Virus record (IMG/VR): IMGVR_UViG_2932017207_000003
Location: 1,193 to 65,192 of that record
Reading direction: 5' to 3' (one strand)
Source of the DNA: a virus
Length of the DNA: 64,000 nt
Positions 1-64,000 of the stretch are shown one piece after another. The translations under genes were made by a program, and so were the position numbers. The notes beneath the pieces are model-generated. The model was not told where the DNA came from. It ran no database searches and saw only the letters and a list, made by a program, of their open reading frames with translations. How positions within the stretch are numbered: the stretch's first letter is position 1; each line of letters opens with the position of its first letter.

Positions 1-121
1 GTGCGACGTCGAGATACTCGGCCATATCGCCGGCGGTGAGGCCGCTGTGACGGAGGGCTTTGCGCATACGGTCGGTGAGGTCGAACTCGGGGACGATGCC
101 TTCGGTTCCGATTGGTCTCAC
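1..121 (-). CDS. XRE-family HTH regulator, N-terminal part only (runs off the window edge)
   Basis: Manual translation from GTG at 121: MRPIGTEGIVPEFDLTDRMRKALRHSGLTAGDMAEYLDVA; a GGAG-type RBS lies upstream; resembles actinophage repressor-like HTH N-termini. Confidence 0.7.
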   Translation of the reverse strand, partial: MRPIGTEGIVPEFDLTDRMRKALRHSGLTAGDMAEYLDVA

Positions 122-249
122 CTCTCCCCCTGCGTGTCTGTCGCGGGGATTTTTCCACACGTGTGACGCCTGGTCACTTTTGTAGACAGTTCACGCCTGC
201 CCGTGGTTACATTCGTGACGCTTGGGGCGGTTCGTGACGGGAGGGGGCT

Positions 250-1194
250 GTGGTGGTGAGGTCGCGGTCGGTAGACGAGTACATCGCTGACGGGATCGCT
301 GTCGTCGCGTTCGTGTTCAGCTATGGCCAGTTGGCGGAGCTAGCCGGCCGTGCGGGCTATGGCGGTCTGATGTCGCATCTGTGGCCGATCGCGGTCGATG
401 GTTTGGCGGTCATTGCGACACGATCTGTGTCGCGACTTCTCAACAACAGGTACGCGTGGTTGCTTCTCGCTTCTGCGACTGCAGTGTCTGTTGTTGCTGC
501 CGCGTCAGCGCATCTTCTTCCGCCTGGCCCTCTGCCGCCTGTCGCGGCGGCGGCTGTCGCGGTTGTTCCGCCGCTGTGTCTTTTGGCTGCGCCTCATCTT
601 GCGGTGCAGATCAGCCGGGAGTCGCGTTCACATGTTGCGCCTGTCGCGGATGGCGCTGAGGCGGTATCCGATGTAGTTGTCGCGCCTGTCGCAGTGTGGG
701 CTGTTTCAGATGCGACACAGGATGCGACCAGCGGAGACGAGGATGTCGCGGCTGTTGTTGCAGAGGTCGTCGCAGCAGATGTTGATGTGGTGGTATCGCA
801 GCGGGTGGAGGTGTGCGACCACCTGGTTGATGACGTCGCGGTAGCTGTGAACCCGCCGAGCGTTGATCTTGTCGCGGCTGATGCTGTCGCATGTTCGGTT
901 GTGGATGTGCGATCCGTCGCGGTGAGGTGTGATGTCGCTGATGGCCGCGACATGGAAGGGGATGCGACAGGAGATGTTGCTGTCGCGGTCGCATCTGTAC
1001 CTGGCGATGTCGAAGCGAGTGGTCGCAGCAGCCCGAAGTTGTCGCAGGCGGAGCGTCGCGCTGAGGTGATGCGGCTGGTCGCGACGGGGATGGAGTTCCG
1101 CCCGATCGCGCGACGGCTCGGCTGCTCGGATATGACGGTGCGACGAGACGTAGAGGCGATGACGAAGACTCAGCGCCTGGGTGGTTCAAGGTGA
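250..1194 (+). CDS. DUF2637/SpdA-like membrane protein with C-terminal HTH
   Basis: Four hydrophobic segments with SY..L and LWPIAVDGL motifs; acidic V/D/A-rich linker; C-terminal GMEFRPIARRLGCSDMTVRRD HTH. Confidence 0.75.
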   Translation: MVVRSRSVDEYIADGIAVVAFVFSYGQLAELAGRAGYGGLMSHLWPIAVDGLAVIATRSVSRLLNNRYAWLLLASATAVSVVAAASAHLLPPGPLPPVAAAAVAVVPPLCLLAAPHLAVQISRESRSHVAPVADGAEAVSDVVVAPVAVWAVSDATQDATSGDEDVAAVVAEVVAADVDVVVSQRVEVCDHLVDDVAVAVNPPSVDLVAADAVACSVVDVRSVAVRCDVADGRDMEGDATGDVAVAVASVPGDVEASGRSSPKLSQAERRAEVMRLVATGMEFRPIARRLGCSDMTVRRDVEAMTKTQRLGGSR

Positions 1195-1315
1195 TGGATC
1201 AGGGCGGGTCGATGCCTTGGTCGTCGAACCACTGGTCCATCTCTAACTGCCAGAGGGCAAGGTCCCAGGTTTCGTCCATGCCGGTTTTGACGCATGGTGT
1301 ACTCGGCCGGTTCCG

Positions 1316-1648
1316 CTATGTCTCGTCAGCCACGCGGAGGCGGCGCTCGAGTTCATCGAGAAGCTCTCGGTAAGTGAAGTCTCGGAGCGTCGTGTTGTTG
1401 ACTTCGATGACTCCGACTTCTTCTGGGTACACGTATTGTGCTGCAACGAGTACCTCTTGGATGGGGATGTTCAGCCCGTCCGATATGCGCCGGAGTGTGC
1501 TGATCTCTGGAATTGAGCCCTGGATCCGCCACCGTCCAACGATGGACTGGGAGGTCTTCACGGCTCGCGACAGTTCAGCTTCGGTGTCGATTCCGCGGTC
1601 GTGTGCTTTCCTGGCCAGCCAGTCAGAGAAGTCCGTCACGGCGCTCAC
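1316..1648 (-). CDS. XRE-family HTH DNA-binding protein (start uncertain, 1639-1690)
   Basis: TEAELSRAVKTSQSIVGRW...PEISTLRRISDGLNIPIQEVLVAA is a typical XRE HTH pattern. Confidence 0.75.
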   Translation of the reverse strand: MSAVTDFSDWLARKAHDRGIDTEAELSRAVKTSQSIVGRWRIQGSIPEISTLRRISDGLNIPIQEVLVAAQYVYPEEVGVIEVNNTTLRDFTYRELLDELERRLRVADET

Positions 1649-1682
1649 AGTAGGCGAGAGGGCGGGCAGAAACGACGGAAAG

Positions 1683-1712
1683 GCCCCCACTCCTCAAGGT
1701 GAGGGTGGGGGC
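1683..1712 (-). terminator. Intrinsic terminator-like hairpin after the virion operon
   Basis: GCCCCCAC...GTGGGGGC stem just downstream of the last tail-region gene, followed by CTTTCC on the minus strand. Confidence 0.55.
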
Positions 1713-1724
1713 ATCCGCCTACTG

Positions 1725-1934
1725 TTACAGCGGCTGTAGTGCGTCGGCTGCGGCTTGTTCGGCCCAGCGGCGCTCGGTGAACGCGATGTGCTCGTAGGCC
1801 ATTTTCTGCGCGAACTCGATGAGGTGTGCAGGCTTGTCGGTGCAGGTGTCGGGGTCGTGTCCGCCGAGGCTGTAGCAGGCGACGCGCTGTGCGCGTGGCA
1901 TGTGCTCATCTGGTAGTTCAAAACTGATCTGCAA
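1725..1934 (-). CDS. Small hypothetical protein at the end of the tail-fibre cluster
   Basis: 69-aa ORF directly following the tail-fibre gene in the same operon. Confidence 0.6.
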   Translation of the reverse strand: MQISFELPDEHMPRAQRVACYSLGGHDPDTCTDKPAHLIEFAQKMAYEHIAFTERRWAEQAAADALQPL

Positions 1935-1942
1935 GTTGGCTC

Positions 1943-2575
1943 CTAGGGCTGTGTGGCGATGACGATGGCTGCACCGGTGGCGAATTGTGCGATGAGTTCG
2001 GTTTTGCCGGATCCGTTGGCGCGGGTGGAGAGGGTGCAGGAAAGGCTGCCGTCGGGGCCGATCTGCAGCTTGTTCGGGGCCACCACGGTTTCACTAGCGC
2101 TTCCGAGCATCACCTGGTTCGCGGCAGTCGTCTTCGATCCAGCTCCAAGTGCAGTTGACCACCCATGCAACGAACTCGATTGGTAGCCAAGAGCCACACC
2201 TGCGGTCTGCGTAACTTGAGCGCGAGCGCCCACCACTGTTCCCGAATCTGCCACTGCGGCCGGAAGGTTATGGCCAATTGCTACAACGTTGCCATTGCTC
2301 GTTGTCGGCGTAGTAGGGGCGTTGCCCGCTGGGTACCCGGTGACCTTCACGCCCGGCGTTCCACCACCAGCCGCCGCATCCTGCCACGACGCCGTGCCAT
2401 CCGCCGCAGACGTCAACACCTTCCCCGCCGCCGCACCCGAAGTCACCTTCAACCCCAGAGTCGTCACAGTCCCCGTGAACGTCGGACTGGCCTTCGGGGC
2501 CTTCGCATCCACCTGGGCTTGCACCGCGGTGACATCAGCCTTCGATGCAAGCTGACCAACTTCATTCCAAGGCAT
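1943..2575 (-). CDS. Minor tail/tail fibre protein with YadA-head-like repeats
   Basis: ATG at 2575; periodic VAIG/TVVG/VALG/TALG/VMLG motifs; shares the SPTFTGTVT...GKVLTS.ADGTASWQ module with the upstream gene. Confidence 0.7.
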   Translation of the reverse strand: MPWNEVGQLASKADVTAVQAQVDAKAPKASPTFTGTVTTLGLKVTSGAAAGKVLTSAADGTASWQDAAAGGGTPGVKVTGYPAGNAPTTPTTSNGNVVAIGHNLPAAVADSGTVVGARAQVTQTAGVALGYQSSSLHGWSTALGAGSKTTAANQVMLGSASETVVAPNKLQIGPDGSLSCTLSTRANGSGKTELIAQFATGAAIVIATQP

Positions 2576-2576
2576 A

Positions 2577-3425
2577 TCAGTTGATCTCCTCAAACTGGTA
2601 GATCTTCAGCGTGGAAAAATCGAGGTAGACGTCCCCGCCTCGCTGGTTTTCTGGTGATTCATTGACCCAGTGCCCTTCGCCACTGCCTTCTTCCCAGTAG
2701 CCCGTGTGCGGTACGCCGAACCCAGCGCGGGTCGATGACCTCGTTCTTGAGTACGCACCGAAAGCGCGCGAGGCGATGTCATCGATGTCGTACATGGAAC
2801 CGTCGTACTCGACCTCATGCGTGTGCCCTGCAGGCGGGAACTCTGTCGGCTTGTCCGTCAAGTCATTCCACGACGAAACACCACCACCAGAAGCGGCCTG
2901 CCATGACGCTGTGCCGTCTGCAGACGAAGTGAGCACCTTCCCCGCGGCAGCACCAGAGGTAAGCTTCACCGTCGGCGCAGTCACCGTTCCGGTGAACGTT
3001 GGTGAAGCAACCGGAGCCTTACCCGACAGCGTGGTGTCCAAGCCAGTGATCTGCGACGTCGGATGCGTGTGCGACGTCGCAGCCTTCCCGTCCAACGCAG
3101 GCTGCAGGCCAGTCACATCTGCGATCGGATGCTGATGTACGGACGGCGGGAACGTCGCCGGCTTGCCCGTCAGCTCATCCCATGATGTGGCACCACTACC
3201 AGACGACGCCGGAAGCTGCGACGCAACCACCTTCCCATCGCTGCCAAGATCAGCCTTCTTCGCAAGCGCCGGAACAGACGGAGACTCCGCCGAACCACCC
3301 AGATCCCCACGCAGCTTCACACCACCGAGCGTCGTCGGAGTCGCAGGCTGCACGACAACTGGCGGAGATGACGCCCACAGGTCACGCACACGCTGAATCA
3401 ATTCCTCGATTGCAGGACTTGTCAC
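2577..3425 (-). CDS. Minor tail/tail fibre protein
   Basis: GTG at 3425 after AGGAG; SW.(D/E)LT.KP..FPP..H.H and HTH repeats typical of fibres. Confidence 0.75.
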   Translation of the reverse strand: MTSPAIEELIQRVRDLWASSPPVVVQPATPTTLGGVKLRGDLGGSAESPSVPALAKKADLGSDGKVVASQLPASSGSGATSWDELTGKPATFPPSVHQHPIADVTGLQPALDGKAATSHTHPTSQITGLDTTLSGKAPVASPTFTGTVTAPTVKLTSGAAAGKVLTSSADGTASWQAASGGGVSSWNDLTDKPTEFPPAGHTHEVEYDGSMYDIDDIASRAFGAYSRTRSSTRAGFGVPHTGYWEEGSGEGHWVNESPENQRGGDVYLDFSTLKIYQFEEIN

Positions 3426-3433
3426 GATGTCTC

Positions 3434-4903
3434 CTACTTCATGTTGGCGTCGAGGATCGCCTTGACGCGCGTGCCAAACGTTCCGTTCCAGTCGTGGCCC
3501 TGCCCGGCCGGCGTGTTCAGGGTCGTAATGAATCCCTGCTGCCGGTACCAGGCCTCGCCAGCACGCGCCGCGGCGAGCGCGTTGAAGCCATCCGATCCAG
3601 GTTCGGTGCCGTCGTCGAGAAGGCCAGTGAGCCAATGCATCGAGAACCGCGACTGCAGTGGGTCGACGAACGGGGTGAGCGTGGTCGCATTCTCGTTTCC
3701 GCCACCAAAGACGATCGCCCCGCCGCCGCGGATACTCGAGGAGAACCGTGGCAGGTAGTACTTCGTCAGGAACTGACTCCCGCCCGAGTACGTGGTGAAC
3801 CAGATCCGATACCGGTCAATGTTGTACGCCCCGCACAACGCCTCGATCAGCGACACCAGCCAGCGGGAGTTCTCCTCCTTGCCGTACCAGTGCCACCACG
3901 TCGTGTTCTTGTCGTCCGGGGTGAGTGGACAGATCACCAGCATGTTCCGGTCTTTCGCAACCTGCACGATGCCATTCGTTCCGCCGAGCATCCACGTCGA
4001 CGTCGGATTGTTGAACTCGAACGCGCCATCGCCGTGCAGGTGCACCAGCAACCCGATCGGCTTCGACGTGTTCAGATGACCGATCCACCGGTGGTACTTC
4101 GACGAGTAGCTGTTCTCGCTGGCGGTGTACACACGGTTCATCTCATCGGCCATCACACCGCCCGATCCGCCAGACGGTGCTGATATAGGCACTGATGGGG
4201 CGACCTCAACCTCCGTCCCCGTGCGCATAAGCGGGACGGCGGTCACTCCGAGCTGGATCCGCCGCTCGAGCCTCGGCGCCAACGCAATCGTGGCCATGAT
4301 GCCGTAGCTGGGGAAGTTGCATGTCGCGCCGACGGTGCCGAGAACGTCGATCGCCCCCGCCGTAGTCAGGTGTGAGTACCCGGCACTTGAGGTGCCATCG
4401 GTGAACTCGGTGACCGTATTCGCCCACTCGCATGACCCGGTCGCAGAGTTGACCTGGGATGCGACGGCCCGCACGACCATGCAGCGATCGGTCGTGGGAG
4501 AAATCGCCGGGGTGGCGTGATACGAGGCAGATGTGTCATACCCCTGCGCGACTGCGTTCACAGGATTGTCTGGGTGGACACCGCGGAACGCGAGGCACGT
4601 CGCGTGGTGGTTTCCATTTCCAGAAAATGCCAAGCTGGCGTAGGCAAACGACGATTCCTGCTGAGGCTTCCACACCTTCGTGAAAATGTGGAGGTTGTGC
4701 CCGCCACCTCGCGACGTGTTGACCAAACGCTGCGTCCAGTCGTTGAGGTAGCTCTGAATCGGGTAGTTTGCATCCATCGCCGCGGCCCACGACCGCACGA
4801 CGACAACAAGAAAGTCGCCATCCTGAAGGCCGGACGGATACTGGATGGTGAATCCATTCGATGCCGTGCTCGCACTGGTAGCACCGACCTGAGTGATCGC
4901 CAT
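3434..4903 (-). CDS. Minor tail protein with C-terminal alpha/beta-hydrolase (esterase-like) domain
   Basis: Beta-rich N-terminus; C-terminus has LLVHLHGDG, TYSGGS nucleophile elbow, D and GH as a possible catalytic triad. Confidence 0.65.
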   Translation of the reverse strand: MAITQVGATSASTASNGFTIQYPSGLQDGDFLVVVVRSWAAAMDANYPIQSYLNDWTQRLVNTSRGGGHNLHIFTKVWKPQQESSFAYASLAFSGNGNHHATCLAFRGVHPDNPVNAVAQGYDTSASYHATPAISPTTDRCMVVRAVASQVNSATGSCEWANTVTEFTDGTSSAGYSHLTTAGAIDVLGTVGATCNFPSYGIMATIALAPRLERRIQLGVTAVPLMRTGTEVEVAPSVPISAPSGGSGGVMADEMNRVYTASENSYSSKYHRWIGHLNTSKPIGLLVHLHGDGAFEFNNPTSTWMLGGTNGIVQVAKDRNMLVICPLTPDDKNTTWWHWYGKEENSRWLVSLIEALCGAYNIDRYRIWFTTYSGGSQFLTKYYLPRFSSSIRGGGAIVFGGGNENATTLTPFVDPLQSRFSMHWLTGLLDDGTEPGSDGFNALAAARAGEAWYRQQGFITTLNTPAGQGHDWNGTFGTRVKAILDANMK

Positions 4904-6297
4904 CAGCTCGTCTTCACCCACAGTCGTCCCGCGACACCCGGGTCAGCAGCCGCCCCGACCGCGGCGAGCCCAAGCAGGATCCAGTTCGTCTCCGAGAACG
5001 TCGCGCCCGCCGAGTGTGCGGTCTTGCAGTACCAGCGCACATAGCTCGCCGTCACCACGTCACCAATCGCATACGACGTCGAGGCCACCCAGTTGCCGCG
5101 ATCGACCAGCTTCGCGGCCTTCCCGAGCAACTCAAGGTTGATCGCGTCGCGCTGCGCGGTCAGCGCTGCCTGCTGCGGCGTGCTTACCGGCTTGTCGACG
5201 TCCTTCGTGTTGTCGACGCTCCCGAGTCCGACGTCCGTCCTCGAAAGCGTCACCGCGCCGGTACGTCCGGCCACCGATGAGACCGGTGAAGCCGGATAGG
5301 TGTGCTGCCTCCAAGACGCCAGCGCGGTCGACGGCTCGGCGATCAACTGCCAGTCCGTGCCGAGATCGGTTCGGGTGCACCAGTCACCCCGCTGCCCGGA
5401 CAGCGCGAGCATCGCCGACTGAGTGGCGACCGCACCGAGCCAGTCGACCATCTGCTGCGCAGGAATCTGCGCCTGCACCAACTTCCCATCGGCACCGAGG
5501 TCGGCCTTATTGTCGTGCGTGTGATTCTTGTCAGCCTTGCCCGCCAGGCCCTGCGCGACCTTCTCGGACGCCTCCGCCGCCGCGAACTGCGCCTCGATCG
5601 CCGACTCGTCTGCATTGGTTGCGCGCCTGTCCGCGAACTCGGCAGCGGCGACGGAGATTCCCGCAGCCTCCACTGCATCATCACGCGCAGCAACTGCTAC
5701 CGGAACCGAGGCCGAGATATCGTGCAACACCTGCAGATAGATCGGCGGAAGTTCCGAACCATCCGACAGGTGGAACACTAGTGAATCCGAAACCACCGAC
5801 ACAGAAACGATGTGCGGCCCCAGGGTGATTGGAGTCCCAGAAGACGGATACACCGGAGCTGCCAAGGTCAGATCAACAACCGTCGAACCAGCATCAGGAT
5901 CCGCAGGATTCGACCCCGGCACATACACGGGTGCATCGAACGCGAACGGCGGATACGTGAGCCGCTGCGACCCCAACGCCAGATCAAACGTGACCGTGTA
6001 ATTCCAGTTCACCGGGTTCGTCGCCCCTGTGGGCGCCACAAGGAACACACCACGCTTACCACGCCACGACAGATAGCCGTTCTCATCCAACGTGATCGTG
6101 ATCGGAGTTGGCAACACCGTCGCCGGATCCGGCTGGGCCGTCGCAACCTTGATCGACCGCAGCGACGGCGTGAACGTCACACTCCCCTGCAACGACACCG
6201 CGTCCGGGAAATCATCCGTATCCACACCATCCGCGACCGTCGCCACAAACCGACCAATAACCTTGCAGTACTCGAGTGGCTGCAACGCAGGCATCAA
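4903..6297 (-). CDS. Minor tail protein
   Basis: YCKVIGRFVA.VAD..D.D..PD...L.G.VTFTP N-terminus and VSSVAGRTGAVTL fibre motif, in tail context. Confidence 0.8.
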   Translation of the reverse strand: MMPALQPLEYCKVIGRFVATVADGVDTDDFPDAVSLQGSVTFTPSLRSIKVATAQPDPATVLPTPITITLDENGYLSWRGKRGVFLVAPTGATNPVNWNYTVTFDLALGSQRLTYPPFAFDAPVYVPGSNPADPDAGSTVVDLTLAAPVYPSSGTPITLGPHIVSVSVVSDSLVFHLSDGSELPPIYLQVLHDISASVPVAVAARDDAVEAAGISVAAAEFADRRATNADESAIEAQFAAAEASEKVAQGLAGKADKNHTHDNKADLGADGKLVQAQIPAQQMVDWLGAVATQSAMLALSGQRGDWCTRTDLGTDWQLIAEPSTALASWRQHTYPASPVSSVAGRTGAVTLSRTDVGLGSVDNTKDVDKPVSTPQQAALTAQRDAINLELLGKAAKLVDRGNWVASTSYAIGDVVTASYVRWYCKTAHSAGATFSETNWILLGLAAVGAAADPGVAGRLWVKTS

Positions 6298-6599
6298 CTC
6301 ACCTCATCCGAAAGTTCAAGCGGAACTGGCGGCAAAACCTCTGTGGGCCAGCGGGACCGAATGAACGCCAACAGCACCCGCACATAGTCGACCGCCACCC
6401 CGAACCGGCGCTTATCCTCGCGACGCTCATCCTCGAGCTTCACCACACGCGAACGCAGATCAGCGATCTCATCACGCAACGGGCCGACAATCGCCTGAAA
6501 GTCAGAGCGCTGAGACTCCAACGACGGAAGCCGTGAACCGTAAAACCCAATCAGCGCAACGAACGCGACCCCAAGCACCGTCCAGATCGCCGGCCACAT
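6294..6599 (-). CDS. Membrane-anchored coiled-coil protein of the lysis cassette
   Basis: One N-terminal TM segment plus a coiled-coil-like stretch; immediately after the holin. Confidence 0.65.
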   Translation of the reverse strand: MWPAIWTVLGVAFVALIGFYGSRLPSLESQRSDFQAIVGPLRDEIADLRSRVVKLEDERREDKRRFGVAVDYVRVLLAFIRSRWPTEVLPPVPLELSDEVS

Positions 6600-6605
6600 C
6601 CGCGG

Positions 6606-6959
6606 CTACTCCGAACTCGGGGTATGAACGGACGCCAACGTGAAACCGAGTGCCGGGACGACCAGTGCAACAACAGCTGTCACCACCGACTGACTCACCC
6701 ACCCGAACGCCAACACGAGCGCAGACACCGGAGCGATCAGGCCGTACGCCCACTTCCGCCAGAAGTCAGTCGTGTTCGACCACGCCAACCCCGAACCCAG
6801 CACCGCGACCAGCACAGCCCCAACAACAGGGGCAATGTCGCTCGAAAAAAATCCGGCCGCAACCAAAACACCCATCAACGGCGTGATCAGTGGATGCAGC
6901 CAAGCGCGCACCCGACCCCAATCCACCGACCCCGAAACCTCAGCACGATGCGTCATCAC
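6606..6959 (-). CDS. Holin
   Basis: 117 aa with four hydrophobic segments; overlaps the endolysin stop. Confidence 0.75.
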   Translation of the reverse strand: MMTHRAEVSGSVDWGRVRAWLHPLITPLMGVLVAAGFFSSDIAPVVGAVLVAVLGSGLAWSNTTDFWRKWAYGLIAPVSALVLAFGWVSQSVVTAVVALVVPALGFTLASVHTPSSE

Positions 6960-7978
6960 TTAGCCCCCTCGACGTCACCGACAACACCCGACCGGTGCCA
7001 GCGCAGAACGCCGTGCTCGAACCGCTGCGCACGCCCACCATCAGCATCGAACTCATCCGACACAGGCCAGCCATAGGCACTCTTCTCGGATCCGAGTTCC
7101 GCCCAGCGGGCTCCAATCGCGCCGTGAACAACGAAGCCAGGCTGACCGTAACGGCGGTAAACCACACCACCCTGGAACGCCTGAATATCCCCCACTCCGT
7201 CGACCACAGCGTGCCGGCGGGTTGGATACCCCAGTGGCCCCTGCTCCCACTGCTGCGCCTTCCACGTCTCATAGATGTGAGTGGGGACAGCAACAGCGCG
7301 GGCGACCTTGTCCGCGTCAACATTCGCTGCGGGATGCCAATAGACGCTGCCGCCATCGAAGTCCGCGTACCGGCCGACACCGTCCTTACATGGGCGCTCC
7401 CCCGCAAACTTCCGCTTCCCGATCCAACCCGAGGCGACCTGCGCCTCACGATCGATCTCATTCGGCGGCGGCACAGGCGCAGGCTGCGGGTCGCCATAGA
7501 TGCCGAGATGGCCGCGGTTTAGCTTCTCCGCGAAGTTCCGCACACGAGCGTCGCCCTCGCGGAAACCGATCTGAAAATGCATGGGATCACGTCTATTCCA
7601 ATCATTTCCCCAGTACACGGTGCCTTCAAACAAGCGCAGCCCTTCCCGGATCTTCGCGATTCGAGCTGCAGGCATGTTCACGGAGGCGTCGACTCCCCAC
7701 GGGTACTTCGGGGCGTTGATGTCGATGCCGGTCCCCGCCAAGTGGTTGCTGTCGCCGACTTCATTCGTCGCGGACCATCCCCACACGGGAGAGGTGATGG
7801 GTTCGACGTTGCGGTGGTACCAGATCAGCCATGCGTTGAGGACGGTGGCGGCGTCGCCCTTGCGGACCGGTGCAGTGTCGGAGAACGGGACTGGGTTCGC
7901 GACCACGCACTCGTCGCGGTTACACATCCGCCAACCGTTTTCCGACCAATCATTGTCGTACACAGTTCGAAAGCTCAT
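6956..7978 (-). CDS. lysA: Endolysin (lysin A): M15-type peptidase plus LGFP repeats
   Basis: SNHLAGTGIDIN and DPMHFQ zinc-peptidase motifs; C-terminal LGYPT/YGWPVSDE LGFP-type repeats. Confidence 0.85.
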   Translation of the reverse strand: MSFRTVYDNDWSENGWRMCNRDECVVANPVPFSDTAPVRKGDAATVLNAWLIWYHRNVEPITSPVWGWSATNEVGDSNHLAGTGIDINAPKYPWGVDASVNMPAARIAKIREGLRLFEGTVYWGNDWNRRDPMHFQIGFREGDARVRNFAEKLNRGHLGIYGDPQPAPVPPPNEIDREAQVASGWIGKRKFAGERPCKDGVGRYADFDGGSVYWHPAANVDADKVARAVAVPTHIYETWKAQQWEQGPLGYPTRRHAVVDGVGDIQAFQGGVVYRRYGQPGFVVHGAIGARWAELGSEKSAYGWPVSDEFDADGGRAQRFEHGVLRWHRSGVVGDVEGAK

Positions 7979-8014
7979 GCGATCACCTCTATGAAGTTGA
8001 AGGAAGAACAGGTG

Positions 8015-9058
8015 TCAGTAGACGGGGATGCAGTGGCACACCAGATAGGCGTTACGGTTCCAGTGACTGTAGGTGGCTGTGCCGAACGGGCGCGTCAGCA
8101 CGACGTTCAGCGTCACGGCCTGACCGGCTTGAATTACACCAACATTCGCATTCGAAGAGGTGTCCATCGGAACATCGAAGTACGGTTGGATCCGGTTCAT
8201 GAACACCGTCTGATACGGGAACCCGGTGCCGAGCCCAACGATCTGACCTGACGCCGAACCAATCCGAACCTCCGCGTCCAGACGGGTCTGATAGTTCGTG
8301 TCATTGACAACCGTCTCGATTGCCCCGAACACCATCGGACGCCACGGAACGTTCTGCGCCGGCACCTGCAGTGTCGCAACTACCTTGCCGTTGGTGGTGT
8401 TGTTCTCCGAGACCCCGGGGAAACTCATGTACCCAATCGAGTACGGGCCACGGACGCCCGGATTCCGGACCGGCTTGAACTTCGACGACGACGCCTGCCA
8501 GGCCAGCATGTCACCCTGCTGCGGCTGGCTGCTGTTGTCGTAATCCGGTGCGGTGCGCAGTGGCCCCGGCCCTCCAGCCACTCCGACCTGGCCTTGGATT
8601 CCGCGCGGAATACCGATGTTCAGCACCTGGTTCGGCGGCGTACCAGTGATCGTCAGGGTCGCGTTCGAACCTGTCGGCAGCGTTGTCACCGCCCCAACGG
8701 TCAACTGGTTCGCCAGCCCCCGCGGACCGGGTGCGCCGAACGCTCCAGGGAACACGATCCAGCCGACGCCCGCCCAGTAGTGCATGGCCTGGGTTGAGAC
8801 GTTCCGGTACGCCCACCCTTTCTCGTCCGGACCGAGATGCAGGTTGTCGATCGCCTGCTGGTTCGTCATGTCTCCCTGCCACTCGAACGGGTATGCAGGG
8901 TCGCCCTTGTCGCCCTTGTCGCCCTTCTCGCCCTTTCGCATCTCCAGACGCCCATCGCGCGGGTTCATCTGGAACGAGTAGAGGGTGCCTGGCAGGTCGT
9001 TGTTGTCGTCGACCCCCACCAGATCGATGCTGGTCAGGAACTCGTTCAACGTGGTCAC
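8015..9058 (-). CDS. Minor tail protein with short collagen-like G-X-Y tracts
   Basis: GEKGDKGDKGD; position downstream of the baseplate genes. Confidence 0.8.
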   Translation of the reverse strand: MTTLNEFLTSIDLVGVDDNNDLPGTLYSFQMNPRDGRLEMRKGEKGDKGDKGDPAYPFEWQGDMTNQQAIDNLHLGPDEKGWAYRNVSTQAMHYWAGVGWIVFPGAFGAPGPRGLANQLTVGAVTTLPTGSNATLTITGTPPNQVLNIGIPRGIQGQVGVAGGPGPLRTAPDYDNSSQPQQGDMLAWQASSSKFKPVRNPGVRGPYSIGYMSFPGVSENNTTNGKVVATLQVPAQNVPWRPMVFGAIETVVNDTNYQTRLDAEVRIGSASGQIVGLGTGFPYQTVFMNRIQPYFDVPMDTSSNANVGVIQAGQAVTLNVVLTRPFGTATYSHWNRNAYLVCHCIPVY

Positions 9059-9068
9059 AGGTGTGCTC

Positions 9069-10088
9069 CTAGAGGGGTTGCGCCCACACGGTCAGATTGG
9101 ATCGGCGTTGCCGGTACGACACCTGCCCTTGCCCGTAGTAGCCGAGCTGGACAGTGAATGAGACTTCCATTCCCGAGCGGACAACACGGGCACGATCCGA
9201 AGGGGTGATCGCGTCAATCAGTGTCGGACCGATGACCGCGCACCCTAGACCGCGACTACCAACCGAACTACCGATAGCTACATCAATCGACGCCCTATCC
9301 GATTGACTCATCAGGACTTTGACGTATGCGGCGTCGCTGTCACCCCATCCATCGGTCGTCTTGCCGCACTCGATAGTGCCGAAGATTATCGGCCGCCAGT
9401 CGAACGGCAACGCCGCAATCGTCAATCGACCAAGTTGGATCGACGGACCACCAGGCTGCGTTGTGTCTGCAGTCGTCATCGGCATTGCGAACGGGCCGAC
9501 AAGCATGGGCGATGTCACAGGGCCGAACTTCTGTGACGCCGCGCTGAACGCGATCACCTGCCCAGCTTTAGGCGCAATCGTGTTGTCATAGTCGGACACT
9601 GAGCGTATCGGCTCCGCGGGCGCCGCAGCCCCGGGATTCCCGCGAAGACCGCGCGGGATCCGCAGCATCAACGTTTGATCGGGGGCAACGCCAGACAACT
9701 CCGCGGACGCAGTATCAGACCCCGCATCAGCATTGCGGACCATGAGACCTGTTGCAGGACCCTCCGGTCCGCGCGGGCCGTACACGTTCGTCGACACTTT
9801 CCAGAACGAGCCTGTCCACACGTGCATGTTGTTCGTTGCCGGATCCCGCCACGCCTTCAACCGGTCCGTATCCTGCAGGTTCATCTGCGCCAACTGGGCT
9901 GGGGTGGCATCGCCCATCCACTGGAACGCCGGCTGCGGATCCCCCTGCGCGCCCTGGTCACCGGGATCGCCACCAGGGATTGGGCGCGAGCCGTCAGCCT
10001 CGGTCACATCGATCTCCGCGGTCACGACCGGAAGCCCGTTCGGGTAAACGTCGCGGGTGACTCGGACAGTGGCGGGAAAACGCATCAA
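9069..10088 (-). CDS. Minor tail protein (paralog-like of the 8015-9058 gene)
   Basis: Same architecture (F.W.GD..., .H.W.G..W, DYDN...P..G) with G-X-Y tracts. Confidence 0.8.
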   Translation of the reverse strand: MMRFPATVRVTRDVYPNGLPVVTAEIDVTEADGSRPIPGGDPGDQGAQGDPQPAFQWMGDATPAQLAQMNLQDTDRLKAWRDPATNNMHVWTGSFWKVSTNVYGPRGPEGPATGLMVRNADAGSDTASAELSGVAPDQTLMLRIPRGLRGNPGAAAPAEPIRSVSDYDNTIAPKAGQVIAFSAASQKFGPVTSPMLVGPFAMPMTTADTTQPGGPSIQLGRLTIAALPFDWRPIIFGTIECGKTTDGWGDSDAAYVKVLMSQSDRASIDVAIGSSVGSRGLGCAVIGPTLIDAITPSDRARVVRSGMEVSFTVQLGYYGQGQVSYRQRRSNLTVWAQPL

Positions 10089-10093
10089 CTCTC

Positions 10094-11752
10094 CTACAGG
10101 AATCCGAGACCGAAATCGGCGCCGGTATCGAGGGACACTTCCTTCACGATCGACAGGAGGCTGCCGAACTTGCGGTGCGCGCGGGCGATGGGGTCGTCCT
10201 CATCGGATCCGTCACCGATGGTGAGAGTCCATGTGGCGCGGGTCTTGCGGTCATCCCGGTACGTGGCGGCGGTGACGTAGTCGGTATAGACGGTGCCGCC
10301 GAACTCGAAACCGACCAAGTCGCCGACCTCGAAGTGCTTCCCGAAAATGTACGGGGCACCATCCTCGACGGTGACCTTGTGGGAGACATAGCCTCGTGTC
10401 GCGAACAGCGCCTCACGGCCGGCCATCAACGCATCGAGCGTGTACGCGCGACCAGATCCGGTCTGGAATTCCTCCGCATACGCGTAAGGACCTGCGCGCC
10501 GCTTCCGCCCCTGGTCGGTGAACGATTGGAACGCCAGCAGGACATCGTCGAGCTGGCCCGAGTACACCTCGGACAACCACGGCATCCCGATGAGCAGCCC
10601 GAGCCAATCCAGTAGGGCCTTGATCGCGATGGAGATGCCGGAGTTCACCCAGTCGGGGCTCTTTCCACCGACGATCGTGGTGTGGGCGGTCGGCTTATGA
10701 ATCGAGATCTCGGACTCGCCGATCCCGGAGAACTGGCCATCACGCCACACCACCCACGGCTTGCCCGGCTTCACCCCGAGAACACCCTGGATGTATTCCT
10801 CGTCGTAGTCGTCCCCCAGAATCGGATGCAGAATCGGGGAGACACCGTCGTCGAGGAACTCGGCAACATACGAGATCAGGCCATCTACCAGAGTTCCTAT
10901 CGGTCCGGTGACACCTGACTTGTCGACGACGTCGAGGACGATCGTCGGCCGATCCAGGGTGAACCACTCCGGGCATGGCTGCGGATCACGGTCCGGCATA
11001 AACAGTTTCGCCGTGAGTACGAGGCCAGCATCCTTGAGTGCCTGATCGAACAGCTCGTCGCCCATCTGCATGCGGGCGGACAGCGCGCACCACTTCGACG
11101 TGTCCGTGAACGGATTCACCGGGACGACAGCGATCGGCCACATCACGCTGCCGATGTCGAACCATGCGGACGGGTCGAAGATGTTGTCCGGGAGCCGCCA
11201 GTTGGGAAGCTGCTGCCGCAGAAGGTTCTTCGCCAGATACGTTTTGATGACAGTTTCGGTCGGGCCGATTCCGATGTCGTGCCGCGGCACCTGTGCCCAC
11301 AACGGCGCGAACGGCGACGGCCACATACAGATGTGAGAGATGTGCTCCCAATCGTGCAGCGCCTGAACTTCGATGACCTCAGTGCCGTCTGCAGACCGCA
11401 CCAGCCGAACCGTGCTGATCTTCCCTGGCCACCGCATCCCCGGCGTATCAACGATGATCGGGATCGTCGCATCCGCACCATCAGGGTTGTGCAGCAAGTG
11501 ATCCCGGAACGGCGTGTCATGCGGGAGCGTGATACTCAGACCGCCAGCCGCGTTCTTCGTGAAGGTGAACTCAAGGTCGAGGTAGTCGCCGCAGATGCCT
11601 TCTTCGTTGTAGAACTTGTCGCAGATCCGCACCTCGCAGGCGGGGTTGCGCCACTGCTCTTGCTCTGCGCGTGCGAGGCCGTCCATATGGGCGGCCGCGG
11701 CGGTGGGTGACCAGCTCCCGTCGGTGTAGATGTTCGCGACGGGAGCTGCCAT
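10094..11752 (-). CDS. Minor tail/baseplate hub protein (Gp37-like)
   Basis: 552 aa, two genes after the tape measure; GKSPDWVN and Y.FG.HF..GD.V motifs. Confidence 0.8.
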   Translation of the reverse strand: MAAPVANIYTDGSWSPTAAAAHMDGLARAEQEQWRNPACEVRICDKFYNEEGICGDYLDLEFTFTKNAAGGLSITLPHDTPFRDHLLHNPDGADATIPIIVDTPGMRWPGKISTVRLVRSADGTEVIEVQALHDWEHISHICMWPSPFAPLWAQVPRHDIGIGPTETVIKTYLAKNLLRQQLPNWRLPDNIFDPSAWFDIGSVMWPIAVVPVNPFTDTSKWCALSARMQMGDELFDQALKDAGLVLTAKLFMPDRDPQPCPEWFTLDRPTIVLDVVDKSGVTGPIGTLVDGLISYVAEFLDDGVSPILHPILGDDYDEEYIQGVLGVKPGKPWVVWRDGQFSGIGESEISIHKPTAHTTIVGGKSPDWVNSGISIAIKALLDWLGLLIGMPWLSEVYSGQLDDVLLAFQSFTDQGRKRRAGPYAYAEEFQTGSGRAYTLDALMAGREALFATRGYVSHKVTVEDGAPYIFGKHFEVGDLVGFEFGGTVYTDYVTAATYRDDRKTRATWTLTIGDGSDEDDPIARAHRKFGSLLSIVKEVSLDTGADFGLGFL

Positions 11753-12622
11753 TTACCAGGGCCTCTCGAACCTCGGTGCGGCGAGGCAATACACCTGGGA
11801 GGAGGTGTTGCCGCCGGTCACTGTGCAGTTGATTTCGGTGGACGACCACTGCTCATACGGGGCGTGCCAGAACTTGCCTTTGAGCTGCGCCCACACATTG
11901 CGGCCGTTCTCGCCGGCCTCGATCGAGTACAGGCGTGCCGTGGGTCGGCGCGGGTGGGTGTCGATCTTGAGGGTCTCCCCCACCTTGAGTTCCGGGACAG
12001 GGATCATCGGCCCGTTTTCGCCGTCCTGGATTTCGTAGCGTCCCGGACCGGGCATGTAGAAGCGGGGCCACGCATGCTGATCGGCGGCATTGCGGATGCG
12101 GAGGGATCCCCAGCTCGCGCCGGACGTGTTCTTCCACAGGCCTTTCGATTCGAACGAGTACCAGAACGGGTCGTCCGCGACCGCCGTCATGCCGAAGTCG
12201 CAGGCGCCGATCAGGCGGGGGTCCTTGCCGAATAGTGGTTCGGGTGCGCCGCCGAGTCGGACACGCAGCCAACGCCACCCGAACTCATTCGTCCAGACAC
12301 CGAGGTGGCCGCACTCCTTGGTCGACCAGTCCCGCATCCACGCGTCGAAGATGTACGGGTATCGGCGGGGCTCACCCTCGAACCCGATCTGGGCGACGAA
12401 GTCGAGTTCACGCTTCGGGTAGACCGAGTCCAGGTATGTGGCGCCGTCCTGGCGGGCACCTTCATTCCACAGCAAGTCGACAGGCGGGAAAAGGAAGCCC
12501 TTCGGGTCAGTGCCGAGCGTGACACCTTCCTCACCCATACGCAGCCCAGACAAGTGCCAGACGCGTCCAGACAGGCCGATATAGACCACCCGAGCACGGT
12601 GGTCAACGAGAGGAAACGTCAA
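11753..12622 (-). CDS. Distal tail (Dit-like) minor tail protein
   Basis: 289 aa directly after the tape measure; W.EGARQDGATY motif. Confidence 0.8.
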   Translation of the reverse strand: MTFPLVDHRARVVYIGLSGRVWHLSGLRMGEEGVTLGTDPKGFLFPPVDLLWNEGARQDGATYLDSVYPKRELDFVAQIGFEGEPRRYPYIFDAWMRDWSTKECGHLGVWTNEFGWRWLRVRLGGAPEPLFGKDPRLIGACDFGMTAVADDPFWYSFESKGLWKNTSGASWGSLRIRNAADQHAWPRFYMPGPGRYEIQDGENGPMIPVPELKVGETLKIDTHPRRPTARLYSIEAGENGRNVWAQLKGKFWHAPYEQWSSTEINCTVTGGNTSSQVYCLAAPRFERPW

Positions 12623-15600
12623 CGTCCCCCCTTACGCATGTTCGCGTGCGCGGCACGGTTGATGGAGCGGTTCATCGTCCGCTGCGCGGAATCCCAATTT
12701 GTGGTGTGAATACCTCCGGAGATCGACACCAGCGGGCCGGCCGCCGCCGAACCAGCGGTCTCTGCCATACCCTTCCAGTTGTCCCGCAGCCAGGACTCGA
12801 TCTCGACCGCCTGCGATGCCGCCAGGTCAGTTGCCCGCGCGGTGAGGGTGGCTTCCGGGTTGGCGGTGGCGAACCATTCGAGTTCGGCTTCCTTTGCCTG
12901 CTGCACCGGATCGACAGGCGGTGGAATGATCGGGCCGTCGGATTTCGGAACCCACTCCTGGACAGTGGCATCCGGTGTTGCCTGGCCTGCGCCCGGTGCT
13001 CCAGCAGGAGTCGCAGAAGGATCCTTCGCGGGCGGCGTGGACTGCTGGGCATCCAGTTCTGCGTTCGGGTCACGCCACGGGTTGATCTTCTTGTACGGCT
13101 CGCTGATCGCTTCGATGAACTTCGGATCCTTGAGCAGCTTCACCAGAGTCTCGAACGCTCTCGTCTGCTGCGGCGACAGAACCCGCTCCGGCTCGAGCGT
13201 CCACTTCGGCATCATCCCGAGGCCGTTCGCGATACCGCCCTGGTCGTAGCCGTGGCCCTGACCCCACATCGTTCCAAGGTCGTCGCCATAGGAGTGCCGG
13301 TACCAGCGCAGACCCGCTGACAGTGATGCGTCCGGGTTGGTGCGGTCATTCGGCAGTTCCGGGTTCCGGTACGCGGCGAACGTGTTCGGGATGACCTGCA
13401 ACAGGCCGACGGCCTCGTTGCCGCCCGAGTTCACGTCCTGCACTTGCTGAACGATGTTCGGGTTGCCTCCGGACTCGGTCATGATCTGCTTCTTGGTGAG
13501 CAGGATGTTTCGCTCCGACGGCTCGAACCCTTCACGGATCAGCGCGGCAACGATGTTGTCGTGCCACTGCTCCACACCAGCCGAGATGTCCCACGCAGTG
13601 TTCCCAGCATCCAGGGATCCCTTAGCGCCGACCGTGCCGCGGATCGCCTTCGCAGCCTCGCCAGACAGCTTGTCGAACAACTTCCCCGGAAGCTGACCCA
13701 ACAGGGAGGGTCCGAAGTCAGGCATCTGAGACCGCAACTCCGCCAACGGCTTCTCGAACCTCTCCGACAGGATCCGCCGCGCCGCACCACCGAAGCTGAG
13801 GCCACCAGCAAGCGCCGGCAGGTCCGCTGCCCGCCCATCGAGTGCTTCCCGGATCGCCCAGTGCACATGGTTGCGGTGCTCGGCCATCGTGCCAGCGCCG
13901 TACGCCGACATTCCGTCGCCGACGAACCCGCCATCCATAATGTTGTGGCCGAACGGGGAGTGGATCAGCTGGATCGTCTTGTCCTGCCAGTTCGCCGCGA
14001 TCCACCCGGCGAGCTGCTGCATCTCCGGCGTGCCGTCATCGCCACCGTTAGAGAAGTCCGCGGCCATACCCTTCGAGTGGTAGCCGTTGTCAGTGAAACG
14101 CAGACCCGAGAACGGTTCCCCGTTCTGCAGCAGCATCGGGAACCGTTCCGCGACCACGTCACGCATCGAATCCACGATGCCGCCATTAGCAAAGCGACCA
14201 GCGAACTGCTGGACCGCCGCGACGCCGCCCGTGCGGGCTGCTGCATTGATACCATTCACCCAGTCGGCGCCCATGCCGCGCACCACTTCAGGGCGCATGA
14301 TGCCCTCGCCCGGGCCGACCATGATCACCCGGTCATCAACACCCGGTGCGTAGCCCGACATGATGCCGCCGGTCGAGAAGCCCTCAATCTTCGGGACATT
14401 CACAGTCCACTCAGGAAGATCCGGGACCACACCGCGGACACCATTCCAGGCGTCCCGCAGGCCGGTGTTGATGACCTTGTCGATGATCCAGTTGATCGGG
14501 TTCGCGACCGACCCCTTCAGGCCGTCCCACGACCGGCCGATCCCGCCCACGGTGTCGGCGAACTTCTGCGCCAGATTGTCCAGCGCGATACCGAGACCAA
14601 CGAAATGGATCTGCCCGATCGTCGACACCATCGTGGACGTCGAGTTCGCCAAATCCACTTCACGCTGGGCAGCGTTCTGCACCAACGCGATCGTGAAATG
14701 GTTCGCCAGATCGTAAAGCGACCCCGTCAACGCAGCGAACGACAACTGGATCGCCGACACGCCCTGATCGCCAGTCACCTTCGCGACGAACTCCGACCAG
14801 CTCGCGACGGCGGCTCCCTGCAGGCCTTCAGAGAACGACTTCCGGATCTGATCGGTCGCACCTAGGATGCCGTCCAGTGAGGGGCGGATCTTCTCGTCGA
14901 ACCCTGCCTTCACTGCGTCTGCGTAGATGTTCCAGGAGGTGACAGCCTGCGAGTAGTCCGGGCCGGTCGGCTCGGCTGCGGGAGCGGGAGCGGGCGGTGC
15001 CCCAATAATCGGATCGAGGACCGGCGGGACATCCGCGCCAGTCTTCGCCGGTTCACCGATCGCGGGAAGTACCCGGCCCTGCGGATCCGACGTCGTCGCA
15101 GCCTTCGTCGCCTGCCCGGTCGGGTCCAGCAGTCCCTGGAGATCATTCCGAGTCGGCCCCGGTGTCTGCTCCGCATAGAGGTTCTGCATCGTCCGCGGCA
15201 TCGCACTAAAGTCCGCATCCGACATAGGAATCGACGGACGCAGACGCGGACCCGCAGGTGCCGGTGTGGGAGTCGGCGAACCCGAGGGGGGCGACGGAGG
15301 CGGAGGCGGAGGTGTCGGCGCTCCAGCGGCACGGTCGATCATCGGCCCCAACTCGAAGAACGCATCGTCGGAGTTGAGGTTGATCGACCACGTGTTGTCA
15401 CGAGTGTTCCGCTTGGGATTGAATCCCTTACGGTTGAGGGCGTCCCGCTGCGTGGGTGTCAACTGCCCCTTGATAAAGGCGGTGTTCCTGTTGGGCATCG
15501 TCGGCTCAAGCTCGATACCAAGTGGTCCACTGTCGTCAACAGACAGGTTCCGGAAGTACTCGGCGATCTCTGGAGTAACGGCAACATTGCCGCCCGTCGA

Positions 15601-18600
15601 TTCGTTGGTACGCTGCCATCCTTCTTGGCTCAGCCCAAGATGCTGGCGCTCCGCGTTGACACTCGTCATGAGGTCTAGCGCGGACTGGGCGGAGTACTGG
15701 CCTTCGTTCTTGAGTTGGCCCTTCAGGAAATCGAGGCGGTACTGGTTACCCGGACGCGACTCGAACTGGCGGTACCGTTCAAGCGCAGCCTTGTCGCCAG
15801 CGAGAGCGTCAGCTGCGGTCTCGACTGTCATGCCCTCGCGCTCGAACTGGGCCATCACACCGGGCATGGACTTGAGCTGGCCGATAATGTCGGCATTCAG
15901 ACGCTGGCGAACGTTGTTGTACGCCCCCGGATCCTGCTGGACGATCGCGTCCATGTATTCCTGTGGGCCGAGCCCGAACCCGGACGCAGTCTCAAGTCGT
16001 CCGCCCGACTCGGCCTTTTCCCGGATGCTGTCAACGGTCCCCTGGGTGACCCGCCCAGTATCTGCATCGAGAGTGTTTCGCAGTTCCTCGACGGCCTGCT
16101 TGTGGGCTCGCGCTTCGTCGGCAGCCTTACGTTGATCTTCGCCAAGTTTTGCGAGCACAAACCCTGCAGCTACAACACCTACTCCGAGCGCACCCGCCCA
16201 CCCCAAGGAGAACCCGAGAGTGGTGACCAGCGAGGTGACTCCAGAGATGATCGGGTTGATCGTCTTCCACACCATGAACCCCGCGACGACTCCAGACGTC
16301 AGGTCGGGGAACCGCTCCAGCAGTGCGACAAGCCCGCCAACAATCGGACCGACCAGCTGCCCCCACGCCCCCATCGCCGGTACGACACTCTGAACGATGA
16401 TCCGTCCGATATCACCGAGGATCGGGGTGATTCGGTCGAGCATCTCCCGGAATCGGTGGAAGAAGTCCTTGATCTTCTCTTGTCCCTCAGCGGATTTGAG
16501 GTAGTCCTTCATCTTGCCGGTCGCGTCCTTGATGGACGCGATCATGCCTTCGCCTTCCTGGCGGGACCCGGCAAAAATCGCGCCGATCGAGCCACCAACG
16601 TTCTTGGTGATCTCCCAGAAGTCCTTCAGGGTGTCGATGCCGCGGCGGATCAGGTCGCGGATGTGGTCGAAGTTCATCGACCACCGCTCAAGCTTCTGTG
16701 CACCGTCCGTGAAACCGTCCGCGAAGCCGCCGAGGAACTCTGAACCGACAGTAACGAGGTTCTTGAAAACGCCTGCAAGAGCGAAGAACCCCGGCTCCAT
16801 GCGGGCAAACATGTCCTTGATCCGCTCGAGAACAAGCCCGAACTTCTCCACCGCATCCGGTGCCGCGAACGCCGACATCACCTTCCGGGTGATCCCATTC
16901 AGCTCGCCCGCGATCCCCACCAAACCCTGCTTCAGGGTGGGTAGGTTGACGCGGATCAGGTTCGTCGTGTCCGCATCCATCCCGGCGAACAGGCTTTCCT
17001 GCGTCGCGAGGCGCAGGTCTTCCCACTCGCCGCCCATTCCGCGGATCTGCTCGACAAACGACCGTGCCGCCGGGGACAGCTTCGCGAGAGCTTCCTCATA
17101 CTTCTTGACCGAGTCACCGGGGTCAGACATCGCCTCGGATAGAGCGGTCTGTGCCTCTGCGACCTGACGTGCTGCCCGCTCATTCGCCAAGGCCGTGTCC
17201 GACTGGACTTCCGCGAGTTCGCGCTGCGAGTCGGCGATGCCCTGGTTCGCTTCGGTGACACGCTCTTTCGCTGCGACCACAACGTCTGCGTTCTCGACAC
17301 CCTTACGGTTCGCGTCCGCAGCGTCGTCCGCCAGCTTCTTGTTCCGGGCACGGACGTCATCGAGGTTCTGGATCGCCCGCTCGTAGCCGGCGCGGGCCTC
17401 ATCCCGGTCAAGTCCGTTCGCTTTTGATCCGGACTTGTTCAGGTCGGCGATATTCTGGCGGGCACGCCGCACCGCGAGCATCGCCTCTTTCTCATCGAGC
17501 GCGCTGCCCTTGAGTGCCCGGTTCAGATCCTCTACCTGGGAAGCGGCGTCCTTCCGTGCACGAGTGAGGTCCTTCTGCGCATTCAACCCGGACTTCTGAG
17601 CCGACTCCACGCCCCGCTCAGCCGAGGCGACCTGGCGGGCACCCGACACCTGCGTGTCCGTCGCCGACTCCACGGCCGACCGAAGCTGCTTCTGGGCCGT
17701 CTCCTGCGCCTTCGCGGCCTGCTCGGCATCCTTCGACGCGTTCTTCGAGATGTCCAAGCCGGTCTTGAACGCCTCGAACACACCGATCGAGCCGACAACG
17801 AGTGCGCTGATACCTGCCGCTGCAGCGGTCGCCGCCGCTGGAAGCGTCAACAGCAGTGAGCTCATCTGGGCGAGCTGGCCGATAATCGGGACCAGGTTCA
17901 CGGCGCCGATCGACGCCACCGCCCCCAATGCCAGCTTCCCGCCGGATAGCAGGCCGCCACCGCCACGGCCACCAAGTCCGCCGCTCGTGTTGACAGGAAT
18001 GTTGTGCAGCAGCGCCCGCAACGCCACAGCCTGCGCCATCAGTGAGGCAAGATGGGAGGCGGCGGCAGTCGAGTCAAGATCGACATTGATGGTGATGTTG
18101 CCCGCTGAGGCTTTGAACGCCGCCAGCTGTGCTTTGGCGATCGTGAAGTCCAGATCGACCGGAAGCTTGATGTTCTTACCGGAAGCGAGGGTCTGTGCCC
18201 CACTCAGTTTGCCTGCCAGGCCACCGAAGTTGGGCTCCACCTTCAGCTTGATCGGCGGAAGATTGATCGCCTTCAGTGCATCACGGATACGACCCGACAG
18301 GCCCGCCACATTCGGGTTGACCTGCACCTTGACATGCGCTTTGTTGTCGAGTGGGCGCAGTTTCGCGTTCAACGCGCCGATGAACCCGGTCAGGTTCGAC
18401 TCGGCCTTGACCTTCACATGCGCTTTGTCGTCGTGGGTGCGGAGTTTCGAGTTCAAGTCGCTGACAAAGCCGGTCAGGTTCGAGGTCGCTTTGACTTTCA
18501 CATGCGATTTGTCATCAAGCGGGCGAAGCTTCGTGTTCAAGTCCTGAACGAACCCGGTCAGGTTCGCTTCCACCTTGATCGACACAGACTTGCCCGCCAC

Positions 18601-18783
18601 AGCGGTCTGCGCCTTCGTCTTCGCCTTCGACGCGAACCCATTGACCAGCTCCGGGTTCATGAACACCGTGCCCTCGACGCGACGTGCCTTGACGTCTGTA
18701 TCGAGGCGGGCCTTCCAGTCACTGATCAGCCGAGGCTTGATGGTCAGATGAGCTGAACCGGCGTTGTAAGGCCCATCAACCAT
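12619..18783 (-). CDS. Tape measure protein with C-terminal peptidase-like and lytic transglycosylase domains
   Basis: 2054 aa, Ala/Gly-rich coiled coil; YHSKGMAAD...EHRNHVH; TESGGNP...AVGLLQVIPNTF SLT motif. Confidence 0.92.
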   Translation of the reverse strand: MVDGPYNAGSAHLTIKPRLISDWKARLDTDVKARRVEGTVFMNPELVNGFASKAKTKAQTAVAGKSVSIKVEANLTGFVQDLNTKLRPLDDKSHVKVKATSNLTGFVSDLNSKLRTHDDKAHVKVKAESNLTGFIGALNAKLRPLDNKAHVKVQVNPNVAGLSGRIRDALKAINLPPIKLKVEPNFGGLAGKLSGAQTLASGKNIKLPVDLDFTIAKAQLAAFKASAGNITINVDLDSTAAASHLASLMAQAVALRALLHNIPVNTSGGLGGRGGGGLLSGGKLALGAVASIGAVNLVPIIGQLAQMSSLLLTLPAAATAAAAGISALVVGSIGVFEAFKTGLDISKNASKDAEQAAKAQETAQKQLRSAVESATDTQVSGARQVASAERGVESAQKSGLNAQKDLTRARKDAASQVEDLNRALKGSALDEKEAMLAVRRARQNIADLNKSGSKANGLDRDEARAGYERAIQNLDDVRARNKKLADDAADANRKGVENADVVVAAKERVTEANQGIADSQRELAEVQSDTALANERAARQVAEAQTALSEAMSDPGDSVKKYEEALAKLSPAARSFVEQIRGMGGEWEDLRLATQESLFAGMDADTTNLIRVNLPTLKQGLVGIAGELNGITRKVMSAFAAPDAVEKFGLVLERIKDMFARMEPGFFALAGVFKNLVTVGSEFLGGFADGFTDGAQKLERWSMNFDHIRDLIRRGIDTLKDFWEITKNVGGSIGAIFAGSRQEGEGMIASIKDATGKMKDYLKSAEGQEKIKDFFHRFREMLDRITPILGDIGRIIVQSVVPAMGAWGQLVGPIVGGLVALLERFPDLTSGVVAGFMVWKTINPIISGVTSLVTTLGFSLGWAGALGVGVVAAGFVLAKLGEDQRKAADEARAHKQAVEELRNTLDADTGRVTQGTVDSIREKAESGGRLETASGFGLGPQEYMDAIVQQDPGAYNNVRQRLNADIIGQLKSMPGVMAQFEREGMTVETAADALAGDKAALERYRQFESRPGNQYRLDFLKGQLKNEGQYSAQSALDLMTSVNAERQHLGLSQEGWQRTNESTGGNVAVTPEIAEYFRNLSVDDSGPLGIELEPTMPNRNTAFIKGQLTPTQRDALNRKGFNPKRNTRDNTWSINLNSDDAFFELGPMIDRAAGAPTPPPPPPSPPSGSPTPTPAPAGPRLRPSIPMSDADFSAMPRTMQNLYAEQTPGPTRNDLQGLLDPTGQATKAATTSDPQGRVLPAIGEPAKTGADVPPVLDPIIGAPPAPAPAAEPTGPDYSQAVTSWNIYADAVKAGFDEKIRPSLDGILGATDQIRKSFSEGLQGAAVASWSEFVAKVTGDQGVSAIQLSFAALTGSLYDLANHFTIALVQNAAQREVDLANSTSTMVSTIGQIHFVGLGIALDNLAQKFADTVGGIGRSWDGLKGSVANPINWIIDKVINTGLRDAWNGVRGVVPDLPEWTVNVPKIEGFSTGGIMSGYAPGVDDRVIMVGPGEGIMRPEVVRGMGADWVNGINAAARTGGVAAVQQFAGRFANGGIVDSMRDVVAERFPMLLQNGEPFSGLRFTDNGYHSKGMAADFSNGGDDGTPEMQQLAGWIAANWQDKTIQLIHSPFGHNIMDGGFVGDGMSAYGAGTMAEHRNHVHWAIREALDGRAADLPALAGGLSFGGAARRILSERFEKPLAELRSQMPDFGPSLLGQLPGKLFDKLSGEAAKAIRGTVGAKGSLDAGNTAWDISAGVEQWHDNIVAALIREGFEPSERNILLTKKQIMTESGGNPNIVQQVQDVNSGGNEAVGLLQVIPNTFAAYRNPELPNDRTNPDASLSAGLRWYRHSYGDDLGTMWGQGHGYDQGGIANGLGMMPKWTLEPERVLSPQQTRAFETLVKLLKDPKFIEAISEPYKKINPWRDPNAELDAQQSTPPAKDPSATPAGAPGAGQATPDATVQEWVPKSDGPIIPPPVDPVQQAKEAELEWFATANPEATLTARATDLAASQAVEIESWLRDNWKGMAETAGSAAAGPLVSISGGIHTTNWDSAQRTMNRSINRAAHANMRKGGR
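18310..18570 (-). repeat. 84-bp (28-aa) tandem repeats in the tape measure N-terminus
   Basis: CCGGTCAGGTTCG recurs at 18386, 18470 and 18554; unit NLTGF..DLN.KLR..DDK.HVKVKA. Confidence 0.85.
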
Positions 18784-18803
18784 GTGTCACCTCGATTCAG
18801 TTG

Positions 18804-19253
18804 TCAGTCGGTGATGCCGAATTGGCGGAGTGCTTCGTTGACGTCGTCGCGGTCTTGGCGGGCACGAGCACGCGCCTCAGCAGTGGAGGGACGCTGCTCG
18901 CGTGGAATAGGCGGCATCGCCTTCGACCCGAACGCCGATCCGATAGCCCGGATCGTGTCCTTTTGTAGGTCGATCATCTTCAGCTGCAACAGAACCGGCA
19001 GCGAATACCCGAGCGGGGAGATCGGTACAGGCCGTTCGGGAAGCGGTACCTGTGCCCGCAGTTCGCCGACGTCTTCGTTCATCGCAACGGCGGCCTGGAA
19101 ATGCGAATCGGATGGGAGCCGCTCGATGATCTCGAGGAGCTGCATCCACGGCTTGTGGCCGCGGAAGTAGTCGAGCAGGTCCCATCCGCGTTCGAAGAGG
19201 TCGTATTGGATTTCGGCCCCGTAGCCCTCAATGAGGGTTACGAGGCGGACTCG
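18804..19253 (-). CDS. Tail assembly chaperone, -1 frameshift extension (gpGT C-terminal part)
   Basis: The -1 frame is open from the slippery site: RVRLVTLIEGYGAEIQYDLFERGWDLLDYFRGHKPWMQLLEIIERLP... Confidence 0.8.
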   Translation of the reverse strand, partial: RVRLVTLIEGYGAEIQYDLFERGWDLLDYFRGHKPWMQLLEIIERLPSDSHFQAAVAMNEDVGELRAQVPLPERPVPISPLGYSLPVLLQLKMIDLQKDTIRAIGSAFGSKAMPPIPREQRPSTAEARARARQDRDDVNEALRQFGITD

Positions 19254-19657
19254 CCCCCCGGCAGGTCGTCACCGTCATCGCCCGGCACCGTGGAGAAGTG
19301 GTCGTTGATGTCCCAGAACAGGGGCCAAAGCACCTCGACCGGCTCCGGTCCGATGACGGACCAGACACGCTGGAACGCGTCACCGCAGATTGCCTGGAAC
19401 ATCGGGACGACGTTCTTCGGGTCGACGTCGGTCTTGATGGTTCCGTCGGCGTTCTTCGCCATGTCGACCAGTGCCGCCATCGCTGTTACACGTTCGACGG
19501 TGTCGGGGGCGGTGATCACGATCGGCGGCTCGACGGTATCGTCGAAGACGTACGGAGCCTTCGGCGTGTGATCCTTGCGGGCCTGGTCACGGATCGTGGC
19601 CCACCGCGACTTCGCGGGAGCAGGCTTCTTGGCGGCAGTCTTGCGGGTGGTGGTCAT
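19238..19657 (-). CDS. Tail assembly chaperone (gpG)
   Basis: 139 aa between major tail and tape measure; ends LPGGESAS. Confidence 0.85.
   Translation of the reverse strand: MTTTRKTAAKKPAPAKSRWATIRDQARKDHTPKAPYVFDDTVEPPIVITAPDTVERVTAMAALVDMAKNADGTIKTDVDPKNVVPMFQAICGDAFQRVWSVIGPEPVEVLWPLFWDINDHFSTVPGDDGDDLPGGESAS
19253..19259 (-). promoter_or_regulatory. -1 programmed ribosomal frameshift slippery heptamer G GGG GGC
   Basis: CCG GGG GGC GAG near the end of the chaperone gene; a -1 shift gives a typical gpGT sequence. Confidence 0.75.
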
Positions 19658-19681
19658 TCTGGGCTCCTGGCTGACGGGTGG

Positions 19682-19879
19682 TTACTTGCTGGCCTGTGCG
19701 GCGCTCTTCGATGCGGCCGCGGTGTCCTTGGCGGTGTCGGTGCTCGGCTTCGCGGTTTCGGTGGCGGGCGACTTCACGACCTCGTAGCCGCGGTTGATGA
19801 GCTGCTCACGCTCGAGTGCGGATCCGACACGGCACTCGCGGCCGTCGGGGCTACGCATCACGATGGGGGTGAAAGACAT
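19682..19879 (-). CDS. Small virion-operon protein (65 aa)
   Basis: MSFTPIVMRSPDGRECRVGSALEREQLINRGY...; between major tail and chaperone. Confidence 0.7.
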   Translation of the reverse strand: MSFTPIVMRSPDGRECRVGSALEREQLINRGYEVVKSPATETAKPSTDTAKDTAAASKSAAQASK

Positions 19880-19971
19880 TCGGTTCGCTCCTGGACTACT
19901 TCCCGGCCATAAGGTGGTAGTCGCCCTGCGCGCGGCCAGGATTCTCACGCGCAGGGCGACGATCAGGGGGG

Positions 19972-20637
19972 TTACGGGGTGGCGATCGCGAAGCCCATCT
20001 TCTGGACGATCGGCGCGACACCCGGTCCACAGATAACGTTCTTGACCGAGTAGCCGAGGGTCGAGTCGACCTTCGCCTTCACCGTCAGCGGGTACGACAG
20101 CGCGTTCTCCGGGTTCCACGACTGCTCGCCAACCTCGGAAACCATTGCGCGCGGCAAGATCTTGAGGATGTAGATCGCGTCCGCACCCGAACCATCCACG
20201 GCGAGGAAGATCATCCGGTGGTAACGCGTCGACGGGGACGTAGGATCGTTGTACTGGATTTCCTTCGTGGTGCTGTCTGCCTTGACGGCAGACAGGTCGA
20301 TACCCGAGTACATCTCGAGGGTTTCCTTCTTCGTCTCCTGCGAGGTGAATGACACGCTTAGGTCGCGGGAGATGATGTCGGTACGGGTCGGCTCGAGCGA
20401 ACCCCACGACTCGACGTCACTGGACTTGACCTCGGGCTTGAAGCTCGGCGGCGCGTCCTTGGCGGTGTGGCCGAGGGACTTGAAGCCGGTCAACTCCTGC
20501 AAGTCAGCGGTAGCGCCGGTCGTGAACGCGGCAGGAATATTCGTCGCGATCGGGGCGACCAGGATCGCGCCCTTGAGGGGCTTGCGGATCAGCTCGGGAG
20601 CGAAGTTGGCGATGTCTTCGAAAGTTGCTGCAGCCAT
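19972..20637 (-). CDS. Major tail protein
   Basis: 221 aa; VESWGSLEPTRTDI motif; position after the tail terminator. Confidence 0.85.
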   Translation of the reverse strand: MAAATFEDIANFAPELIRKPLKGAILVAPIATNIPAAFTTGATADLQELTGFKSLGHTAKDAPPSFKPEVKSSDVESWGSLEPTRTDIISRDLSVSFTSQETKKETLEMYSGIDLSAVKADSTTKEIQYNDPTSPSTRYHRMIFLAVDGSGADAIYILKILPRAMVSEVGEQSWNPENALSYPLTVKAKVDSTLGYSVKNVICGPGVAPIVQKMGFAIATP

Positions 20638-20709
20638 CAGATTCTCCTTGATGTAGGCATGGGAAAGTGGCCGCAGCCCAAGAAGGGGGCGGCTGATAGT
20701 CCTGGCTTG

Positions 20710-21081
20710 TTAGTGGCGGAGTTGCCGGAACGACAGGCGGTAGGTTGCGGGAACTTTCCGCTCATCGGGGTTGAAGTCCGGGATCTGCTGTGTCCCGGTA
20801 ATTTCCGTGGCGGTATCGATCAGAACGCCACCGGCAGTGGTGCAGCCGGATTCAAGGATCCGGTCCCGGACATCGGCGGCAATGTCCTCGGACTCGTCGC
20901 GGGTGCCGGCCAGTACTTCGACGCGCACCACGGGGCGGTCGGTGATGCCGTCACTGTTGCCGCCTGCTCGGCGAATGAAGATGTAAGGGGCGGGGGTGTT
21001 GGGGTCGCGGCGCGTAACCGTGGGGGCGAGATCAGCGAGCATCTCGCAGAGCACGTCTTCGACCTTCGGGAATCTGGGCAT
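20710..21081 (-). CDS. Tail terminator
   Basis: 123 aa; RRAGG..DGITDRPVV.V motif; synteny. Confidence 0.75.
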   Translation of the reverse strand: MPRFPKVEDVLCEMLADLAPTVTRRDPNTPAPYIFIRRAGGNSDGITDRPVVRVEVLAGTRDESEDIAADVRDRILESGCTTAGGVLIDTATEITGTQQIPDFNPDERKVPATYRLSFRQLRH

Positions 21082-21377
21082 CAGGTGTTCTCGATCAGAT
21101 CCATCCAGTCCCGCATCACATGCTCGGCGGCGTTGTAGCGGGTGCCGTGTTCGCGGTAGCGGGCGTAGTGGCCGGAGGCGTAGACGACGCCTTCCATGCT
21201 GTTCGGGCCGTCCTCGGTGTACGCCTCAATGTGGGTGGCATTGAAGCCGGTACGCCAGCGCACATTTGTGGCCCAGTAGTCGGCCCCCTGCTCAGAAAGC
21301 TCCTGCAGGTAGTCGCGCAGGTCATCGCTGTGGGCGATGTACTCGTGCAGGTTGTTTCCCGCCGACGAGTAGTCCAC
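21081..21377 (-). CDS. Head-tail connector (HK97 gp10-like)
   Basis: YA.YREHGT motif; synteny. Confidence 0.7.
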   Translation of the reverse strand: MDYSSAGNNLHEYIAHSDDLRDYLQELSEQGADYWATNVRWRTGFNATHIEAYTEDGPNSMEGVVYASGHYARYREHGTRYNAAEHVMRDWMDLIENT

Positions 21378-21767
21378 CTATTTGACCCGCCGGATCACGA
21401 ACCGAACCCCGGTCTGCCAGCCAGTGAAGCCGTTCCGTGGGGTTTCGATGTTGCCGTCGATGCTGTACCGCTCCCCCTCGAAACGGAGGAAGTCGTTCGC
21501 AATCACATCGGACCCGACCGGTGCCGTGATCTGCGCGCGGTGCATGCGCTGCTCCCCATCCGTGTTGTCCTCACTGTTCGTGAGCCACTTCAGATCACAC
21601 GGACCAACAGGGTGGGTAGGTAGCTTGTTCGGGTCAACCAGATGCCCAGCCTGGTCCCGCATGTCACCGTGCCGATCCCGAACACCGGGGCGCTCCACCA
21701 GCAGCATCACACCACCAGGGAACGTCGGTGTCGGGTAGTTCACCACGTGATTGGCCTCGTCGAACAC
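21378..21767 (-). CDS. Head-to-tail stopper
   Basis: Synteny; Y.IDG..E motif. Confidence 0.7.
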   Translation of the reverse strand: MFDEANHVVNYPTPTFPGGVMLLVERPGVRDRHGDMRDQAGHLVDPNKLPTHPVGPCDLKWLTNSEDNTDGEQRMHRAQITAPVGSDVIANDFLRFEGERYSIDGNIETPRNGFTGWQTGVRFVIRRVK

Positions 21768-22156
21768 AGGCCGGCGTTACGGAGGATCCTCCAGCCGGCA
21801 GCGCACAGGCTGTTTACGGCGCCGTCGATCTCGGCTGCGGAAGCGTGTCCGGTGTATTTGACGGTGCCGCCGTCAGCGGACTGCGACTCCACCCCCACTG
21901 TGCGGCCTACCGACCCTGCAACAGGATCGATTCCAGCCTTTACCCACAACGCGACCTGCGCACATGTCGCGTCCCGCATTGCTTCCCGATAGTCGTCGTC
22001 TTCCGGGAGTCCGTTGGGGAGGGTGTTGTACCGGTCGAGGCGGGTCGCGTCCCGAACTAGGCTGGACGCGTCGCGGATCAGGGCGTCAGCGTCATCAGGG
22101 AACTCGCGAAGCCAGTTCCCCAACACGAGATCGTTCTTCTCCGCGTACACGAGCAT
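21740..22156 (-). CDS. Head-to-tail adaptor
   Basis: 138 aa after capsid; A.CAQV..W and L.NAGL motifs. Confidence 0.75.
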   Translation of the reverse strand: MLVYAEKNDLVLGNWLREFPDDADALIRDASSLVRDATRLDRYNTLPNGLPEDDDYREAMRDATCAQVALWVKAGIDPVAGSVGRTVGVESQSADGGTVKYTGHASAAEIDGAVNSLCAAGWRILRNAGLCSTRPITW

Positions 22157-22158
22157 GT

Positions 22159-22416
22159 TCAGGCATCTGCCTTCCGGGTGCGGCTACGGCGGGCTGGCTT
22201 CTGCTCGACAACCGGCTCGGGTGCCTCGTCGGGGGTCGGCTCCGGCTCAGCTTCCAGCTCAGGCTCAGGCTCAGGCTCAGGTGCGACGTGAACGCGCTCG
22301 ACATGCGCCTCGGAGGCGTCGATCTTCTCCCAGTACGCCCACTCCTCGAGGTCCTCACGCCGGGTATCGGAGGTGATCACCCACGACGGATCGTGCATGT
22401 ACCGGTAGCAGAACAA
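22159..22416 (-). CDS. Small acidic protein after the capsid gene
   Basis: 85 aa with PEPEPE tract, in the head operon. Confidence 0.6.
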   Translation of the reverse strand: MFCYRYMHDPSWVITSDTRREDLEEWAYWEKIDASEAHVERVHVAPEPEPEPELEAEPEPTPDEAPEPVVEQKPARRSRTRKADA

Positions 22417-22489
22417 CGAAACCTCCAGAGACGGTGTGGGTTACCCGACCCGGGGCTGGGAGACGGATGTCCCCCAGCCCCGGTGCCGG

Positions 22490-23413
22490 TTATGCCTTCA
22501 GATCGCCGCGCAGCAGGACTGCGCGGTTCGGATCGAGGGTCTTGGTGCCGAACAGGATGTCGAGCGAGATAATGTCGGCCTTCTGCTGCATGTCGTACTG
22601 CTTGACGAGGCGCAGCGACAGACCCTTGTAGTTCTCGATCGTCGCCCAGGTGTTGTCGGTCGGGAGCGCGAGAGTCGCCGAGGCGAACGCAAAAGCGCTC
22701 TCGTGGAACGCCATACCGACCTCGGTCGTCGGCTGCCCGGTCGTCGGCGACGCGGGCGGCTGGACGATGTTCTGGGTCATGTACGTGTCGAACCCGAACA
22801 GCTTGGTGCCGAGCGAGCCCTCACGCAGCGCATCCGTCGCGCCGGACTGGTCGACCTGCTTGACCAGAGGCGAGTTCAGCCAGTTGGCGCGAGTCGTCGG
22901 ACCAATCACCGAATGACGCCGCGAGTTCGGAACATTCTTGATGTTCAGCAGGCGATCGGCCTCGATCAGCGCCTCCGGCTTCGTCCACTCGAACCCGGCC
23001 GGCACGGCACCGCCAGCGATCTGAGTGATGTCAGCCTTGCGGGCGATGATCGCGCGGTCCACCGCCTGCGCGAGTGCCTCCGCTGCCGGTGCGAGGAACT
23101 GCTCCTCGAAGTCCTCGATGCGAAGGGTCAGATCCTCCGCCGTGACTGCGAACGAGACGTCCTTGTGCTGGTCCAGCTTGACGTCGATACCGGTCTCGGT
23201 TGCGTTCTGGATGGTGATGTTCGGTGCAGCCCGATCGAAGTTCTGGGCGGTGAATGTGGCGGGCTTGCGGATCGTGACGGTCGATCCGATCTTCTTGCCC
23301 GTCCACTCCTGCGACACGTCCGTGTGGACGAGCGGAACCATGCACAGGTTCTCATACAGGTTCATCAGGGTCTGCTTAGCGATGACAGAGGGGGTGAGAA
23401 TGGTATTAGCCAT
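22490..23413 (-). CDS. Major capsid protein (P22 coat-like)
   Basis: MANTILTPSVIAK; KIGSTVTIRKP; D.LFG.K.LDP motifs. Confidence 0.9.
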   Translation of the reverse strand: MANTILTPSVIAKQTLMNLYENLCMVPLVHTDVSQEWTGKKIGSTVTIRKPATFTAQNFDRAAPNITIQNATETGIDVKLDQHKDVSFAVTAEDLTLRIEDFEEQFLAPAAEALAQAVDRAIIARKADITQIAGGAVPAGFEWTKPEALIEADRLLNIKNVPNSRRHSVIGPTTRANWLNSPLVKQVDQSGATDALREGSLGTKLFGFDTYMTQNIVQPPASPTTGQPTTEVGMAFHESAFAFASATLALPTDNTWATIENYKGLSLRLVKQYDMQQKADIISLDILFGTKTLDPNRAVLLRGDLKA

Positions 23414-23430
23414 GTGGTGCTCCTACGGAG

Positions 23431-24156
23431 TTAGACCCGGTCGCGTTCGCGCTTCTCGCGCCGTTCGCGACGGAGGTCATCGATGGACTTGGGGCCGCCG
23501 GCCTTGGGGGCTGCGTTGCCTCCAGAGAGATCACCGCCGCTTCGGGGAGCCGCCACCTGGACGGGTTCCTTCTTCAGCTTCGGGTTGTTGGTAACCGCCT
23601 CGGAGACAAGCGCATCCACCTGGGCTGCGAAGTCGTCCGTGGACGGGTCGAGCTTGTCGAGCAACCCCTCCCCCTTCAGGAACGGGAGAAGGATCGAGGT
23701 GTCGCCGTCATGCTTCGATGCGGCAGTGTTCAGTGCGTCCTTGACTTGGTAGGCGCGGAGCTGAGCCTCGGAAGTGTCGCGCTCACGGGCGATCGCGTCC
23801 TTCTCTGCAGCTGCCTGCTCGAGCAGCTGCGCCGGGTCCACGGGCCCATCGTCCTTGATGAACCCAAGAGCCTTACCCAGCCGCTCAGTCAACGCACGCT
23901 CAGCGTCCTCAGCTGCCTGCTTGGCAGCCTCAGTGCCCTTCACGCGGTTGTCGGCAGCCTCCTTGCGGAGCTTGCGGACGTAGTCCTCGGAGTACGTCTT
24001 CTCCGCCGGCGCCTCAGGTGCGGGGTCGGCAGCCTGTACAGAGCTGCCGGAATCCTCACCCGGAACGGTCTCTACCGGCTCTACTGCGGGAGTAGGAGTT
24101 TCGACCGGGTCGGTCACATCTGCGGAAACATCGGTGGTGGTGGCTTCGTCAGCCAT
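23431..24156 (-). CDS. Capsid scaffolding protein
   Basis: Acidic N-terminus, Y..KLRKEAA..R coiled coil, directly upstream of the capsid gene; ATG at 24156. Confidence 0.85.
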   Translation of the reverse strand: MADEATTTDVSADVTDPVETPTPAVEPVETVPGEDSGSSVQAADPAPEAPAEKTYSEDYVRKLRKEAADNRVKGTEAAKQAAEDAERALTERLGKALGFIKDDGPVDPAQLLEQAAAEKDAIARERDTSEAQLRAYQVKDALNTAASKHDGDTSILLPFLKGEGLLDKLDPSTDDFAAQVDALVSEAVTNNPKLKKEPVQVAAPRSGGDLSGGNAAPKAGGPKSIDDLRRERREKRERDRV

Positions 24157-24265
24157 TTCAGACTCCTCGATGCGGCACCAGGCCGCGACACAGGGATTCC
24201 CCACAGCACCTGGCCGGGGGTCTGGAAGACATCCGCCACACCCAACAAGGGGGCAGACATGAGAA

Positions 24266-24382
24266 AACCCCTGCCCGACAGTGCGGTTCAGGGGTTGAAA
24301 GGGTGCGCCAGAATCAGATCAGACGCGGGGAGCTTGCCGTAGATACACGAAAACCCCCACAAGCCAATGCTGTAGGGGTTTT
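24266..24382 (-). terminator. Two related terminator-like hairpins
   Basis: AACCCCTG/CAGGGGTT (24266-24296) and AAAACCCC/GGGGTTTT (24350-24382), both ending in T-runs on the minus strand. Confidence 0.55.
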
Positions 24383-24458
24383 AGGTACACGCCAAGGATA
24401 GGCCCAACGATACACACCCAAAAAACGGTGTGCAACGGAGTTTCTAGATAGGCAGAAG

Positions 24459-24629
24459 CTACTCCGTCGGAGGCTCCAAGCCGACGTTGAGATAGGCGCG
24501 GATCTCATTCGGGAACGGAGGAATCGGCCGACCGATCACCCGCGACGATTCATGGCGGCTTGCGGTCATCTCCTGCGGAGTCTCAACGACCCGAACCGGA
24601 TGCAGTTCCTCGTCCATGAGAGCACCCAT
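24459..24629 (-). CDS. Micro-ORF B (56 aa), paralog of ORF A; candidate immunity protein
   Basis: GGAAGGA RBS; MGALMDEELHPV...TPQE.TASR...R.YL..GLEPPTE. Confidence 0.7.
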   Translation of the reverse strand: MGALMDEELHPVRVVETPQEMTASRHESSRVIGRPIPPFPNEIRAYLNVGLEPPTE

Positions 24630-24648
24630 AACGACATCCTTCCAGGAA

Positions 24649-24840
24649 CTACTCGGTAGGAGGTTCGAGGCCGGCGTCGAGATAGAGACGCCGCTCAACC
24701 GGAGACACTGGCAGCCTGAAATCAGGATTGCCGTTCACCTCGGCAAGCACCTTCGAAGCACGCAACCGGGAAGCTGTCGCTTCCTGCGGTGTCCGCTTCA
24801 CGAAAACCGGATGCAGTTCCTCATCCATCAGCGCACTCAC
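24649..24840 (-). CDS. Micro-ORF A (63 aa), translationally coupled to MuF-ART; candidate immunity protein
   Basis: GTGA overlap with the toxin stop; MSALMDEELHPVFVKRTPQEATASR...YLDAGLEPPTE. Confidence 0.7.
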   Translation of the reverse strand: MSALMDEELHPVFVKRTPQEATASRLRASKVLAEVNGNPDFRLPVSPVERRLYLDAGLEPPTE

Positions 24841-26669
24841 GAGATCTCCCCTCCCGAGACGACTGCCTGTAGTCGCCATACTCTACGCCCAAGCTGAAGA
24901 CTACGCTGGTCCAGATAGCCGCCCACGATCTCATACGCCTGACCGTCGATGATCAATGCCTCCGCCTCGTCGGGAATCTCTGCCAGGCCACCAAGCCGCA
25001 ATGCTGGGGTACCTCTTGGCACGATCAACTCCAGAATCGCGGGATGAGGGCGCATGGCAGAGTGGGGCGGGTCCGGCCTGACACTGGTGGACATGAACCC
25101 GGGTTCCACCACCTGCTCGCCTATCAGGTGGTCAATCGAGTCAGCCCCAACGAGGTTGAACAGCCTTGCATCGACCTCGCGCGTCACACGCACGGCCTGC
25201 GGAAGCGGATACTTCGACAGTGCCGACCGGATCGCATCGACACGCGACTGGATCGTCGGTGTCATCTCGATTTCTCCACGCAGCGCACGATTGGTGTTGC
25301 GGAATCCACTGATTGCATACGCCTCGATGTGACCTGCCTCGGATTCTGTGAGCAGGTCGGGGCGCTGGCCGCGGAGAACGTCCTCAGCGAGTGGGGTCTG
25401 GTTGAATCCGAACGGGTCGTCGCCATCGCCACCGCCCGACCCTCCACCTCCTGGTGATGGAGTCGGTGCAGATGGTGTGACGCCACCGCTGCCTCCGCCT
25501 GGAACGGAACGGAGCGGTTCATTCGCTGTGTTGCCGCCAGTGTCTTCCGCGCCAGCCGCCATCTTGAGATCCCGATACCCGCGGTGGAGTTGTTCGCGGT
25601 CACGATCACGACTGACCCCGGTCGCGGCGATATGCCGGCGGATGTCGGCCTGGGCGGCACGGATGTGGCGCTTCGCTGCCGCCTCAGCCTCCGGCGACTG
25701 CGCTGCGGCAAGCACACGTTTCCACCGGCGGACACGGCGCTCGAGATACCGCAATTTCTGTGTCGCCCTGTAGCCCTCCGGATCCGGAGGCGAATCATCC
25801 GGCGGCGCAGGATCCTCCGGCGTCCAGATTTTCAGCACGTGTCGGCAACCTGGATGCCACAGGCCACGCGCCTTCGCTTCCTCGATCGAGGCGTACACCC
25901 GGACGCGTTCACTCCGCCCGGTGGCCGGGTTGGTCGTGATGGCGCCGCGGGTGGTGCCCGTGATCGACAAGAGCTTCCCCTCGAAGGGACGACAAAGTTC
26001 GCAACTCTGCGGGACGTCGGAGATGATGACCAAGTCCAGGCCGGCATGACGAGCCTGTGCGAGGTAGGCGCTGACTTCGGCTTCGGTGATCGCCGTTCGG
26101 ACTGCCATCTCGGCGTATGTGACGAGGTCGTAGGAGCGGCCACGTTTGTCGATGAACCCGGAGATGCCTTCGGCCGCGAATTTGTCGAGTGCCCTCTGCA
26201 CGAGGCGTTTGCGGGCGGCCTTGCTGTCGGCTTTCTGTCCGGCCGTGGCTTCGCGGATGATCCGCTGGTAGGCGTTCTCCGTGACGAGTTTTGCCCGTTC
26301 GAGGGGCTGCTCCAGCTTCCGGTTGAGGGCTTCCGCCCGCTGCGCCGAGGCGCCGTCCACCGGGTAGACCGGCACCCGCACGGTGGGCGTGAGGTCGTCG
26401 ATCGCGGCTTGCCGGCCGTTCTCCATAGCCTCACGCATCGCCTCAGAGACGCGGACACGTGATTCGGAGCGAAGGTTGTCGAGGATCCTCGCTACCGCCC
26501 GCCGCACAGGGCCGATCCGTAGTGCGAGCCGTGTCAGACCGGACTGCGGCTGATCGAGATCACCCGTGACTTTGCCAGCGACGTAGCGGATCAGCTTCTC
26601 TTCCGCAGCCGCGTACAGGTTGGTGACGCGGGCAGCGAGTTTGTCCCCGAACGAGGGGGTGAGGGGCAT
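24837..26669 (-). CDS. MuF/minor capsid protein fused to a VIP2-like ADP-ribosyltransferase
   Basis: N-terminal minor-capsid domain (C.LC.PFEG, HPGCRH, QR..ERRVRRWK); Gly/Pro linker; C-terminal R (VTRE), FMSTS and EAE motifs. Confidence 0.85.
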   Translation of the reverse strand: MPLTPSFGDKLAARVTNLYAAAEEKLIRYVAGKVTGDLDQPQSGLTRLALRIGPVRRAVARILDNLRSESRVRVSEAMREAMENGRQAAIDDLTPTVRVPVYPVDGASAQRAEALNRKLEQPLERAKLVTENAYQRIIREATAGQKADSKAARKRLVQRALDKFAAEGISGFIDKRGRSYDLVTYAEMAVRTAITEAEVSAYLAQARHAGLDLVIISDVPQSCELCRPFEGKLLSITGTTRGAITTNPATGRSERVRVYASIEEAKARGLWHPGCRHVLKIWTPEDPAPPDDSPPDPEGYRATQKLRYLERRVRRWKRVLAAAQSPEAEAAAKRHIRAAQADIRRHIAATGVSRDRDREQLHRGYRDLKMAAGAEDTGGNTANEPLRSVPGGGSGGVTPSAPTPSPGGGGSGGGDGDDPFGFNQTPLAEDVLRGQRPDLLTESEAGHIEAYAISGFRNTNRALRGEIEMTPTIQSRVDAIRSALSKYPLPQAVRVTREVDARLFNLVGADSIDHLIGEQVVEPGFMSTSVRPDPPHSAMRPHPAILELIVPRGTPALRLGGLAEIPDEAEALIIDGQAYEIVGGYLDQRSLQLGRRVWRLQAVVSGGEIS

Positions 26670-26672
26670 TGG

Positions 26673-28313
26673 TTATGCCCCGTCGCCCTCGAGCTGGCCC
26701 GGGTTGGAGTCGGCGTCTTGGAGGTCGGTGTGCGGCTCGTCGATGACATCCGGGGTGTCGAACTCGGAAGGCTCATTAGGGATGTCGCGGCCCGTGTCGA
26801 TACGGATGAGGTCGACTTCCTTCTCGACTTCGGGGTTCGACCAGTTCGGGTTGAACATGCGCACACTGCGCTCAATCGACAGGGCGTCCGCCGTGCGCAG
26901 CGTTTGGATGGTGTTCGCCAACTGCTCCGGGGTCTGATCGGGCCTGACAGGGAACTTCATCTCCGGGTTCGCAGTCAGCCCGTAGTCGCCGCCGTACACA
27001 ATCTGATCGAGTTCGACCATCGTTCGCGCAAGCGGTTCCATCTCGGAGCGCCAGTAGCCGATCTTCTTCTCGCGGGTACGGTTCGACAAATCCTTACGGG
27101 CATTCACCTCGGTCGCGGTGATCGAGCCGGTCATCTCGTCGTCACCGAAGTCGGCGATCGAGTAGCCGGCGGACACCAAGATCCGCATCACCAGTTCTTT
27201 GGCGGTGGCCTTGTGTTCCTGGTGGCGGATCGCGAACTGGTTCGCCTGCACGAGCGCATTCGGGGAACCTTCGTCGGTGCCATACATCGACCCCGAGGGG
27301 CCGCCGCGCTTGAGGGGCGTAAAGACGGGCTGCTCCATGTCGAAACTCGCACCCTTACCAGGGCCGTTGTCAAGTAGCGCTTCGTCCGCGACGAACAGGC
27401 GGGACTTTCCGTGGTCGAGGTCCCGCATCCACGACGTCATCGTTTCGTCGAGGGCATCGAACAGCGGCTCGAGGCCATCGAAGTCCGAGCGCCCCAACTG
27501 GGACAGTCCGGGGGTGTTACGCCAGCCGCGGTTCGGGCGCACGTTCGGCACGTACGCTGCCGTGAGGCCCTTGACCCTGGTGGGGATCTTGCCTTCAGCG
27601 TCGACAAGTTCGGCGGCCCACTCGGTTTCGGGCATGTAGTCGAGGGGGAATGCGGAACCGAGTGTGTTTTTGTCGCCTTTATAGAGTCCGTGGTAGATCG
27701 CCCCGGGTTCGTGGCGTTCGAGGTGCCGCCACACGCCTTCTTTGTTGTCCCGCAGGATCGTCCAGAACGTGACGGCGGCGAGCTTCCCGTACCGCCACTC
27801 CGGGATCGCGCCGTCCGCGCCGACCGCAGACAGCATCACTTTGTCGGTGACAGCGGTGTCCCACCACAGCCGCAGGTACACGCCACCGAGCGCAGCCTGC
27901 AGTTCGGCAGCCTCCAGGAATGTTGCGTGTACGTCCTCGCCTTCGAGGAGGTGCTCGAGGCGTTCCTGCGCATCCTCGAAGTTCGTGGCGTCGTCCTTGC
28001 TGATGACCCACTGCGGTGTTTGCGCGAACAGCAGGTCAGCGGAGGTGCGGGCGACATCCGCGGCGATCGGAACGTGCAGCTTCTTCGACGGCTGCAAGGT
28101 CGGGCGGCCCCAGAAGAAGCGGGCAACCATCCCGGCAACGCCACCGGCGTATTGGGAGGGGCGTACCGCCGCGCCGGGCTGCGAATACAACGCAGCGAGG
28201 TGGTCGGTGTCGCCGGCGTACCAGGCGTTCCATACCGCGTACCGCTCCTGCGCGTGGTCATACGGTTCAGGTGGGAACGTGTCGCCGCGCTCAGGCAGTC
28301 CGGGCATCGTCAA
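26673..28313 (-). CDS. Portal protein (SPP1-like)
   Basis: 546 aa after terminase; GRSDF.GLEPLFDALDE..TSW.RD motif. Confidence 0.88.
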   Translation of the reverse strand: MTMPGLPERGDTFPPEPYDHAQERYAVWNAWYAGDTDHLAALYSQPGAAVRPSQYAGGVAGMVARFFWGRPTLQPSKKLHVPIAADVARTSADLLFAQTPQWVISKDDATNFEDAQERLEHLLEGEDVHATFLEAAELQAALGGVYLRLWWDTAVTDKVMLSAVGADGAIPEWRYGKLAAVTFWTILRDNKEGVWRHLERHEPGAIYHGLYKGDKNTLGSAFPLDYMPETEWAAELVDAEGKIPTRVKGLTAAYVPNVRPNRGWRNTPGLSQLGRSDFDGLEPLFDALDETMTSWMRDLDHGKSRLFVADEALLDNGPGKGASFDMEQPVFTPLKRGGPSGSMYGTDEGSPNALVQANQFAIRHQEHKATAKELVMRILVSAGYSIADFGDDEMTGSITATEVNARKDLSNRTREKKIGYWRSEMEPLARTMVELDQIVYGGDYGLTANPEMKFPVRPDQTPEQLANTIQTLRTADALSIERSVRMFNPNWSNPEVEKEVDLIRIDTGRDIPNEPSEFDTPDVIDEPHTDLQDADSNPGQLEGDGA

Positions 28314-28373
28314 CCTCCAAGGTTGGTGCGCGATATCGCTGTGGAGTTGTGAAAGAACAAGATTCAGGTCGAG

Positions 28374-29621
28374 CTAGTGAACAGTGAGGTCCGACCAGCC
28401 CCGGGAGGTGTGGGTTCCAACGAGAAGGCCCGCCATGCCAGGCTGAGACCACACGCCGTACTGGTGCTTCATGTACTCATCGGAGGCACCCAAAGCTTCA
28501 AGTGCAGGAAGACCGAACAGGGCACGGCCCTCGAACTCCATCGTGTAGTGGTGGTGGTAGTGCGCGAAGAACCATAGGGGCACCGCACCGAGTCGAGGGG
28601 TGTCGCCCAGGATCTGACGGTCGATCGCTGCCTTGGTCTTCGGCCCGGACGCTTGGCCGCGACCCTTCTCCGTGTAGCCATGGGTCATGTAGCAATCCAC
28701 GCCCGACAAGTTGACGACGACACCCGGTTCGCCAGTGTCGCCGATGGTCCAGTCAATCTTGGGGCCACCGAAGGGCTCCAACTCATCAAACATCTTCTGG
28801 ACCTGGCGGGCCACGAAGGTGGATGCGTTGTCACTGCGGCTGGTGACAGGATCCTTGGATCCGTTCCGGGTCCACTCGCCGTGGTTAGAGATCACCGATG
28901 ACGCGGACATCGGAAGCCCCAACGCTGCAATCTCTTTGAGCGTCCACACACGCAGGTCGTAGTCCAATTCCAACTGCTGAGACTGGTTCAATTCGACCGC
29001 GAAAGGCTGGCTGCCGTAGTTGTTGCATACGCCTTCGGTTTCGTCGCCCATCCACCCGATATGGACTCCCTCAGGCTGCCGGCCAGCGCTCACCAGAGTG
29101 CGGATGGTGGCGCAGTGGTCTCGGACGCCGTTCTTCCAGTTCTCGACCGCTTCCTCGGTGCCCGGCTTCCCGAGCTGCGGGTCTGCGATGAAGATCGGAT
29201 ACGAGGCTGGGAGAGTTACCGCCGCAACTGGGGCTTCGGTAGGACGGTCAGTGATGGACTGCAGCACCGAACGCCATTCCCGCACGGTGCTGTCCGGGAT
29301 CCGGGCGTGGCTGATGCGGCGGAACCTAGCGCTGTACGAGTACGCATACAGGGTGATGACGTCACGGTCGCCACTCTCGGTGCGCTTGGACTGCTGCCAT
29401 TCGCTGATCTTCTCGGAGACCGTGTCATCAACGATCTCGAAGTGTTCGGGGTTCTTGCCGAACTTCTTGAAGATCGGTGTCCAGTCGTCAGCGATGGGCT
29501 GGTCGACAACAACATTCTTGAACTCCAGGCCATCGGGTGAGGTGATGCACTCACCAGCCGACTCGGGTCGCCTGGGTGGTTCAGATCTTGGCGTGTTGGC
29601 GAGGTCGTCTGCGAGGCTCAC
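28374..29621 (-). CDS. Calcineurin-like metallophosphoesterase
   Basis: ADPQLGK, GDETEG, SNHGE, THG and HYHH metal-binding motifs. Confidence 0.75.
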   Translation of the reverse strand: MSLADDLANTPRSEPPRRPESAGECITSPDGLEFKNVVVDQPIADDWTPIFKKFGKNPEHFEIVDDTVSEKISEWQQSKRTESGDRDVITLYAYSYSARFRRISHARIPDSTVREWRSVLQSITDRPTEAPVAAVTLPASYPIFIADPQLGKPGTEEAVENWKNGVRDHCATIRTLVSAGRQPEGVHIGWMGDETEGVCNNYGSQPFAVELNQSQQLELDYDLRVWTLKEIAALGLPMSASSVISNHGEWTRNGSKDPVTSRSDNASTFVARQVQKMFDELEPFGGPKIDWTIGDTGEPGVVVNLSGVDCYMTHGYTEKGRGQASGPKTKAAIDRQILGDTPRLGAVPLWFFAHYHHHYTMEFEGRALFGLPALEALGASDEYMKHQYGVWSQPGMAGLLVGTHTSRGWSDLTVH

Positions 29622-29860
29622 TTGTCACCGCCGATGTAGCAGGAGCAGCGTCGGTGGCAGTGGGCGCGGAAGGTGGTTTCCGATGCAGGGCAGCCGTACC
29701 GCACGCAGTTTCGGTGGAGCTCCGAAGCGGGAAGGCCGTCAGCGAGATACTTCTCTGCTGCCTGGCGGACCTCTTCCGGCTGCTCGCTGAACCAAACCCC
29801 TGTCTTGCAGGGGATGACTCGCTTGACGGATGCGTTTCGGATGTCGTCTACCAAGCCCAT
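29618..29860 (-). CDS. Small Cys/His-rich hypothetical protein
   Basis: MGLVDDI...C...H..R.CSC; overlaps the phosphoesterase start. Confidence 0.6.
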   Translation of the reverse strand: MGLVDDIRNASVKRVIPCKTGVWFSEQPEEVRQAAEKYLADGLPASELHRNCVRYGCPASETTFRAHCHRRCSCYIGGDK

Positions 29861-29943
29861 TCGCGAACCCCTTGTGTTGTGCGCACTGATCACTGTTGTG
29901 TGTACCAAATCGCGTTGTGTCTGCGCTACGGGATTTGTGCTGG

Positions 29944-31728
29944 TCACGCTGCGGCCTCGACATCAGGGACTGTCATAGTGAGGTGCTTTCGCCAACGCTT
30001 CTCAGTCGTGATCAGGCAATACCTAAGGCTGTCGAGCGAATGGTCATTCTCTTTCTTGACCTGGTCCTTGCCGTCTTCGGTGGCTTTGGTGGACCACGAG
30101 TACGCGGGGATTTCCTTCAGGAGCCCCCAGCACCGGTCGGAGACCTTCAAACGATCAGTGGCGAAGAGAGAGGCGGTCGTACGAATGCCATAGGACACAT
30201 CAGACTTGTCTGCCGGGTAGTTGACGAGGCCGTCGTTCTTCAACTGGACGCGGAAGTCGGCTGCTGCGGTGTCGACGATGACGTGGCCGAGTGAGAGCTT
30301 TCGTTCCCCGAGCTGCGTCGGGTGGTGATCGGTGATCAGCCAGTCGCGCAAGCCCTTCGACAACTGCACGTTCGACCAGCGGGCTTCCGCGCTCGAGGAC
30401 TCGTGCCGCCACTCATCGATCGCGTACAAGACACCATCGACGCCCATCCCCACCAGGATCGCCGAGGTGGGGTTCGTGGTGCCGTGGTCGACACCGACAC
30501 CGAGGTGGTACTGCATCTCCGGCAGATCGTCGAACTTCACGACGTGCCGGTCTTGGTTCCACATGTCGTACACGGCGCCGTCAGCGGACACCCACTCGCC
30601 GAGAATGAACCGCTGGTACCAGAGCCCCGTGTACGTGGCCTTCTGATAGTCGATGTACGACTGCTCCAGCGACGGGTTGTCTTCCATCACGAAGTGGAAG
30701 CGCCGCCAATTCTCGAGCATCGGCTGCCCGTCTTTGCCGATCATCCCCATCTTGTCCAGGAACTCTGTTTTCAACCAGTGCTGTGGGCCGTCCGGGTTGG
30801 TGGTGGCGAACAGTTTCGCGCCGCGGACGCGCATACGGCCGTCGAGCTGCTTGAAGAAATCCCTAGGGAGGACCGTCAGTTCGTCGCAGTAGGCGCCGGC
30901 GACGGTCATGCCGCGGATCTTGGATTCGGCGCGGTTGTCGTTCGCTCCGATGACATGGACGCGGCGTCCGAGCATCGTGCCATGCGGTGCACCGGATCGG
31001 TATTGGACTTGGTCGGCGAGGAAGTTGAGTGCGGGCTCGTTCTCGATGGGGGCGAAAACGTTGCGGTAGATCGAGTCCCGGTTCTTCCCGATCATCACCA
31101 GTTCGCCGTTTTCTGGGGCTTCGGCGACGAAGGTGAGCCAGCGGAGAATCGAACTGAAGGTGTTGTGGGTGACGATGTAGTCGTCGGTGACGTACAGGTG
31201 ATTCATGTTGTCGACCGCGATGCAACGAGAGTGGTCCACCACGGTCGGCTCGACGGACACTACTCGCTCGAGGCGTCCATAGAGTACTGGGATGAAGACC
31301 CGTTCGCCGACCATCGTGCGTAATTTCTCGGTCGACACTACTGGGCATCTACCTGCTACGACACGTGACCATGACTCGTTGTCGACGTGATCGTCCACGA
31401 TTGCCCATAGGTGGTCGCCGTCTGCTTCGACGGTGGAGCCGTCGTGCAGGGTGACTCGGTAGAACTGTTTCGGGCCGTTGTCGTATACGCCAATGACTTT
31501 CGCTAGTGTGCCATCGGGGTTGCAGACTCGGTCACCAACTGCGATGTCGCCGATGAGCCGGAAGCCTGTGGGCGTCAGGACTGTGGTTTCAACGTCCTGG
31601 TTGTAGTCGGGTCGACTGCGATCAGGACATCTCCCGCCCTTCCCACTTGAAATTGAGCCTTCCCAGATGTTGACGCGTTGGTCGGAGTTGGCGATTGCGT
31701 ACAGCTGTTTCGGGGAGAGGTGGCCCAC
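29944..31728 (-). CDS. terL: Terminase large subunit, intein-containing
   Basis: Walker A GSISSGK|T split by an intein; AYCDELT Walker B; TTNPDGP; GVDHGTTNP nuclease; NDHSLDSLRY. Confidence 0.92.
   Translation of the reverse strand: MGHLSPKQLYAIANSDQRVNIWEGSISSGKGGRCPDRSRPDYNQDVETTVLTPTGFRLIGDIAVGDRVCNPDGTLAKVIGVYDNGPKQFYRVTLHDGSTVEADGDHLWAIVDDHVDNESWSRVVAGRCPVVSTEKLRTMVGERVFIPVLYGRLERVVSVEPTVVDHSRCIAVDNMNHLYVTDDYIVTHNTFSSILRWLTFVAEAPENGELVMIGKNRDSIYRNVFAPIENEPALNFLADQVQYRSGAPHGTMLGRRVHVIGANDNRAESKIRGMTVAGAYCDELTVLPRDFFKQLDGRMRVRGAKLFATTNPDGPQHWLKTEFLDKMGMIGKDGQPMLENWRRFHFVMEDNPSLEQSYIDYQKATYTGLWYQRFILGEWVSADGAVYDMWNQDRHVVKFDDLPEMQYHLGVGVDHGTTNPTSAILVGMGVDGVLYAIDEWRHESSSAEARWSNVQLSKGLRDWLITDHHPTQLGERKLSLGHVIVDTAAADFRVQLKNDGLVNYPADKSDVSYGIRTTASLFATDRLKVSDRCWGLLKEIPAYSWSTKATEDGKDQVKKENDHSLDSLRYCLITTEKRWRKHLTMTVPDVEAAA
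31162..31638 (-). mobile_element. Class 3 mini-intein (159 aa, no homing endonuclease) in the TerL P-loop
   Basis: Block B ADGDHLW (Trp), block F SRCIAVD (Cys), block G IVTHN (Thr), +1 Thr; removal restores GSISSGKT. Confidence 0.88.
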
Positions 31729-32174
31729 TACTCTTCGGGACCCTTCTCTGCCTCGGCGACAGCAGTTTTCACATCCGACAGGAACGACTGCAGGGCGGAC
31801 TTCGCGTCCTTGGAGGTGTCGGGTTTCACGAATCCGTCGAGGCCGAGGAATTTGGCGCGGCGTTCCATGATGGCGAGGGCGCGGTCGATCTTCCAGGTGT
31901 CACCGTGGGTGGCGTCTGCCCAGATGCCTTTCCACATGGCGTCGAGGCGCGCCAACTCCATCTGAATGACTTCTTCGGCGGCTTGCTGTGGGATCGCTTT
32001 GACACTGTCGGTGATGTAGCGGGAGACCACGGACATGTCGCGGTCGATGCGTGGGTCTTCGGCGATCTCGCGGAGACTCCAGCCCTCAAGTTTCAGTTGG
32101 AGGGCGAGTTTGCGGCGCTCCTGTGTTTCGACGCGTTTGTCGAGTGGTACGCCTGCGCTTTTGGGTGGTGGCAT
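31728..32174 (-). CDS. terS: Terminase small subunit (HTH)
   Basis: ALQLKLEGWSLREIA HTH; RRAKFLGLD; abuts terL. Confidence 0.8.
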   Translation of the reverse strand: MPPPKSAGVPLDKRVETQERRKLALQLKLEGWSLREIAEDPRIDRDMSVVSRYITDSVKAIPQQAAEEVIQMELARLDAMWKGIWADATHGDTWKIDRALAIMERRAKFLGLDGFVKPDTSKDAKSALQSFLSDVKTAVAEAEKGPEE

Positions 32175-32229
32175 GTCAGGGACACCTCCTGGGTGTTTGG
32201 CAGCGGCGGTGGGCGTCTCCTGGACGTCG

Positions 32230-32424
32230 TCACCGCGAGGTGGTGGTGCGTTGTGCGAGGTAGTGGTCGAGCAGGTAGTCGAAGCCGTGCCAGTACGCGT
32301 CTGGAACGGAACCTGTGTAGTCGCGTTCGGCGCGCATCATGGCGTGCAACAGGTGGAGGTCGTTGAGGGCGTCCTCAGCGCACCGGTAGGCGGGCTGGCT
32401 TCTACTGCTGGGGTGGCGGCTCAT
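32230..32424 (-). CDS. Hypothetical protein
   Basis: 64-aa ORF in operon. Confidence 0.45.
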   Translation of the reverse strand: MSRHPSSRSQPAYRCAEDALNDLHLLHAMMRAERDYTGSVPDAYWHGFDYLLDHYLAQRTTTSR

Positions 32425-32507
32425 TGGCGGGTGTGAGGAAGACGTGGCAGGGGCGCAGGAGCGTGGAGAGGATCTGGTCCGTCTCGGACTGCTTCGGCCT
32501 CGGCTGG

Positions 32508-32663
32508 TCAGTCATCGTCGTCTCCGATCGTGTACACGGTCTCGCACTCTTCAGCGGCGAGGACGGAGAGCGCGGCTGCTGCAACGTCCATGGCGTCCAA
32601 CTGTTTCGGCTCTGGCATGTCGATGGACAGTTCGAACCACAGGAGTTTGAGGTGGAATTTCAT
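32508..32663 (-). CDS. Hypothetical protein (51 aa)
   Basis: ATG at 32663 overlaps the upstream stop; GGAGG RBS. Confidence 0.5.
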   Translation of the reverse strand: MKFHLKLLWFELSIDMPEPKQLDAMDVAAAALSVLAAEECETVYTIGDDDD

Positions 32664-32941
32664 GGGCGGCCCTCCATGACGGTGATGAGGATGTGTTTGT
32701 CGCGTTCGATGACGGCGGTGGCCCATTCGCTGATGCGGTGTTCGGTACCGTCGGCGTGGACGCGTGTCTGGGTGGGCGCCGCGAGGGTGGCGGCTAGCTG
32801 GTCAGGACAGATGTCGCGTTCGAGGATGCGGGCGTAGGCGTGTTCGGTGACCTGGTAGCCGGCGAGTCGCAGTGTGTAGTGGTTGTCGCGGGCGTGTGTG
32901 GCGGCCTGATGGGCTCGCCAGCTAGCTTCGCGGGGATCCAT
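32660..32941 (-). CDS. DUF4258-like small protein (possible BECR-fold RNase)
   Basis: TEHAYARILERDI motif resembles HA..RM.ER.I of DUF4258. Confidence 0.5.
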   Translation of the reverse strand: MDPREASWRAHQAATHARDNHYTLRLAGYQVTEHAYARILERDICPDQLAATLAAPTQTRVHADGTEHRISEWATAVIERDKHILITVMEGRP

Positions 32942-33530
32942 CGGGCTTGCGTTCCGCGCCGACCTGAATGCTCCGCGCCCACACCGTCAGGGTGACTGCG
33001 ACGCAGCTGGGCTCCTTCGGGTTCAGGCCGCCGACTGTGATCTCCGAATCCTTGGGGATGAGGAGCTTCTGCCCGTTGAGGTAGAGGGCATTCGGCAGGA
33101 CGACTCCCTTCGCTCCCCTCCCGTCACCGTCGTAGTCGGGGATCTGTTCAACGATGCGGATGTCGACTGCGGTCGCTTCATCTGGGTTGTCCGCGGGCAG
33201 CCAGGACTCCAGCTTCGGGGCGGTCGAGGTGGCGCAGGAGAAGCTCCCGGTTTGCCACGGCACTACATCGCCAAGTCGAACCACGACAGGATCGGGCGGC
33301 AGCTGCTCCCCTGGTTCGGAGTCCTCAGTGTCGACACCGAACTTGTCGAGTGCATCCTGGAGTGCCGCATCGTCTCTCGCCGCCTGCGCTTTGAGGGCTG
33401 CGGTGATGTCGTCGAGGTTGAGGCTGTCGACCAGCTTCTCGGCGTAGTTGCCCAGTCCGAGGATCTCGAGGAAGGCCCGGAGGTTGATGAGCGTCGTCGC
33501 GGCATCGGTGGTGTTCGTCAAGGTGTCCAC
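32922..33530 (-). CDS. Hypothetical protein
   Basis: GTG after AGGAG; 202 aa. Confidence 0.6.
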   Translation of the reverse strand: MDTLTNTTDAATTLINLRAFLEILGLGNYAEKLVDSLNLDDITAALKAQAARDDAALQDALDKFGVDTEDSEPGEQLPPDPVVVRLGDVVPWQTGSFSCATSTAPKLESWLPADNPDEATAVDIRIVEQIPDYDGDGRGAKGVVLPNALYLNGQKLLIPKDSEITVGGLNPKEPSCVAVTLTVWARSIQVGAERKPDGSPRS

Positions 33531-33570
33531 TCCTGGTGTGGGGTTAGCGGGGAAACTGCGGCAGCGACGG

Positions 33571-33873
33571 TCAGTTCCTCGACGGCCAGTACCAGGTGCG
33601 CGCTTCACCGGGATTTCCCTGAGGGACCGCGTATTCGCGGTAGTCGCCGCCGAGGCCGTGAACGAGGAGGTCGACGGTGTAATCGTCGGGCAGCTCGGGA
33701 ACCAGTTCGGCAGGCCTGCCTTTGCCGGACAGGGTGCCATCGGGTGACGGCCCCCAGCGGTTGATGACGTCCAGATTCGTGGTCAGCCGGTTGCGCAGGA
33801 CGATCGCCGGGGAAATGATCCCGTCGCCGTTCTTCGACTGGTACAGAACGGTGTCAGCAACGTTCGGGTTCAT
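33571..33873 (-). CDS. Hypothetical phage protein
   Basis: 100 aa; V.Y.S..G...PAIV and W.WP pattern. Confidence 0.65.
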   Translation of the reverse strand: MNPNVADTVLYQSKNGDGIISPAIVLRNRLTTNLDVINRWGPSPDGTLSGKGRPAELVPELPDDYTVDLLVHGLGGDYREYAVPQGNPGEARTWYWPSRN

Positions 33874-33934
33874 GGCTCTGGGTTTCCTAACGGTTGATGG
33901 GTTCAGATGGACCGATCCGCGAGTGAGTGCGTGT

Positions 33935-34816
33935 TCAGCGGGGGAACTGCGGTAGCGGCGGCAGGGCGGCTTGGATGTCGCGGATGAGCCCGTTGATGGC
34001 GTGGTTCATGTCGTCGAAGCTCGGCAGACTGACCGGGGACGGGAGCGGCTGGACAGGCCACTGCGGGAGCGCGGGTCCAGGGAAGATCGGCTGCGGCAGG
34101 TTACTGACGGGTGGTGCTGGGATCATGGTGACGCCGGTAGCGCCGTCAGGTGCCGACATGTTCGGGCCGTAGCCACCGTGCTTGGTGAGGTAGCCGGCGA
34201 TGGAGTCGACGAACCCGACCGGGTTCTGCAGTGGCTGGGGCATGTCGCAGATGCCGTCGCCTTGGATGCAGACTTGCTCCACGGGAATGGCACCGAAGCC
34301 GCCCCGCTCACCGGTCATCGTGAGGCCAGGGATCAGGGTCGGGAGAACGGTTTCGACTCCCCCAGCCTGCCGAGAGTCCGCATAGAGACGGCCGCGGACC
34401 TTGTCGGCGGGAACGCTGCCGTCGGCGGCGATCTGGGCGAGCGCATCCCCCGCGATCGTCGCGCCCAGGCTGTAGCCTGTCGCCACGATCTGCGAGCCCG
34501 GGCACTGCTGGTGCGCGGCGCGGATCGCATCCGCCGTCGCTGAGGTGCCGACAGCTTTGGAGTAGTCGAACAGGTGGCGTCCGACTGGCCAAATGCTGGC
34601 CGGGTAGTCGATCACCCGCACATCTGCGCCGTCACGCCGATAGCGGTCGAGTGCGGGCCACATTCCTCGAGCGTCTGGGTCGCTGGTCCCGCCGACGGCG
34701 ATGACGATCGTGGACGGACAGGCGTTCGCGGTAGCTGGCGTGCTGGTAGCAACGGGCAGGACGATCGCGGTCGCAGCGAGAGCGGTAGCAGTCAGAACGG
34801 ATCGGATTGCGGGCAT
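33935..34816 (-). CDS. Secreted cutinase/PE-PPE-family serine hydrolase
   Basis: Signal peptide (MPAIRSVLTATALAA...ATA/NA); GYSLG elbow; CIQGDGICD; His; Pro-rich tail. Confidence 0.8.
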   Translation of the reverse strand: MPAIRSVLTATALAATAIVLPVATSTPATANACPSTIVIAVGGTSDPDARGMWPALDRYRRDGADVRVIDYPASIWPVGRHLFDYSKAVGTSATADAIRAAHQQCPGSQIVATGYSLGATIAGDALAQIAADGSVPADKVRGRLYADSRQAGGVETVLPTLIPGLTMTGERGGFGAIPVEQVCIQGDGICDMPQPLQNPVGFVDSIAGYLTKHGGYGPNMSAPDGATGVTMIPAPPVSNLPQPIFPGPALPQWPVQPLPSPVSLPSFDDMNHAINGLIRDIQAALPPLPQFPR

Positions 34817-35089
34817 GGGGCCTCCAGGAATCGGCGTAGCTATTTGGGGCTCCACCCGCCTGCAGCGCGAGGGTGGGCGCTGCAGGTCGGGTGGAGCGGG
34901 CGGGCCGGGGCGCACCGTGGAAGGTGCTGCTCTACCGGCCAGGCGTCACAAACCCATGTGTGGGCGCCCCGGGGGTGAATGGGGCAAGGTGAACGCCACG
35001 TTTTTGGCGAGGGGTCAGGCAGCCGCCGACTACCTTTGCGTTACCCGTTCCTGGTCGGGTCGCTCCCACCGCTTGAGCGGCGGGAAAAT

Positions 35090-35350
35090 TCAGATGTCGT
35101 TGTCGAGGTATGCGATTGCCGCGAGTTCGCGGGCGAGGTGGTCGATCTTGTCGGGCGAGTATCCGCCCCAATGGGTGTCGCCGGCTTCGACGACTGGGGT
35201 GGACTGGTAGCCGAGCGCCTTCACGCGGTTGAGGGCGTCCGGGTTGTCGCTGACATCAACCACCGTGTGCGGGATGCCCTTCAGAGTGAGCCGCTTCTTC
35301 GTGGCGTGGCAGGGCATACAGGAGGGTTGGGAGTAGACGGTGACCTGCAT
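35090..35350 (-). CDS. nrdH: Glutaredoxin-like NrdH
   Basis: VYSQPSCMPC; LGYQSTPVV; W.GY.PDKI. Confidence 0.9.
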   Translation of the reverse strand: MQVTVYSQPSCMPCHATKKRLTLKGIPHTVVDVSDNPDALNRVKALGYQSTPVVEAGDTHWGGYSPDKIDHLARELAAIAYLDNDI

Positions 35351-35514
35351 CAGTTTCCTTCGTGTGCGGGGGTGAGGCGTCCGAGGAGTTCGGTGAACTT
35401 CACTCCCCCGACTTGGCATTCGACGTGGGGCATGGGCCAGCGTCGGATCGCGGTCACGGTCGCGGGACGGTGCAGGCCAGCAGCCCAAACCTGTGTACCG
35501 GGTGCAATATTCAC
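35350..35514 (-). CDS. Small hypothetical protein (54 aa)
   Basis: GTG start; stop overlaps the nrdH start. Confidence 0.45.
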   Translation of the reverse strand: MNIAPGTQVWAAGLHRPATVTAIRRWPMPHVECQVGGVKFTELLGRLTPAHEGN

Positions 35515-35530
35515 TTGTTCTCCACGAAGG

Positions 35531-36103
35531 TTAGGTGTGGTGGATGAGGGGGCCGCGGTCGTCGAGGCGGCAGCCGTCAGCGAAGGTGCAGGATGCCTCG
35601 ACTGCGGTGGTGACCGCCTCGTACGGTCCGCCACCATGTTTAAGAGTTGCTGCCAGTGCTCCGGTGGCGACTTCCCCGCCCGAACCGATTGCGGCCATGT
35701 TGTTGTGGGGGCGAATCGTGGCGTTCGTGTGGACCAGCCACAGGTGTTCATGGCAGGCGAGGAGGATGCTCCCGTCGATGTACGGAGCGCCGTCACCTGT
35801 GACGAGGAGTGACGGGTTGGTGTCAGCGAGGATGCCAGTGATTGCGACAGCAATCGCGTCAGCCCACTCGTCGGGGTCGTCACCGTCGTGCGGTGTCTGT
35901 TCGATCGTCAGGCTGCGCTGGAGGACGGGCAGGATGCTCGCGTTCCCGGATACTCCGATCAGCACCGGGTCGCCATCATCTGCGTGTAGCTCGGCAATCT
36001 TGCCTTCACGCTTGTACATGTAGGAGTTCGCCGAGTTCATGGCTGCGGCATCGCATCCCATGACGACGTAGCTTTCGTTCGCTACAGCTGCAATGACGGT
36101 CAC
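35531..36103 (-). CDS. HslV/proteasome-beta-like Ntn peptidase
   Basis: N-terminal MTVIAA (Thr nucleophile), GCD, K, IGVSG, AAIGSG motifs. Confidence 0.75.
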   Translation of the reverse strand: MTVIAAVANESYVVMGCDAAAMNSANSYMYKREGKIAELHADDGDPVLIGVSGNASILPVLQRSLTIEQTPHDGDDPDEWADAIAVAITGILADTNPSLLVTGDGAPYIDGSILLACHEHLWLVHTNATIRPHNNMAAIGSGGEVATGALAATLKHGGGPYEAVTTAVEASCTFADGCRLDDRGPLIHHT

Positions 36104-36345
36104 TGGTGGGTGTTCCTCGCGTTCAGGTTGGGGCGTGAGAGGCGCATTTCGGCGCTGCGCTTCATCTCGCGGTACTTGGGATGCTGTTGGAGGCGCGGTG
36201 TCACGGCGAGTTCGCTGATCGTGATTCCTCGCAGCCTGGTTTCCCAGATGCGTACGGTGGCGATGATCCAGTGCCCGGCAGGCTTGCGGGACTCGAGCCA
36301 GATGCGTCCGTCTGTCAGGTTCTCGGCGAGCAGAACGTTCGTCAT
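36100..36345 (-). CDS. Hypothetical protein
   Basis: 81 aa, coupled overlaps on both sides. Confidence 0.55.
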   Translation of the reverse strand: MTNVLLAENLTDGRIWLESRKPAGHWIIATVRIWETRLRGITISELAVTPRLQQHPKYREMKRSAEMRLSRPNLNARNTHQ

Positions 36346-36584
36346 GCGGACTCCTTGGCCTGTTTGCGCCACCGATACAGCCCGATTCCGTTGACGGCCC
36401 CGTAGGCGAGGGCGGAGAGGATGAATCCGGGTTGGCTGGTGGCTACTGCGTAGGTGATCCACAGCAGTTGCACGCCGAGACCAACGGCGTACCCGTACCA
36501 GCGGACCCTGTCGCCGAGCGTGGTCAGGTACAGGCCGAACACGCCGACAACGGCGAGCAGGATCGACCACCAAACAGGGATCAT
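36342..36584 (-). CDS. Small 3-TM membrane protein (PnuC-like half)
   Basis: Three hydrophobic helices; W...G...Q.LW..YA pattern. Confidence 0.55.
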   Translation of the reverse strand: MIPVWWSILLAVVGVFGLYLTTLGDRVRWYGYAVGLGVQLLWITYAVATSQPGFILSALAYGAVNGIGLYRWRKQAKESA

Positions 36585-36594
36585 TGCTCAGCTC

Positions 36595-36837
36595 TCATTC
36601 AGGGTACTTCGACCACCAGGTCGAGTTCGAACACTCTTCGGGCAACCGATTGCAGATGCAGCGCAGACCATCCCGTGGGCAGCCGTCGTAGTCGTGTGCG
36701 GACTCGTACTCGTCGGCCCACGTCGCAAGGTTCCGCTTCTCGTCTGCGCGGGCGGCACCGTTCCGGCGACGATGGCCCTTCGTGTGGAGGCGGCAGCATG
36801 CCCAACTCGCGTTGCCGCTACCGATCATTCTGGGCAA
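36595..36837 (-). CDS. Cys-rich hypothetical protein
   Basis: 80-aa ORF in operon. Confidence 0.45.
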   Translation of the reverse strand: MPRMIGSGNASWACCRLHTKGHRRRNGAARADEKRNLATWADEYESAHDYDGCPRDGLRCICNRLPEECSNSTWWSKYPE

Positions 36838-36845
36838 CGGGCCTC

Positions 36846-37055
36846 CTAACAGTTGCAGGCGGCGAACCCGACTTCGTCTGGGTCATCGATGTAGGTCCAC
36901 GGGCAGAAGATCGGCTCACGGTTCTCGTATTCGTCGAGCCACTTCTGTGTGACCCGCTTCTCGCGCTGGCGGATTCGACCGTGATCCGGCTTAGCTGGGT
37001 TGCAGCAGCGGCAGTTCCAGTTCCGCCGGCCGACACGCGACAGCAAGGGGGCCAT
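36846..37055 (-). CDS. Cys-rich hypothetical protein
   Basis: 69-aa ORF coupled to the upstream gene. Confidence 0.5.
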   Translation of the reverse strand: MAPLLSRVGRRNWNCRCCNPAKPDHGRIRQREKRVTQKWLDEYENREPIFCPWTYIDDPDEVGFAACNC

Positions 37056-37285
37056 CAGGAGCCGTTCGGTCCGCCCGTGATTTCGAAGGTCGTCCCGTCG
37101 GGAGCGGTGAAGACCATCTTCACGTTGGGCGACGTTCCGGTCACTTCGCAGCGCGCACCTGGCTTGACCCGTTCCCAGTCGTTCTGGATACCGGCCGCGT
37201 CCAACTCGACCTTCAGGGCGTCGAGCGCACCCTTCACCTTCTCGTCGGTGATGTTGCCGTCGATGCTGATCCGGATCGTCGCCAC
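37055..37285 (-). CDS. Hypothetical protein
   Basis: GTG after GGAGG; 76 aa. Confidence 0.6.
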   Translation of the reverse strand: MATIRISIDGNITDEKVKGALDALKVELDAAGIQNDWERVKPGARCEVTGTSPNVKMVFTAPDGTTFEITGGPNGS

Positions 37286-37466
37286 TGCTCGCCCTCCGCT
37301 ATCTGATTGTCGATCGCAGCATCCTGGCCCCATCGTCCGGCGGGTCATCCACGGCACCACTTCCCCAACATCCGCGAACGTGGGGCAAGACAAGGGGACC
37401 CAGGCCGCATACCAATGCAGAGGCGGACATGGGTCCCGCCGCATGTCATCGACAGAGGCGGCACGT

Positions 37467-37539
37467 TGCAGGGGCCGGATTTGAACCGGCGACCTTCGGG
37501 TTATGAGCCCGGCGAGCTACCAAACTGCTCCACCCTGCA
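37467..37539 (-). tRNA. tRNA-Met(CAT), initiator-like anticodon stem
   Basis: Cloverleaf TGCAGGG/CCCTGCA; GGG-CTCATAA-CCC; GGTTCAAATCC; CCA not encoded. Confidence 0.92.
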
Positions 37540-37577
37540 CTGTCTCGGTACTGATTCCGCGCCGAGCCGCGGGGCCG

Positions 37578-37651
37578 TGCCTCTCCCCGGATTCGAACCG
37601 GGATCTACCGCCTTTTGAGGACGGCTCCTCTGCCAGTTGGGACAGAGAGGC
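37578..37651 (-). tRNA. tRNA with CAA anticodon (Leu), short variable loop
   Basis: GCCTCTC/GAGAGGC; CCGTC-CTCAAAA-GGCGG; CCCGG-TTCGAAT-CCGGG. Confidence 0.85.
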
Positions 37652-37891
37652 AGGAGAGCAGCGCCACACGCCGAACTGTGTGCGGCCACTGCCCCAGTAG
37701 ACGCCCCAAAGGGACTGGTGAGCCTTTACCTCACTGCTCAGCGATCACTCCGCCTCGTGAGCGAATGCCGCTGCAACTCGATGCGTCGACTTTCGTACCC
37801 GGCTCGACGCTTACCCGGTCTGACCTCTGTCCACGCAACAGGATCTCGTCAGCATGTTCATCAACCGCCGGCTTCTACGGCAGATTGCGCG

Positions 37892-37964
37892 TGCCTCCGC
37901 CAGGTTTTGAACCTGGGACCCGCCGATTAAAAGTCGGCTGCTCTACCAACTGAGCTACAGAGGC
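37892..37964 (-). tRNA. tRNA-Lys(TTT)
   Basis: GCCTCTG/CGGAGGC; GCCGA-CTTTTAA-TCGGC; canonical D and T arms. Confidence 0.93.
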
Positions 37965-38082
37965 TCAATAGGTCGCGCGTGCGACCTATTACGCTTTGCG
38001 CGTTGATCGACGCCGCTCAGGTGTCCCATCACTGGGACTTCGTAGAACCCCGGCGCCGGCAGGCAGACGCGCCCCTGCCCGG

Positions 38083-38173
38083 TTCCCCTGGCGGGACTTG
38101 AACCCGCGACCCGCGCCGAGTCGGACGATTGAATCCGACAGGGCACTGCGCTAACCACCTGCGCCACAGAGGA
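38083..38173 (-). tRNA. tRNA-Asp(GTC)-like gene with a 17-nt anticodon-loop insertion
   Basis: TCCTCTG/CAGGGGA acceptor, GCGC D-stem, GTGCC/GGCGC anticodon stem, GCGGG-TTCAAGT-CCCGC T arm; 24-nt loop CTGTCGGATTCAATCGTCCGACTC. Confidence 0.8.
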
Positions 38174-38349
38174 GCCCAGCTCTGGAGGCCGACCGACTTA
38201 ACGGGAGAGGCAATACCTCGGGACACCCCAGCAACTGGACGTATTCAGTTGTCAGCTACGGAACCGCGTTGGCAGTCCGTAGGGCTCGCCGCACCAAGTA
38301 CGACTACCCCGGCTCAACCTGAAAAAGGCATGCGCCAAGGATGAGGCCA

Positions 38350-38378
38350 ATAGTACCGATGCATACCGTTCACATCAA
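38350..38378 (-). promoter_or_regulatory. Sigma-A-type promoter for the tRNA operon
   Basis: TTGATG-17 nt-TACTAT on the minus strand. Confidence 0.75.
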
Positions 38379-38402
38379 CGGCATTCATACATGGTCGACC
38401 CC

Positions 38403-38442
38403 TTGCAGGTGTAGGTACACCCTGCTACGGTGTACCTACACC
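38403..38442 (+). promoter_or_regulatory. Sigma-A-type promoter overlapped by a 14-bp perfect inverted repeat
   Basis: TTGCAG-17 nt-TACGGT; arms GGTGTAGGTACACC (38408-38421) and GGTGTACCTACACC (38429-38442). Confidence 0.75.
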
Positions 38443-38460
38443 AACGAGAGGGGAAACACG

Positions 38461-38715
38461 ATGAGTACCAATGCCGCCCACGATCGCCTACATGAACTCG
38501 TCAGCACCCAATCCACCGAAGTCCTACTCGAATCACTCCGCCAACTGGGCCGCACCGCAGAGAGTGCCAGCCAGGATGAGATCGTTGTCGGAACGTGGAT
38601 CTTCGGTGAGCTAACCGAACGCCACCGCGACCAGATCGACCTCGACAGGCTCGACTACGACATGTACCAACGGGGCATGAGCGACGCCGATGCTATTGAA
38701 TCCCAGATCGCATAG
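38461..38715 (+). CDS. Hypothetical protein (84 aa)
   Basis: ATG after a GAGGGG RBS, downstream of the promoter. Confidence 0.7.
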   Translation: MSTNAAHDRLHELVSTQSTEVLLESLRQLGRTAESASQDEIVVGTWIFGELTERHRDQIDLDRLDYDMYQRGMSDADAIESQIA

Positions 38716-38796
38716 CTGCGAAACGACGCGAGGCCCCGACCCGGGTCTTACTCCTGCCGCTACGGTGTACACACACCCCCGCGAAAGGAACTGGCC

Positions 38797-38952
38797 ATGA
38801 GCAAGGGAACGACGCTTCGCAACATACGAATCAGTGACGAGCTGTGGGAGGCTGCCAAGCTTCGCGCCGAAGCCGAGGGGCGCACAGTCTCCGATGTAGT
38901 GCGAGAAGCGCTCACCGCCTATATCGCCCACTCCTCGCGGAAGTCGGGATGA
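38797..38952 (+). CDS. Ribbon-helix-helix (CopG/Arc-like) DNA-binding protein
   Basis: Manual translation MSKGTTLRNIRISDELWEAAKLRAEAEGRTVSDVVREALTAYI; AAGGA RBS. Confidence 0.8.
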   Translation: MSKGTTLRNIRISDELWEAAKLRAEAEGRTVSDVVREALTAYIAHSSRKSG

Positions 38953-39263
38953 TCCGAGTACACGGAGGCAAGGGCGCGCACTGTCATGCACGGGTATGGC
39001 TGGGTGTAGGCGATGACTTTGCCGTCTTCTTCCCAGACCCCATCGGAGTCGAGGCAGCGCAAGCACTGACCCTCAGCGTCAATGTGGTCATCAAGGATCT
39101 GCCGCTTCGCCTCCACCTCCCGCCCGATACGCACCGGTGTGTCCGCAAGGTTCCGGTACTGCGGTACACCACCAAATCTGGCTACAGCGAGGCCCTCGAT
39201 TTGCTGGGCTCGATTGCCATCCGCATCGAGGCGAGCGTGCAAGAACTCCACGATTTCGCTCAC
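38919..39263 (-). CDS. DUF6221-like protein
   Basis: VEFLHARLD...REVEAKR.IL...LRALA.VY.DHPD(F/Y)..EW pattern. Confidence 0.7.
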   Translation of the reverse strand: MSEIVEFLHARLDADGNRAQQIEGLAVARFGGVPQYRNLADTPVRIGREVEAKRQILDDHIDAEGQCLRCLDSDGVWEEDGKVIAYTQPYPCMTVRALASVYSDHPDFREEWAI

Positions 39264-39511
39264 TTTCGCGCCCTCTCCACTCGTGCCGGTAGCCGTGCGG
39301 GGAAGTGTTCTTCATCGGTGAGGTCGACGGTGAACGGCTCCCCTGAGGCGGTTTTCACCCACCAACCGCTCTGCAACCCGTACACCCGACCCTTGGCTCC
39401 CGCGGCCTTGTGGGCGAGGTCGAACGTCGAATGCCGCACCATATGCCGGCGCGTCCGACCATTGATCTCGTGCAGGACGACTGAAGACCACTCGCGATTC
39501 ACGTCAGTCAT
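39260..39511 (-). CDS. Hypothetical protein
   Basis: 83 aa, coupled. Confidence 0.55.
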   Translation of the reverse strand: MTDVNREWSSVVLHEINGRTRRHMVRHSTFDLAHKAAGAKGRVYGLQSGWWVKTASGEPFTVDLTDEEHFPARLPARVERARK

Positions 39512-39692
39512 TCAACACGTCGATGGTGAGTGGCTGCGCAAGCTCGTGCGGCGCCCCGGTGGATAGCCGCTGCCACTGTAGGCCGCGCTGGTAGGCGGCG
39601 GTCTGGTGTTCACTCGCAGCATCCAACGCCTCATTCAAGCTGTGGACAGGGATCACCCTCCCCGCCAACGAATAGCCGTACGGTGCGGTCAC
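39504..39692 (-). CDS. Hypothetical protein
   Basis: 62 aa, coupled. Confidence 0.45.
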   Translation of the reverse strand: MTAPYGYSLAGRVIPVHSLNEALDAASEHQTAAYQRGLQWQRLSTGAPHELAQPLTIDVLND

Positions 39693-40120
39693 AGGGTTCT
39701 CCTCGGGTACTGGAACGCCGCTGGGATTACTCGCAGCGAGGTAGGTGGCTCCGGCGGGGTGTCCGGTTCAGTGAGCCATTCGATGATCGACGGCAGGCTG
39801 TTCCACTGGCCCCAGTGCGAGTACAGCTCCTTCGAGGCGTCGGCGCATTCGATGAGGCACTCGAAGTCGTTCTCTTGCGTGAGGGTCGAGTAGCCGTACG
39901 AATGGGAGCGCTCCGTGACCGTCACCTCCGCGTCGGGTGGTGCCCCGAGTTTCCGGCGTACGTCGTCGGCCAGAGCGCCCGCGATGACACGCTGCACGCA
40001 CGCGGTATCGCAGCTGTACTCGGGCTCGCCTCGTGTCTGCGGTTCCTCCCACTCGGCGACCGGAGGATGGTCACGCGCGAACTGCTTCGCCTGATCAATC
40101 GGAACCTCGTGGTTCTTCAC
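39689..40120 (-). CDS. Hypothetical protein
   Basis: 143 aa in operon. Confidence 0.55.
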   Translation of the reverse strand: MKNHEVPIDQAKQFARDHPPVAEWEEPQTRGEPEYSCDTACVQRVIAGALADDVRRKLGAPPDAEVTVTERSHSYGYSTLTQENDFECLIECADASKELYSHWGQWNSLPSIIEWLTEPDTPPEPPTSLRVIPAAFQYPRRTL

Positions 40121-40121
40121 G

Positions 40122-40430
40122 TCACATCCTCCGCAGATGATTGACGATCTTGTGCATGTTTCGGTCGTGTCCCTCGAAGGCCTTCACGATGGATTCGTGG
40201 AATTGGTGGTGGGCCCACCAGTCCACGATGTGTGCCCCGCAGTCGGTGCAGATGCCGGGAGGCAGGGACCTGAAGGACTGCTCCTCGCGCTTGAGCTTCC
40301 CGAAGAAGTCGTTGAGCCAGTCCTTGTTGAGCAGCTTCTGGGCGTCCGGCAGCCCGAGGATGCGACGCATCTCCTCATACTGGATTGAGTAGCCAGGCTC
40401 GCCTGGTCTCGGCTCACGCGGCAACGTCAC
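40122..40430 (-). CDS. Hypothetical protein with C-terminal Cys/His motif
   Basis: GTG overlaps the upstream stop; C..CGA......H..FH. Confidence 0.55.
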   Translation of the reverse strand: MTLPREPRPGEPGYSIQYEEMRRILGLPDAQKLLNKDWLNDFFGKLKREEQSFRSLPPGICTDCGAHIVDWWAHHQFHESIVKAFEGHDRNMHKIVNHLRRM

Positions 40431-40909
40431 TTCACCCTCCTGGTGGGTCCGTACTTGTTGCGGCGGGTACGTGCAGGGTTGTTCGCCCACGGTGGCGGGG
40501 TGTGGCTCGGTCGCCGGATCGTGGGATGCAGCGGGTGCGGGCGCTGATCGTCGGACGTCACCCAGTCCGCGCCCAAGAGCGGGTTGTCGGGTATTCGCCA
40601 CGGCTTGAACGGCACAGTGTGTTCGCGGATGAACGCGCACTGGTCGAGGACGGTGGCGCGTTCTTCGGAGGTGAGCCATTCGATAGCGTCGAGTGCTGCA
40701 TTCTCGTCGAACGCACTATCGGTACCGAGCGCGTCCCGCCACACCAAGTAGCGGATCGTTTGCAGCGGCCCGCGCACCTCACGCACGGACGGGAACTGAT
40801 CCGGGCCATTGCCAACGGTAATCAGGTCCGTCGGCTGAGTGAGACGACGGATCGTCAACTGGATAACAGGATTCCACTCCCCCGACCATGACGCGGGTGA
40901 TGCAGTCAC
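40427..40909 (-). CDS. Hypothetical protein
   Basis: 160 aa, coupled. Confidence 0.55.
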   Translation of the reverse strand: MTASPASWSGEWNPVIQLTIRRLTQPTDLITVGNGPDQFPSVREVRGPLQTIRYLVWRDALGTDSAFDENAALDAIEWLTSEERATVLDQCAFIREHTVPFKPWRIPDNPLLGADWVTSDDQRPHPLHPTIRRPSHTPPPWANNPARTRRNKYGPTRRVK

Positions 40910-41136
40910 AGCTCCTCCATATCGTCGTGTCCGAACGCGCTGATGAGTAAGACGGTTTCGACGTCATCGCGGCCGTTGTCTCTGCGCACGTACATCCAGT
41001 GCTTGTGCCGCTCGATCTGGCCCTGGAACGTGTACGCGAACGCTTCGTCGAAGTCGAACGATTCATTGTCATCGGTCACGACGACAGTGGATGGCGGTAG
41101 CTTCGCGAGCTTGGCGATCAGTTCTCCGACCGTCAC
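40906..41136 (-). CDS. Hypothetical protein
   Basis: MTVGELIAKLAKLPP..VV, a common phage small-protein pattern. Confidence 0.65.
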   Translation of the reverse strand: MTVGELIAKLAKLPPSTVVVTDDNESFDFDEAFAYTFQGQIERHKHWMYVRRDNGRDDVETVLLISAFGHDDMEEL

Positions 41137-41393
41137 GATGCTGTCCTATGTTCGGGCGCGTAGGCGCGGAGGTCTTCCCACATGATCCGAGCCATGTAGC
41201 CGGGCACACTGTGGCTGGCTGGCACGATCTTCCAGCCATCCGGGCCGGTCGGATACTCGCTGTCACGTTTCAGGATCCGCGTTCGATTCGACGCCGGCAC
41301 CTGGTACTGGCTGCGTTCCGTCCAGTCGATGCTGCCGTCAGCCTGCACCCAGCCGTGCTCCACAATCTGCATCAACGTGCACTCATCGGCCAT
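41133..41393 (-). CDS. Hypothetical protein
   Basis: 86 aa, coupled to Pnkp. Confidence 0.55.
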   Translation of the reverse strand: MADECTLMQIVEHGWVQADGSIDWTERSQYQVPASNRTRILKRDSEYPTGPDGWKIVPASHSVPGYMARIMWEDLRAYAPEHRTAS

Positions 41394-42301
41394 CAGAAGT
41401 CACCGTCCTGCACCTGGAAGCACTTCAGGCCAATTCCCCGCCACATCTCGACGACCTGCCGTCGATCGTCAAAGACCCCGAGAACGTTGTAGGAGTGGCG
41501 GACATGTTCGTTGAACAGTTCGTACTTGACGATGGAGTCGCGCCGCTTGTCGCCCGCGGCTCGCATGTAGAGGGCGTCGAATCGGACCTTGTTGTCCTGC
41601 AACCAGGCTGCGGTTTCGGCACGGCAGTCGTCGTCGCGGCCGGACATGACAATGATCGACGCGCCTGTCATCTCCAGCCGACGCACTACGCCGGCGACCG
41701 ACTGGTCGAGTGTGTCCTCCCCGACCCGGCTGTAGTCGTAGATGTCGCGGTCGCTCTTGTGGGCGAGGGTTCCGTCGATGTCCACGATGTAGGCGCGCGG
41801 CAGGTCAGGGTTGGGTACGTACGCTTCCAAGTCGATCTGCAGGGTCGGCGCTGGCACGATGGGCTGCCACGCTTTGATGGGGAAGCGTTTCGCCATCGTC
41901 CGGATGACGTCTTCGGGTACGAGCCGGCCACCAGCATCGGCTCGGGCCTTGTTGCGGCGGATGCACTCGTCTGCGTCGAGACGGAAGTCGACGACCTGGA
42001 AGTCCGCACCGACTTCGACGGCAAGGTTCGCGATCTCGCGGGTGTACTTGGCGCGGAGGTTGGTGTCGTCGAAGATCACCGACACACCGTTCGACAGGAG
42101 ATTGCGGGCGGAGGTGTGCTGAACGATGGTGACGTTCCGCTCCTGCAAATAGGTACCCCGCCCTGTCACGCCGAACAGGGACTTGCGGAGGTCGTCACGG
42201 TTCAGATGCACCCACTCCTCGGGGTTCTCGGCGACCTTGGCCTGCGCCCATGAACTCTTCCCAGATCCGGGGTATCCGCGGGTGATGATCAGTTCGGTCA
42301 T
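41393..42301 (-). CDS. Polynucleotide 5'-kinase/3'-phosphatase (T4 Pnkp-like)
   Basis: RGYPGSGKS P-loop, NRDDLR, DDTNL; HAD motif DIDGT, SGRDD, FDDR. Confidence 0.92.
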   Translation of the reverse strand: MTELIITRGYPGSGKSSWAQAKVAENPEEWVHLNRDDLRKSLFGVTGRGTYLQERNVTIVQHTSARNLLSNGVSVIFDDTNLRAKYTREIANLAVEVGADFQVVDFRLDADECIRRNKARADAGGRLVPEDVIRTMAKRFPIKAWQPIVPAPTLQIDLEAYVPNPDLPRAYIVDIDGTLAHKSDRDIYDYSRVGEDTLDQSVAGVVRRLEMTGASIIVMSGRDDDCRAETAAWLQDNKVRFDALYMRAAGDKRRDSIVKYELFNEHVRHSYNVLGVFDDRRQVVEMWRGIGLKCFQVQDGDF

Positions 42302-43380
42302 GCCGCGTTTCCGATGCTGGTCATGTAGGTGTCTCCTGCTGGTTTGATGGCACGCCAGATCGCGGCGTCGAGTTTGGCGTGGTTGGCGTCGAGCATCATG
42401 AACAGGTACGGCCGCAGGTCCGGATGCTTGGAGGCTTCGAGCGCGAACGTCTTCCGGTCCATGTACGGGTCGCCGTCGGTGATGTCGATGTAGGCGGTGC
42501 GAGCCTTGGTCCACAGTGCAGTGAACTCGGCGTTGAGGCGTGCGCGAATCGACTCGCACCACGGGTGGAACTCGTCCGGAACAACGGAAACGAACTCGTC
42601 CCAGCGGTCGTTCGCGAGGGCTTCCCACACGCTGCGTTCCGTCAGTCCGGTGACGATCTTGTGGAGTGCGACGTAGTCGTCCTGCTTGATCTTCACGCGC
42701 TGCCCGGTGTCGGTGAAGCGGACCACGAGACCTTCAGCGTTCGGGCGCGGTTCAGCAGCCAGAGCTTCATGCAGCGTTCGGTGCGAGAAGCGTTCCGCCC
42801 GGCTCGCGGGCCAATCGACGTCCATCCAGTCCGGAAGATCTGCGCCGGTCTCTGTGTCGACGACACCGAGCAGGATGAGGTCTTCCCGCTGCCCGTAGTC
42901 GAGGACGATGCGGTTCTGCGGATAGATGATCTCGAACAGGTATGTCAGACCAGGTTCGGGCAACCATCCGTCGCGCAGGTGGTTCCAGTAGTACTGGTCC
43001 GCCCACTGGGCCTGCTCACTCTGGAAGCTGCCACGGGTAGCGATCCTGAACTGGTCCGCACCATCAAGCCAACCGATTCCAAGGCTTCCATCGGCCTTGT
43101 CGGTGACTTCTACGGGTGCGTCGAGGTCGAGGTTGCCGGCTTCGGGTTGGTTGTGGTTGAAGAACTTCGACCACGGTCGCGCCTGGATATTGCCGCCGAC
43201 ATCGGTGATGAGGCCACGGCATTGGCGGGTGGCGTCGTTCCACACTCCGCCGTACTGCGCCGCCTCCGTGTACGAGTACAGGATGAATGGCTCGATGGGA
43301 TGCCGCTTCTGGCGGATGTAGCCTTCGCTGATCATGGCGGCGAGCAGGCCGGGATCCATGAGTTGATCGATGTGGGTCAC
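42298..43380 (-). CDS. RNA ligase (T4 Rnl1-like)
   Basis: RQCRGLI, KFFN, KADGS adenylation motif, ATRGSF.S.QA, FEII, EGLVV, RVKIK..DY. Confidence 0.9.
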   Translation of the reverse strand: MTHIDQLMDPGLLAAMISEGYIRQKRHPIEPFILYSYTEAAQYGGVWNDATRQCRGLITDVGGNIQARPWSKFFNHNQPEAGNLDLDAPVEVTDKADGSLGIGWLDGADQFRIATRGSFQSEQAQWADQYYWNHLRDGWLPEPGLTYLFEIIYPQNRIVLDYGQREDLILLGVVDTETGADLPDWMDVDWPASRAERFSHRTLHEALAAEPRPNAEGLVVRFTDTGQRVKIKQDDYVALHKIVTGLTERSVWEALANDRWDEFVSVVPDEFHPWCESIRARLNAEFTALWTKARTAYIDITDGDPYMDRKTFALEASKHPDLRPYLFMMLDANHAKLDAAIWRAIKPAGDTYMTSIGNAA

Positions 43381-43467
43381 GCGGAATCTCCCTACGTGTT
43401 GACTGTAGGCAACAGTGTAGCGCGTACCGAACTTGTTGCGTAGGGGGAACCGCGAGACCTATCGGGG

Positions 43468-43665
43468 CTATTCGCGTACGAGTTTGGTGCCGTTGGTGAT
43501 TACGGTTTTGGTTCCGCAGGATGCGCAGCGGGCTTCACTCGTGAACCCGGTGATGCCGCCGTCTTTGTCGAGGAGGACCGCGACATCGAACCAGGTTTCC
43601 CCGCACCCGCACACGAGCCCGTCGTAGGGCGGGCCGTCAGGAAACAACTGCCGTACATTACTCAT
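43468..43665 (-). CDS. Small zinc-finger-like protein
   Basis: CGCG...C..CG. Confidence 0.5.
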   Translation of the reverse strand: MSNVRQLFPDGPPYDGLVCGCGETWFDVAVLLDKDGGITGFTSEARCASCGTKTVITNGTKLVRE

Positions 43666-43889
43666 CGGACGCAGCCTCGTTCCTGCTCGTCGAAAGCCCT
43701 GTTTGCTTGCAGCCGTGCATAGTCGATCGCCTCACCCCAGCTAGGGAATCCTGCGATGACGACATAGTCAATGTGCATGTCCTCGTACACGAGCCACTTC
43801 GGTCGTTCCGGCCAGCCCCGGCGGACCCGCTGCATCCAGTTCTCAGGCCGCTTACGCACCAAGTATCGACTGTTCATATCTGCCCCCAC
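43662..43889 (-). CDS. Hypothetical protein
   Basis: 75-aa ORF in operon. Confidence 0.5.
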   Translation of the reverse strand: MGADMNSRYLVRKRPENWMQRVRRGWPERPKWLVYEDMHIDYVVIAGFPSWGEAIDYARLQANRAFDEQERGCVR

Positions 43890-44182
43890 TCGCGAGGTGG
43901 CCGCTTCACCGCTTCTGGGTAACCCACCTTCGCCCGGGCGGCTTCGATGCCGGCTTCGTCGCTTCCGTAATCCTGGGGGTGGTAGTACTCGCGGGCGACG
44001 ACCTGGTTTCGCCGGTAGATGGTGACGTAGCCGCCGCCGTCGAAGCTACCTGCGGAGACGACATCCCACTCGTACCCGTTCAAGTAGGTGTCGAGATGCT
44101 GACGAAGCTCCGCCGTCTCAGGCTCGTGCGCGAGATGCTTCAACACCAGCTCGGCCTGCACGTCAGTCAGTGTGAACGTCAT
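43874..44182 (-). CDS. Hypothetical protein
   Basis: 102 aa, coupled. Confidence 0.55.
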   Translation of the reverse strand: MTFTLTDVQAELVLKHLAHEPETAELRQHLDTYLNGYEWDVVSAGSFDGGGYVTIYRRNQVVAREYYHPQDYGSDEAGIEAARAKVGYPEAVKRPPREWGQI

Positions 44183-44952
44183 GCTGTCACCTTCCCCTGT
44201 AGGTCTGACAGGTCAATGAATGCGAGGTTGTGGACCATGGGTTCGCCGTCGTGGGCGAGGCCGTGAACGTGGGTGGTGTAGCCGTCGCCATGCAGTAGGT
44301 CGTCGTATCGGACGTGGTAGTGCCAGTGCCACAGGTGTCGGGGCTGGACGGCATCGACGACCGCCCGGAGTAGGTCGCGGTGCTGGTCGGCTGCCCTGAT
44401 CTCCATCTCCGGGAAGCCGTACGGGTTGCCGTCGATCCCCGGGATCGTGACACCGGTCGGGGCGTCGTGGCAGATCATTACGTCCGCCGGCCCGCCCAGG
44501 ATCACGTCGTTGGCTTGGTCGAATGTGATCGCCTCCTCCGGCCACCACGACTTCCCAGGTGTCCGCCACGGCTTGTCCACGGAATGCGCGCCACCGAGAG
44601 CCAGGAACGAGATGTCGCCCCACTGCCAGCGGTAGCCACGGTGTAGGTGCAGGATCCTCGGGCGCATGTAGGTGACACCTTGCGCGCCCTGCTGCAGTGC
44701 TGCCGTCCGGAGGCGGTAAAAGTCCTCATGATTCCCGTCAACGAACCCCAACACCATGTTGTGGTGTGCGAGTGCGTCATCGACATCGTTCATGAACCTT
44801 CGGTCGAACGTGTACCCGAAGTCCCCGACGTGGAGGATCGCATCCGCGCCCGCGTCGACGGCTACACGGATCGCCCTCACTGCATGGCGCCCGTTCATGT
44901 GCCAATCCCCCGCCACCGCAATCCGGTTCGGGGTTTCCAGGAACGAGCGCAT
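44179..44952 (-). CDS. Calcineurin-like metallophosphoesterase
   Basis: GDWH, VGDFG, DGNHED, GGAHSVD, CHDAP, HWHYH motifs. Confidence 0.88.
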   Translation of the reverse strand: MRSFLETPNRIAVAGDWHMNGRHAVRAIRVAVDAGADAILHVGDFGYTFDRRFMNDVDDALAHHNMVLGFVDGNHEDFYRLRTAALQQGAQGVTYMRPRILHLHRGYRWQWGDISFLALGGAHSVDKPWRTPGKSWWPEEAITFDQANDVILGGPADVMICHDAPTGVTIPGIDGNPYGFPEMEIRAADQHRDLLRAVVDAVQPRHLWHWHYHVRYDDLLHGDGYTTHVHGLAHDGEPMVHNLAFIDLSDLQGKVTA

Positions 44953-45167
44953 CACGTGTCCTTGGTGGTCGGGGTGTCTTCGTACATCCATGCGGTGCCG
45001 CCGTGTTCGTCGATCCAGCGGCCCAAAACCAAAGGCTTGTCGCCGGGTTCGACGTAGTCGCCGTCCCGGAGTTCGATGTGCAGGTGCACGTCCGATGGCT
45101 GTTCACCCAGCGCGTTGAGCGCTGCGGTCAGGCGTGCGATGTAATCAAGAATCTCAGCGTTATACAT
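44952..45167 (-). CDS. Hypothetical protein
   Basis: 71 aa, coupled. Confidence 0.5.
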   Translation of the reverse strand: MYNAEILDYIARLTAALNALGEQPSDVHLHIELRDGDYVEPGDKPLVLGRWIDEHGGTAWMYEDTPTTKDT

Positions 45168-45169
45168 GC

Positions 45170-45499
45170 TTACGAGGTCTCCTCAGCGGTTGCTGGATCC
45201 CATTCGCCGTAGTAGACGTGGCGGCGTACCAGGGATGGGTTGTTGTCCCACGTGTCGATCAACGCTTCGGCTTCCCACCGATACATCGGCGCCGTGGCTT
45301 TCCGTCCGCCAGTGATGACGTCCCGCTCTACCGCGTACTCGACTTCGATGTGACCGGAGTCAGCGAGTGCGGCTACAACATGTTCGGCGAGGTCGTCGAC
45401 GGTCATTGTGTTCGGGAACGCGCCCCACAGATGTCCGTCCAGACTCTGATCAGTCAGCTTCTCCCGCAGAGCCGAGGCCACAGTGTCTTCCATCGTCAT
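45170..45499 (-). CDS. Hypothetical protein
   Basis: 109 aa in operon. Confidence 0.5.
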   Translation of the reverse strand: MTMEDTVASALREKLTDQSLDGHLWGAFPNTMTVDDLAEHVVAALADSGHIEVEYAVERDVITGGRKATAPMYRWEAEALIDTWDNNPSLVRRHVYYGEWDPATAEETS

Positions 45500-45617
45500 T
45501 CCATTGCCTCGCAGTCGCAGTCGAGTCCGTCTTTGGGGTTCATTTCGCCATGCAGGCAGCGGCCGACCCACAACTCGTGGGCGTAGTCAGCGTGCCCACA
45601 GTTTCGGCAGGTGAACA

Positions 45618-45896
45618 TCAGTTCCCCATCGAATCGTGGTGGCTGTACCAGGCGGACCGGCTGACTTTGCCGGCCTTCACCGCGATCGGGAGGCGTCCGC
45701 AGTGCCAGCCCGATCCAGAGTTGCAGCGGTAGACGTGCCGGACCTCGTCATGCAGTTGCCGGGCGGCTTGTTTCGCGTCCTTCTTGACGGGGTAGGTGCG
45801 TTTCCCGCAGTCATGGCACGTGTACCAGTTACGACCGCCGCGACACGACGGACTCCGCACCTCAGCGAACCTCACGGCTCGCCCCCTTGTCGTCAC
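45618..45896 (-). CDS. Zn-binding hypothetical protein
   Basis: C..CGKR.Y...DAK.AA...Y.C....WH. Confidence 0.55.
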   Translation of the reverse strand: MTTRGRAVRFAEVRSPSCRGGRNWYTCHDCGKRTYPVKKDAKQAARQLHDEVRHVYRCNSGSGWHCGRLPIAVKAGKVSRSAWYSHHDSMGN

Positions 45897-46086
45897 ACCC
45901 GCATGTCGGGGTGTGCCGGTTCCCGTGTTTGCCGTCGGACCCGATGGGACGGTGCTCGCGTAGCACGTCGATGAGGTACTGCATCTCGTTGCGGGTGAGC
46001 TGATCCGGCGCGAGCGCCTGCTGGGCGCACAGGTTCTCGATCAGCATCTTCGGGCACCACACGCGTGTCGGGTAGTCGGCTGTCAT
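45862..46086 (-). CDS. Hypothetical protein
   Basis: 74 aa; HRP.GSDGKHG..HT.TCGC. Confidence 0.55.
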   Translation of the reverse strand: MTADYPTRVWCPKMLIENLCAQQALAPDQLTRNEMQYLIDVLREHRPIGSDGKHGNRHTPTCGCDDKGASREVR

Positions 46087-46092
46087 GGCCGG

Positions 46093-46494
46093 CTACTTCA
46101 CTTCCACATCGGGAAGAATGGTGGATGGCTTGAAGATGACCCGGTAGTGGTCGGTGCTGACGTTGGCGCCTTCGAGCTGCTCGGCAATGTAGGAGACGTT
46201 GTCGCTCAGGCCGAGGTAGTGCTTCTTGTAGCTGTCGCTGCCTGTCTTGCAGGTCACCTTGACCTGCTTGCTGTTGTCGTCGATGGAGCAGCGGCCCTCG
46301 ATGGTGAGCAGGTAGGTGTCGGTGATGCCGTTGAAGAACACGATCCTGCGGTTGATCTCGAACTGATCGGCAGCCTTGGAGAGGTTCTTGGATGCGACAT
46401 CGGCATCGGTGTCTGTCGCGCAGCCTGCAAGTACCAACGCAGCCAATGCCGTTGCGGTGATGGCGATCCTACGGAACTTCGTTGCCTTGCTCAT
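46093..46494 (-). CDS. Conserved phage lipoprotein
   Basis: Lipobox LAGC; ADVASKNLSKAADQFEI.RRIVF.NGITD.YLL.IEGRCS. Confidence 0.8.
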   Translation of the reverse strand: MSKATKFRRIAITATALAALVLAGCATDTDADVASKNLSKAADQFEINRRIVFFNGITDTYLLTIEGRCSIDDNSKQVKVTCKTGSDSYKKHYLGLSDNVSYIAEQLEGANVSTDHYRVIFKPSTILPDVEVK

Positions 46495-46982
46495 GATTGG
46501 TCTCCTGCCATTGCGGGGTTCGTTGGGACTTTCACGTAGCCGAGCTCTCTCGCGATTGCGAGGGCTTCTTCTGCGAGTTCGTACATCTGCCCTGGGCGGA
46601 GTGCGGCCAAAGCTCTTGGTGGCATGGCGCGTTCGAGGAATTCCTCCAATACGTCGATGTCGCTGCGGAGTTGGTGGCGGCAGTTGGGGCAGCAGACGGG
46701 GTTCACTTGTGACCCTCGCTCTTCTGGGCGGTCAGGCTGTCCCGCCAGAACATGCCGACGCAGGCGGCACCCGCGAGCGCACCGAGACCGAACACGCCGA
46801 GGCAACCCACCGCGAGAACCACCATCATGTGCAGAGCCGTCACGACCGGGCTCCTTGCTCGCAGATGTTGCAGGTCATATCGATGTGCTCGCCGTCGAGT
46901 GGGAAGTCACATGGCGTGTTCATGTCGTCGAGGTACACGGACTCCATGTCGCCGCAGTCGCATACGAGCCAGAACTTCGCGC

Positions 46983-47573
46983 TCATGCCGCGACCTGGAG
47001 GATTGCGGTGAGGTTAGGCGGCTCCCACCCCTGAGGCTTCATCACCTTCCCAGCCTTGTTCTTCAACACCCGGCCGCCTGTGCGCTTGTCCATGTTGGAG
47101 CGGTGCACTTCCGCCCACAGTGTCGAGGTGGGGAGGTTGAGGTCGCGGGCGAACTGCATCAGGTTGAAGATGAGGCGATGCAGGGCCACGTCGGTGCCGG
47201 CGAGGTCGCGGGAATCGACCGCCATGACCAGGTTTCGGTGTGCGCTGCCGATCACTGCGAGATGTGTTGCCGCGAGGGAATCCGAGCACCATGTCGGTGT
47301 TTTGGCACCGTCGGTGACGCTGGTGTAGTCCGCGCGCTGGGCGATACCGAGACAGTTGGCGAGGCCAGCGTCGACGTAGATGGAGTCGATGATCGCGTCT
47401 GCGGTTTCCACCATGTCGCGGTCGGTGACGGCGGCGAGTAGTTCGTGGTGTTCCTCGTCGATGAGTGCCATCGCAAGGGTTAGGTCATCGTCCGAGCACC
47501 ATCCGGGCTTCTTCCGCATGGTCACGCCCATGGCGTGGTTGAAGTCGGCGACATCGTTGAACAGGTTGAGCAT
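46983..47573 (-). CDS. MazG-like/PRA-PH NTP pyrophosphohydrolase
   Basis: V..FN.A; IDEEHHEL; ADAIIDSIYV; EVHRSNM.K; GKVMKP.GW.PP. Confidence 0.82.
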   Translation of the reverse strand: MLNLFNDVADFNHAMGVTMRKKPGWCSDDDLTLAMALIDEEHHELLAAVTDRDMVETADAIIDSIYVDAGLANCLGIAQRADYTSVTDGAKTPTWCSDSLAATHLAVIGSAHRNLVMAVDSRDLAGTDVALHRLIFNLMQFARDLNLPTSTLWAEVHRSNMDKRTGGRVLKNKAGKVMKPQGWEPPNLTAILQVAA

Positions 47574-47672
47574 TTCACTCCGTATGTTGTCTGCGATTCG
47601 AGAAGTCCACTGGCAAGGCGGCATTGTCGAACCTGTTTGCCCACACAATGATGTGTTTGGTGTAGGCAACCG

Positions 47673-47701
47673 AGAGTAGTGCAGGCAACACGTTCAGTCA
47701 A
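47673..47701 (-). promoter_or_regulatory. Sigma-A-type promoter
   Basis: TTGACT-17 nt-TACTCT upstream of the NTP-PPase operon. Confidence 0.75.
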
Positions 47702-47711
47702 CGCAACATGG

Positions 47712-47885
47712 TTAGGTTTCCGTAGTGAACAGGACCGCCGTAACAGTTTCGGTGCCGTCCGCGTTTCGGACAGTCGCCTTCGGGGTCCAGCGGTAGCGGA
47801 TCGCGGTTCCGTCTTCCCGAACCTCCACCCCCTCATGCCAACGCCCATCCGCCGGCGTCACCGTCGCGACGTACTCGGCCGTCAC
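47712..47885 (-). CDS. Hypothetical protein (57 aa)
   Basis: Manual ORF; GTG overlaps the stop of the DUF6221-like gene. Confidence 0.5.
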   Translation of the reverse strand: MTAEYVATVTPADGRWHEGVEVREDGTAIRYRWTPKATVRNADGTETVTAVLFTTET

Positions 47886-48346
47886 GCCCACTCCTGCTGG
47901 TAGTCGGGGTGATCTGCGTAGATGGCGGCGAGGTCGCGAAGCTCAGGGCAGTCCTCGATGTGTTCAACATTCGGCGAGTCTGGATCACCACTAGCGCCAC
48001 AGCCACAGCACGGCTGCGACTCCCCGCGCTCGTCACTCACCCACGACCACATGAACCCCCAATAGTCGTCGCCCTCGCGCACTTCGCGGTGCCGTGCGAG
48101 TATCCGCCTCCTGGCCTGGACTTCCCGCAGGACCCGCGCTGGATCATGGCGGGCGATGTGGTCTGCCACCGCAGGACTCGCTGCGCCTTCCACCACAGTT
48201 GCCCGGTTGCATGGGTGGATGCAATCAACGCTGCCCTCGTCCGCGGTCCAAGGCTCACCCTCGAACTCGACACACGCAGACAGCCCGACCTGCTCGTCTT
48301 CGTCGAGTCGGTCGTTGAGGAAGTCGACGATGCTGGGGGTGTTCAT
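47882..48346 (-). CDS. DUF6221-like protein (second copy)
   Basis: FL..RLDED...HIARHDPARVLREV.A.RRIL...LA.IYADHPDY..EW. Confidence 0.75.
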   Translation of the reverse strand: MNTPSIVDFLNDRLDEDEQVGLSACVEFEGEPWTADEGSVDCIHPCNRATVVEGAASPAVADHIARHDPARVLREVQARRRILARHREVREGDDYWGFMWSWVSDERGESQPCCGCGASGDPDSPNVEHIEDCPELRDLAAIYADHPDYQQEWA

Positions 48347-48404
48347 TCTCTCGTCCTGTTCACTATTGCTGAACTGCGTCTGGGATTGAACAGGCTCCCG
48401 CCAG

Positions 48405-48659
48405 TCACCCGTAGTGCCAATGCGATTCATGTCCGCGTGTGCCGCATAGGGAGCATGGCTCGTCCGCCTGCGGGATCTCACTTGTGCTGGCCATTCGGGT
48501 GGTGATGTGGTCGGAGTGCGTAGTCCAGGGCGGGCTGCAGGTTAAGCCGCTGCTACTGGTCCAGCCGTCTGCCCAGTCGAGTGTCAGCGACTCATCGCAG
48601 CCTGGGCAACGGAGCTTGTCTCCGACCTTGGCTCCGGTGACTGTGACGCGAAGGGTCAT
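48405..48659 (-). CDS. Hypothetical protein
   Basis: 84 aa with Cys motifs. Confidence 0.45.
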   Translation of the reverse strand: MTLRVTVTGAKVGDKLRCPGCDESLTLDWADGWTSSSGLTCSPPWTTHSDHITTRMASTSEIPQADEPCSLCGTRGHESHWHYG

Positions 48660-48717
48660 GTTCGTTAGCCTCCGTCAAGGTTGTGGCCTGGTTTGTCGGG
48701 TTTCTAGGCTGTGGGCT

Positions 48718-49362
48718 TTATTCGAGGACGCCGGCGGGTGTTTCGCAGCCGATGGTGAGCGCGAGGTGCTCATAAAACGCAGGTCCCCAGGTGTAGTGGC
48801 AGGCCCCGCAGGTGGCGCCGTACATGTCTGCCTGCAACGCGAATTGGCGAACCTTCTCGCCTGTCGAGTCGGTAACCAGATGGGTTCGGGTTCCGCAGGC
48901 GGGGCAGGGTGCGCGGAGTTCCCATTTGTGGGTGAGGTCGCCGTCGAGCAGGGTGTTCGCGGTGCGGATCCAGCTGATGATGAGGTCGGTGTAGCCGCGC
49001 AACTGATCGACGTCGTCGGGTCCCCACGAGTGATCCAGCAAAGCGTGGAGGCGGTTGACGGTGGCTTTGTTCACGCCGGTCCCGTCAGCCCACCACGCCT
49101 TCACTTCGAGGTCGACGTCGCGGAGCCACTCCGAGCATTCTGTCCACACCGGGGGCACCGAACGCCAACCAGCCGCGCTGTCCTGGTCGCGGATCAACCC
49201 TTGGATGCTGTCCGACATCACCTGATACAGGCTGTCCCCCACCACCGTCCGGAAACCATCACCATCCGTGGCGATCTGGGTTGTCCGCATCCCCACCAGA
49301 TCATGCACAGCATCCTCAAACCGGGAACGCGCCCCAGCGAGAAGCTCACTCGAAGTCGTCAA
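48718..49362 (-). CDS. Conserved actinophage protein with C-terminal Zn ribbon
   Basis: PCPACG...C.AC...W; end-of-early-operon position. Confidence 0.65.
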   Translation of the reverse strand: MTTSSELLAGARSRFEDAVHDLVGMRTTQIATDGDGFRTVVGDSLYQVMSDSIQGLIRDQDSAAGWRSVPPVWTECSEWLRDVDLEVKAWWADGTGVNKATVNRLHALLDHSWGPDDVDQLRGYTDLIISWIRTANTLLDGDLTHKWELRAPCPACGTRTHLVTDSTGEKVRQFALQADMYGATCGACHYTWGPAFYEHLALTIGCETPAGVLE

Positions 49363-49486
49363 AGGGTGCCCCTCTCATCGTCACAATGCCTGCATGGGAT
49401 GGCACGCCCGCAGTCGCAGCGCAGCAAGCCGTTCCGTTCCAGCGTGATCTCTTCCGCCGTGATGTCATCGAAGCCGTTCCAGCCGC

Positions 49487-49918
49487 TCACGCCTGCCCCC
49501 ACTCGTGGCCACACCCACCGCACTGCCGGACCACCGCGAACCGGGACTCGTCGGCCACGAAGTAGGCAAGCACCTTCCGAGTTCGTGGTGTGCGGTCGAT
49601 GCCCGGCGGGAGCATTGACTCGTAGAACCGCGCCAAGATCGGAATGACGCTCAGCGACGGTTCGCCAGTCGGCCCGACCACCCCCAGCGGGATCTCAACT
49701 TCTCTCGGCGGGATGGCTCGTGGCTCGCGCCAGCCGTGGACGGCGAGGTGATCGCACTTCGGGCAGGCGGAGCACGCCTCGAACCGTGGCACGTCACCAC
49801 TGGGTGGGGTGAGTGTCACTCGCCGGCCGTCGACACGCATGTCGTAGTCGGTGCGCACCGGCTCCAGATCGCCCCACTGATGCACCTCCGACACCGATTC
49901 AACCGACAACGCGCTCAT
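49487..49918 (-). CDS. Zn-ribbon hypothetical protein
   Basis: CPKC..LAVH and VRQC..CGHEW. Confidence 0.6.
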   Translation of the reverse strand: MSALSVESVSEVHQWGDLEPVRTDYDMRVDGRRVTLTPPSGDVPRFEACSACPKCDHLAVHGWREPRAIPPREVEIPLGVVGPTGEPSLSVIPILARFYESMLPPGIDRTPRTRKVLAYFVADESRFAVVRQCGGCGHEWGQA

Positions 49919-50049
49919 CGCCGTTCCTTTTCCGCCTCAGCCCATGCCTGGTAGTCGTAGACACCCAACTGGGAGCGGAGGTTCCGGAAGTAGGCGACAC
50001 GCTGCGCCCGAAGACGGATAGCGATCTGACGCTGCAGGTACGTGAACAT
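49915..50049 (-). CDS. Small hypothetical protein (44 aa)
   Basis: Manual ORF coupled on both sides. Confidence 0.4.
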   Translation of the reverse strand: MFTYLQRQIAIRLRAQRVAYFRNLRSQLGVYDYQAWAEAEKERR

Positions 50050-50663
50050 CAGCGGCCACCAGACCGGCGCCGACGAGTCCTGCCCCGCTGATCAGCAAGC
50101 GCCTCGGAGTGCTTCTTTAGCGCTGCCATCGCGGCATCCGGATCCTGGACGGTGACATGCGTGATCTCTGTCGACTCAGCCTTAATCGTCTCGACTTCCA
50201 GCTTCGCCCGCTCCACAGCGAGTCGGGCACGCGCAATCGCCGCGTAACCCTCACCAGGCCTAGTTTTGATTTCGCGCAGCTCTATTCTGGCTACACCAAC
50301 AGCCAGCTCGGCTACTCGAATTCGTCTCTGCCGCAGAGACTCATGCTTGACCTTGAGGTTGCCGACGCTGTCGCGTTCGTCCGCCGGCGGCTGCTCAAGG
50401 TCCAGCGCCTGCAGACGTTCAATGGCATCCGAACCCGCTGCAACAGCGTCGTTGAAAGTGGCGCGAGATCCACCAGTAATCGCCTCTGGTGCGCCGTCGC
50501 CGTACTCGTACACGGTGAAGTCCCATCCACGATCAGGCACTGGGCCGACAATCTCTACCCGATGCGTCGGAGCCGTCTTATCCGGGAAGTAGCGGACCCA
50601 GCCGGCGTCCTGGTCCTGCACCCACGGCGTAGGGAGCTTGGGTACGCGCTTCCGGCCCCACAT
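50049..50663 (-). CDS. Hypothetical protein
   Basis: 204 aa, coupled. Confidence 0.55.
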   Translation of the reverse strand: MWGRKRVPKLPTPWVQDQDAGWVRYFPDKTAPTHRVEIVGPVPDRGWDFTVYEYGDGAPEAITGGSRATFNDAVAAGSDAIERLQALDLEQPPADERDSVGNLKVKHESLRQRRIRVAELAVGVARIELREIKTRPGEGYAAIARARLAVERAKLEVETIKAESTEITHVTVQDPDAAMAALKKHSEALADQRGRTRRRRSGGR

Positions 50664-51127
50664 CAGCGGTCACCTTCCTTCTCGAGCATCTCCGTCAGCC
50701 GTCGAAGCTCGTTCGCGGCGTTCTCACGAGCGCGGGTAAGCCTGAACTGGGAATATTCGACCTCCCGCTCGGCGTCCTTGACTGCCCATTCAGCCGCTTC
50801 CACCGAACTCGGAGCCTTCCCACCAACCGTGACCTGGTATGCGATCGGCTTCTGGATCGTGAACTCGTTCGACGACGGGCCTGGAGCAACCGTGTCACGC
50901 AGGGCGGTCCGGAGGTGTTTGATCTCGGCACGCTGGTTGAGCGCCGTATTCCGCCAGTAGGCGGTCGAGCACCACAAGACGAGAACTACGCCGTACCAGG
51001 TTGTGCCCATAACATCGCCAGTGAACGCGGAGAACCCGAATCCACCTACGAAGAGGCCTGCGATGACGCGGTCGAACCAGTCGAGGTGCCGCCACACGTT
51101 CACGAATGCCGCGCTGACTGACTTCAT
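50663..51127 (-). CDS. Membrane protein
   Basis: Two TM segments followed by a coiled coil. Confidence 0.6.
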   Translation of the reverse strand: MKSVSAAFVNVWRHLDWFDRVIAGLFVGGFGFSAFTGDVMGTTWYGVVLVLWCSTAYWRNTALNQRAEIKHLRTALRDTVAPGPSSNEFTIQKPIAYQVTVGGKAPSSVEAAEWAVKDAEREVEYSQFRLTRARENAANELRRLTEMLEKEGDR

Positions 51128-51375
51128 TTGGGTTCCTTCGTCCAGTACGTGTAGGTGGAGTCGCTTGCTGCGGGCAAGATGAGGCGGATGGCGACAAGGA
51201 GCAGGAACACCTGCCAGTAGCCGGGATGCCACGGGGTTTGCGCGCCCACGATCAACATGACCAGCCACGCGGTGAGAAACAGGACCGCGTTACGGCCGGC
51301 GAGACGACCCAACGCCGTCGCACCCGTCACCTTCGGACGCACCACCGTCACGTCGATAGGACTGCTATTCAACAT
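51124..51375 (-). CDS. Membrane protein
   Basis: Two hydrophobic segments; coupled. Confidence 0.6.
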   Translation of the reverse strand: MLNSSPIDVTVVRPKVTGATALGRLAGRNAVLFLTAWLVMLIVGAQTPWHPGYWQVFLLLVAIRLILPAASDSTYTYWTKEPK

Positions 51376-51675
51376 CGCTCCCCTCAATCCGCGACCTGCA
51401 TCAGCGACCAGATCGTGAAGAACGAGGAGATGAACAGCCAGATCGCCGACACGGGCGAGCCAGTCGCGACCCACAGGTAGCCGTTCAACACCGCGAACAC
51501 CAGGTTCAGCAGCGCGCACCACAGCATGGCCATCGTCCACTCCTCCACATTTGATTACTGAATGCAGTGTAGGTAAACAGCACACAGCAACGCGAGGGGA
51601 TTTCCAGGCACGACAAACACCCCCAACACCGGATGGCGCTGGGGGTGGTCGTTGCCCGTGGCTACGTTGCCGCGA

Positions 51676-52143
51676 TCACACACTTCCCTCGGGCGGCTTG
51701 GTGTCAAAGTTGATGGAGATGGTGATCACAGGACCGCCAGATACCTTGTCGCGGCCTCGCTCAACGAGAAGATCCACATCGCCGAACCCGGCGCAGGCAG
51801 CGTCCTCGGCATCCAGGTCCACAGACCTGAACATCGGACTGCACCAGACAGTGTCGGCGCATGCCTCCCGCGCCTTACGGTGCAGCCCCTCTACGAGTGC
51901 CATAGAGGCAGGGGTGAGGTGCATGCCCGCGAAGCTGTCCAGGCTTCCCAGCATGTCGTCGTCAGCGATAGGAAAGGAAACCGACAGCACTCCCGGAAGC
52001 GGCTCCGGCCCAATAGCTGCTGACTCGATTCGGAGACTGCCCGCGCGTTCCGGGTTGAGCCGGTTGAACGGGTGATTCACCTGCTCGATCACGAGCTTCG
52101 CCGCCGCGGTGGCGATGTCCTCAAGTTCGATGCTGCCAGTCAT
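51676..52143 (-). CDS. Hypothetical protein
   Basis: 155 aa, GGAG RBS. Confidence 0.55.
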   Translation of the reverse strand: MTGSIELEDIATAAAKLVIEQVNHPFNRLNPERAGSLRIESAAIGPEPLPGVLSVSFPIADDDMLGSLDSFAGMHLTPASMALVEGLHRKAREACADTVWCSPMFRSVDLDAEDAACAGFGDVDLLVERGRDKVSGGPVITISINFDTKPPEGSV

Positions 52144-52375
52144 TGGTTCTCCCTGAGAGTTATCGATCGGTCGTGTGATTTGTTCGCGGAGCATTTCCGT
52201 TCCTCGCGGCGGATCATCCACATCATCAACGCGCTCGCCACGAGGAACACAACGAACGACGCGAACGCGCGGCCGACCCACTCGTGGTTCCAGGTGATCA
52301 CCCACGGCACCAACAACCACGGCGTCGCGACGAACGCGGCAGACCGAATGATGGTGACCACCAACGCGAGCGCGG

Positions 52376-52633
52376 TCACTGGGTGCCGCCGAGTTCGTAG
52401 CGCAGCCGGGACCATTCCCGCACCAACTCCGCCGACCGCGTGAACAGCCCGCTCTCGACATCCTTCAGGTAGCTGTCGATGTCCCGCAGGATAACAACCT
52501 GGTCCCGCCCCGGCAGGTCCTTCCACGTGGCCCGCAGCAGCGCGCGGGCGTCACCATTGGCGTAGGTGAGGCGGCCCATGCAGTAGCGGACCGCGTAGAT
52601 CACGGTGTCAGTTGGAACAGTCACCTCATGCAC
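52376..52633 (-). CDS. Hypothetical protein
   Basis: A.RYC.GR.TY pattern. Confidence 0.6.
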   Translation of the reverse strand: MHEVTVPTDTVIYAVRYCMGRLTYANGDARALLRATWKDLPGRDQVVILRDIDSYLKDVESGLFTRSAELVREWSRLRYELGGTQ

Positions 52634-52635
52634 GG

Positions 52636-52863
52636 CTACTCGTCCCCATTCCGCTTCAGCGCGGCAGGCAGGCCAACGTGGATGGGTAGCGTCACGCCGT
52701 CATCGCTGACGAACGTGCCGTCAGGCCGCTTCGTCAGCTCAATCAGATACCCGTACGGATAGACGACCGATCCGGCTGGCAGTGCTTTCAGAGCTTCACG
52801 AGAAGTGATGCGCGGCAATGATGGGTCGGCGTCCCCGAAACGCGGCTCTGAAGTCGTGCTCAT
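52636..52863 (-). CDS. Hypothetical protein
   Basis: 75 aa, coupled to ssb. Confidence 0.55.
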   Translation of the reverse strand: MSTTSEPRFGDADPSLPRITSREALKALPAGSVVYPYGYLIELTKRPDGTFVSDDGVTLPIHVGLPAALKRNGDE

Positions 52864-53309
52864 CAGAACGGCACCCCGTCGTCGTAGCCGCCTTGCGGCG
52901 CAGCGCCCCAGGGGTCTTCGTTGCCGGACTGCTGCCGGCTGCTGGCTGCGCCTCCCCCGCCACCAGCACGTTCCGCCTGGATGGTGGGTGCGATGTCGTT
53001 GATGATGAGTCGGTCGCGGGACTTCTTCTGGCCGGACTGGTCGTCCCAGCGTTCGGTGCGGAGTTTGCCGTTGACGAGGACGGTCATCTTGTCGCGCAGG
53101 ATCTCGGCGGCGGCTTCAGCCTTCGGCCCCCAGTACTGCGCATAGTTTCCCCACCAGGAGTCGCCGTTCTCCCACTCGTTGGTGTCGCGGTTCAGGCGGC
53201 GTTCGTTGAACGCCAACGTGAGTTCGAGGCAAGCCTTGCCGCTCGGGGTGAACTTGAGGTTCGGTTCCCCGACGATGCGTGCGGTGCCGTCGATCTGAGG
53301 CAGTGCCAT
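52863..53309 (-). CDS. ssb: Single-stranded DNA-binding protein
   Basis: G.P.L.FTPSGKA, W.D, VLV.GKLRTERW, Gly-rich tail ending DDGVPF. Confidence 0.92.
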   Translation of the reverse strand: MALPQIDGTARIVGEPNLKFTPSGKACLELTLAFNERRLNRDTNEWENGDSWWGNYAQYWGPKAEAAAEILRDKMTVLVNGKLRTERWDDQSGQKKSRDRLIINDIAPTIQAERAGGGGGAASSRQQSGNEDPWGAAPQGGYDDGVPF

Positions 53310-53328
53310 CAGGTGTTCTCCTTGGTGT

Positions 53329-53580
53329 TTAGGGCGCTTCTTTGAGGTCGTTGAGGGTTTGGATCGTTGCGCAGGGCCAGGGTTGGGAGCATTCGTTGCA
53401 GTAGAGGAAGGTGCGGTCGAATGTGGTGGGCTGCGAGTGGTGGAGGTCGCGGACGACACGCAGAGTGTCGTGGAGGCCGTCGATCCGTTTGACGACTGAC
53501 GCGATGCCCCGGTCTGCTGCCTCTGTGTGACCCATGCCGTGGTGGATGTGGTGTCGGTCGCGCAGGATGTCTTGACTCAC
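53329..53580 (-). CDS. Hypothetical protein
   Basis: C.EC...WPC.T motif. Confidence 0.55.
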   Translation of the reverse strand: MSQDILRDRHHIHHGMGHTEAADRGIASVVKRIDGLHDTLRVVRDLHHSQPTTFDRTFLYCNECSQPWPCATIQTLNDLKEAP

Positions 53581-53981
53581 GATGCCTCCTGGATGGTGAT
53601 GTGTACCCCGGATTGCTCGTCTGGCTCGGCGATGCGCTTGTAGACGTGAAGTTCGATGACCTGGGCGTCGTCGTGGTAGCAGGCGCCGGATAGTGCGTCC
53701 AAAGCGGCTCGGGCGAGCTTGTCGCTGTCCCCGGTGCGCTTGGTGGCGGGTGGAGTCGGCTTCGACTTGGGAAGCGACTTCGGTCTGGGCATGATGAACT
53801 CGAGCCGAAGCGCCACAGGACCTACGAAGAGGTTGCGGCGCTGTTTCATTGCATGCCAATGGATCTGGTTCCGCCACGACCCGACGTGCTTCGACGACTC
53901 CACCATCCGGCCACCACCCACATGGCGCTTACTGCCCTGGGGTGATGGCCGTCCCGGCGTGAAGAACGCAATCTCCCCCAT
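53577..53981 (-). CDS. rusA: RusA-like Holliday junction resolvase
   Basis: PG.P.PQGSKR; D.DKLARA.LDAL.G..Y.DDAQV. Confidence 0.9.
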   Translation of the reverse strand: MGEIAFFTPGRPSPQGSKRHVGGGRMVESSKHVGSWRNQIHWHAMKQRRNLFVGPVALRLEFIMPRPKSLPKSKPTPPATKRTGDSDKLARAALDALSGACYHDDAQVIELHVYKRIAEPDEQSGVHITIQEAS

Positions 53982-54283
53982 CAGCTGGCTCGTGGGCGTC
54001 CGACGCCGGCTTGGGTGACGTGGGGTGGTAGGTGGAGTTGGCCGAACCAGATGCCGTCGGCTGCTGCTTCGCCGCGGCGGGCGACGATGCTGGAGCGTTT
54101 GTCGCGGCATGCGTCGATGACGGGGCAGGTGAAGCAGAGTTGCATTGCTTCGATGTGTCGGCGGTGTCGTTGGCGGTCGGTTTCGCCTTCGATGATGTAG
54201 TCCCAGAGGTGGCCGTGGCGTTTGCGTGCTGCTGCGTCGTGTTCTGGTGAACGGCATACAGCGTGTTCGAGTGGGTCGCTCAA
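53981..54283 (-). CDS. whiB: WhiB-family transcription factor
   Basis: C...A..LC.TCPV...C and GIWFG (G[IV]WGG-like). Confidence 0.8.
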   Translation of the reverse strand: MSDPLEHAVCRSPEHDAAARKRHGHLWDYIIEGETDRQRHRRHIEAMQLCFTCPVIDACRDKRSSIVARRGEAAADGIWFGQLHLPPHVTQAGVGRPRAS

Positions 54284-54309
54284 GGTTTCTCCGGGGGCTT
54301 TTGGGGCGA

Positions 54310-54472
54310 AGTGTGGACTAAATCACGGGCCGCGCGAGCTGTTGCGTCAAGTCCACACTATTGCGTTCACCGACCACCATACCCGCTGGTTAACAGATTG
54401 GGTAGGGTCCACGCAACATTGACGTGTCGAGGCTACTTTCGCCCGATTAACGCCAGGTCGTGTTGCGTCAAC
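54310..54472. promoter_or_regulatory. Intergenic cluster of operator-like motifs upstream of whiB
   Basis: GTTGCGTCAA at 54341 and 54462, ATTGCGTTCAC at 54360, inverse copy at 54410; inverted repeat AGTGTGGACT/AGTCCACACT at 54310/54350. Confidence 0.6.
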
Positions 54473-54478
54473 GCGCGG

Positions 54479-54775
54479 CTAGTCTGCCGGCTCGTGCGTC
54501 TGCGCGAAGACATCAGGCTTGCAGGGATAGAACTCGCCGGCCACGCCACGGATGATCCAGTCTCCAGGGCTGGCGAGCATCGCGCCTTCGAGGGTTTCAA
54601 TCTGAATGAAGTGCGGATCGTCGCCACAGTTGGTGGCCTCTCTGCACCAGTACCGGGCGGCCCTGTCGTTGCGGAGGATCCAGTTGATGATTGGGGTGGC
54701 GCCCAAGGCTGTCCCATCCCACTGCATCGCTTCGATTTCGACGGGCTTCTTGCGGTATCGCTGGGGTGTGGTCAT
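54479..54775 (-). CDS. Conserved phage protein (YRKKPVEIEA.QW...PGDWII...YPCKPD.F family)
   Basis: Motif recognition; paralog at 61891-62187. Confidence 0.75.
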   Translation of the reverse strand: MTTPQRYRKKPVEIEAMQWDGTALGATPIINWILRNDRAARYWCREATNCGDDPHFIQIETLEGAMLASPGDWIIRGVAGEFYPCKPDVFAQTHEPAD

Positions 54776-55017
54776 CGTCTGCTCCTTTGTAGGGCTGGGT
54801 CGTGTCGTCGTGGTGTGGTTCGGGCTGGTTTCTTGTGGCCGACATGCCATTTGCTGCAGTTCGGGCAGTGGTAGGAGTTGACGCTGAGGGTGCGTGGACT
54901 GTTGCGGTTCATCGCGCGGGCCACGTACTCGGCTGCCGACTGCGACTCGTGTTGTCTCTTCCCGAGACAAGAGAAGTACGGGTTGTAGTGCGCCTTCTTG
55001 ATCCGCTTATTCGGCAT
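54772..55017 (-). CDS. Zn-binding hypothetical protein
   Basis: C.GK...S...A...Y.C..C..WH. Confidence 0.55.
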   Translation of the reverse strand: MPNKRIKKAHYNPYFSCLGKRQHESQSAAEYVARAMNRNSPRTLSVNSYHCPNCSKWHVGHKKPARTTPRRHDPALQRSRR

Positions 55018-55147
55018 CAGAGACGCCACACGGACTTGAGGTGCCGGAGCGTGTCTCGCATCCACTCCCGCTGCCGCTGGTTGAGGGCCGCCCGCTTCAG
55101 CTTCATCGCTTCGATCTCCAGCTCGAGCCGGGCGATTTGTTCACGGG

Positions 55148-55701
55148 TCAGCATTCGGCCACCGCCTGGTCGCCGGGAATGATCCGGCCGTCGACCATGG
55201 CGAACGATCCGACGCTGTGGCCCGCTCCGGCGAACGCTTCGGCTTGTTCGCGGGTGAGTGGTGTTGGCTTGGTGCCGAATCCGTAGTAGCGGTCACTCAT
55301 CAGGAACTCGATCAGCCCTTCACGCTCAGCAAACACTGGGCTGATCGGTGACCCTTCGGAGGTTGTCTCCCACACCTGCCAGCCGTCCCCTGCCGGTGGC
55401 TCCGTCGACTCCCATGCTTCCGCCTCCGCGCGTTGGCCGTCGTATGCTTCGACAGAGCCGTGCCCGTCACACGTGGGGCACCATCCCCATCGTTCCGGTA
55501 GGCCAGCAACTCTGAGCAGGCCGTTGGTGATGGCATCTTTGTGGGTGCGAACTGGACGATCGCATCGTCTGAGTGGCGGCGCATCCACTTGATTTCGCCA
55601 ACCTTGAATGGGTTTCCCCACCCACTCGGCCGCCCGACATACACCGCCCCTTCGGGCATCCGCCAGCCACGAGTCCGGCGGCGTTGGATACGTTGCGGCA
55701 T
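55148..55701 (-). pseudogene. Apparent out-of-frame junction of a DUF4326-like 5' fragment and the 3' half of another conserved phage gene
   Basis: MPQRIQRRRTRGWRMPEGAVYVGRPSGWGNPF lacks its normal C-terminus; another frame encodes C.TCDG.G...W...EPP.G.GWQ.WET.SEGSPISPVF. Confidence 0.55.

Positions 55702-64000: not shown

Follow-up and report, generated by a model that had tools for sequence, protein, structure and literature searches.

What do two very small genes do when they lie directly behind a phage head protein with an ADP-ribosyltransferase (ART) tip? The question is raised by a locus in the 64,000-nt stretch of DNA analysed here (the window), part of IMG/VR record IMGVR_UViG_2932017207_000003. 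MuF polymorphic toxins are known from temperate phages, including EFV of Enterococcus faecalis V583, and 14% of the toxins are ARTs (Jamet et al. 2017, PMC5576092); the concept of a MuF toxin with a small immunity gene is already published. The host setting is a putative Rhodococcus-type prophage, with the locus in its head module. The record is 71.6 kb long, 87% complete, labelled 'provirus' in IMG/VR and carried on a contig of 229 kb. Neither a tyrosine nor a serine integrase turned up in this 87%-complete 71.6-kb record, so the temperate lifestyle rests on the 'provirus' label and the 229-kb carrying contig. The fusion gene (MuF-ART), the two small genes (orfA and orfB) and the flanking head genes are all encoded on the minus strand, as is every feature given below.

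The MuF-ART fusion gene (24837..26669) encodes 610 aa, made up of a MuF minor head domain, a Gly/Pro linker and a C-terminal ADP-ribosyltransferase. The portal protein gene (26673..28313; Pfam SPP1_portal E 7e-10, PHROG 533 E 3e-90) lies directly upstream and ends 4 nt away. The MuF-ART N-terminus matches Pfam Phage_min_cap2 (PF06152, residues 3-347, E 1.4e-38) and the protein matches PHROG 581 'minor head protein' (E 4.6e-64). This MuF domain (25629..26663) is the conserved backbone part of the gene. A Gly/Pro-rich linker follows at residues ~373-430, and the C-terminus matches Pfam ADPrib_exo_Tox (PF03496, residues 440-581, E 3.2e-16). The ART catalytic domain (residues 421-610; 24840..25409) contains R497 in a VTR motif (codon 25179-25181), S527-T528-S529 in an FMSTS motif (25083-25091) and E568-A-E570 in an ExE motif (24960-24968). 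In a motif alignment these match, in order, the Arg, STS and ExE residues of C2-I and Lmo0066, and they are invariant across 17 clade members. The domain order proposed by the sequence-only reading, MuF joined by a Gly/Pro linker to an R-STS-ExE ART, therefore agrees with the Pfam domains, the linker position and the motif alignment.

The ART domain was modelled with AF2 at a pLDDT of 91.7. The top Foldseek matches of the model are Certhrax, Plx2A, Lmo0066, C2-I, C3, VIP2, CDTa and iota Ia (TM 0.7-0.79, E ~1e-12), and a profile search against the PDB found 8za7_B (3e-16). The nearest solved relative is Lmo0066 of Listeria (PDB 8za7), which belongs to an ART-ARH effector-immunity pair. The domain shares its predicted fold and its catalytic motifs with the C2/C3/VIP2/iota-type R-S-E ARTs (PF03496), but sequence identity to these, Lmo0066 included, is only ~20-24%. 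By alignment and model it is a C2/C3/VIP2-type (R-S-ExE) ART with apparently intact catalytic motifs, and the ExE motif implies Arg as the target residue.

Directly downstream are orfA (24649..24840), which encodes 63 aa and is a long form with a 7-residue insertion, and orfB (24459..24629), which encodes 56 aa, the canonical length of the family. The GTG start of orfA overlaps the TGA stop of the ART gene (GTGA), which couples the two genes translationally, and a Shine-Dalgarno sequence (GGGAGG) lies upstream. orfB starts with ATG, with GGAAGGA located 7 nt before it, and the stop codons of the two genes are 190 nt apart. A fusion of ART with orfA by readthrough or frameshifting was rejected: orfA lies in another frame, its N-terminus is conserved, and it has a Shine-Dalgarno sequence of its own. 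At 66% identity, the two proteins agree at their ends (xALMDEELHPV, TPQE.TASR, GLEPPTE) and have diverged in between, where there is a 7-residue indel. The resemblance is not a chance one, since an orfA query against the record recovers orfB at E 4.7e-14. The positions, the overlap and the tandem duplication with shared ends had all been read from the letters alone, and all of them held.

The duplication is old (dS ~1). Compared with the second copy at a related locus (L019:4800-4991), orfA is 62/63 identical in amino acids and 89% identical in nucleotides, with a dS of 0.58 and a dN/dS of 0.04. For orfB, dN/dS is 0.16 against the second copy at L003 and 0.18 against the partner gene at L005. 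With dN/dS of 0.04-0.18 against their orthologues, orfA and orfB appear to be real genes under purifying selection. The AF2 model of orfB (pLDDT 86) consists of a flexible N-terminus and two predicted helices (18-32 and 40-48). A Foldseek search with this model gave no PDB match at E<=0.001.

The sequence-only reading did not recognise the micro-protein family, and neither orfA nor orfB has a significant match in Pfam, PHROGs, NCBIfam or PADLOC. A tblastn search with both micro-ORFs gave no match in 50,697 phage records, and megablast of the locus region against phage records gave none either. An Atlas feature search of the micro-ORF gave scores at chance level (0.80-0.81), and a related-locus search with a narrower alignment yielded 3 loci only. 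Among 1.84 billion representative proteins there were 18 matches at E<1e-3, three of them spurious: P0009, P0010 and P0016, repetitive proteins with long, multi-stretch matches, were discarded as family members. As far as these searches reach, orfA and orfB are members of a small protein family (~56 aa) that lacks annotation.

Linkage of this family to ART genes was surveyed in 401 genomes of the GTDB family of Rhodococcus olei, with a cut-off of >128 bits for the ART clade. The clade is carried by 10 of the 401 genomes, and a micro-ORF lies directly downstream in 10/10, a count that includes one weak micro-ORF match (E 2e-4, N-terminal half). The family member is located 0-40 nt downstream of the ART. 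In the same 401 genomes, no micro-ORF was found downstream of other ART subfamilies. The N-terminal carriers of the linked ARTs differ. Fusions to Phage_min_cap2 occur in the window and at two further loci (L005, L048), a fusion to Phage_Mu_F, supplied by the metagenomic loci, at one (L013), and fusions to VG15 (VIP15-like) at five (L010, L014, L017, L042, L043). Standalone ARTs with a micro-ORF are found in non-phage contexts (L007, L044-L050, L073-L075). Judged by these three carriers and the standalone ARTs, the family tracks the ART domain and not the MuF domain. The divergence of ARTs and that of their partners correlate (Mantel r 0.35, p 0.004), although shared descent alone could give such a correlation.

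The micro-ORF also occurs alone. Approximately half of the non-redundant loci (15 of ~31) have no ART within reach, and orphan micro-ORFs were found in 8/17 of the genomes with a micro-ORF match. Arrays of 2-3 copies are carried by sister prophages, in which the large tail protein shares 88-98% identity with its counterpart in the window. An ORF6N-like gene (PF10543 E 4e-4) precedes the copies at L003 and L019, and at L015 the micro-ORF follows an XRE-type HTH gene. The micro-proteins could on this basis be unrelated to ART and act as small regulators, in anti-defence or in exclusion, hitch-hiking in mobile cassettes that often carry ART, and the two-helix core predicted for orfB is compatible with many functions. 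This is nevertheless very improbable: every ART-clade genome has the micro-ORF directly downstream, across four kinds of N-terminal context, the ART and the micro-ORF are swapped jointly (see below), and the micro-ORF is intact where the ART is truncated or frameshifted (the L007 fragment, L040/L051). The sequence-only reading had named occurrence of the ORFs independently of ART genes as evidence against itself. Formally, about half of the loci show just that, yet every ART of the clade that was found has a micro-ORF. An ART that is never without a micro-ORF, together with a micro-ORF that is often without an ART, is the pattern of an immunity gene, and the ART-less loci were therefore not counted as refutation.

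The strict adjacency and translational coupling to ART would also suit partners that do not inhibit it, such as a chaperone for folding or packaging, an adaptor, or an activator without which the enzyme would not work or be loaded into the capsid. The N-terminal 17 residues, which are predicted to be flexible like those of peptides that fold on binding, point the same way. A partner of this kind is nonetheless improbable, as the family is also found beside standalone non-phage ARTs, where nothing gets packaged, and there is no reason for a cofactor or chaperone to occur as ART-less orphans or in multi-copy arrays, as immunity genes typically do.

Comparison with sister prophages uncovered an exchangeable cassette consisting of the linker, ART, orfA and orfB (24445..25550). 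In blastn alignments colinearity breaks at 25551 and resumes at 24444. MuF-ART is 85% identical in amino acids to the MuF protein of a Prescottella equi prophage (P0022) over residues 1-372 and unrelated beyond residue 372. In the P. equi sister prophage this site is occupied by an unrelated C-terminal domain and a different 115-aa ORF; the best domain hint for the former is CdiA_C, which is non-significant (E 0.22). Other close MuF relatives are MuF-only proteins of ~400 aa. By this comparison ART, orfA and orfB are exchanged between sister prophages as one block. Three features of MuF polymorphic toxins are present: a MuF domain beside the portal, a variable C-terminus and a small ORF (<150 aa) that travels with the toxin domain.

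Could the enzyme serve host takeover instead of competition? T4 Alt, a packaged R-S-E ART, provides a model: the enzyme would be injected to reprogramme the new host. The micro-proteins would in that case only set the time of its activity, with the enzyme silent until it is packaged or injected. For ART-type MuF toxins, mild toxicity and a possible role in steering the lysis-lysogeny decision have been proposed (PMC5576092), and no ADP-ribosylhydrolase is encoded in the provirus (no PF03747 match in 71.6 kb). On the other side, sister phages freely carry unrelated domains in place of this C-terminal domain, so ART is not essential for takeover. In addition, close relatives of the ART form standalone two-gene modules in chromosomal or mobile-island contexts, and one adjoins a SUKH-1 immunity gene; this is the layout of toxin-antitoxin or polymorphic-toxin systems. 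A takeover enzyme is on balance rather unlikely.

The locus is probably a polymorphic MuF toxin cassette in which orfA and orfB are structural immunity genes of MuF-ART. The proposal of a virion ART with duplicated immunity genes, one cognate and one orphan, is thus the favoured one, with the ART linkage, the orphans and arrays and the cassette swap all pointing to it. If MuF-ART behaves like SPP1 gp7 and T4 Alt, each capsid would contain a few copies of it, which would reach the next host together with the DNA, with ART carried on MuF by the flexible Gly/Pro linker. The orfA and orfB products, most likely structural immunity (antitoxin) proteins and dedicated partners of the ART clade, would bind to the ART domain and keep it inactive in the cell that makes it or in a lysogen, and they would also neutralise ART that related phages deliver. 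Gene linkage and the precedent of Bxa and Bsi (see below) suggest both roles. The closest ART (L005, ~74% identical) has a partner of the orfB type only, and the orfA type is found in the ART-less arrays of sister prophages; no ART with an orfA-type (63-aa) protein as its sole partner was found among the loci surveyed. The pair therefore probably represents a cognate gene and an extra, orphan-type immunity gene. A more tentative and unlikely extension is that the moron-like ART-less copies and arrays of sister prophages serve as antidotes when rival or superinfecting phages inject ARTs, and that the orfA-orfB tandem broadens the range of ART variants a lysogen withstands. If true, ART-less micro-ORFs would be prophage-encoded protection that works by neutralising a virion-delivered enzyme. 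As an idea only, the invariant arginine of the family, R25, could act as a pseudo-substrate for an Arg-specific ART.

The closest precedent for inhibition by binding is Bxa-Bsi-BAH of a Bacteroides stercoris prophage, where the small non-enzymatic Bsi binds and blocks an antibacterial ART (Alexei et al. 2024, PMC11699363). Bxa likewise has a MuF-type N-terminus fused to ART, a small neighbour and two protective genes per toxin, which in the window are putative. Bsi and BAH differ from the pair in the window, where the two putative protective genes both come from one small family of paralogues and no ADP-ribosylhydrolase is present. A Bsi-like occlusion of ART by the orfA and orfB products would fit the gene linkage. 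In the Lmo0066 pair protection is by an ARH, whereas here the putative protector is a small protein; an ARH does lie two genes from the ART at one related metagenomic locus (L009). The MuF toxins of Jamet et al. (PMC5576092) resemble MuF-ART in having an N-terminal MuF beside the portal, a C-terminus that varies among close relatives, a small ORF directly downstream and, going by the 'provirus' label of the record, a prophage setting. The present system differs from them in being actinobacterial (Rhodococcus-type) and in its partner: a defined and conserved family of ~56-aa proteins, here as two diverged copies in tandem, which also accompanies VG15-fused, Phage_Mu_F-fused and standalone ARTs. 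MuF-VIP2 ART fusions have been described in actinobacteriophages, in lytic isolates of the Microbacterium clusters EH/EJ, with no discussion of a partner gene (Jacobs-Sera et al. 2020, PMC7302621). The window record is by contrast labelled a provirus, and its micro-ORF family is not shared with those phages, as the tblastn searches of the phage records found nothing.

Newly defined here is an unannotated protein family of ~56 aa that is easily overlooked by gene callers, and the comparative evidence is strong that it is a dedicated partner of one ART clade in Mycobacteriales and their phages. The putative toxin and antidote form a compact pair for probing the role of virion-delivered MuF-ARTs in actinobacterial hosts, and the cognate, duplicated and orphan partners are a natural set for studies of immunity specificity.

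Downstream of the cassette are a scaffold-like gene (23431..24204; PHROG 8952 and PHROG 233 'head scaffolding') and the gene for a P22-coat-like major capsid protein (22490..23413; PF11651 E 1.7e-39, PHROG 283). An Rfam search of 24100-24900 found no match, and a simple terminator scan found one site only, inside orfA, at chance rate. The conserved intergenic region between the cassette and the scaffold gene (24205..24444) has three hairpins, two of them followed by U runs, and an RNA fold z of -4.09. It is 87% identical in nucleotides to the P. equi prophage and is part of the phage backbone, outside the cassette.

The 610-aa product of the MuF-ART gene (24837-26669, minus strand) combines a MuF minor head domain with a C-terminal ADP-ribosyltransferase (ART). 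Residues 3-347 match Phage_min_cap2 (MuF; E 1.4e-38), residues 440-581 match ADPrib_exo_Tox (E 3.2e-16), and a Gly/Pro/Ser-rich linker (about residues 373-430) connects the two. In the ART clade to which this C2/C3/VIP2-type domain (PF03496) belongs, 17 members have an invariant Tyr/Asn pair, the arginine of R-V-T-R, and the motifs F-x-S-T-S and E-x-E. The corresponding residues R497, S527-T-S529, and E568-A-E570 coincide in alignment with the active-site Arg, STS, and ExE motifs in C2-I and Listeria Lmo0066, and the sequence-only reading of a MuF domain joined by a Gly/Pro linker to an R-STS-ExE ART is borne out. Lmo0066 is also the top PDB sequence-profile match (8za7_B, 3e-16). The AlphaFold2 model of residues 421-610 (pLDDT 91.7) superposes in Foldseek on Certhrax, Plx2A, Lmo0066, C2-I, C3, VIP2, CDTa, and iota Ia (E about 1e-12, TM 0.7-0.79). 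The window ART looks catalytically intact, and its ExE motif suggests arginine as the acceptor.

The window is a portion of a 71.6-kb IMG/VR record labeled as a provirus. MuF-ART is part of one phage head module, encoded entirely on the minus strand: portal (26673-28313), MuF-ART, the micro-ORFs orfA (63 aa, 24649-24840) and orfB (56 aa, 24459-24629), an intergenic region of about 250 nt, a scaffold-like gene (23431-24204), and a P22-type major capsid gene (22490-23413). The GTG start of orfA overlaps the ART gene's TGA stop codon and is preceded by GGGAGG, while orfB starts with ATG, 7 nt downstream of GGAAGGA. The start and stop positions and the 66% identity of the products confirm the proposed pair of related ORFs with a GTGA overlap. 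Their shared ends and diverged middle were likewise described correctly: the ends are identical and the middle contains a 7-residue indel.

Pfam, PHROGs, NCBIfam, and PADLOC contain nothing that matches either micro-ORF. Among 5.8 billion proteins, a word-indexed search returned 7 family members; HMMER, run exhaustively on 1.84 billion representative proteins, returned 18 matches at E<1e-3, 3 of which were repeat proteins and were dismissed as spurious. The family consensus is MSAL.DD.L....V..TPQE.TA.RR.....LG...PP...EI..Y..AGLEPPTE, with T22, R25, E49, G57, P60, and P61 (orfA numbering) invariant. Divergent short forms lacking the GLEPPTE tail (L032-L040, L048) still conserve the N-terminal half, which is therefore taken as the ART-related core. 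In the AF2 model of orfB (pLDDT 86) the N-terminal 17 residues are flexible and are followed by two helices (18-32, 40-48) and then an extended tail; no fold match to this model was found in the PDB. The orfA product shares 62 of 63 residues with its twin at L019:4800-4991, at only 89% nucleotide identity (dS 0.58, dN/dS 0.04), and orfB has dN/dS of 0.16-0.18 against its L003 and L005 counterparts. These substitution patterns show strong purifying selection, as expected of genuine genes; the family to which both micro-ORFs belong is small and has no name. The duplication is old, because orfA and orfB differ by a dS of about 1.05 (dN/dS 0.37). As one unit, the pair has a colinear counterpart in Rhodococcus sp. 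LBL1 (L003:5799-6173; 76.5% nt).

In many settings a micro-ORF is found 0-40 nt 3' of an ART from this clade, and the ART carriers are of several kinds: Phage_min_cap2 (window, L005/L006, L048), Phage_Mu_F (L013), VG15 (L010, L014, L017/L018, L042, L043), and standalone ARTs of 196-291 aa (L007, L044-L050). At L009 the order is reversed, with the micro-ORF just 5' of the ART. Standalone pairs occur in non-phage surroundings (a replication-relaxation gene, a SUKH-1 immunity gene, or metabolic genes). One such pair is adjoined by a SUKH-1 (SMI1_KNR4) immunity-type gene (L074:6480-7079), which suggests an immunity or toxin island. An ADP-ribosylglycohydrolase gene (PF03747; L009:3640-4560) lies two genes 3' of the standalone ART of L009, which thus pairs a small partner with such a hydrolase, as does the Bxa-Bsi-BAH system of a Bacteroides stercoris prophage.

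Linkage to ART-tipped MuF genes had been proposed as a check of the sequence-only reading, and linkage to the ART held when 401 genomes were sampled from the GTDB family containing Rhodococcus olei. The ART clade (cut-off >128 bits) is present in 10 genomes and a micro-ORF lies immediately downstream in all 10; it was detected directly in 9, and the tenth (L048) matches by its N-terminal half only (E 2e-4). Weaker ART matches of other subfamilies in this sample, some within giant proteins, had no micro-ORF. These counts speak against the rival explanation that the micro-ORF is an unrelated, hitch-hiking small gene. Pairwise divergences of ART and partner correlate modestly (Mantel r 0.35, p 0.004), which shared descent alone could yield.

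The nearest MuF relatives are found in Prescottella equi and Rhodococcus. Several are MuF-only proteins of about 400 aa, and one P. equi protein (P0022, 585 aa) matches the window protein at 85% identity across residues 1-372 and is unrelated after that point. L072, a P. equi prophage and sister of the window's phage, aligns colinearly with the window (83% DNA identity) from the gene 5' of portal to window position 25551; colinearity resumes at 24444 and extends across scaffold and capsid. Between these breakpoints the window carries the linker, ART, orfA, and orfB (1106 nt), whereas L072 carries a different linker, an unrelated C-terminal domain, and a 115-aa ORF (1119 nt). ART, orfA, and orfB are thus exchanged as a single module, a hallmark of polymorphic toxin-immunity cassettes. 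In L005 the ART is about 74% identical and is followed, with the same GTGA overlap, by a single orfB-type partner; the window has exactly one additional 190-nt unit, the orfA body. A tRNA-Arg(ACG) gene (L072:12159-12233) lies precisely at the right-hand edge of the swapped cassette; no tRNA is present at the equivalent point in the window (24444-24458).

Micro-ORFs also occur without an ART beside them, in 8 of the 17 sampled genomes that possess one. The window encodes a large, tape-measure-like SLT-domain tail protein (12631 to about 18800, minus strand). The loci L003 and L019, from two Rhodococcus genomes, encode a tail protein of about 2060 aa, 88-98% identical to it, and are therefore sister prophages. 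About 2 kb beyond this gene, an ORF6N-like gene (weak PF10543 match, E 4e-4) precedes a run of micro-ORFs, two in L003 and three in L019, with no ART; one L019 copy is the near-identical twin of orfA. In L003 (5520-5981) the ORF6N-like gene and the first micro-ORF make up a single fused reading frame of 153 aa, but the two are separate and overlapping in L019 (4327-4780). In L008 and L011 a single micro-ORF is placed divergently beside a related large tail-protein gene. L007:4546-5015 retains only the C-terminal ~50 residues of an ART domain together with an intact micro-ORF of its own, and a complete standalone pair lies downstream; this stretch is an orphan toxin-tip/immunity remnant as in polymorphic toxin loci. 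In L040/L051 the ART is split by a frameshift and the micro-ORF behind it is intact. In L046:1459-2184 (= L033) a frameshift near the ART C-terminus merges both genes into a single 241-aa reading frame. Decay, sequencing error, or a true fusion of toxin and antidote could each account for these frameshifts. An ART without a partner was never found, but partners without an ART were found often, sometimes in arrays, which is the pattern expected of immunity genes.

In the most likely reading, MuF-ART is a polymorphic toxin of the MuF kind and small structural immunity proteins neutralise its ART tip, with orfB as the ancestral cognate type and orfA as an added orphan-type copy. The protein would be packaged and then injected, as SPP1 gp7, T4 Alt, and the model of Jamet et al. 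(PMC5576092) suggest by analogy. The ART would presumably modify arginine. A less probable alternative is that the ART is an Alt-like takeover enzyme and the micro-proteins a timing factor. If immunity proteins, they would bind and inhibit the ART directly, as Bsi does Bxa (PMC11699363); a rival role is that of a non-inhibitory chaperone or cofactor. MuF-ART fusions have precedents in Firmicutes (EFV), Bacteroides (Bxa; PMC11699363), and actinobacteriophages (MuF-VIP2 fusions of Microbacterium clusters EH/EJ; PMC7302621), and the rule of a small ORF 3' of a MuF toxin is already published. New here are the micro-ORF partner family, its exclusive association with a single ART clade of Mycobacteriales, the family's tandem duplication in the window's phage, and the orphan arrays in sister prophages.

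Directly 5' of portal lies a 415-aa gene (28374-29621, minus strand; conserved in the P. equi prophage, where it has 398 aa) whose sole match is PHROG 284 'exonuclease' (E 1e-24), with none in Pfam or NCBIfam. The intergenic region 24205-24444 (minus strand) contains three predicted hairpins, two with U tails (z -4.09); its identity to the P. equi prophage is 87%, no lower than in the genes on either side. Terminators and regulatory signals that separate the portal-MuF and scaffold-capsid units probably lie here. A GC hairpin with a T run is likewise found 3' of the micro-ORF in L005.

Follow-up and report, generated by a model that had tools for sequence, protein, structure and literature searches.

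A tRNA-Asp-like gene with a closed anticodon arm in an actinophage provirus and its relatives behind a common leader

The tRNA genes of phages are generally taken to supplement the codon supply or to replace tRNAs that host defences have cut. The 91-nt gene described here folds as a cloverleaf and carries 17 additional nucleotides in its anticodon loop, which raises the question of whether a tRNA is made from it by removal of the insert or whether the tRNA shape serves a purpose other than decoding. The first-pass annotation of this locus had offered two readings, a tRNA intron spliced by proteins and an unspliced decoy for anticodon nucleases or AspRS.

The gene lies in a window of 64,000 nt, the whole stretch of DNA that was analysed, which is part of an IMG/VR provirus record of 71.6 kb with a G+C content of 63% and genes located nearly all on the minus strand. 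Pfam matches in the window to a LysB-type cutinase/PE-PPE esterase, TerL and a portal protein are hallmarks of actinophages, and the closest cultured portal proteins are those of Gordonia phages (52% identity). A close relative of the window phage was found neither by megablast against INPHARED nor by IMG/VR locus searches via LysB and Pnkp. A 1.1-kb stretch is present with zero differences in two public DNA runs, which may be the source samples, and an assembly artefact is therefore unlikely, with the same reservation about the origin of the runs. Searches of public runs with the 1.1 kb (runs of any kind) and with 501 nt (RNA runs) retrieved no RNA run containing the stretch. The features of the locus are collected in Table 1.

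Table 1. Features of the tRNA-like locus and its surroundings, in window coordinates.
Feature	Position	Strand	Basis
tRNA-Met(CAU)	37465-37539	minus	ARAGORN + Rfam
tRNA-Leu(CAA)	37577-37651	minus	ARAGORN + Rfam
tRNA-Lys(UUU)	37891-37964	minus	ARAGORN + Rfam
tRNA-shaped gene, type C, 91 nt	38173..38083	minus	ARAGORN, Rfam, fold, match to Mycobacterium tRNA-Asp
17-nt insert after nominal position 37 (RNA positions 39-55)	38119..38135	minus	deletion enumeration, ARAGORN intron mode
Extension hairpin closing the anticodon loop	38120..38139	minus	MFE and centroid folds, shuffle test
Spacer, 68 nt, self-contained hairpin domain between motif and tRNA-like gene	38174..38241	minus	folds
18-nt motif GTAGCTGACAACTGAATA, core ACAACTGAATA	38242..38259	minus	predicted single-stranded
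Near leader, two hairpins	38256..38305	minus	BLAST, alifold
Putative leftward promoter TTGATG-17-TACTAT	38350..38378	minus	prediction only
DUF6221 gene	38919..39263	minus	Pfam, 3e-17
Pnkp	41393-42628	minus	Pfam, HAD_PNKP 7e-53
Rnl1-type RNA ligase	42298-43380	minus	Pfam, RNA_lig_T4_1 2e-13

Structure and descent of the 91-nt gene

The intact cloverleaf arms described for this gene at first reading were recovered both by model search and by folding. The Rfam tRNA model (RF00005) recognised the 91-nt sequence with 48.7 bits, above its gathering score of 29, and the MFE structure is a cloverleaf of -44.1 kcal/mol (z = -2.7) with which the centroid fold agrees, comprising an acceptor stem of 7 bp, a D stem of 4 bp, and anticodon and T stems of 5 bp each. 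The T loop reads UUCAAGU. The acceptor stem is UCCUCUG/CAGGGGA, CCA is not encoded, and the discriminator is A73, as had been read earlier, in place of the G expected for tRNA-Asp.

The anticodon arm departs from this ordinary plan. ARAGORN with default settings called the gene 'tRNA-???' with anticodon 'gt', and the Rfam alignment placed a 20-nt insertion in the anticodon loop. This loop is indeed 24 nt long, and the insert pairs over the GUC anticodon as proposed: the 5-bp anticodon stem is followed by a 2x2 internal loop (CU/UC) and then by an extension helix of 7 bp, GUCGGAU/GUCCGAC (38139-38133 with 38126-38120), which contains the GUC and is capped by six nucleotides, UCAAUC (38132-38127). 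A perfect Watson-Crick helix of at least 6 bp over the anticodon arose in just 0.6% of shuffled inserts (p ~0.006); thus, the insert of the window gene is not random filler. As a separate observation, the sequence UUCAAUC at 38127-38133, with the weak U-G pair counted as open, matches the T-loop consensus UUCRANY.

Several known classes of RNA were compared with the gene. Taken as a functional decoder, with a 7-nt loop, U33, a purine at position 37 and a free anticodon, it fails through the length of its loop and the pairing of its GUC. The AspRS identity set consists of G73, G34-U35-C36, C38, G10 and G2-C71. GUC, G10 and, after trimming, C38 are present in the window gene, which fails as a tRNA-Asp on account of A73 and C2-G71. 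Nor is it a tmRNA, given that ARAGORN found none, that C3-G70 stands in place of G3-U70 and that a tag reading frame is absent. The Rfam mascRNA model (RF01684) yielded a sub-threshold match of 23.4 bits.

The proposed tRNA-Asp origin was strengthened by comparison with cellular genes. In two Mycobacterium genomes the 91-mer finds its top matches in the tRNA-Asp(GUC) genes, and 60 of 74 positions of its body are identical to Mycobacterium tRNA-Asp(GUC) once the 17 nt are gapped. The D arm, the CUGUC, the variable loop and the T arm are nearly unchanged, and all tertiary-core nucleotides are kept. Pairs 1-72, 2-71 and 27-43 changed on both sides with pairing preserved, so that the window gene has U1-A72 and C2-G71 where the Mycobacterium tRNA-Asp has G1-C72 and G2-U71. 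Relative to tRNA-Asp, pairs 4-69 and 28-42 are wobble pairs, the stems contain zero mismatches, and discriminator G73 has been replaced by A. Judging by these alignments, the parent of the window gene is an actinobacterial-type tRNA-Asp(GUC).

A family of closed anticodon arms behind one leader

Relatives were found through a 24-mer from the 3' end of the gene and the 18-mer located upstream of it, in IMG/VR proviruses and two cultured phages. The resulting family consists of seven distinct sequences, the window gene and six relatives, which fall into four types. Type A (78 nt) comprises L010 = L014, L012 = L013, and Rhodococcus phage ReT1v-1 (LC859273; L248); type B (84 nt) comprises L003 = Rhodococcus phage REQ2 (JN116823; L247), and L007; type D (78 nt) is represented by L287; and type C (91 nt) is the window gene, a singleton. 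All seven scored above the gathering score of the Rfam tRNA model, with 36.5-49.6 bits. They have in common the acceptor stem UCCYCUG/CAGGGGA (UUCCCUG in type D), and A73 and C74 are almost invariant across the types. Type A matches Mycobacterium tRNA-Asn at 92% identity in its 5' half; because their best matches are separate, tRNA-Asn for type A and tRNA-Asp for type C, the two types have different parents, and they carry the same acceptor end despite this.

The core cloverleaf is 96.4% paired over the seven sequences, with 100% pairing in the acceptor and T stems. Pair 51-63 of the T stem is C-G, G-C or A-U, and pair 12-23 of the D stem is U-A or G-C. The observed covariation score was reached by none of 500 shuffles, a result that, with seven related sequences, is indicative rather than proof. 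G18-G19 and the UUC that starts the T loop are kept in most members, and relaxed features are found in type B (a damaged D stem), type D (T loop UCCGAAU) and type A2 (G58). Across the family, then, the acceptor/T-arm minihelix and the D/T elbow are intact, and the anticodon region varies.

This variable region is closed in every member, by four caps unrelated to one another (GGAA, CAUCCCA, CAAUA and UCAAUC). The arm of type A consists of a 5-bp stem, a bulged G, 3 bp and the tetraloop GGAA; the pairing of its extension is kept through changes, with G-C, A-U or G-U at one pair and U-G to C-G at another, and two of the three type A sequences have a C at nominal position 33. Type B has 3 bp, a GAA bulge, 7 bp and the cap CAUCCCA, with an A-U to G-C change between REQ2 and L007, and the arm of type D is a helix capped by CAAUA. 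Conservation peaks within the unit: G004 and G007 agree completely over the motif and the tRNA-like gene (100%) and to 95-97% over the leader, compared with 77% over the upstream ORF.

The family pattern was not found in 401 Mycobacteriales genomes, and outside the known members the pattern TCCSGCCAGGGGAAC gave just chance matches among the matches listed. Literature searches turned up neither these RNAs nor any tRNA-like gene of REQ2, whose record leaves the tRNA-like gene and two tRNA-Ser genes unannotated. The window gene is most likely a member of a small undescribed family in phages of the Rhodococcus/Mycobacteriales type. In ReT1v-1, the CDS RPTV1_680 (minus strand; L248 2334-2678, LC859273 39332-39676) spans the leader and the tRNA-like gene, and this 'hypothetical protein' over the unit is probably spurious.

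The order of the unit is the same in every member, namely a stable hairpin, a single-stranded stretch with ACAACUGAAUA, and the tRNA shape, ACAACUGAAUA being the motif common to all members upstream of that shape. The complete 18-nt motif is identical in seven related proviruses or phages, each of which has a tRNA or tRNA-like gene after it. In the window, the leader hairpins are P1 (38304-38288) and P2 (38282-38256, CUACGG..CCGUAG); P2 is the hairpin of most members, and a different one stands at its place in G002 (CUACAUCGA..UCGAUGUAG) and in L287 (GGUUCAGC..GCUGAACC). The near leader (66-69 nt) is 91-94% identical between the window and G004-G007, and the DNA that can be aligned between them in this region is limited to the leader, the 3' end of the tRNA-like gene and one non-coding block. 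Such conserved islands could also mark places where phage modules recombined. Types A, B and D have no spacer, the tRNA shape beginning 2-4 nt after the motif, and at the place of the 68-nt spacer of the window G003 has an unrelated closed hairpin of ~49 nt. A match of the DUF3800-IV RNA over the spacer (33.5 vs 60.7 bits, Rfam) is not conserved in the relatives and was taken as chance.

Two further features of the leader region were observed. Followed by GG (types A, B and G001) or by CG (in the window), the 18-mer has stops in three frames (UAG, UGA, UGA, UAG), which may be due to chance in an A/U-rich stretch or may halt read-through ribosomes from the upstream gene. Moreover, a stem-rich far leader of ~180-240 nt is located upstream of the near leader in ReT1v-1 (L248 2330-2500) and also in G002, G004 and G005-G007 (-240 to -62 from the motif), and the window has no counterpart. 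The far leader is conserved at 95.5% identity between G004 and G007, compared with 77% for the adjacent ORF, and belongs to no Rfam family.

The gene had been described as the first after a consensus promoter. A promoter-like TTGATG-17-TACTAT is present, but it matches the consensus at only 8 of 12 positions and falls below the threshold of the consensus scan. As for the leader itself, it was rejected as a promoter for want of a usable -10 at a fixed distance, as an attP because its similarity to host tRNA lies in the 5' half and the integrase region is located elsewhere, and as a cos site because the REQ2/ReT1v-1 motif lies 1.1-2.1 kb inside the right end of the record (the end type of REQ2 is unreported).

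Searches for the 18-nt motif gave chance matches only in species-representative genomes, and in metagenomes chance matches plus one divergent unit, L228 (Ga0207796_1006000, minus strand, ~1745-1835), whose contig is an unrelated phage-like sequence with a G+C content of 59%. In this unit the exact 18-mer directly follows a stop codon and precedes a tRNA-like fold without a D arm (acceptor CGCCUCG/CGGGGCG), which the Rfam tRNA model did not detect, and then an RBS and an ORF.

In all members the unit separates the last genes of the early region from the late/terminase genes. The genes for tRNA-Lys, tRNA-Leu and tRNA-Met located downstream of the window copy are normal and have the same orientation, and in G002 and L228 an RBS and ORF come within 30-50 nt. 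In G003, the slot after the same motif holds a normal tRNA-Asn(GUU) with 64.3 bits; thus, a real tRNA can occupy the slot. DUF6221 homologues are located immediately upstream of the leader in G004 and G007 (blastp synteny), and in the window a divergent plus-strand cassette of small genes lies between the DUF6221 gene and the leader, a separation seen in this phage only. Within that interval a perfect 14-bp inverted repeat (38407-38441; GGTGTAGGTACACC, 6 nt, complement), which has the form of a palindromic operator of the divergent cassette, lies just 5' of an ORF on the plus strand, which has a strong RBS and its start at 38461 and diverges from the tRNA unit. DUF6221 was the only gene found conserved beside the unit, with 84 of 88 DUF6221 loci lacking the RNA, and a protein co-occurring with the tRNA-like RNA was not found.

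Non-coding DNA next to the unit was noted on its own account. Positions 37775-37885 of the window (minus strand), between the tRNA-Lys and tRNA-Leu genes, include ~100 nt of non-coding sequence 88% identical to G004 (L010/L216), in which the counterpart directly follows the tRNA-like gene; the flanks are unalignable and the block has no Rfam match. The whole 239-nt spacer between tRNA-Lys and tRNA-Leu has an ordinary folding energy (z = 0.13). A non-coding block also follows the tRNA-like gene in ReT1v-1 (L248 2623-2803) and REQ2 (L247 2630-2765); closed by GGGUGGAG...CUCCACCC and containing CUUAAGAACGAGGCG, it has no Rfam match. This block recurs, unannotated, in several Arthrobacter phages (72-78% over ~150-180 nt), ~350-495 nt from the left genome ends. 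Its 32-35-nt core is found in further Arthrobacter phages, and the block adjoins tRNA-Gln in Stenotrophomonas virus Jojan60 as well.

Candidate roles for a tRNA shape that does not decode

The comparisons described above establish the structure, descent, family and conservation of the gene, and its role has to be weighed against them. It is likely that the RNA is a non-decoding tRNA mimic kept by selection. The best overall explanation, to which we give an even chance, is that this mimic probably works as a processing module for RNase P and RNase Z; taken by itself, the processing role is a model in which our confidence is tentative and falls somewhat short of even.

A 17-nt insert that pairs with the anticodon has turned the loop of a tRNA-Asp into a continuous helix, and the acceptor end has been altered to U1-A72, C2-G71 and A73. 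According to this model, the RNA would be kept for its upper half, i.e., the acceptor and T arms with the D/T elbow. RNase P, RNase Z and the CCA-adding enzyme read the acceptor/T-arm minihelix and the D/T elbow. The RNA could then act in cis as a processing module heading the tRNA/late transcription unit, where cuts at both of its ends would free the conserved leader and set the ends of the downstream tRNAs or mRNA. Closure of the anticodon would bar from translation a tRNA of scrambled identity, with an Asp anticodon, an Asn-type acceptor top and A73. The anticodon region, on which the ribosome and most synthetases rely, has been destroyed in four different ways across the family. We favour the processing reading because the upper half is kept, the anticodon is destroyed, the slot is open to a genuine tRNA and the position is fixed. 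It leaves unexplained the near-invariant acceptor and A73, as well as the presence of the same end in Asp- and Asn-derived copies. That copies of different descent carry one fixed acceptor sequence suggests a specific ligand.

Such a ligand is central to the main rival of the processing module, a decoy acting in trans, which we consider rather unlikely. After processing and CCA addition, the RNA would be bound or modified via its acceptor end and elbow, with the anticodon ignored, and it would serve as a decoy, sponge or cofactor; the factor involved could be a host toxin or defence enzyme acting at tRNA 3' ends, or a charging or transfer enzyme that works independently of the anticodon. The almost invariant acceptor, A73 and C74 of types C and A, despite their respective Asp and Asn origins, argue for this possibility, as does the disabling of the anticodon in four ways, which is expected if decoding alone must be avoided. 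Furthermore, the window phage invests in tRNA conflict, with Pnkp, Rnl1 and a tRNA-Lys(UUU), and it is established that phage tRNAs can counter defences directed at tRNAs (PMC10264068, PMC11464382). However, no partner protein co-occurs with the RNA, nearly all DUF6221 loci (84/88) being without it, an ordinary tRNA-Asn occupies the slot in G003, and the fixed position behind a conserved leader suggests a role in cis.

It is improbable that the gene is a decaying pseudogene, that is, a phage tRNA-Asp inactivated by the 17-nt insertion and drifting without function. Decoding is impossible, G73 has been lost, type C is a singleton and D/T features are relaxed in some relatives, all of which would fit such decay. 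Nevertheless, the stems have no mismatch and three compensated pairs relative to cellular tRNA-Asp, the insert pairs perfectly with the anticodon (p ~0.006), and a closed arm was reached by different sequences in the relatives. The G004/G007 gene is also more conserved than the neighbouring coding DNA. Intact and compensated stems, together with conservation exceeding that of adjacent coding DNA, thus make a drifting pseudogene unlikely.

The intron reading, in which an endonuclease would excise the 17 nt and the phage Pnkp and Rnl1 would join the halves into a tRNA-Asp(GUC), is not supported, and we regard it as very improbable. Several observations on which it was founded hold. Deletion of RNA positions 39-55 (38135-38119) restores a normal loop, CUGUCGC, with the insert at 37/38 as stated (deletion of 40-56 gives CUGUCGG), so that the insert is at one of the canonical places, 37/38 or 38/39, and its pairing with the anticodon is a feature of eukaryotic tRNA introns as well. 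ARAGORN with introns allowed, the check recommended by the first-pass annotation, calls tRNA-Asp(gtc) with a 17-nt intron, and Pfam matches confirm Pnkp and an Rnl1-type ligase nearby, 3.2-5.2 kb from the tRNA-like gene. Within the family, the window phage alone combines both repair genes with a trimmable insert.

The relatives speak against excision. Every single contiguous deletion was enumerated for a product with a 5-bp stem, a 7-nt loop, U33 and a purine at position 37, and the window copy alone yielded one, none of the six relatives (0/6) being reducible to a canonical loop. The intron reading is unsupported because the closed arms of these relatives are unrelated in sequence and none can be trimmed. 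Intron mode applied across the family produced Asp (17 nt), Pro (4 nt), Gly (2 nt) and Arg (5 nt), and since they disagree, these isotype calls are formal artefacts. Pnkp was not found in G001-G006, nor Rnl1 in G001, G002, G003, G006 and G007, three of the records in each set being at least 95% complete. Thus, the repair genes are context only, and the closed-arm design is independent of the repair cassette. The check for an insert conserved in relatives and co-occurring with rnl1/pnkp thus revealed neither, the caps being unrelated and the repair genes not found. A second copy of the 17-nt insert was not found in the window or in IMG/VR, so the conservation of the type C insert itself cannot be judged.

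Nor did the provirus show signs of an excision machinery. The MFE fold contains neither a bulge-helix-bulge, in agreement with the initial reading, nor its relaxed form, the 5' site being inside the 7-bp helix and the 3' site in the 2x2 internal loop. An EndA-family gene (PF01974) was not found in the provirus record, whereas control genomes gave matches, and we know of no EndA/Sen-type tRNA splicing endonuclease in bacteria. Rfam searches at E up to 1 detected no intron or ribozyme at the insert, and a group I intron was rejected, since 17 nt are far too short for self-splicing against a catalytic core of ~200 nt or more. The spliced product would, in addition, carry A73 and C2-G71.

Least probable of all is the other reading first proposed, a decoy for an anticodon nuclease or AspRS, for although the window copy keeps the CUGUC of the tRNA-Asp loop and the phage has tRNA repair genes, recognition by anticodon nucleases and by the anticodon-binding domain of AspRS depends on an open loop, which is absent or buried in every member, GUC being paired and not displayed in the window copy and the relatives having no anticodon-like loop.

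Meaning of the family and comparison with known systems

Beside codon supply and the replacement of cut tRNAs, the family points to a third use of the phage tRNA shape, in which the shape would be under selection and decoding disabled, behind the same leader. Decoding appears to have been lost at least twice, from different parents (tRNA-Asp and tRNA-Asn). The family also carries a warning, as tRNA finders run in intron mode will call such genes intron-bearing tRNAs of arbitrary isotype. Because the cultured phages REQ2 and ReT1v-1 carry unannotated members, the RNAs are open to bench study. If the acceptor end does have a specific ligand, a new phage-host interaction at the tRNA 3' end would follow. 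An intron, if true, would be the first protein-spliced tRNA intron outside archaea and eukaryotes, its product would combine an Asp anticodon with an Asn-type acceptor top (U1-A72), and the cutter would be a phage or host nuclease.

Among known RNAs, an ordinary bacterial tRNA-Asp(GUC) differs from the window gene, whose 24-nt loop is closed by a helix and presents no anticodon. The system of archaeal and eukaryotic tRNA introns consists of a bulge-helix-bulge, an EndA/Sen endonuclease and a ligase. The 37/38 introns of these organisms resemble the insert in position, in pairing with the anticodon and in a length that is within their range, whereas the window lacks a bulge-helix-bulge or endonuclease gene and the insert is unconserved in the relatives. 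In tmRNA and YrlA Y RNAs, as here, the upper half of the tRNA is kept and a long helix replaces the anticodon arm; unlike them, the window gene has no tag frame or Ala identity (G3-U70), and its topology is not permuted. Stable RNAs C and D of T4 (species 1 and 2) are non-decoding, lie in a tRNA cluster and are co-processed with tRNAs. They are likewise small non-decoding RNAs within a phage tRNA cluster, in different hosts and with no expected relation in sequence.

The mascRNA of MALAT1, mitochondrial tRNA punctuation and plant t-elements are tRNA-like modules at which RNase P and RNase Z define the ends of neighbouring RNAs. They share with the window gene a non-decoding tRNA shape inside a longer transcript, which in the window is predicted; they are eukaryotic or organellar, whereas the phage family keeps four arms and a fixed acceptor sequence. 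Finally, 'enigmatic introns' whose splicing was not shown have been predicted in tRNAs of the Lak megaphages of Prevotella (Devoto et al. 2019, PMC6784885). Those phages and inserts are unrelated to the window gene, but the likeness lies in short phage tRNA inserts that can be called only with eukaryote or intron settings, and the Lak 'enigmatic introns' (PMC6784885) are the nearest published phage parallel to the family.
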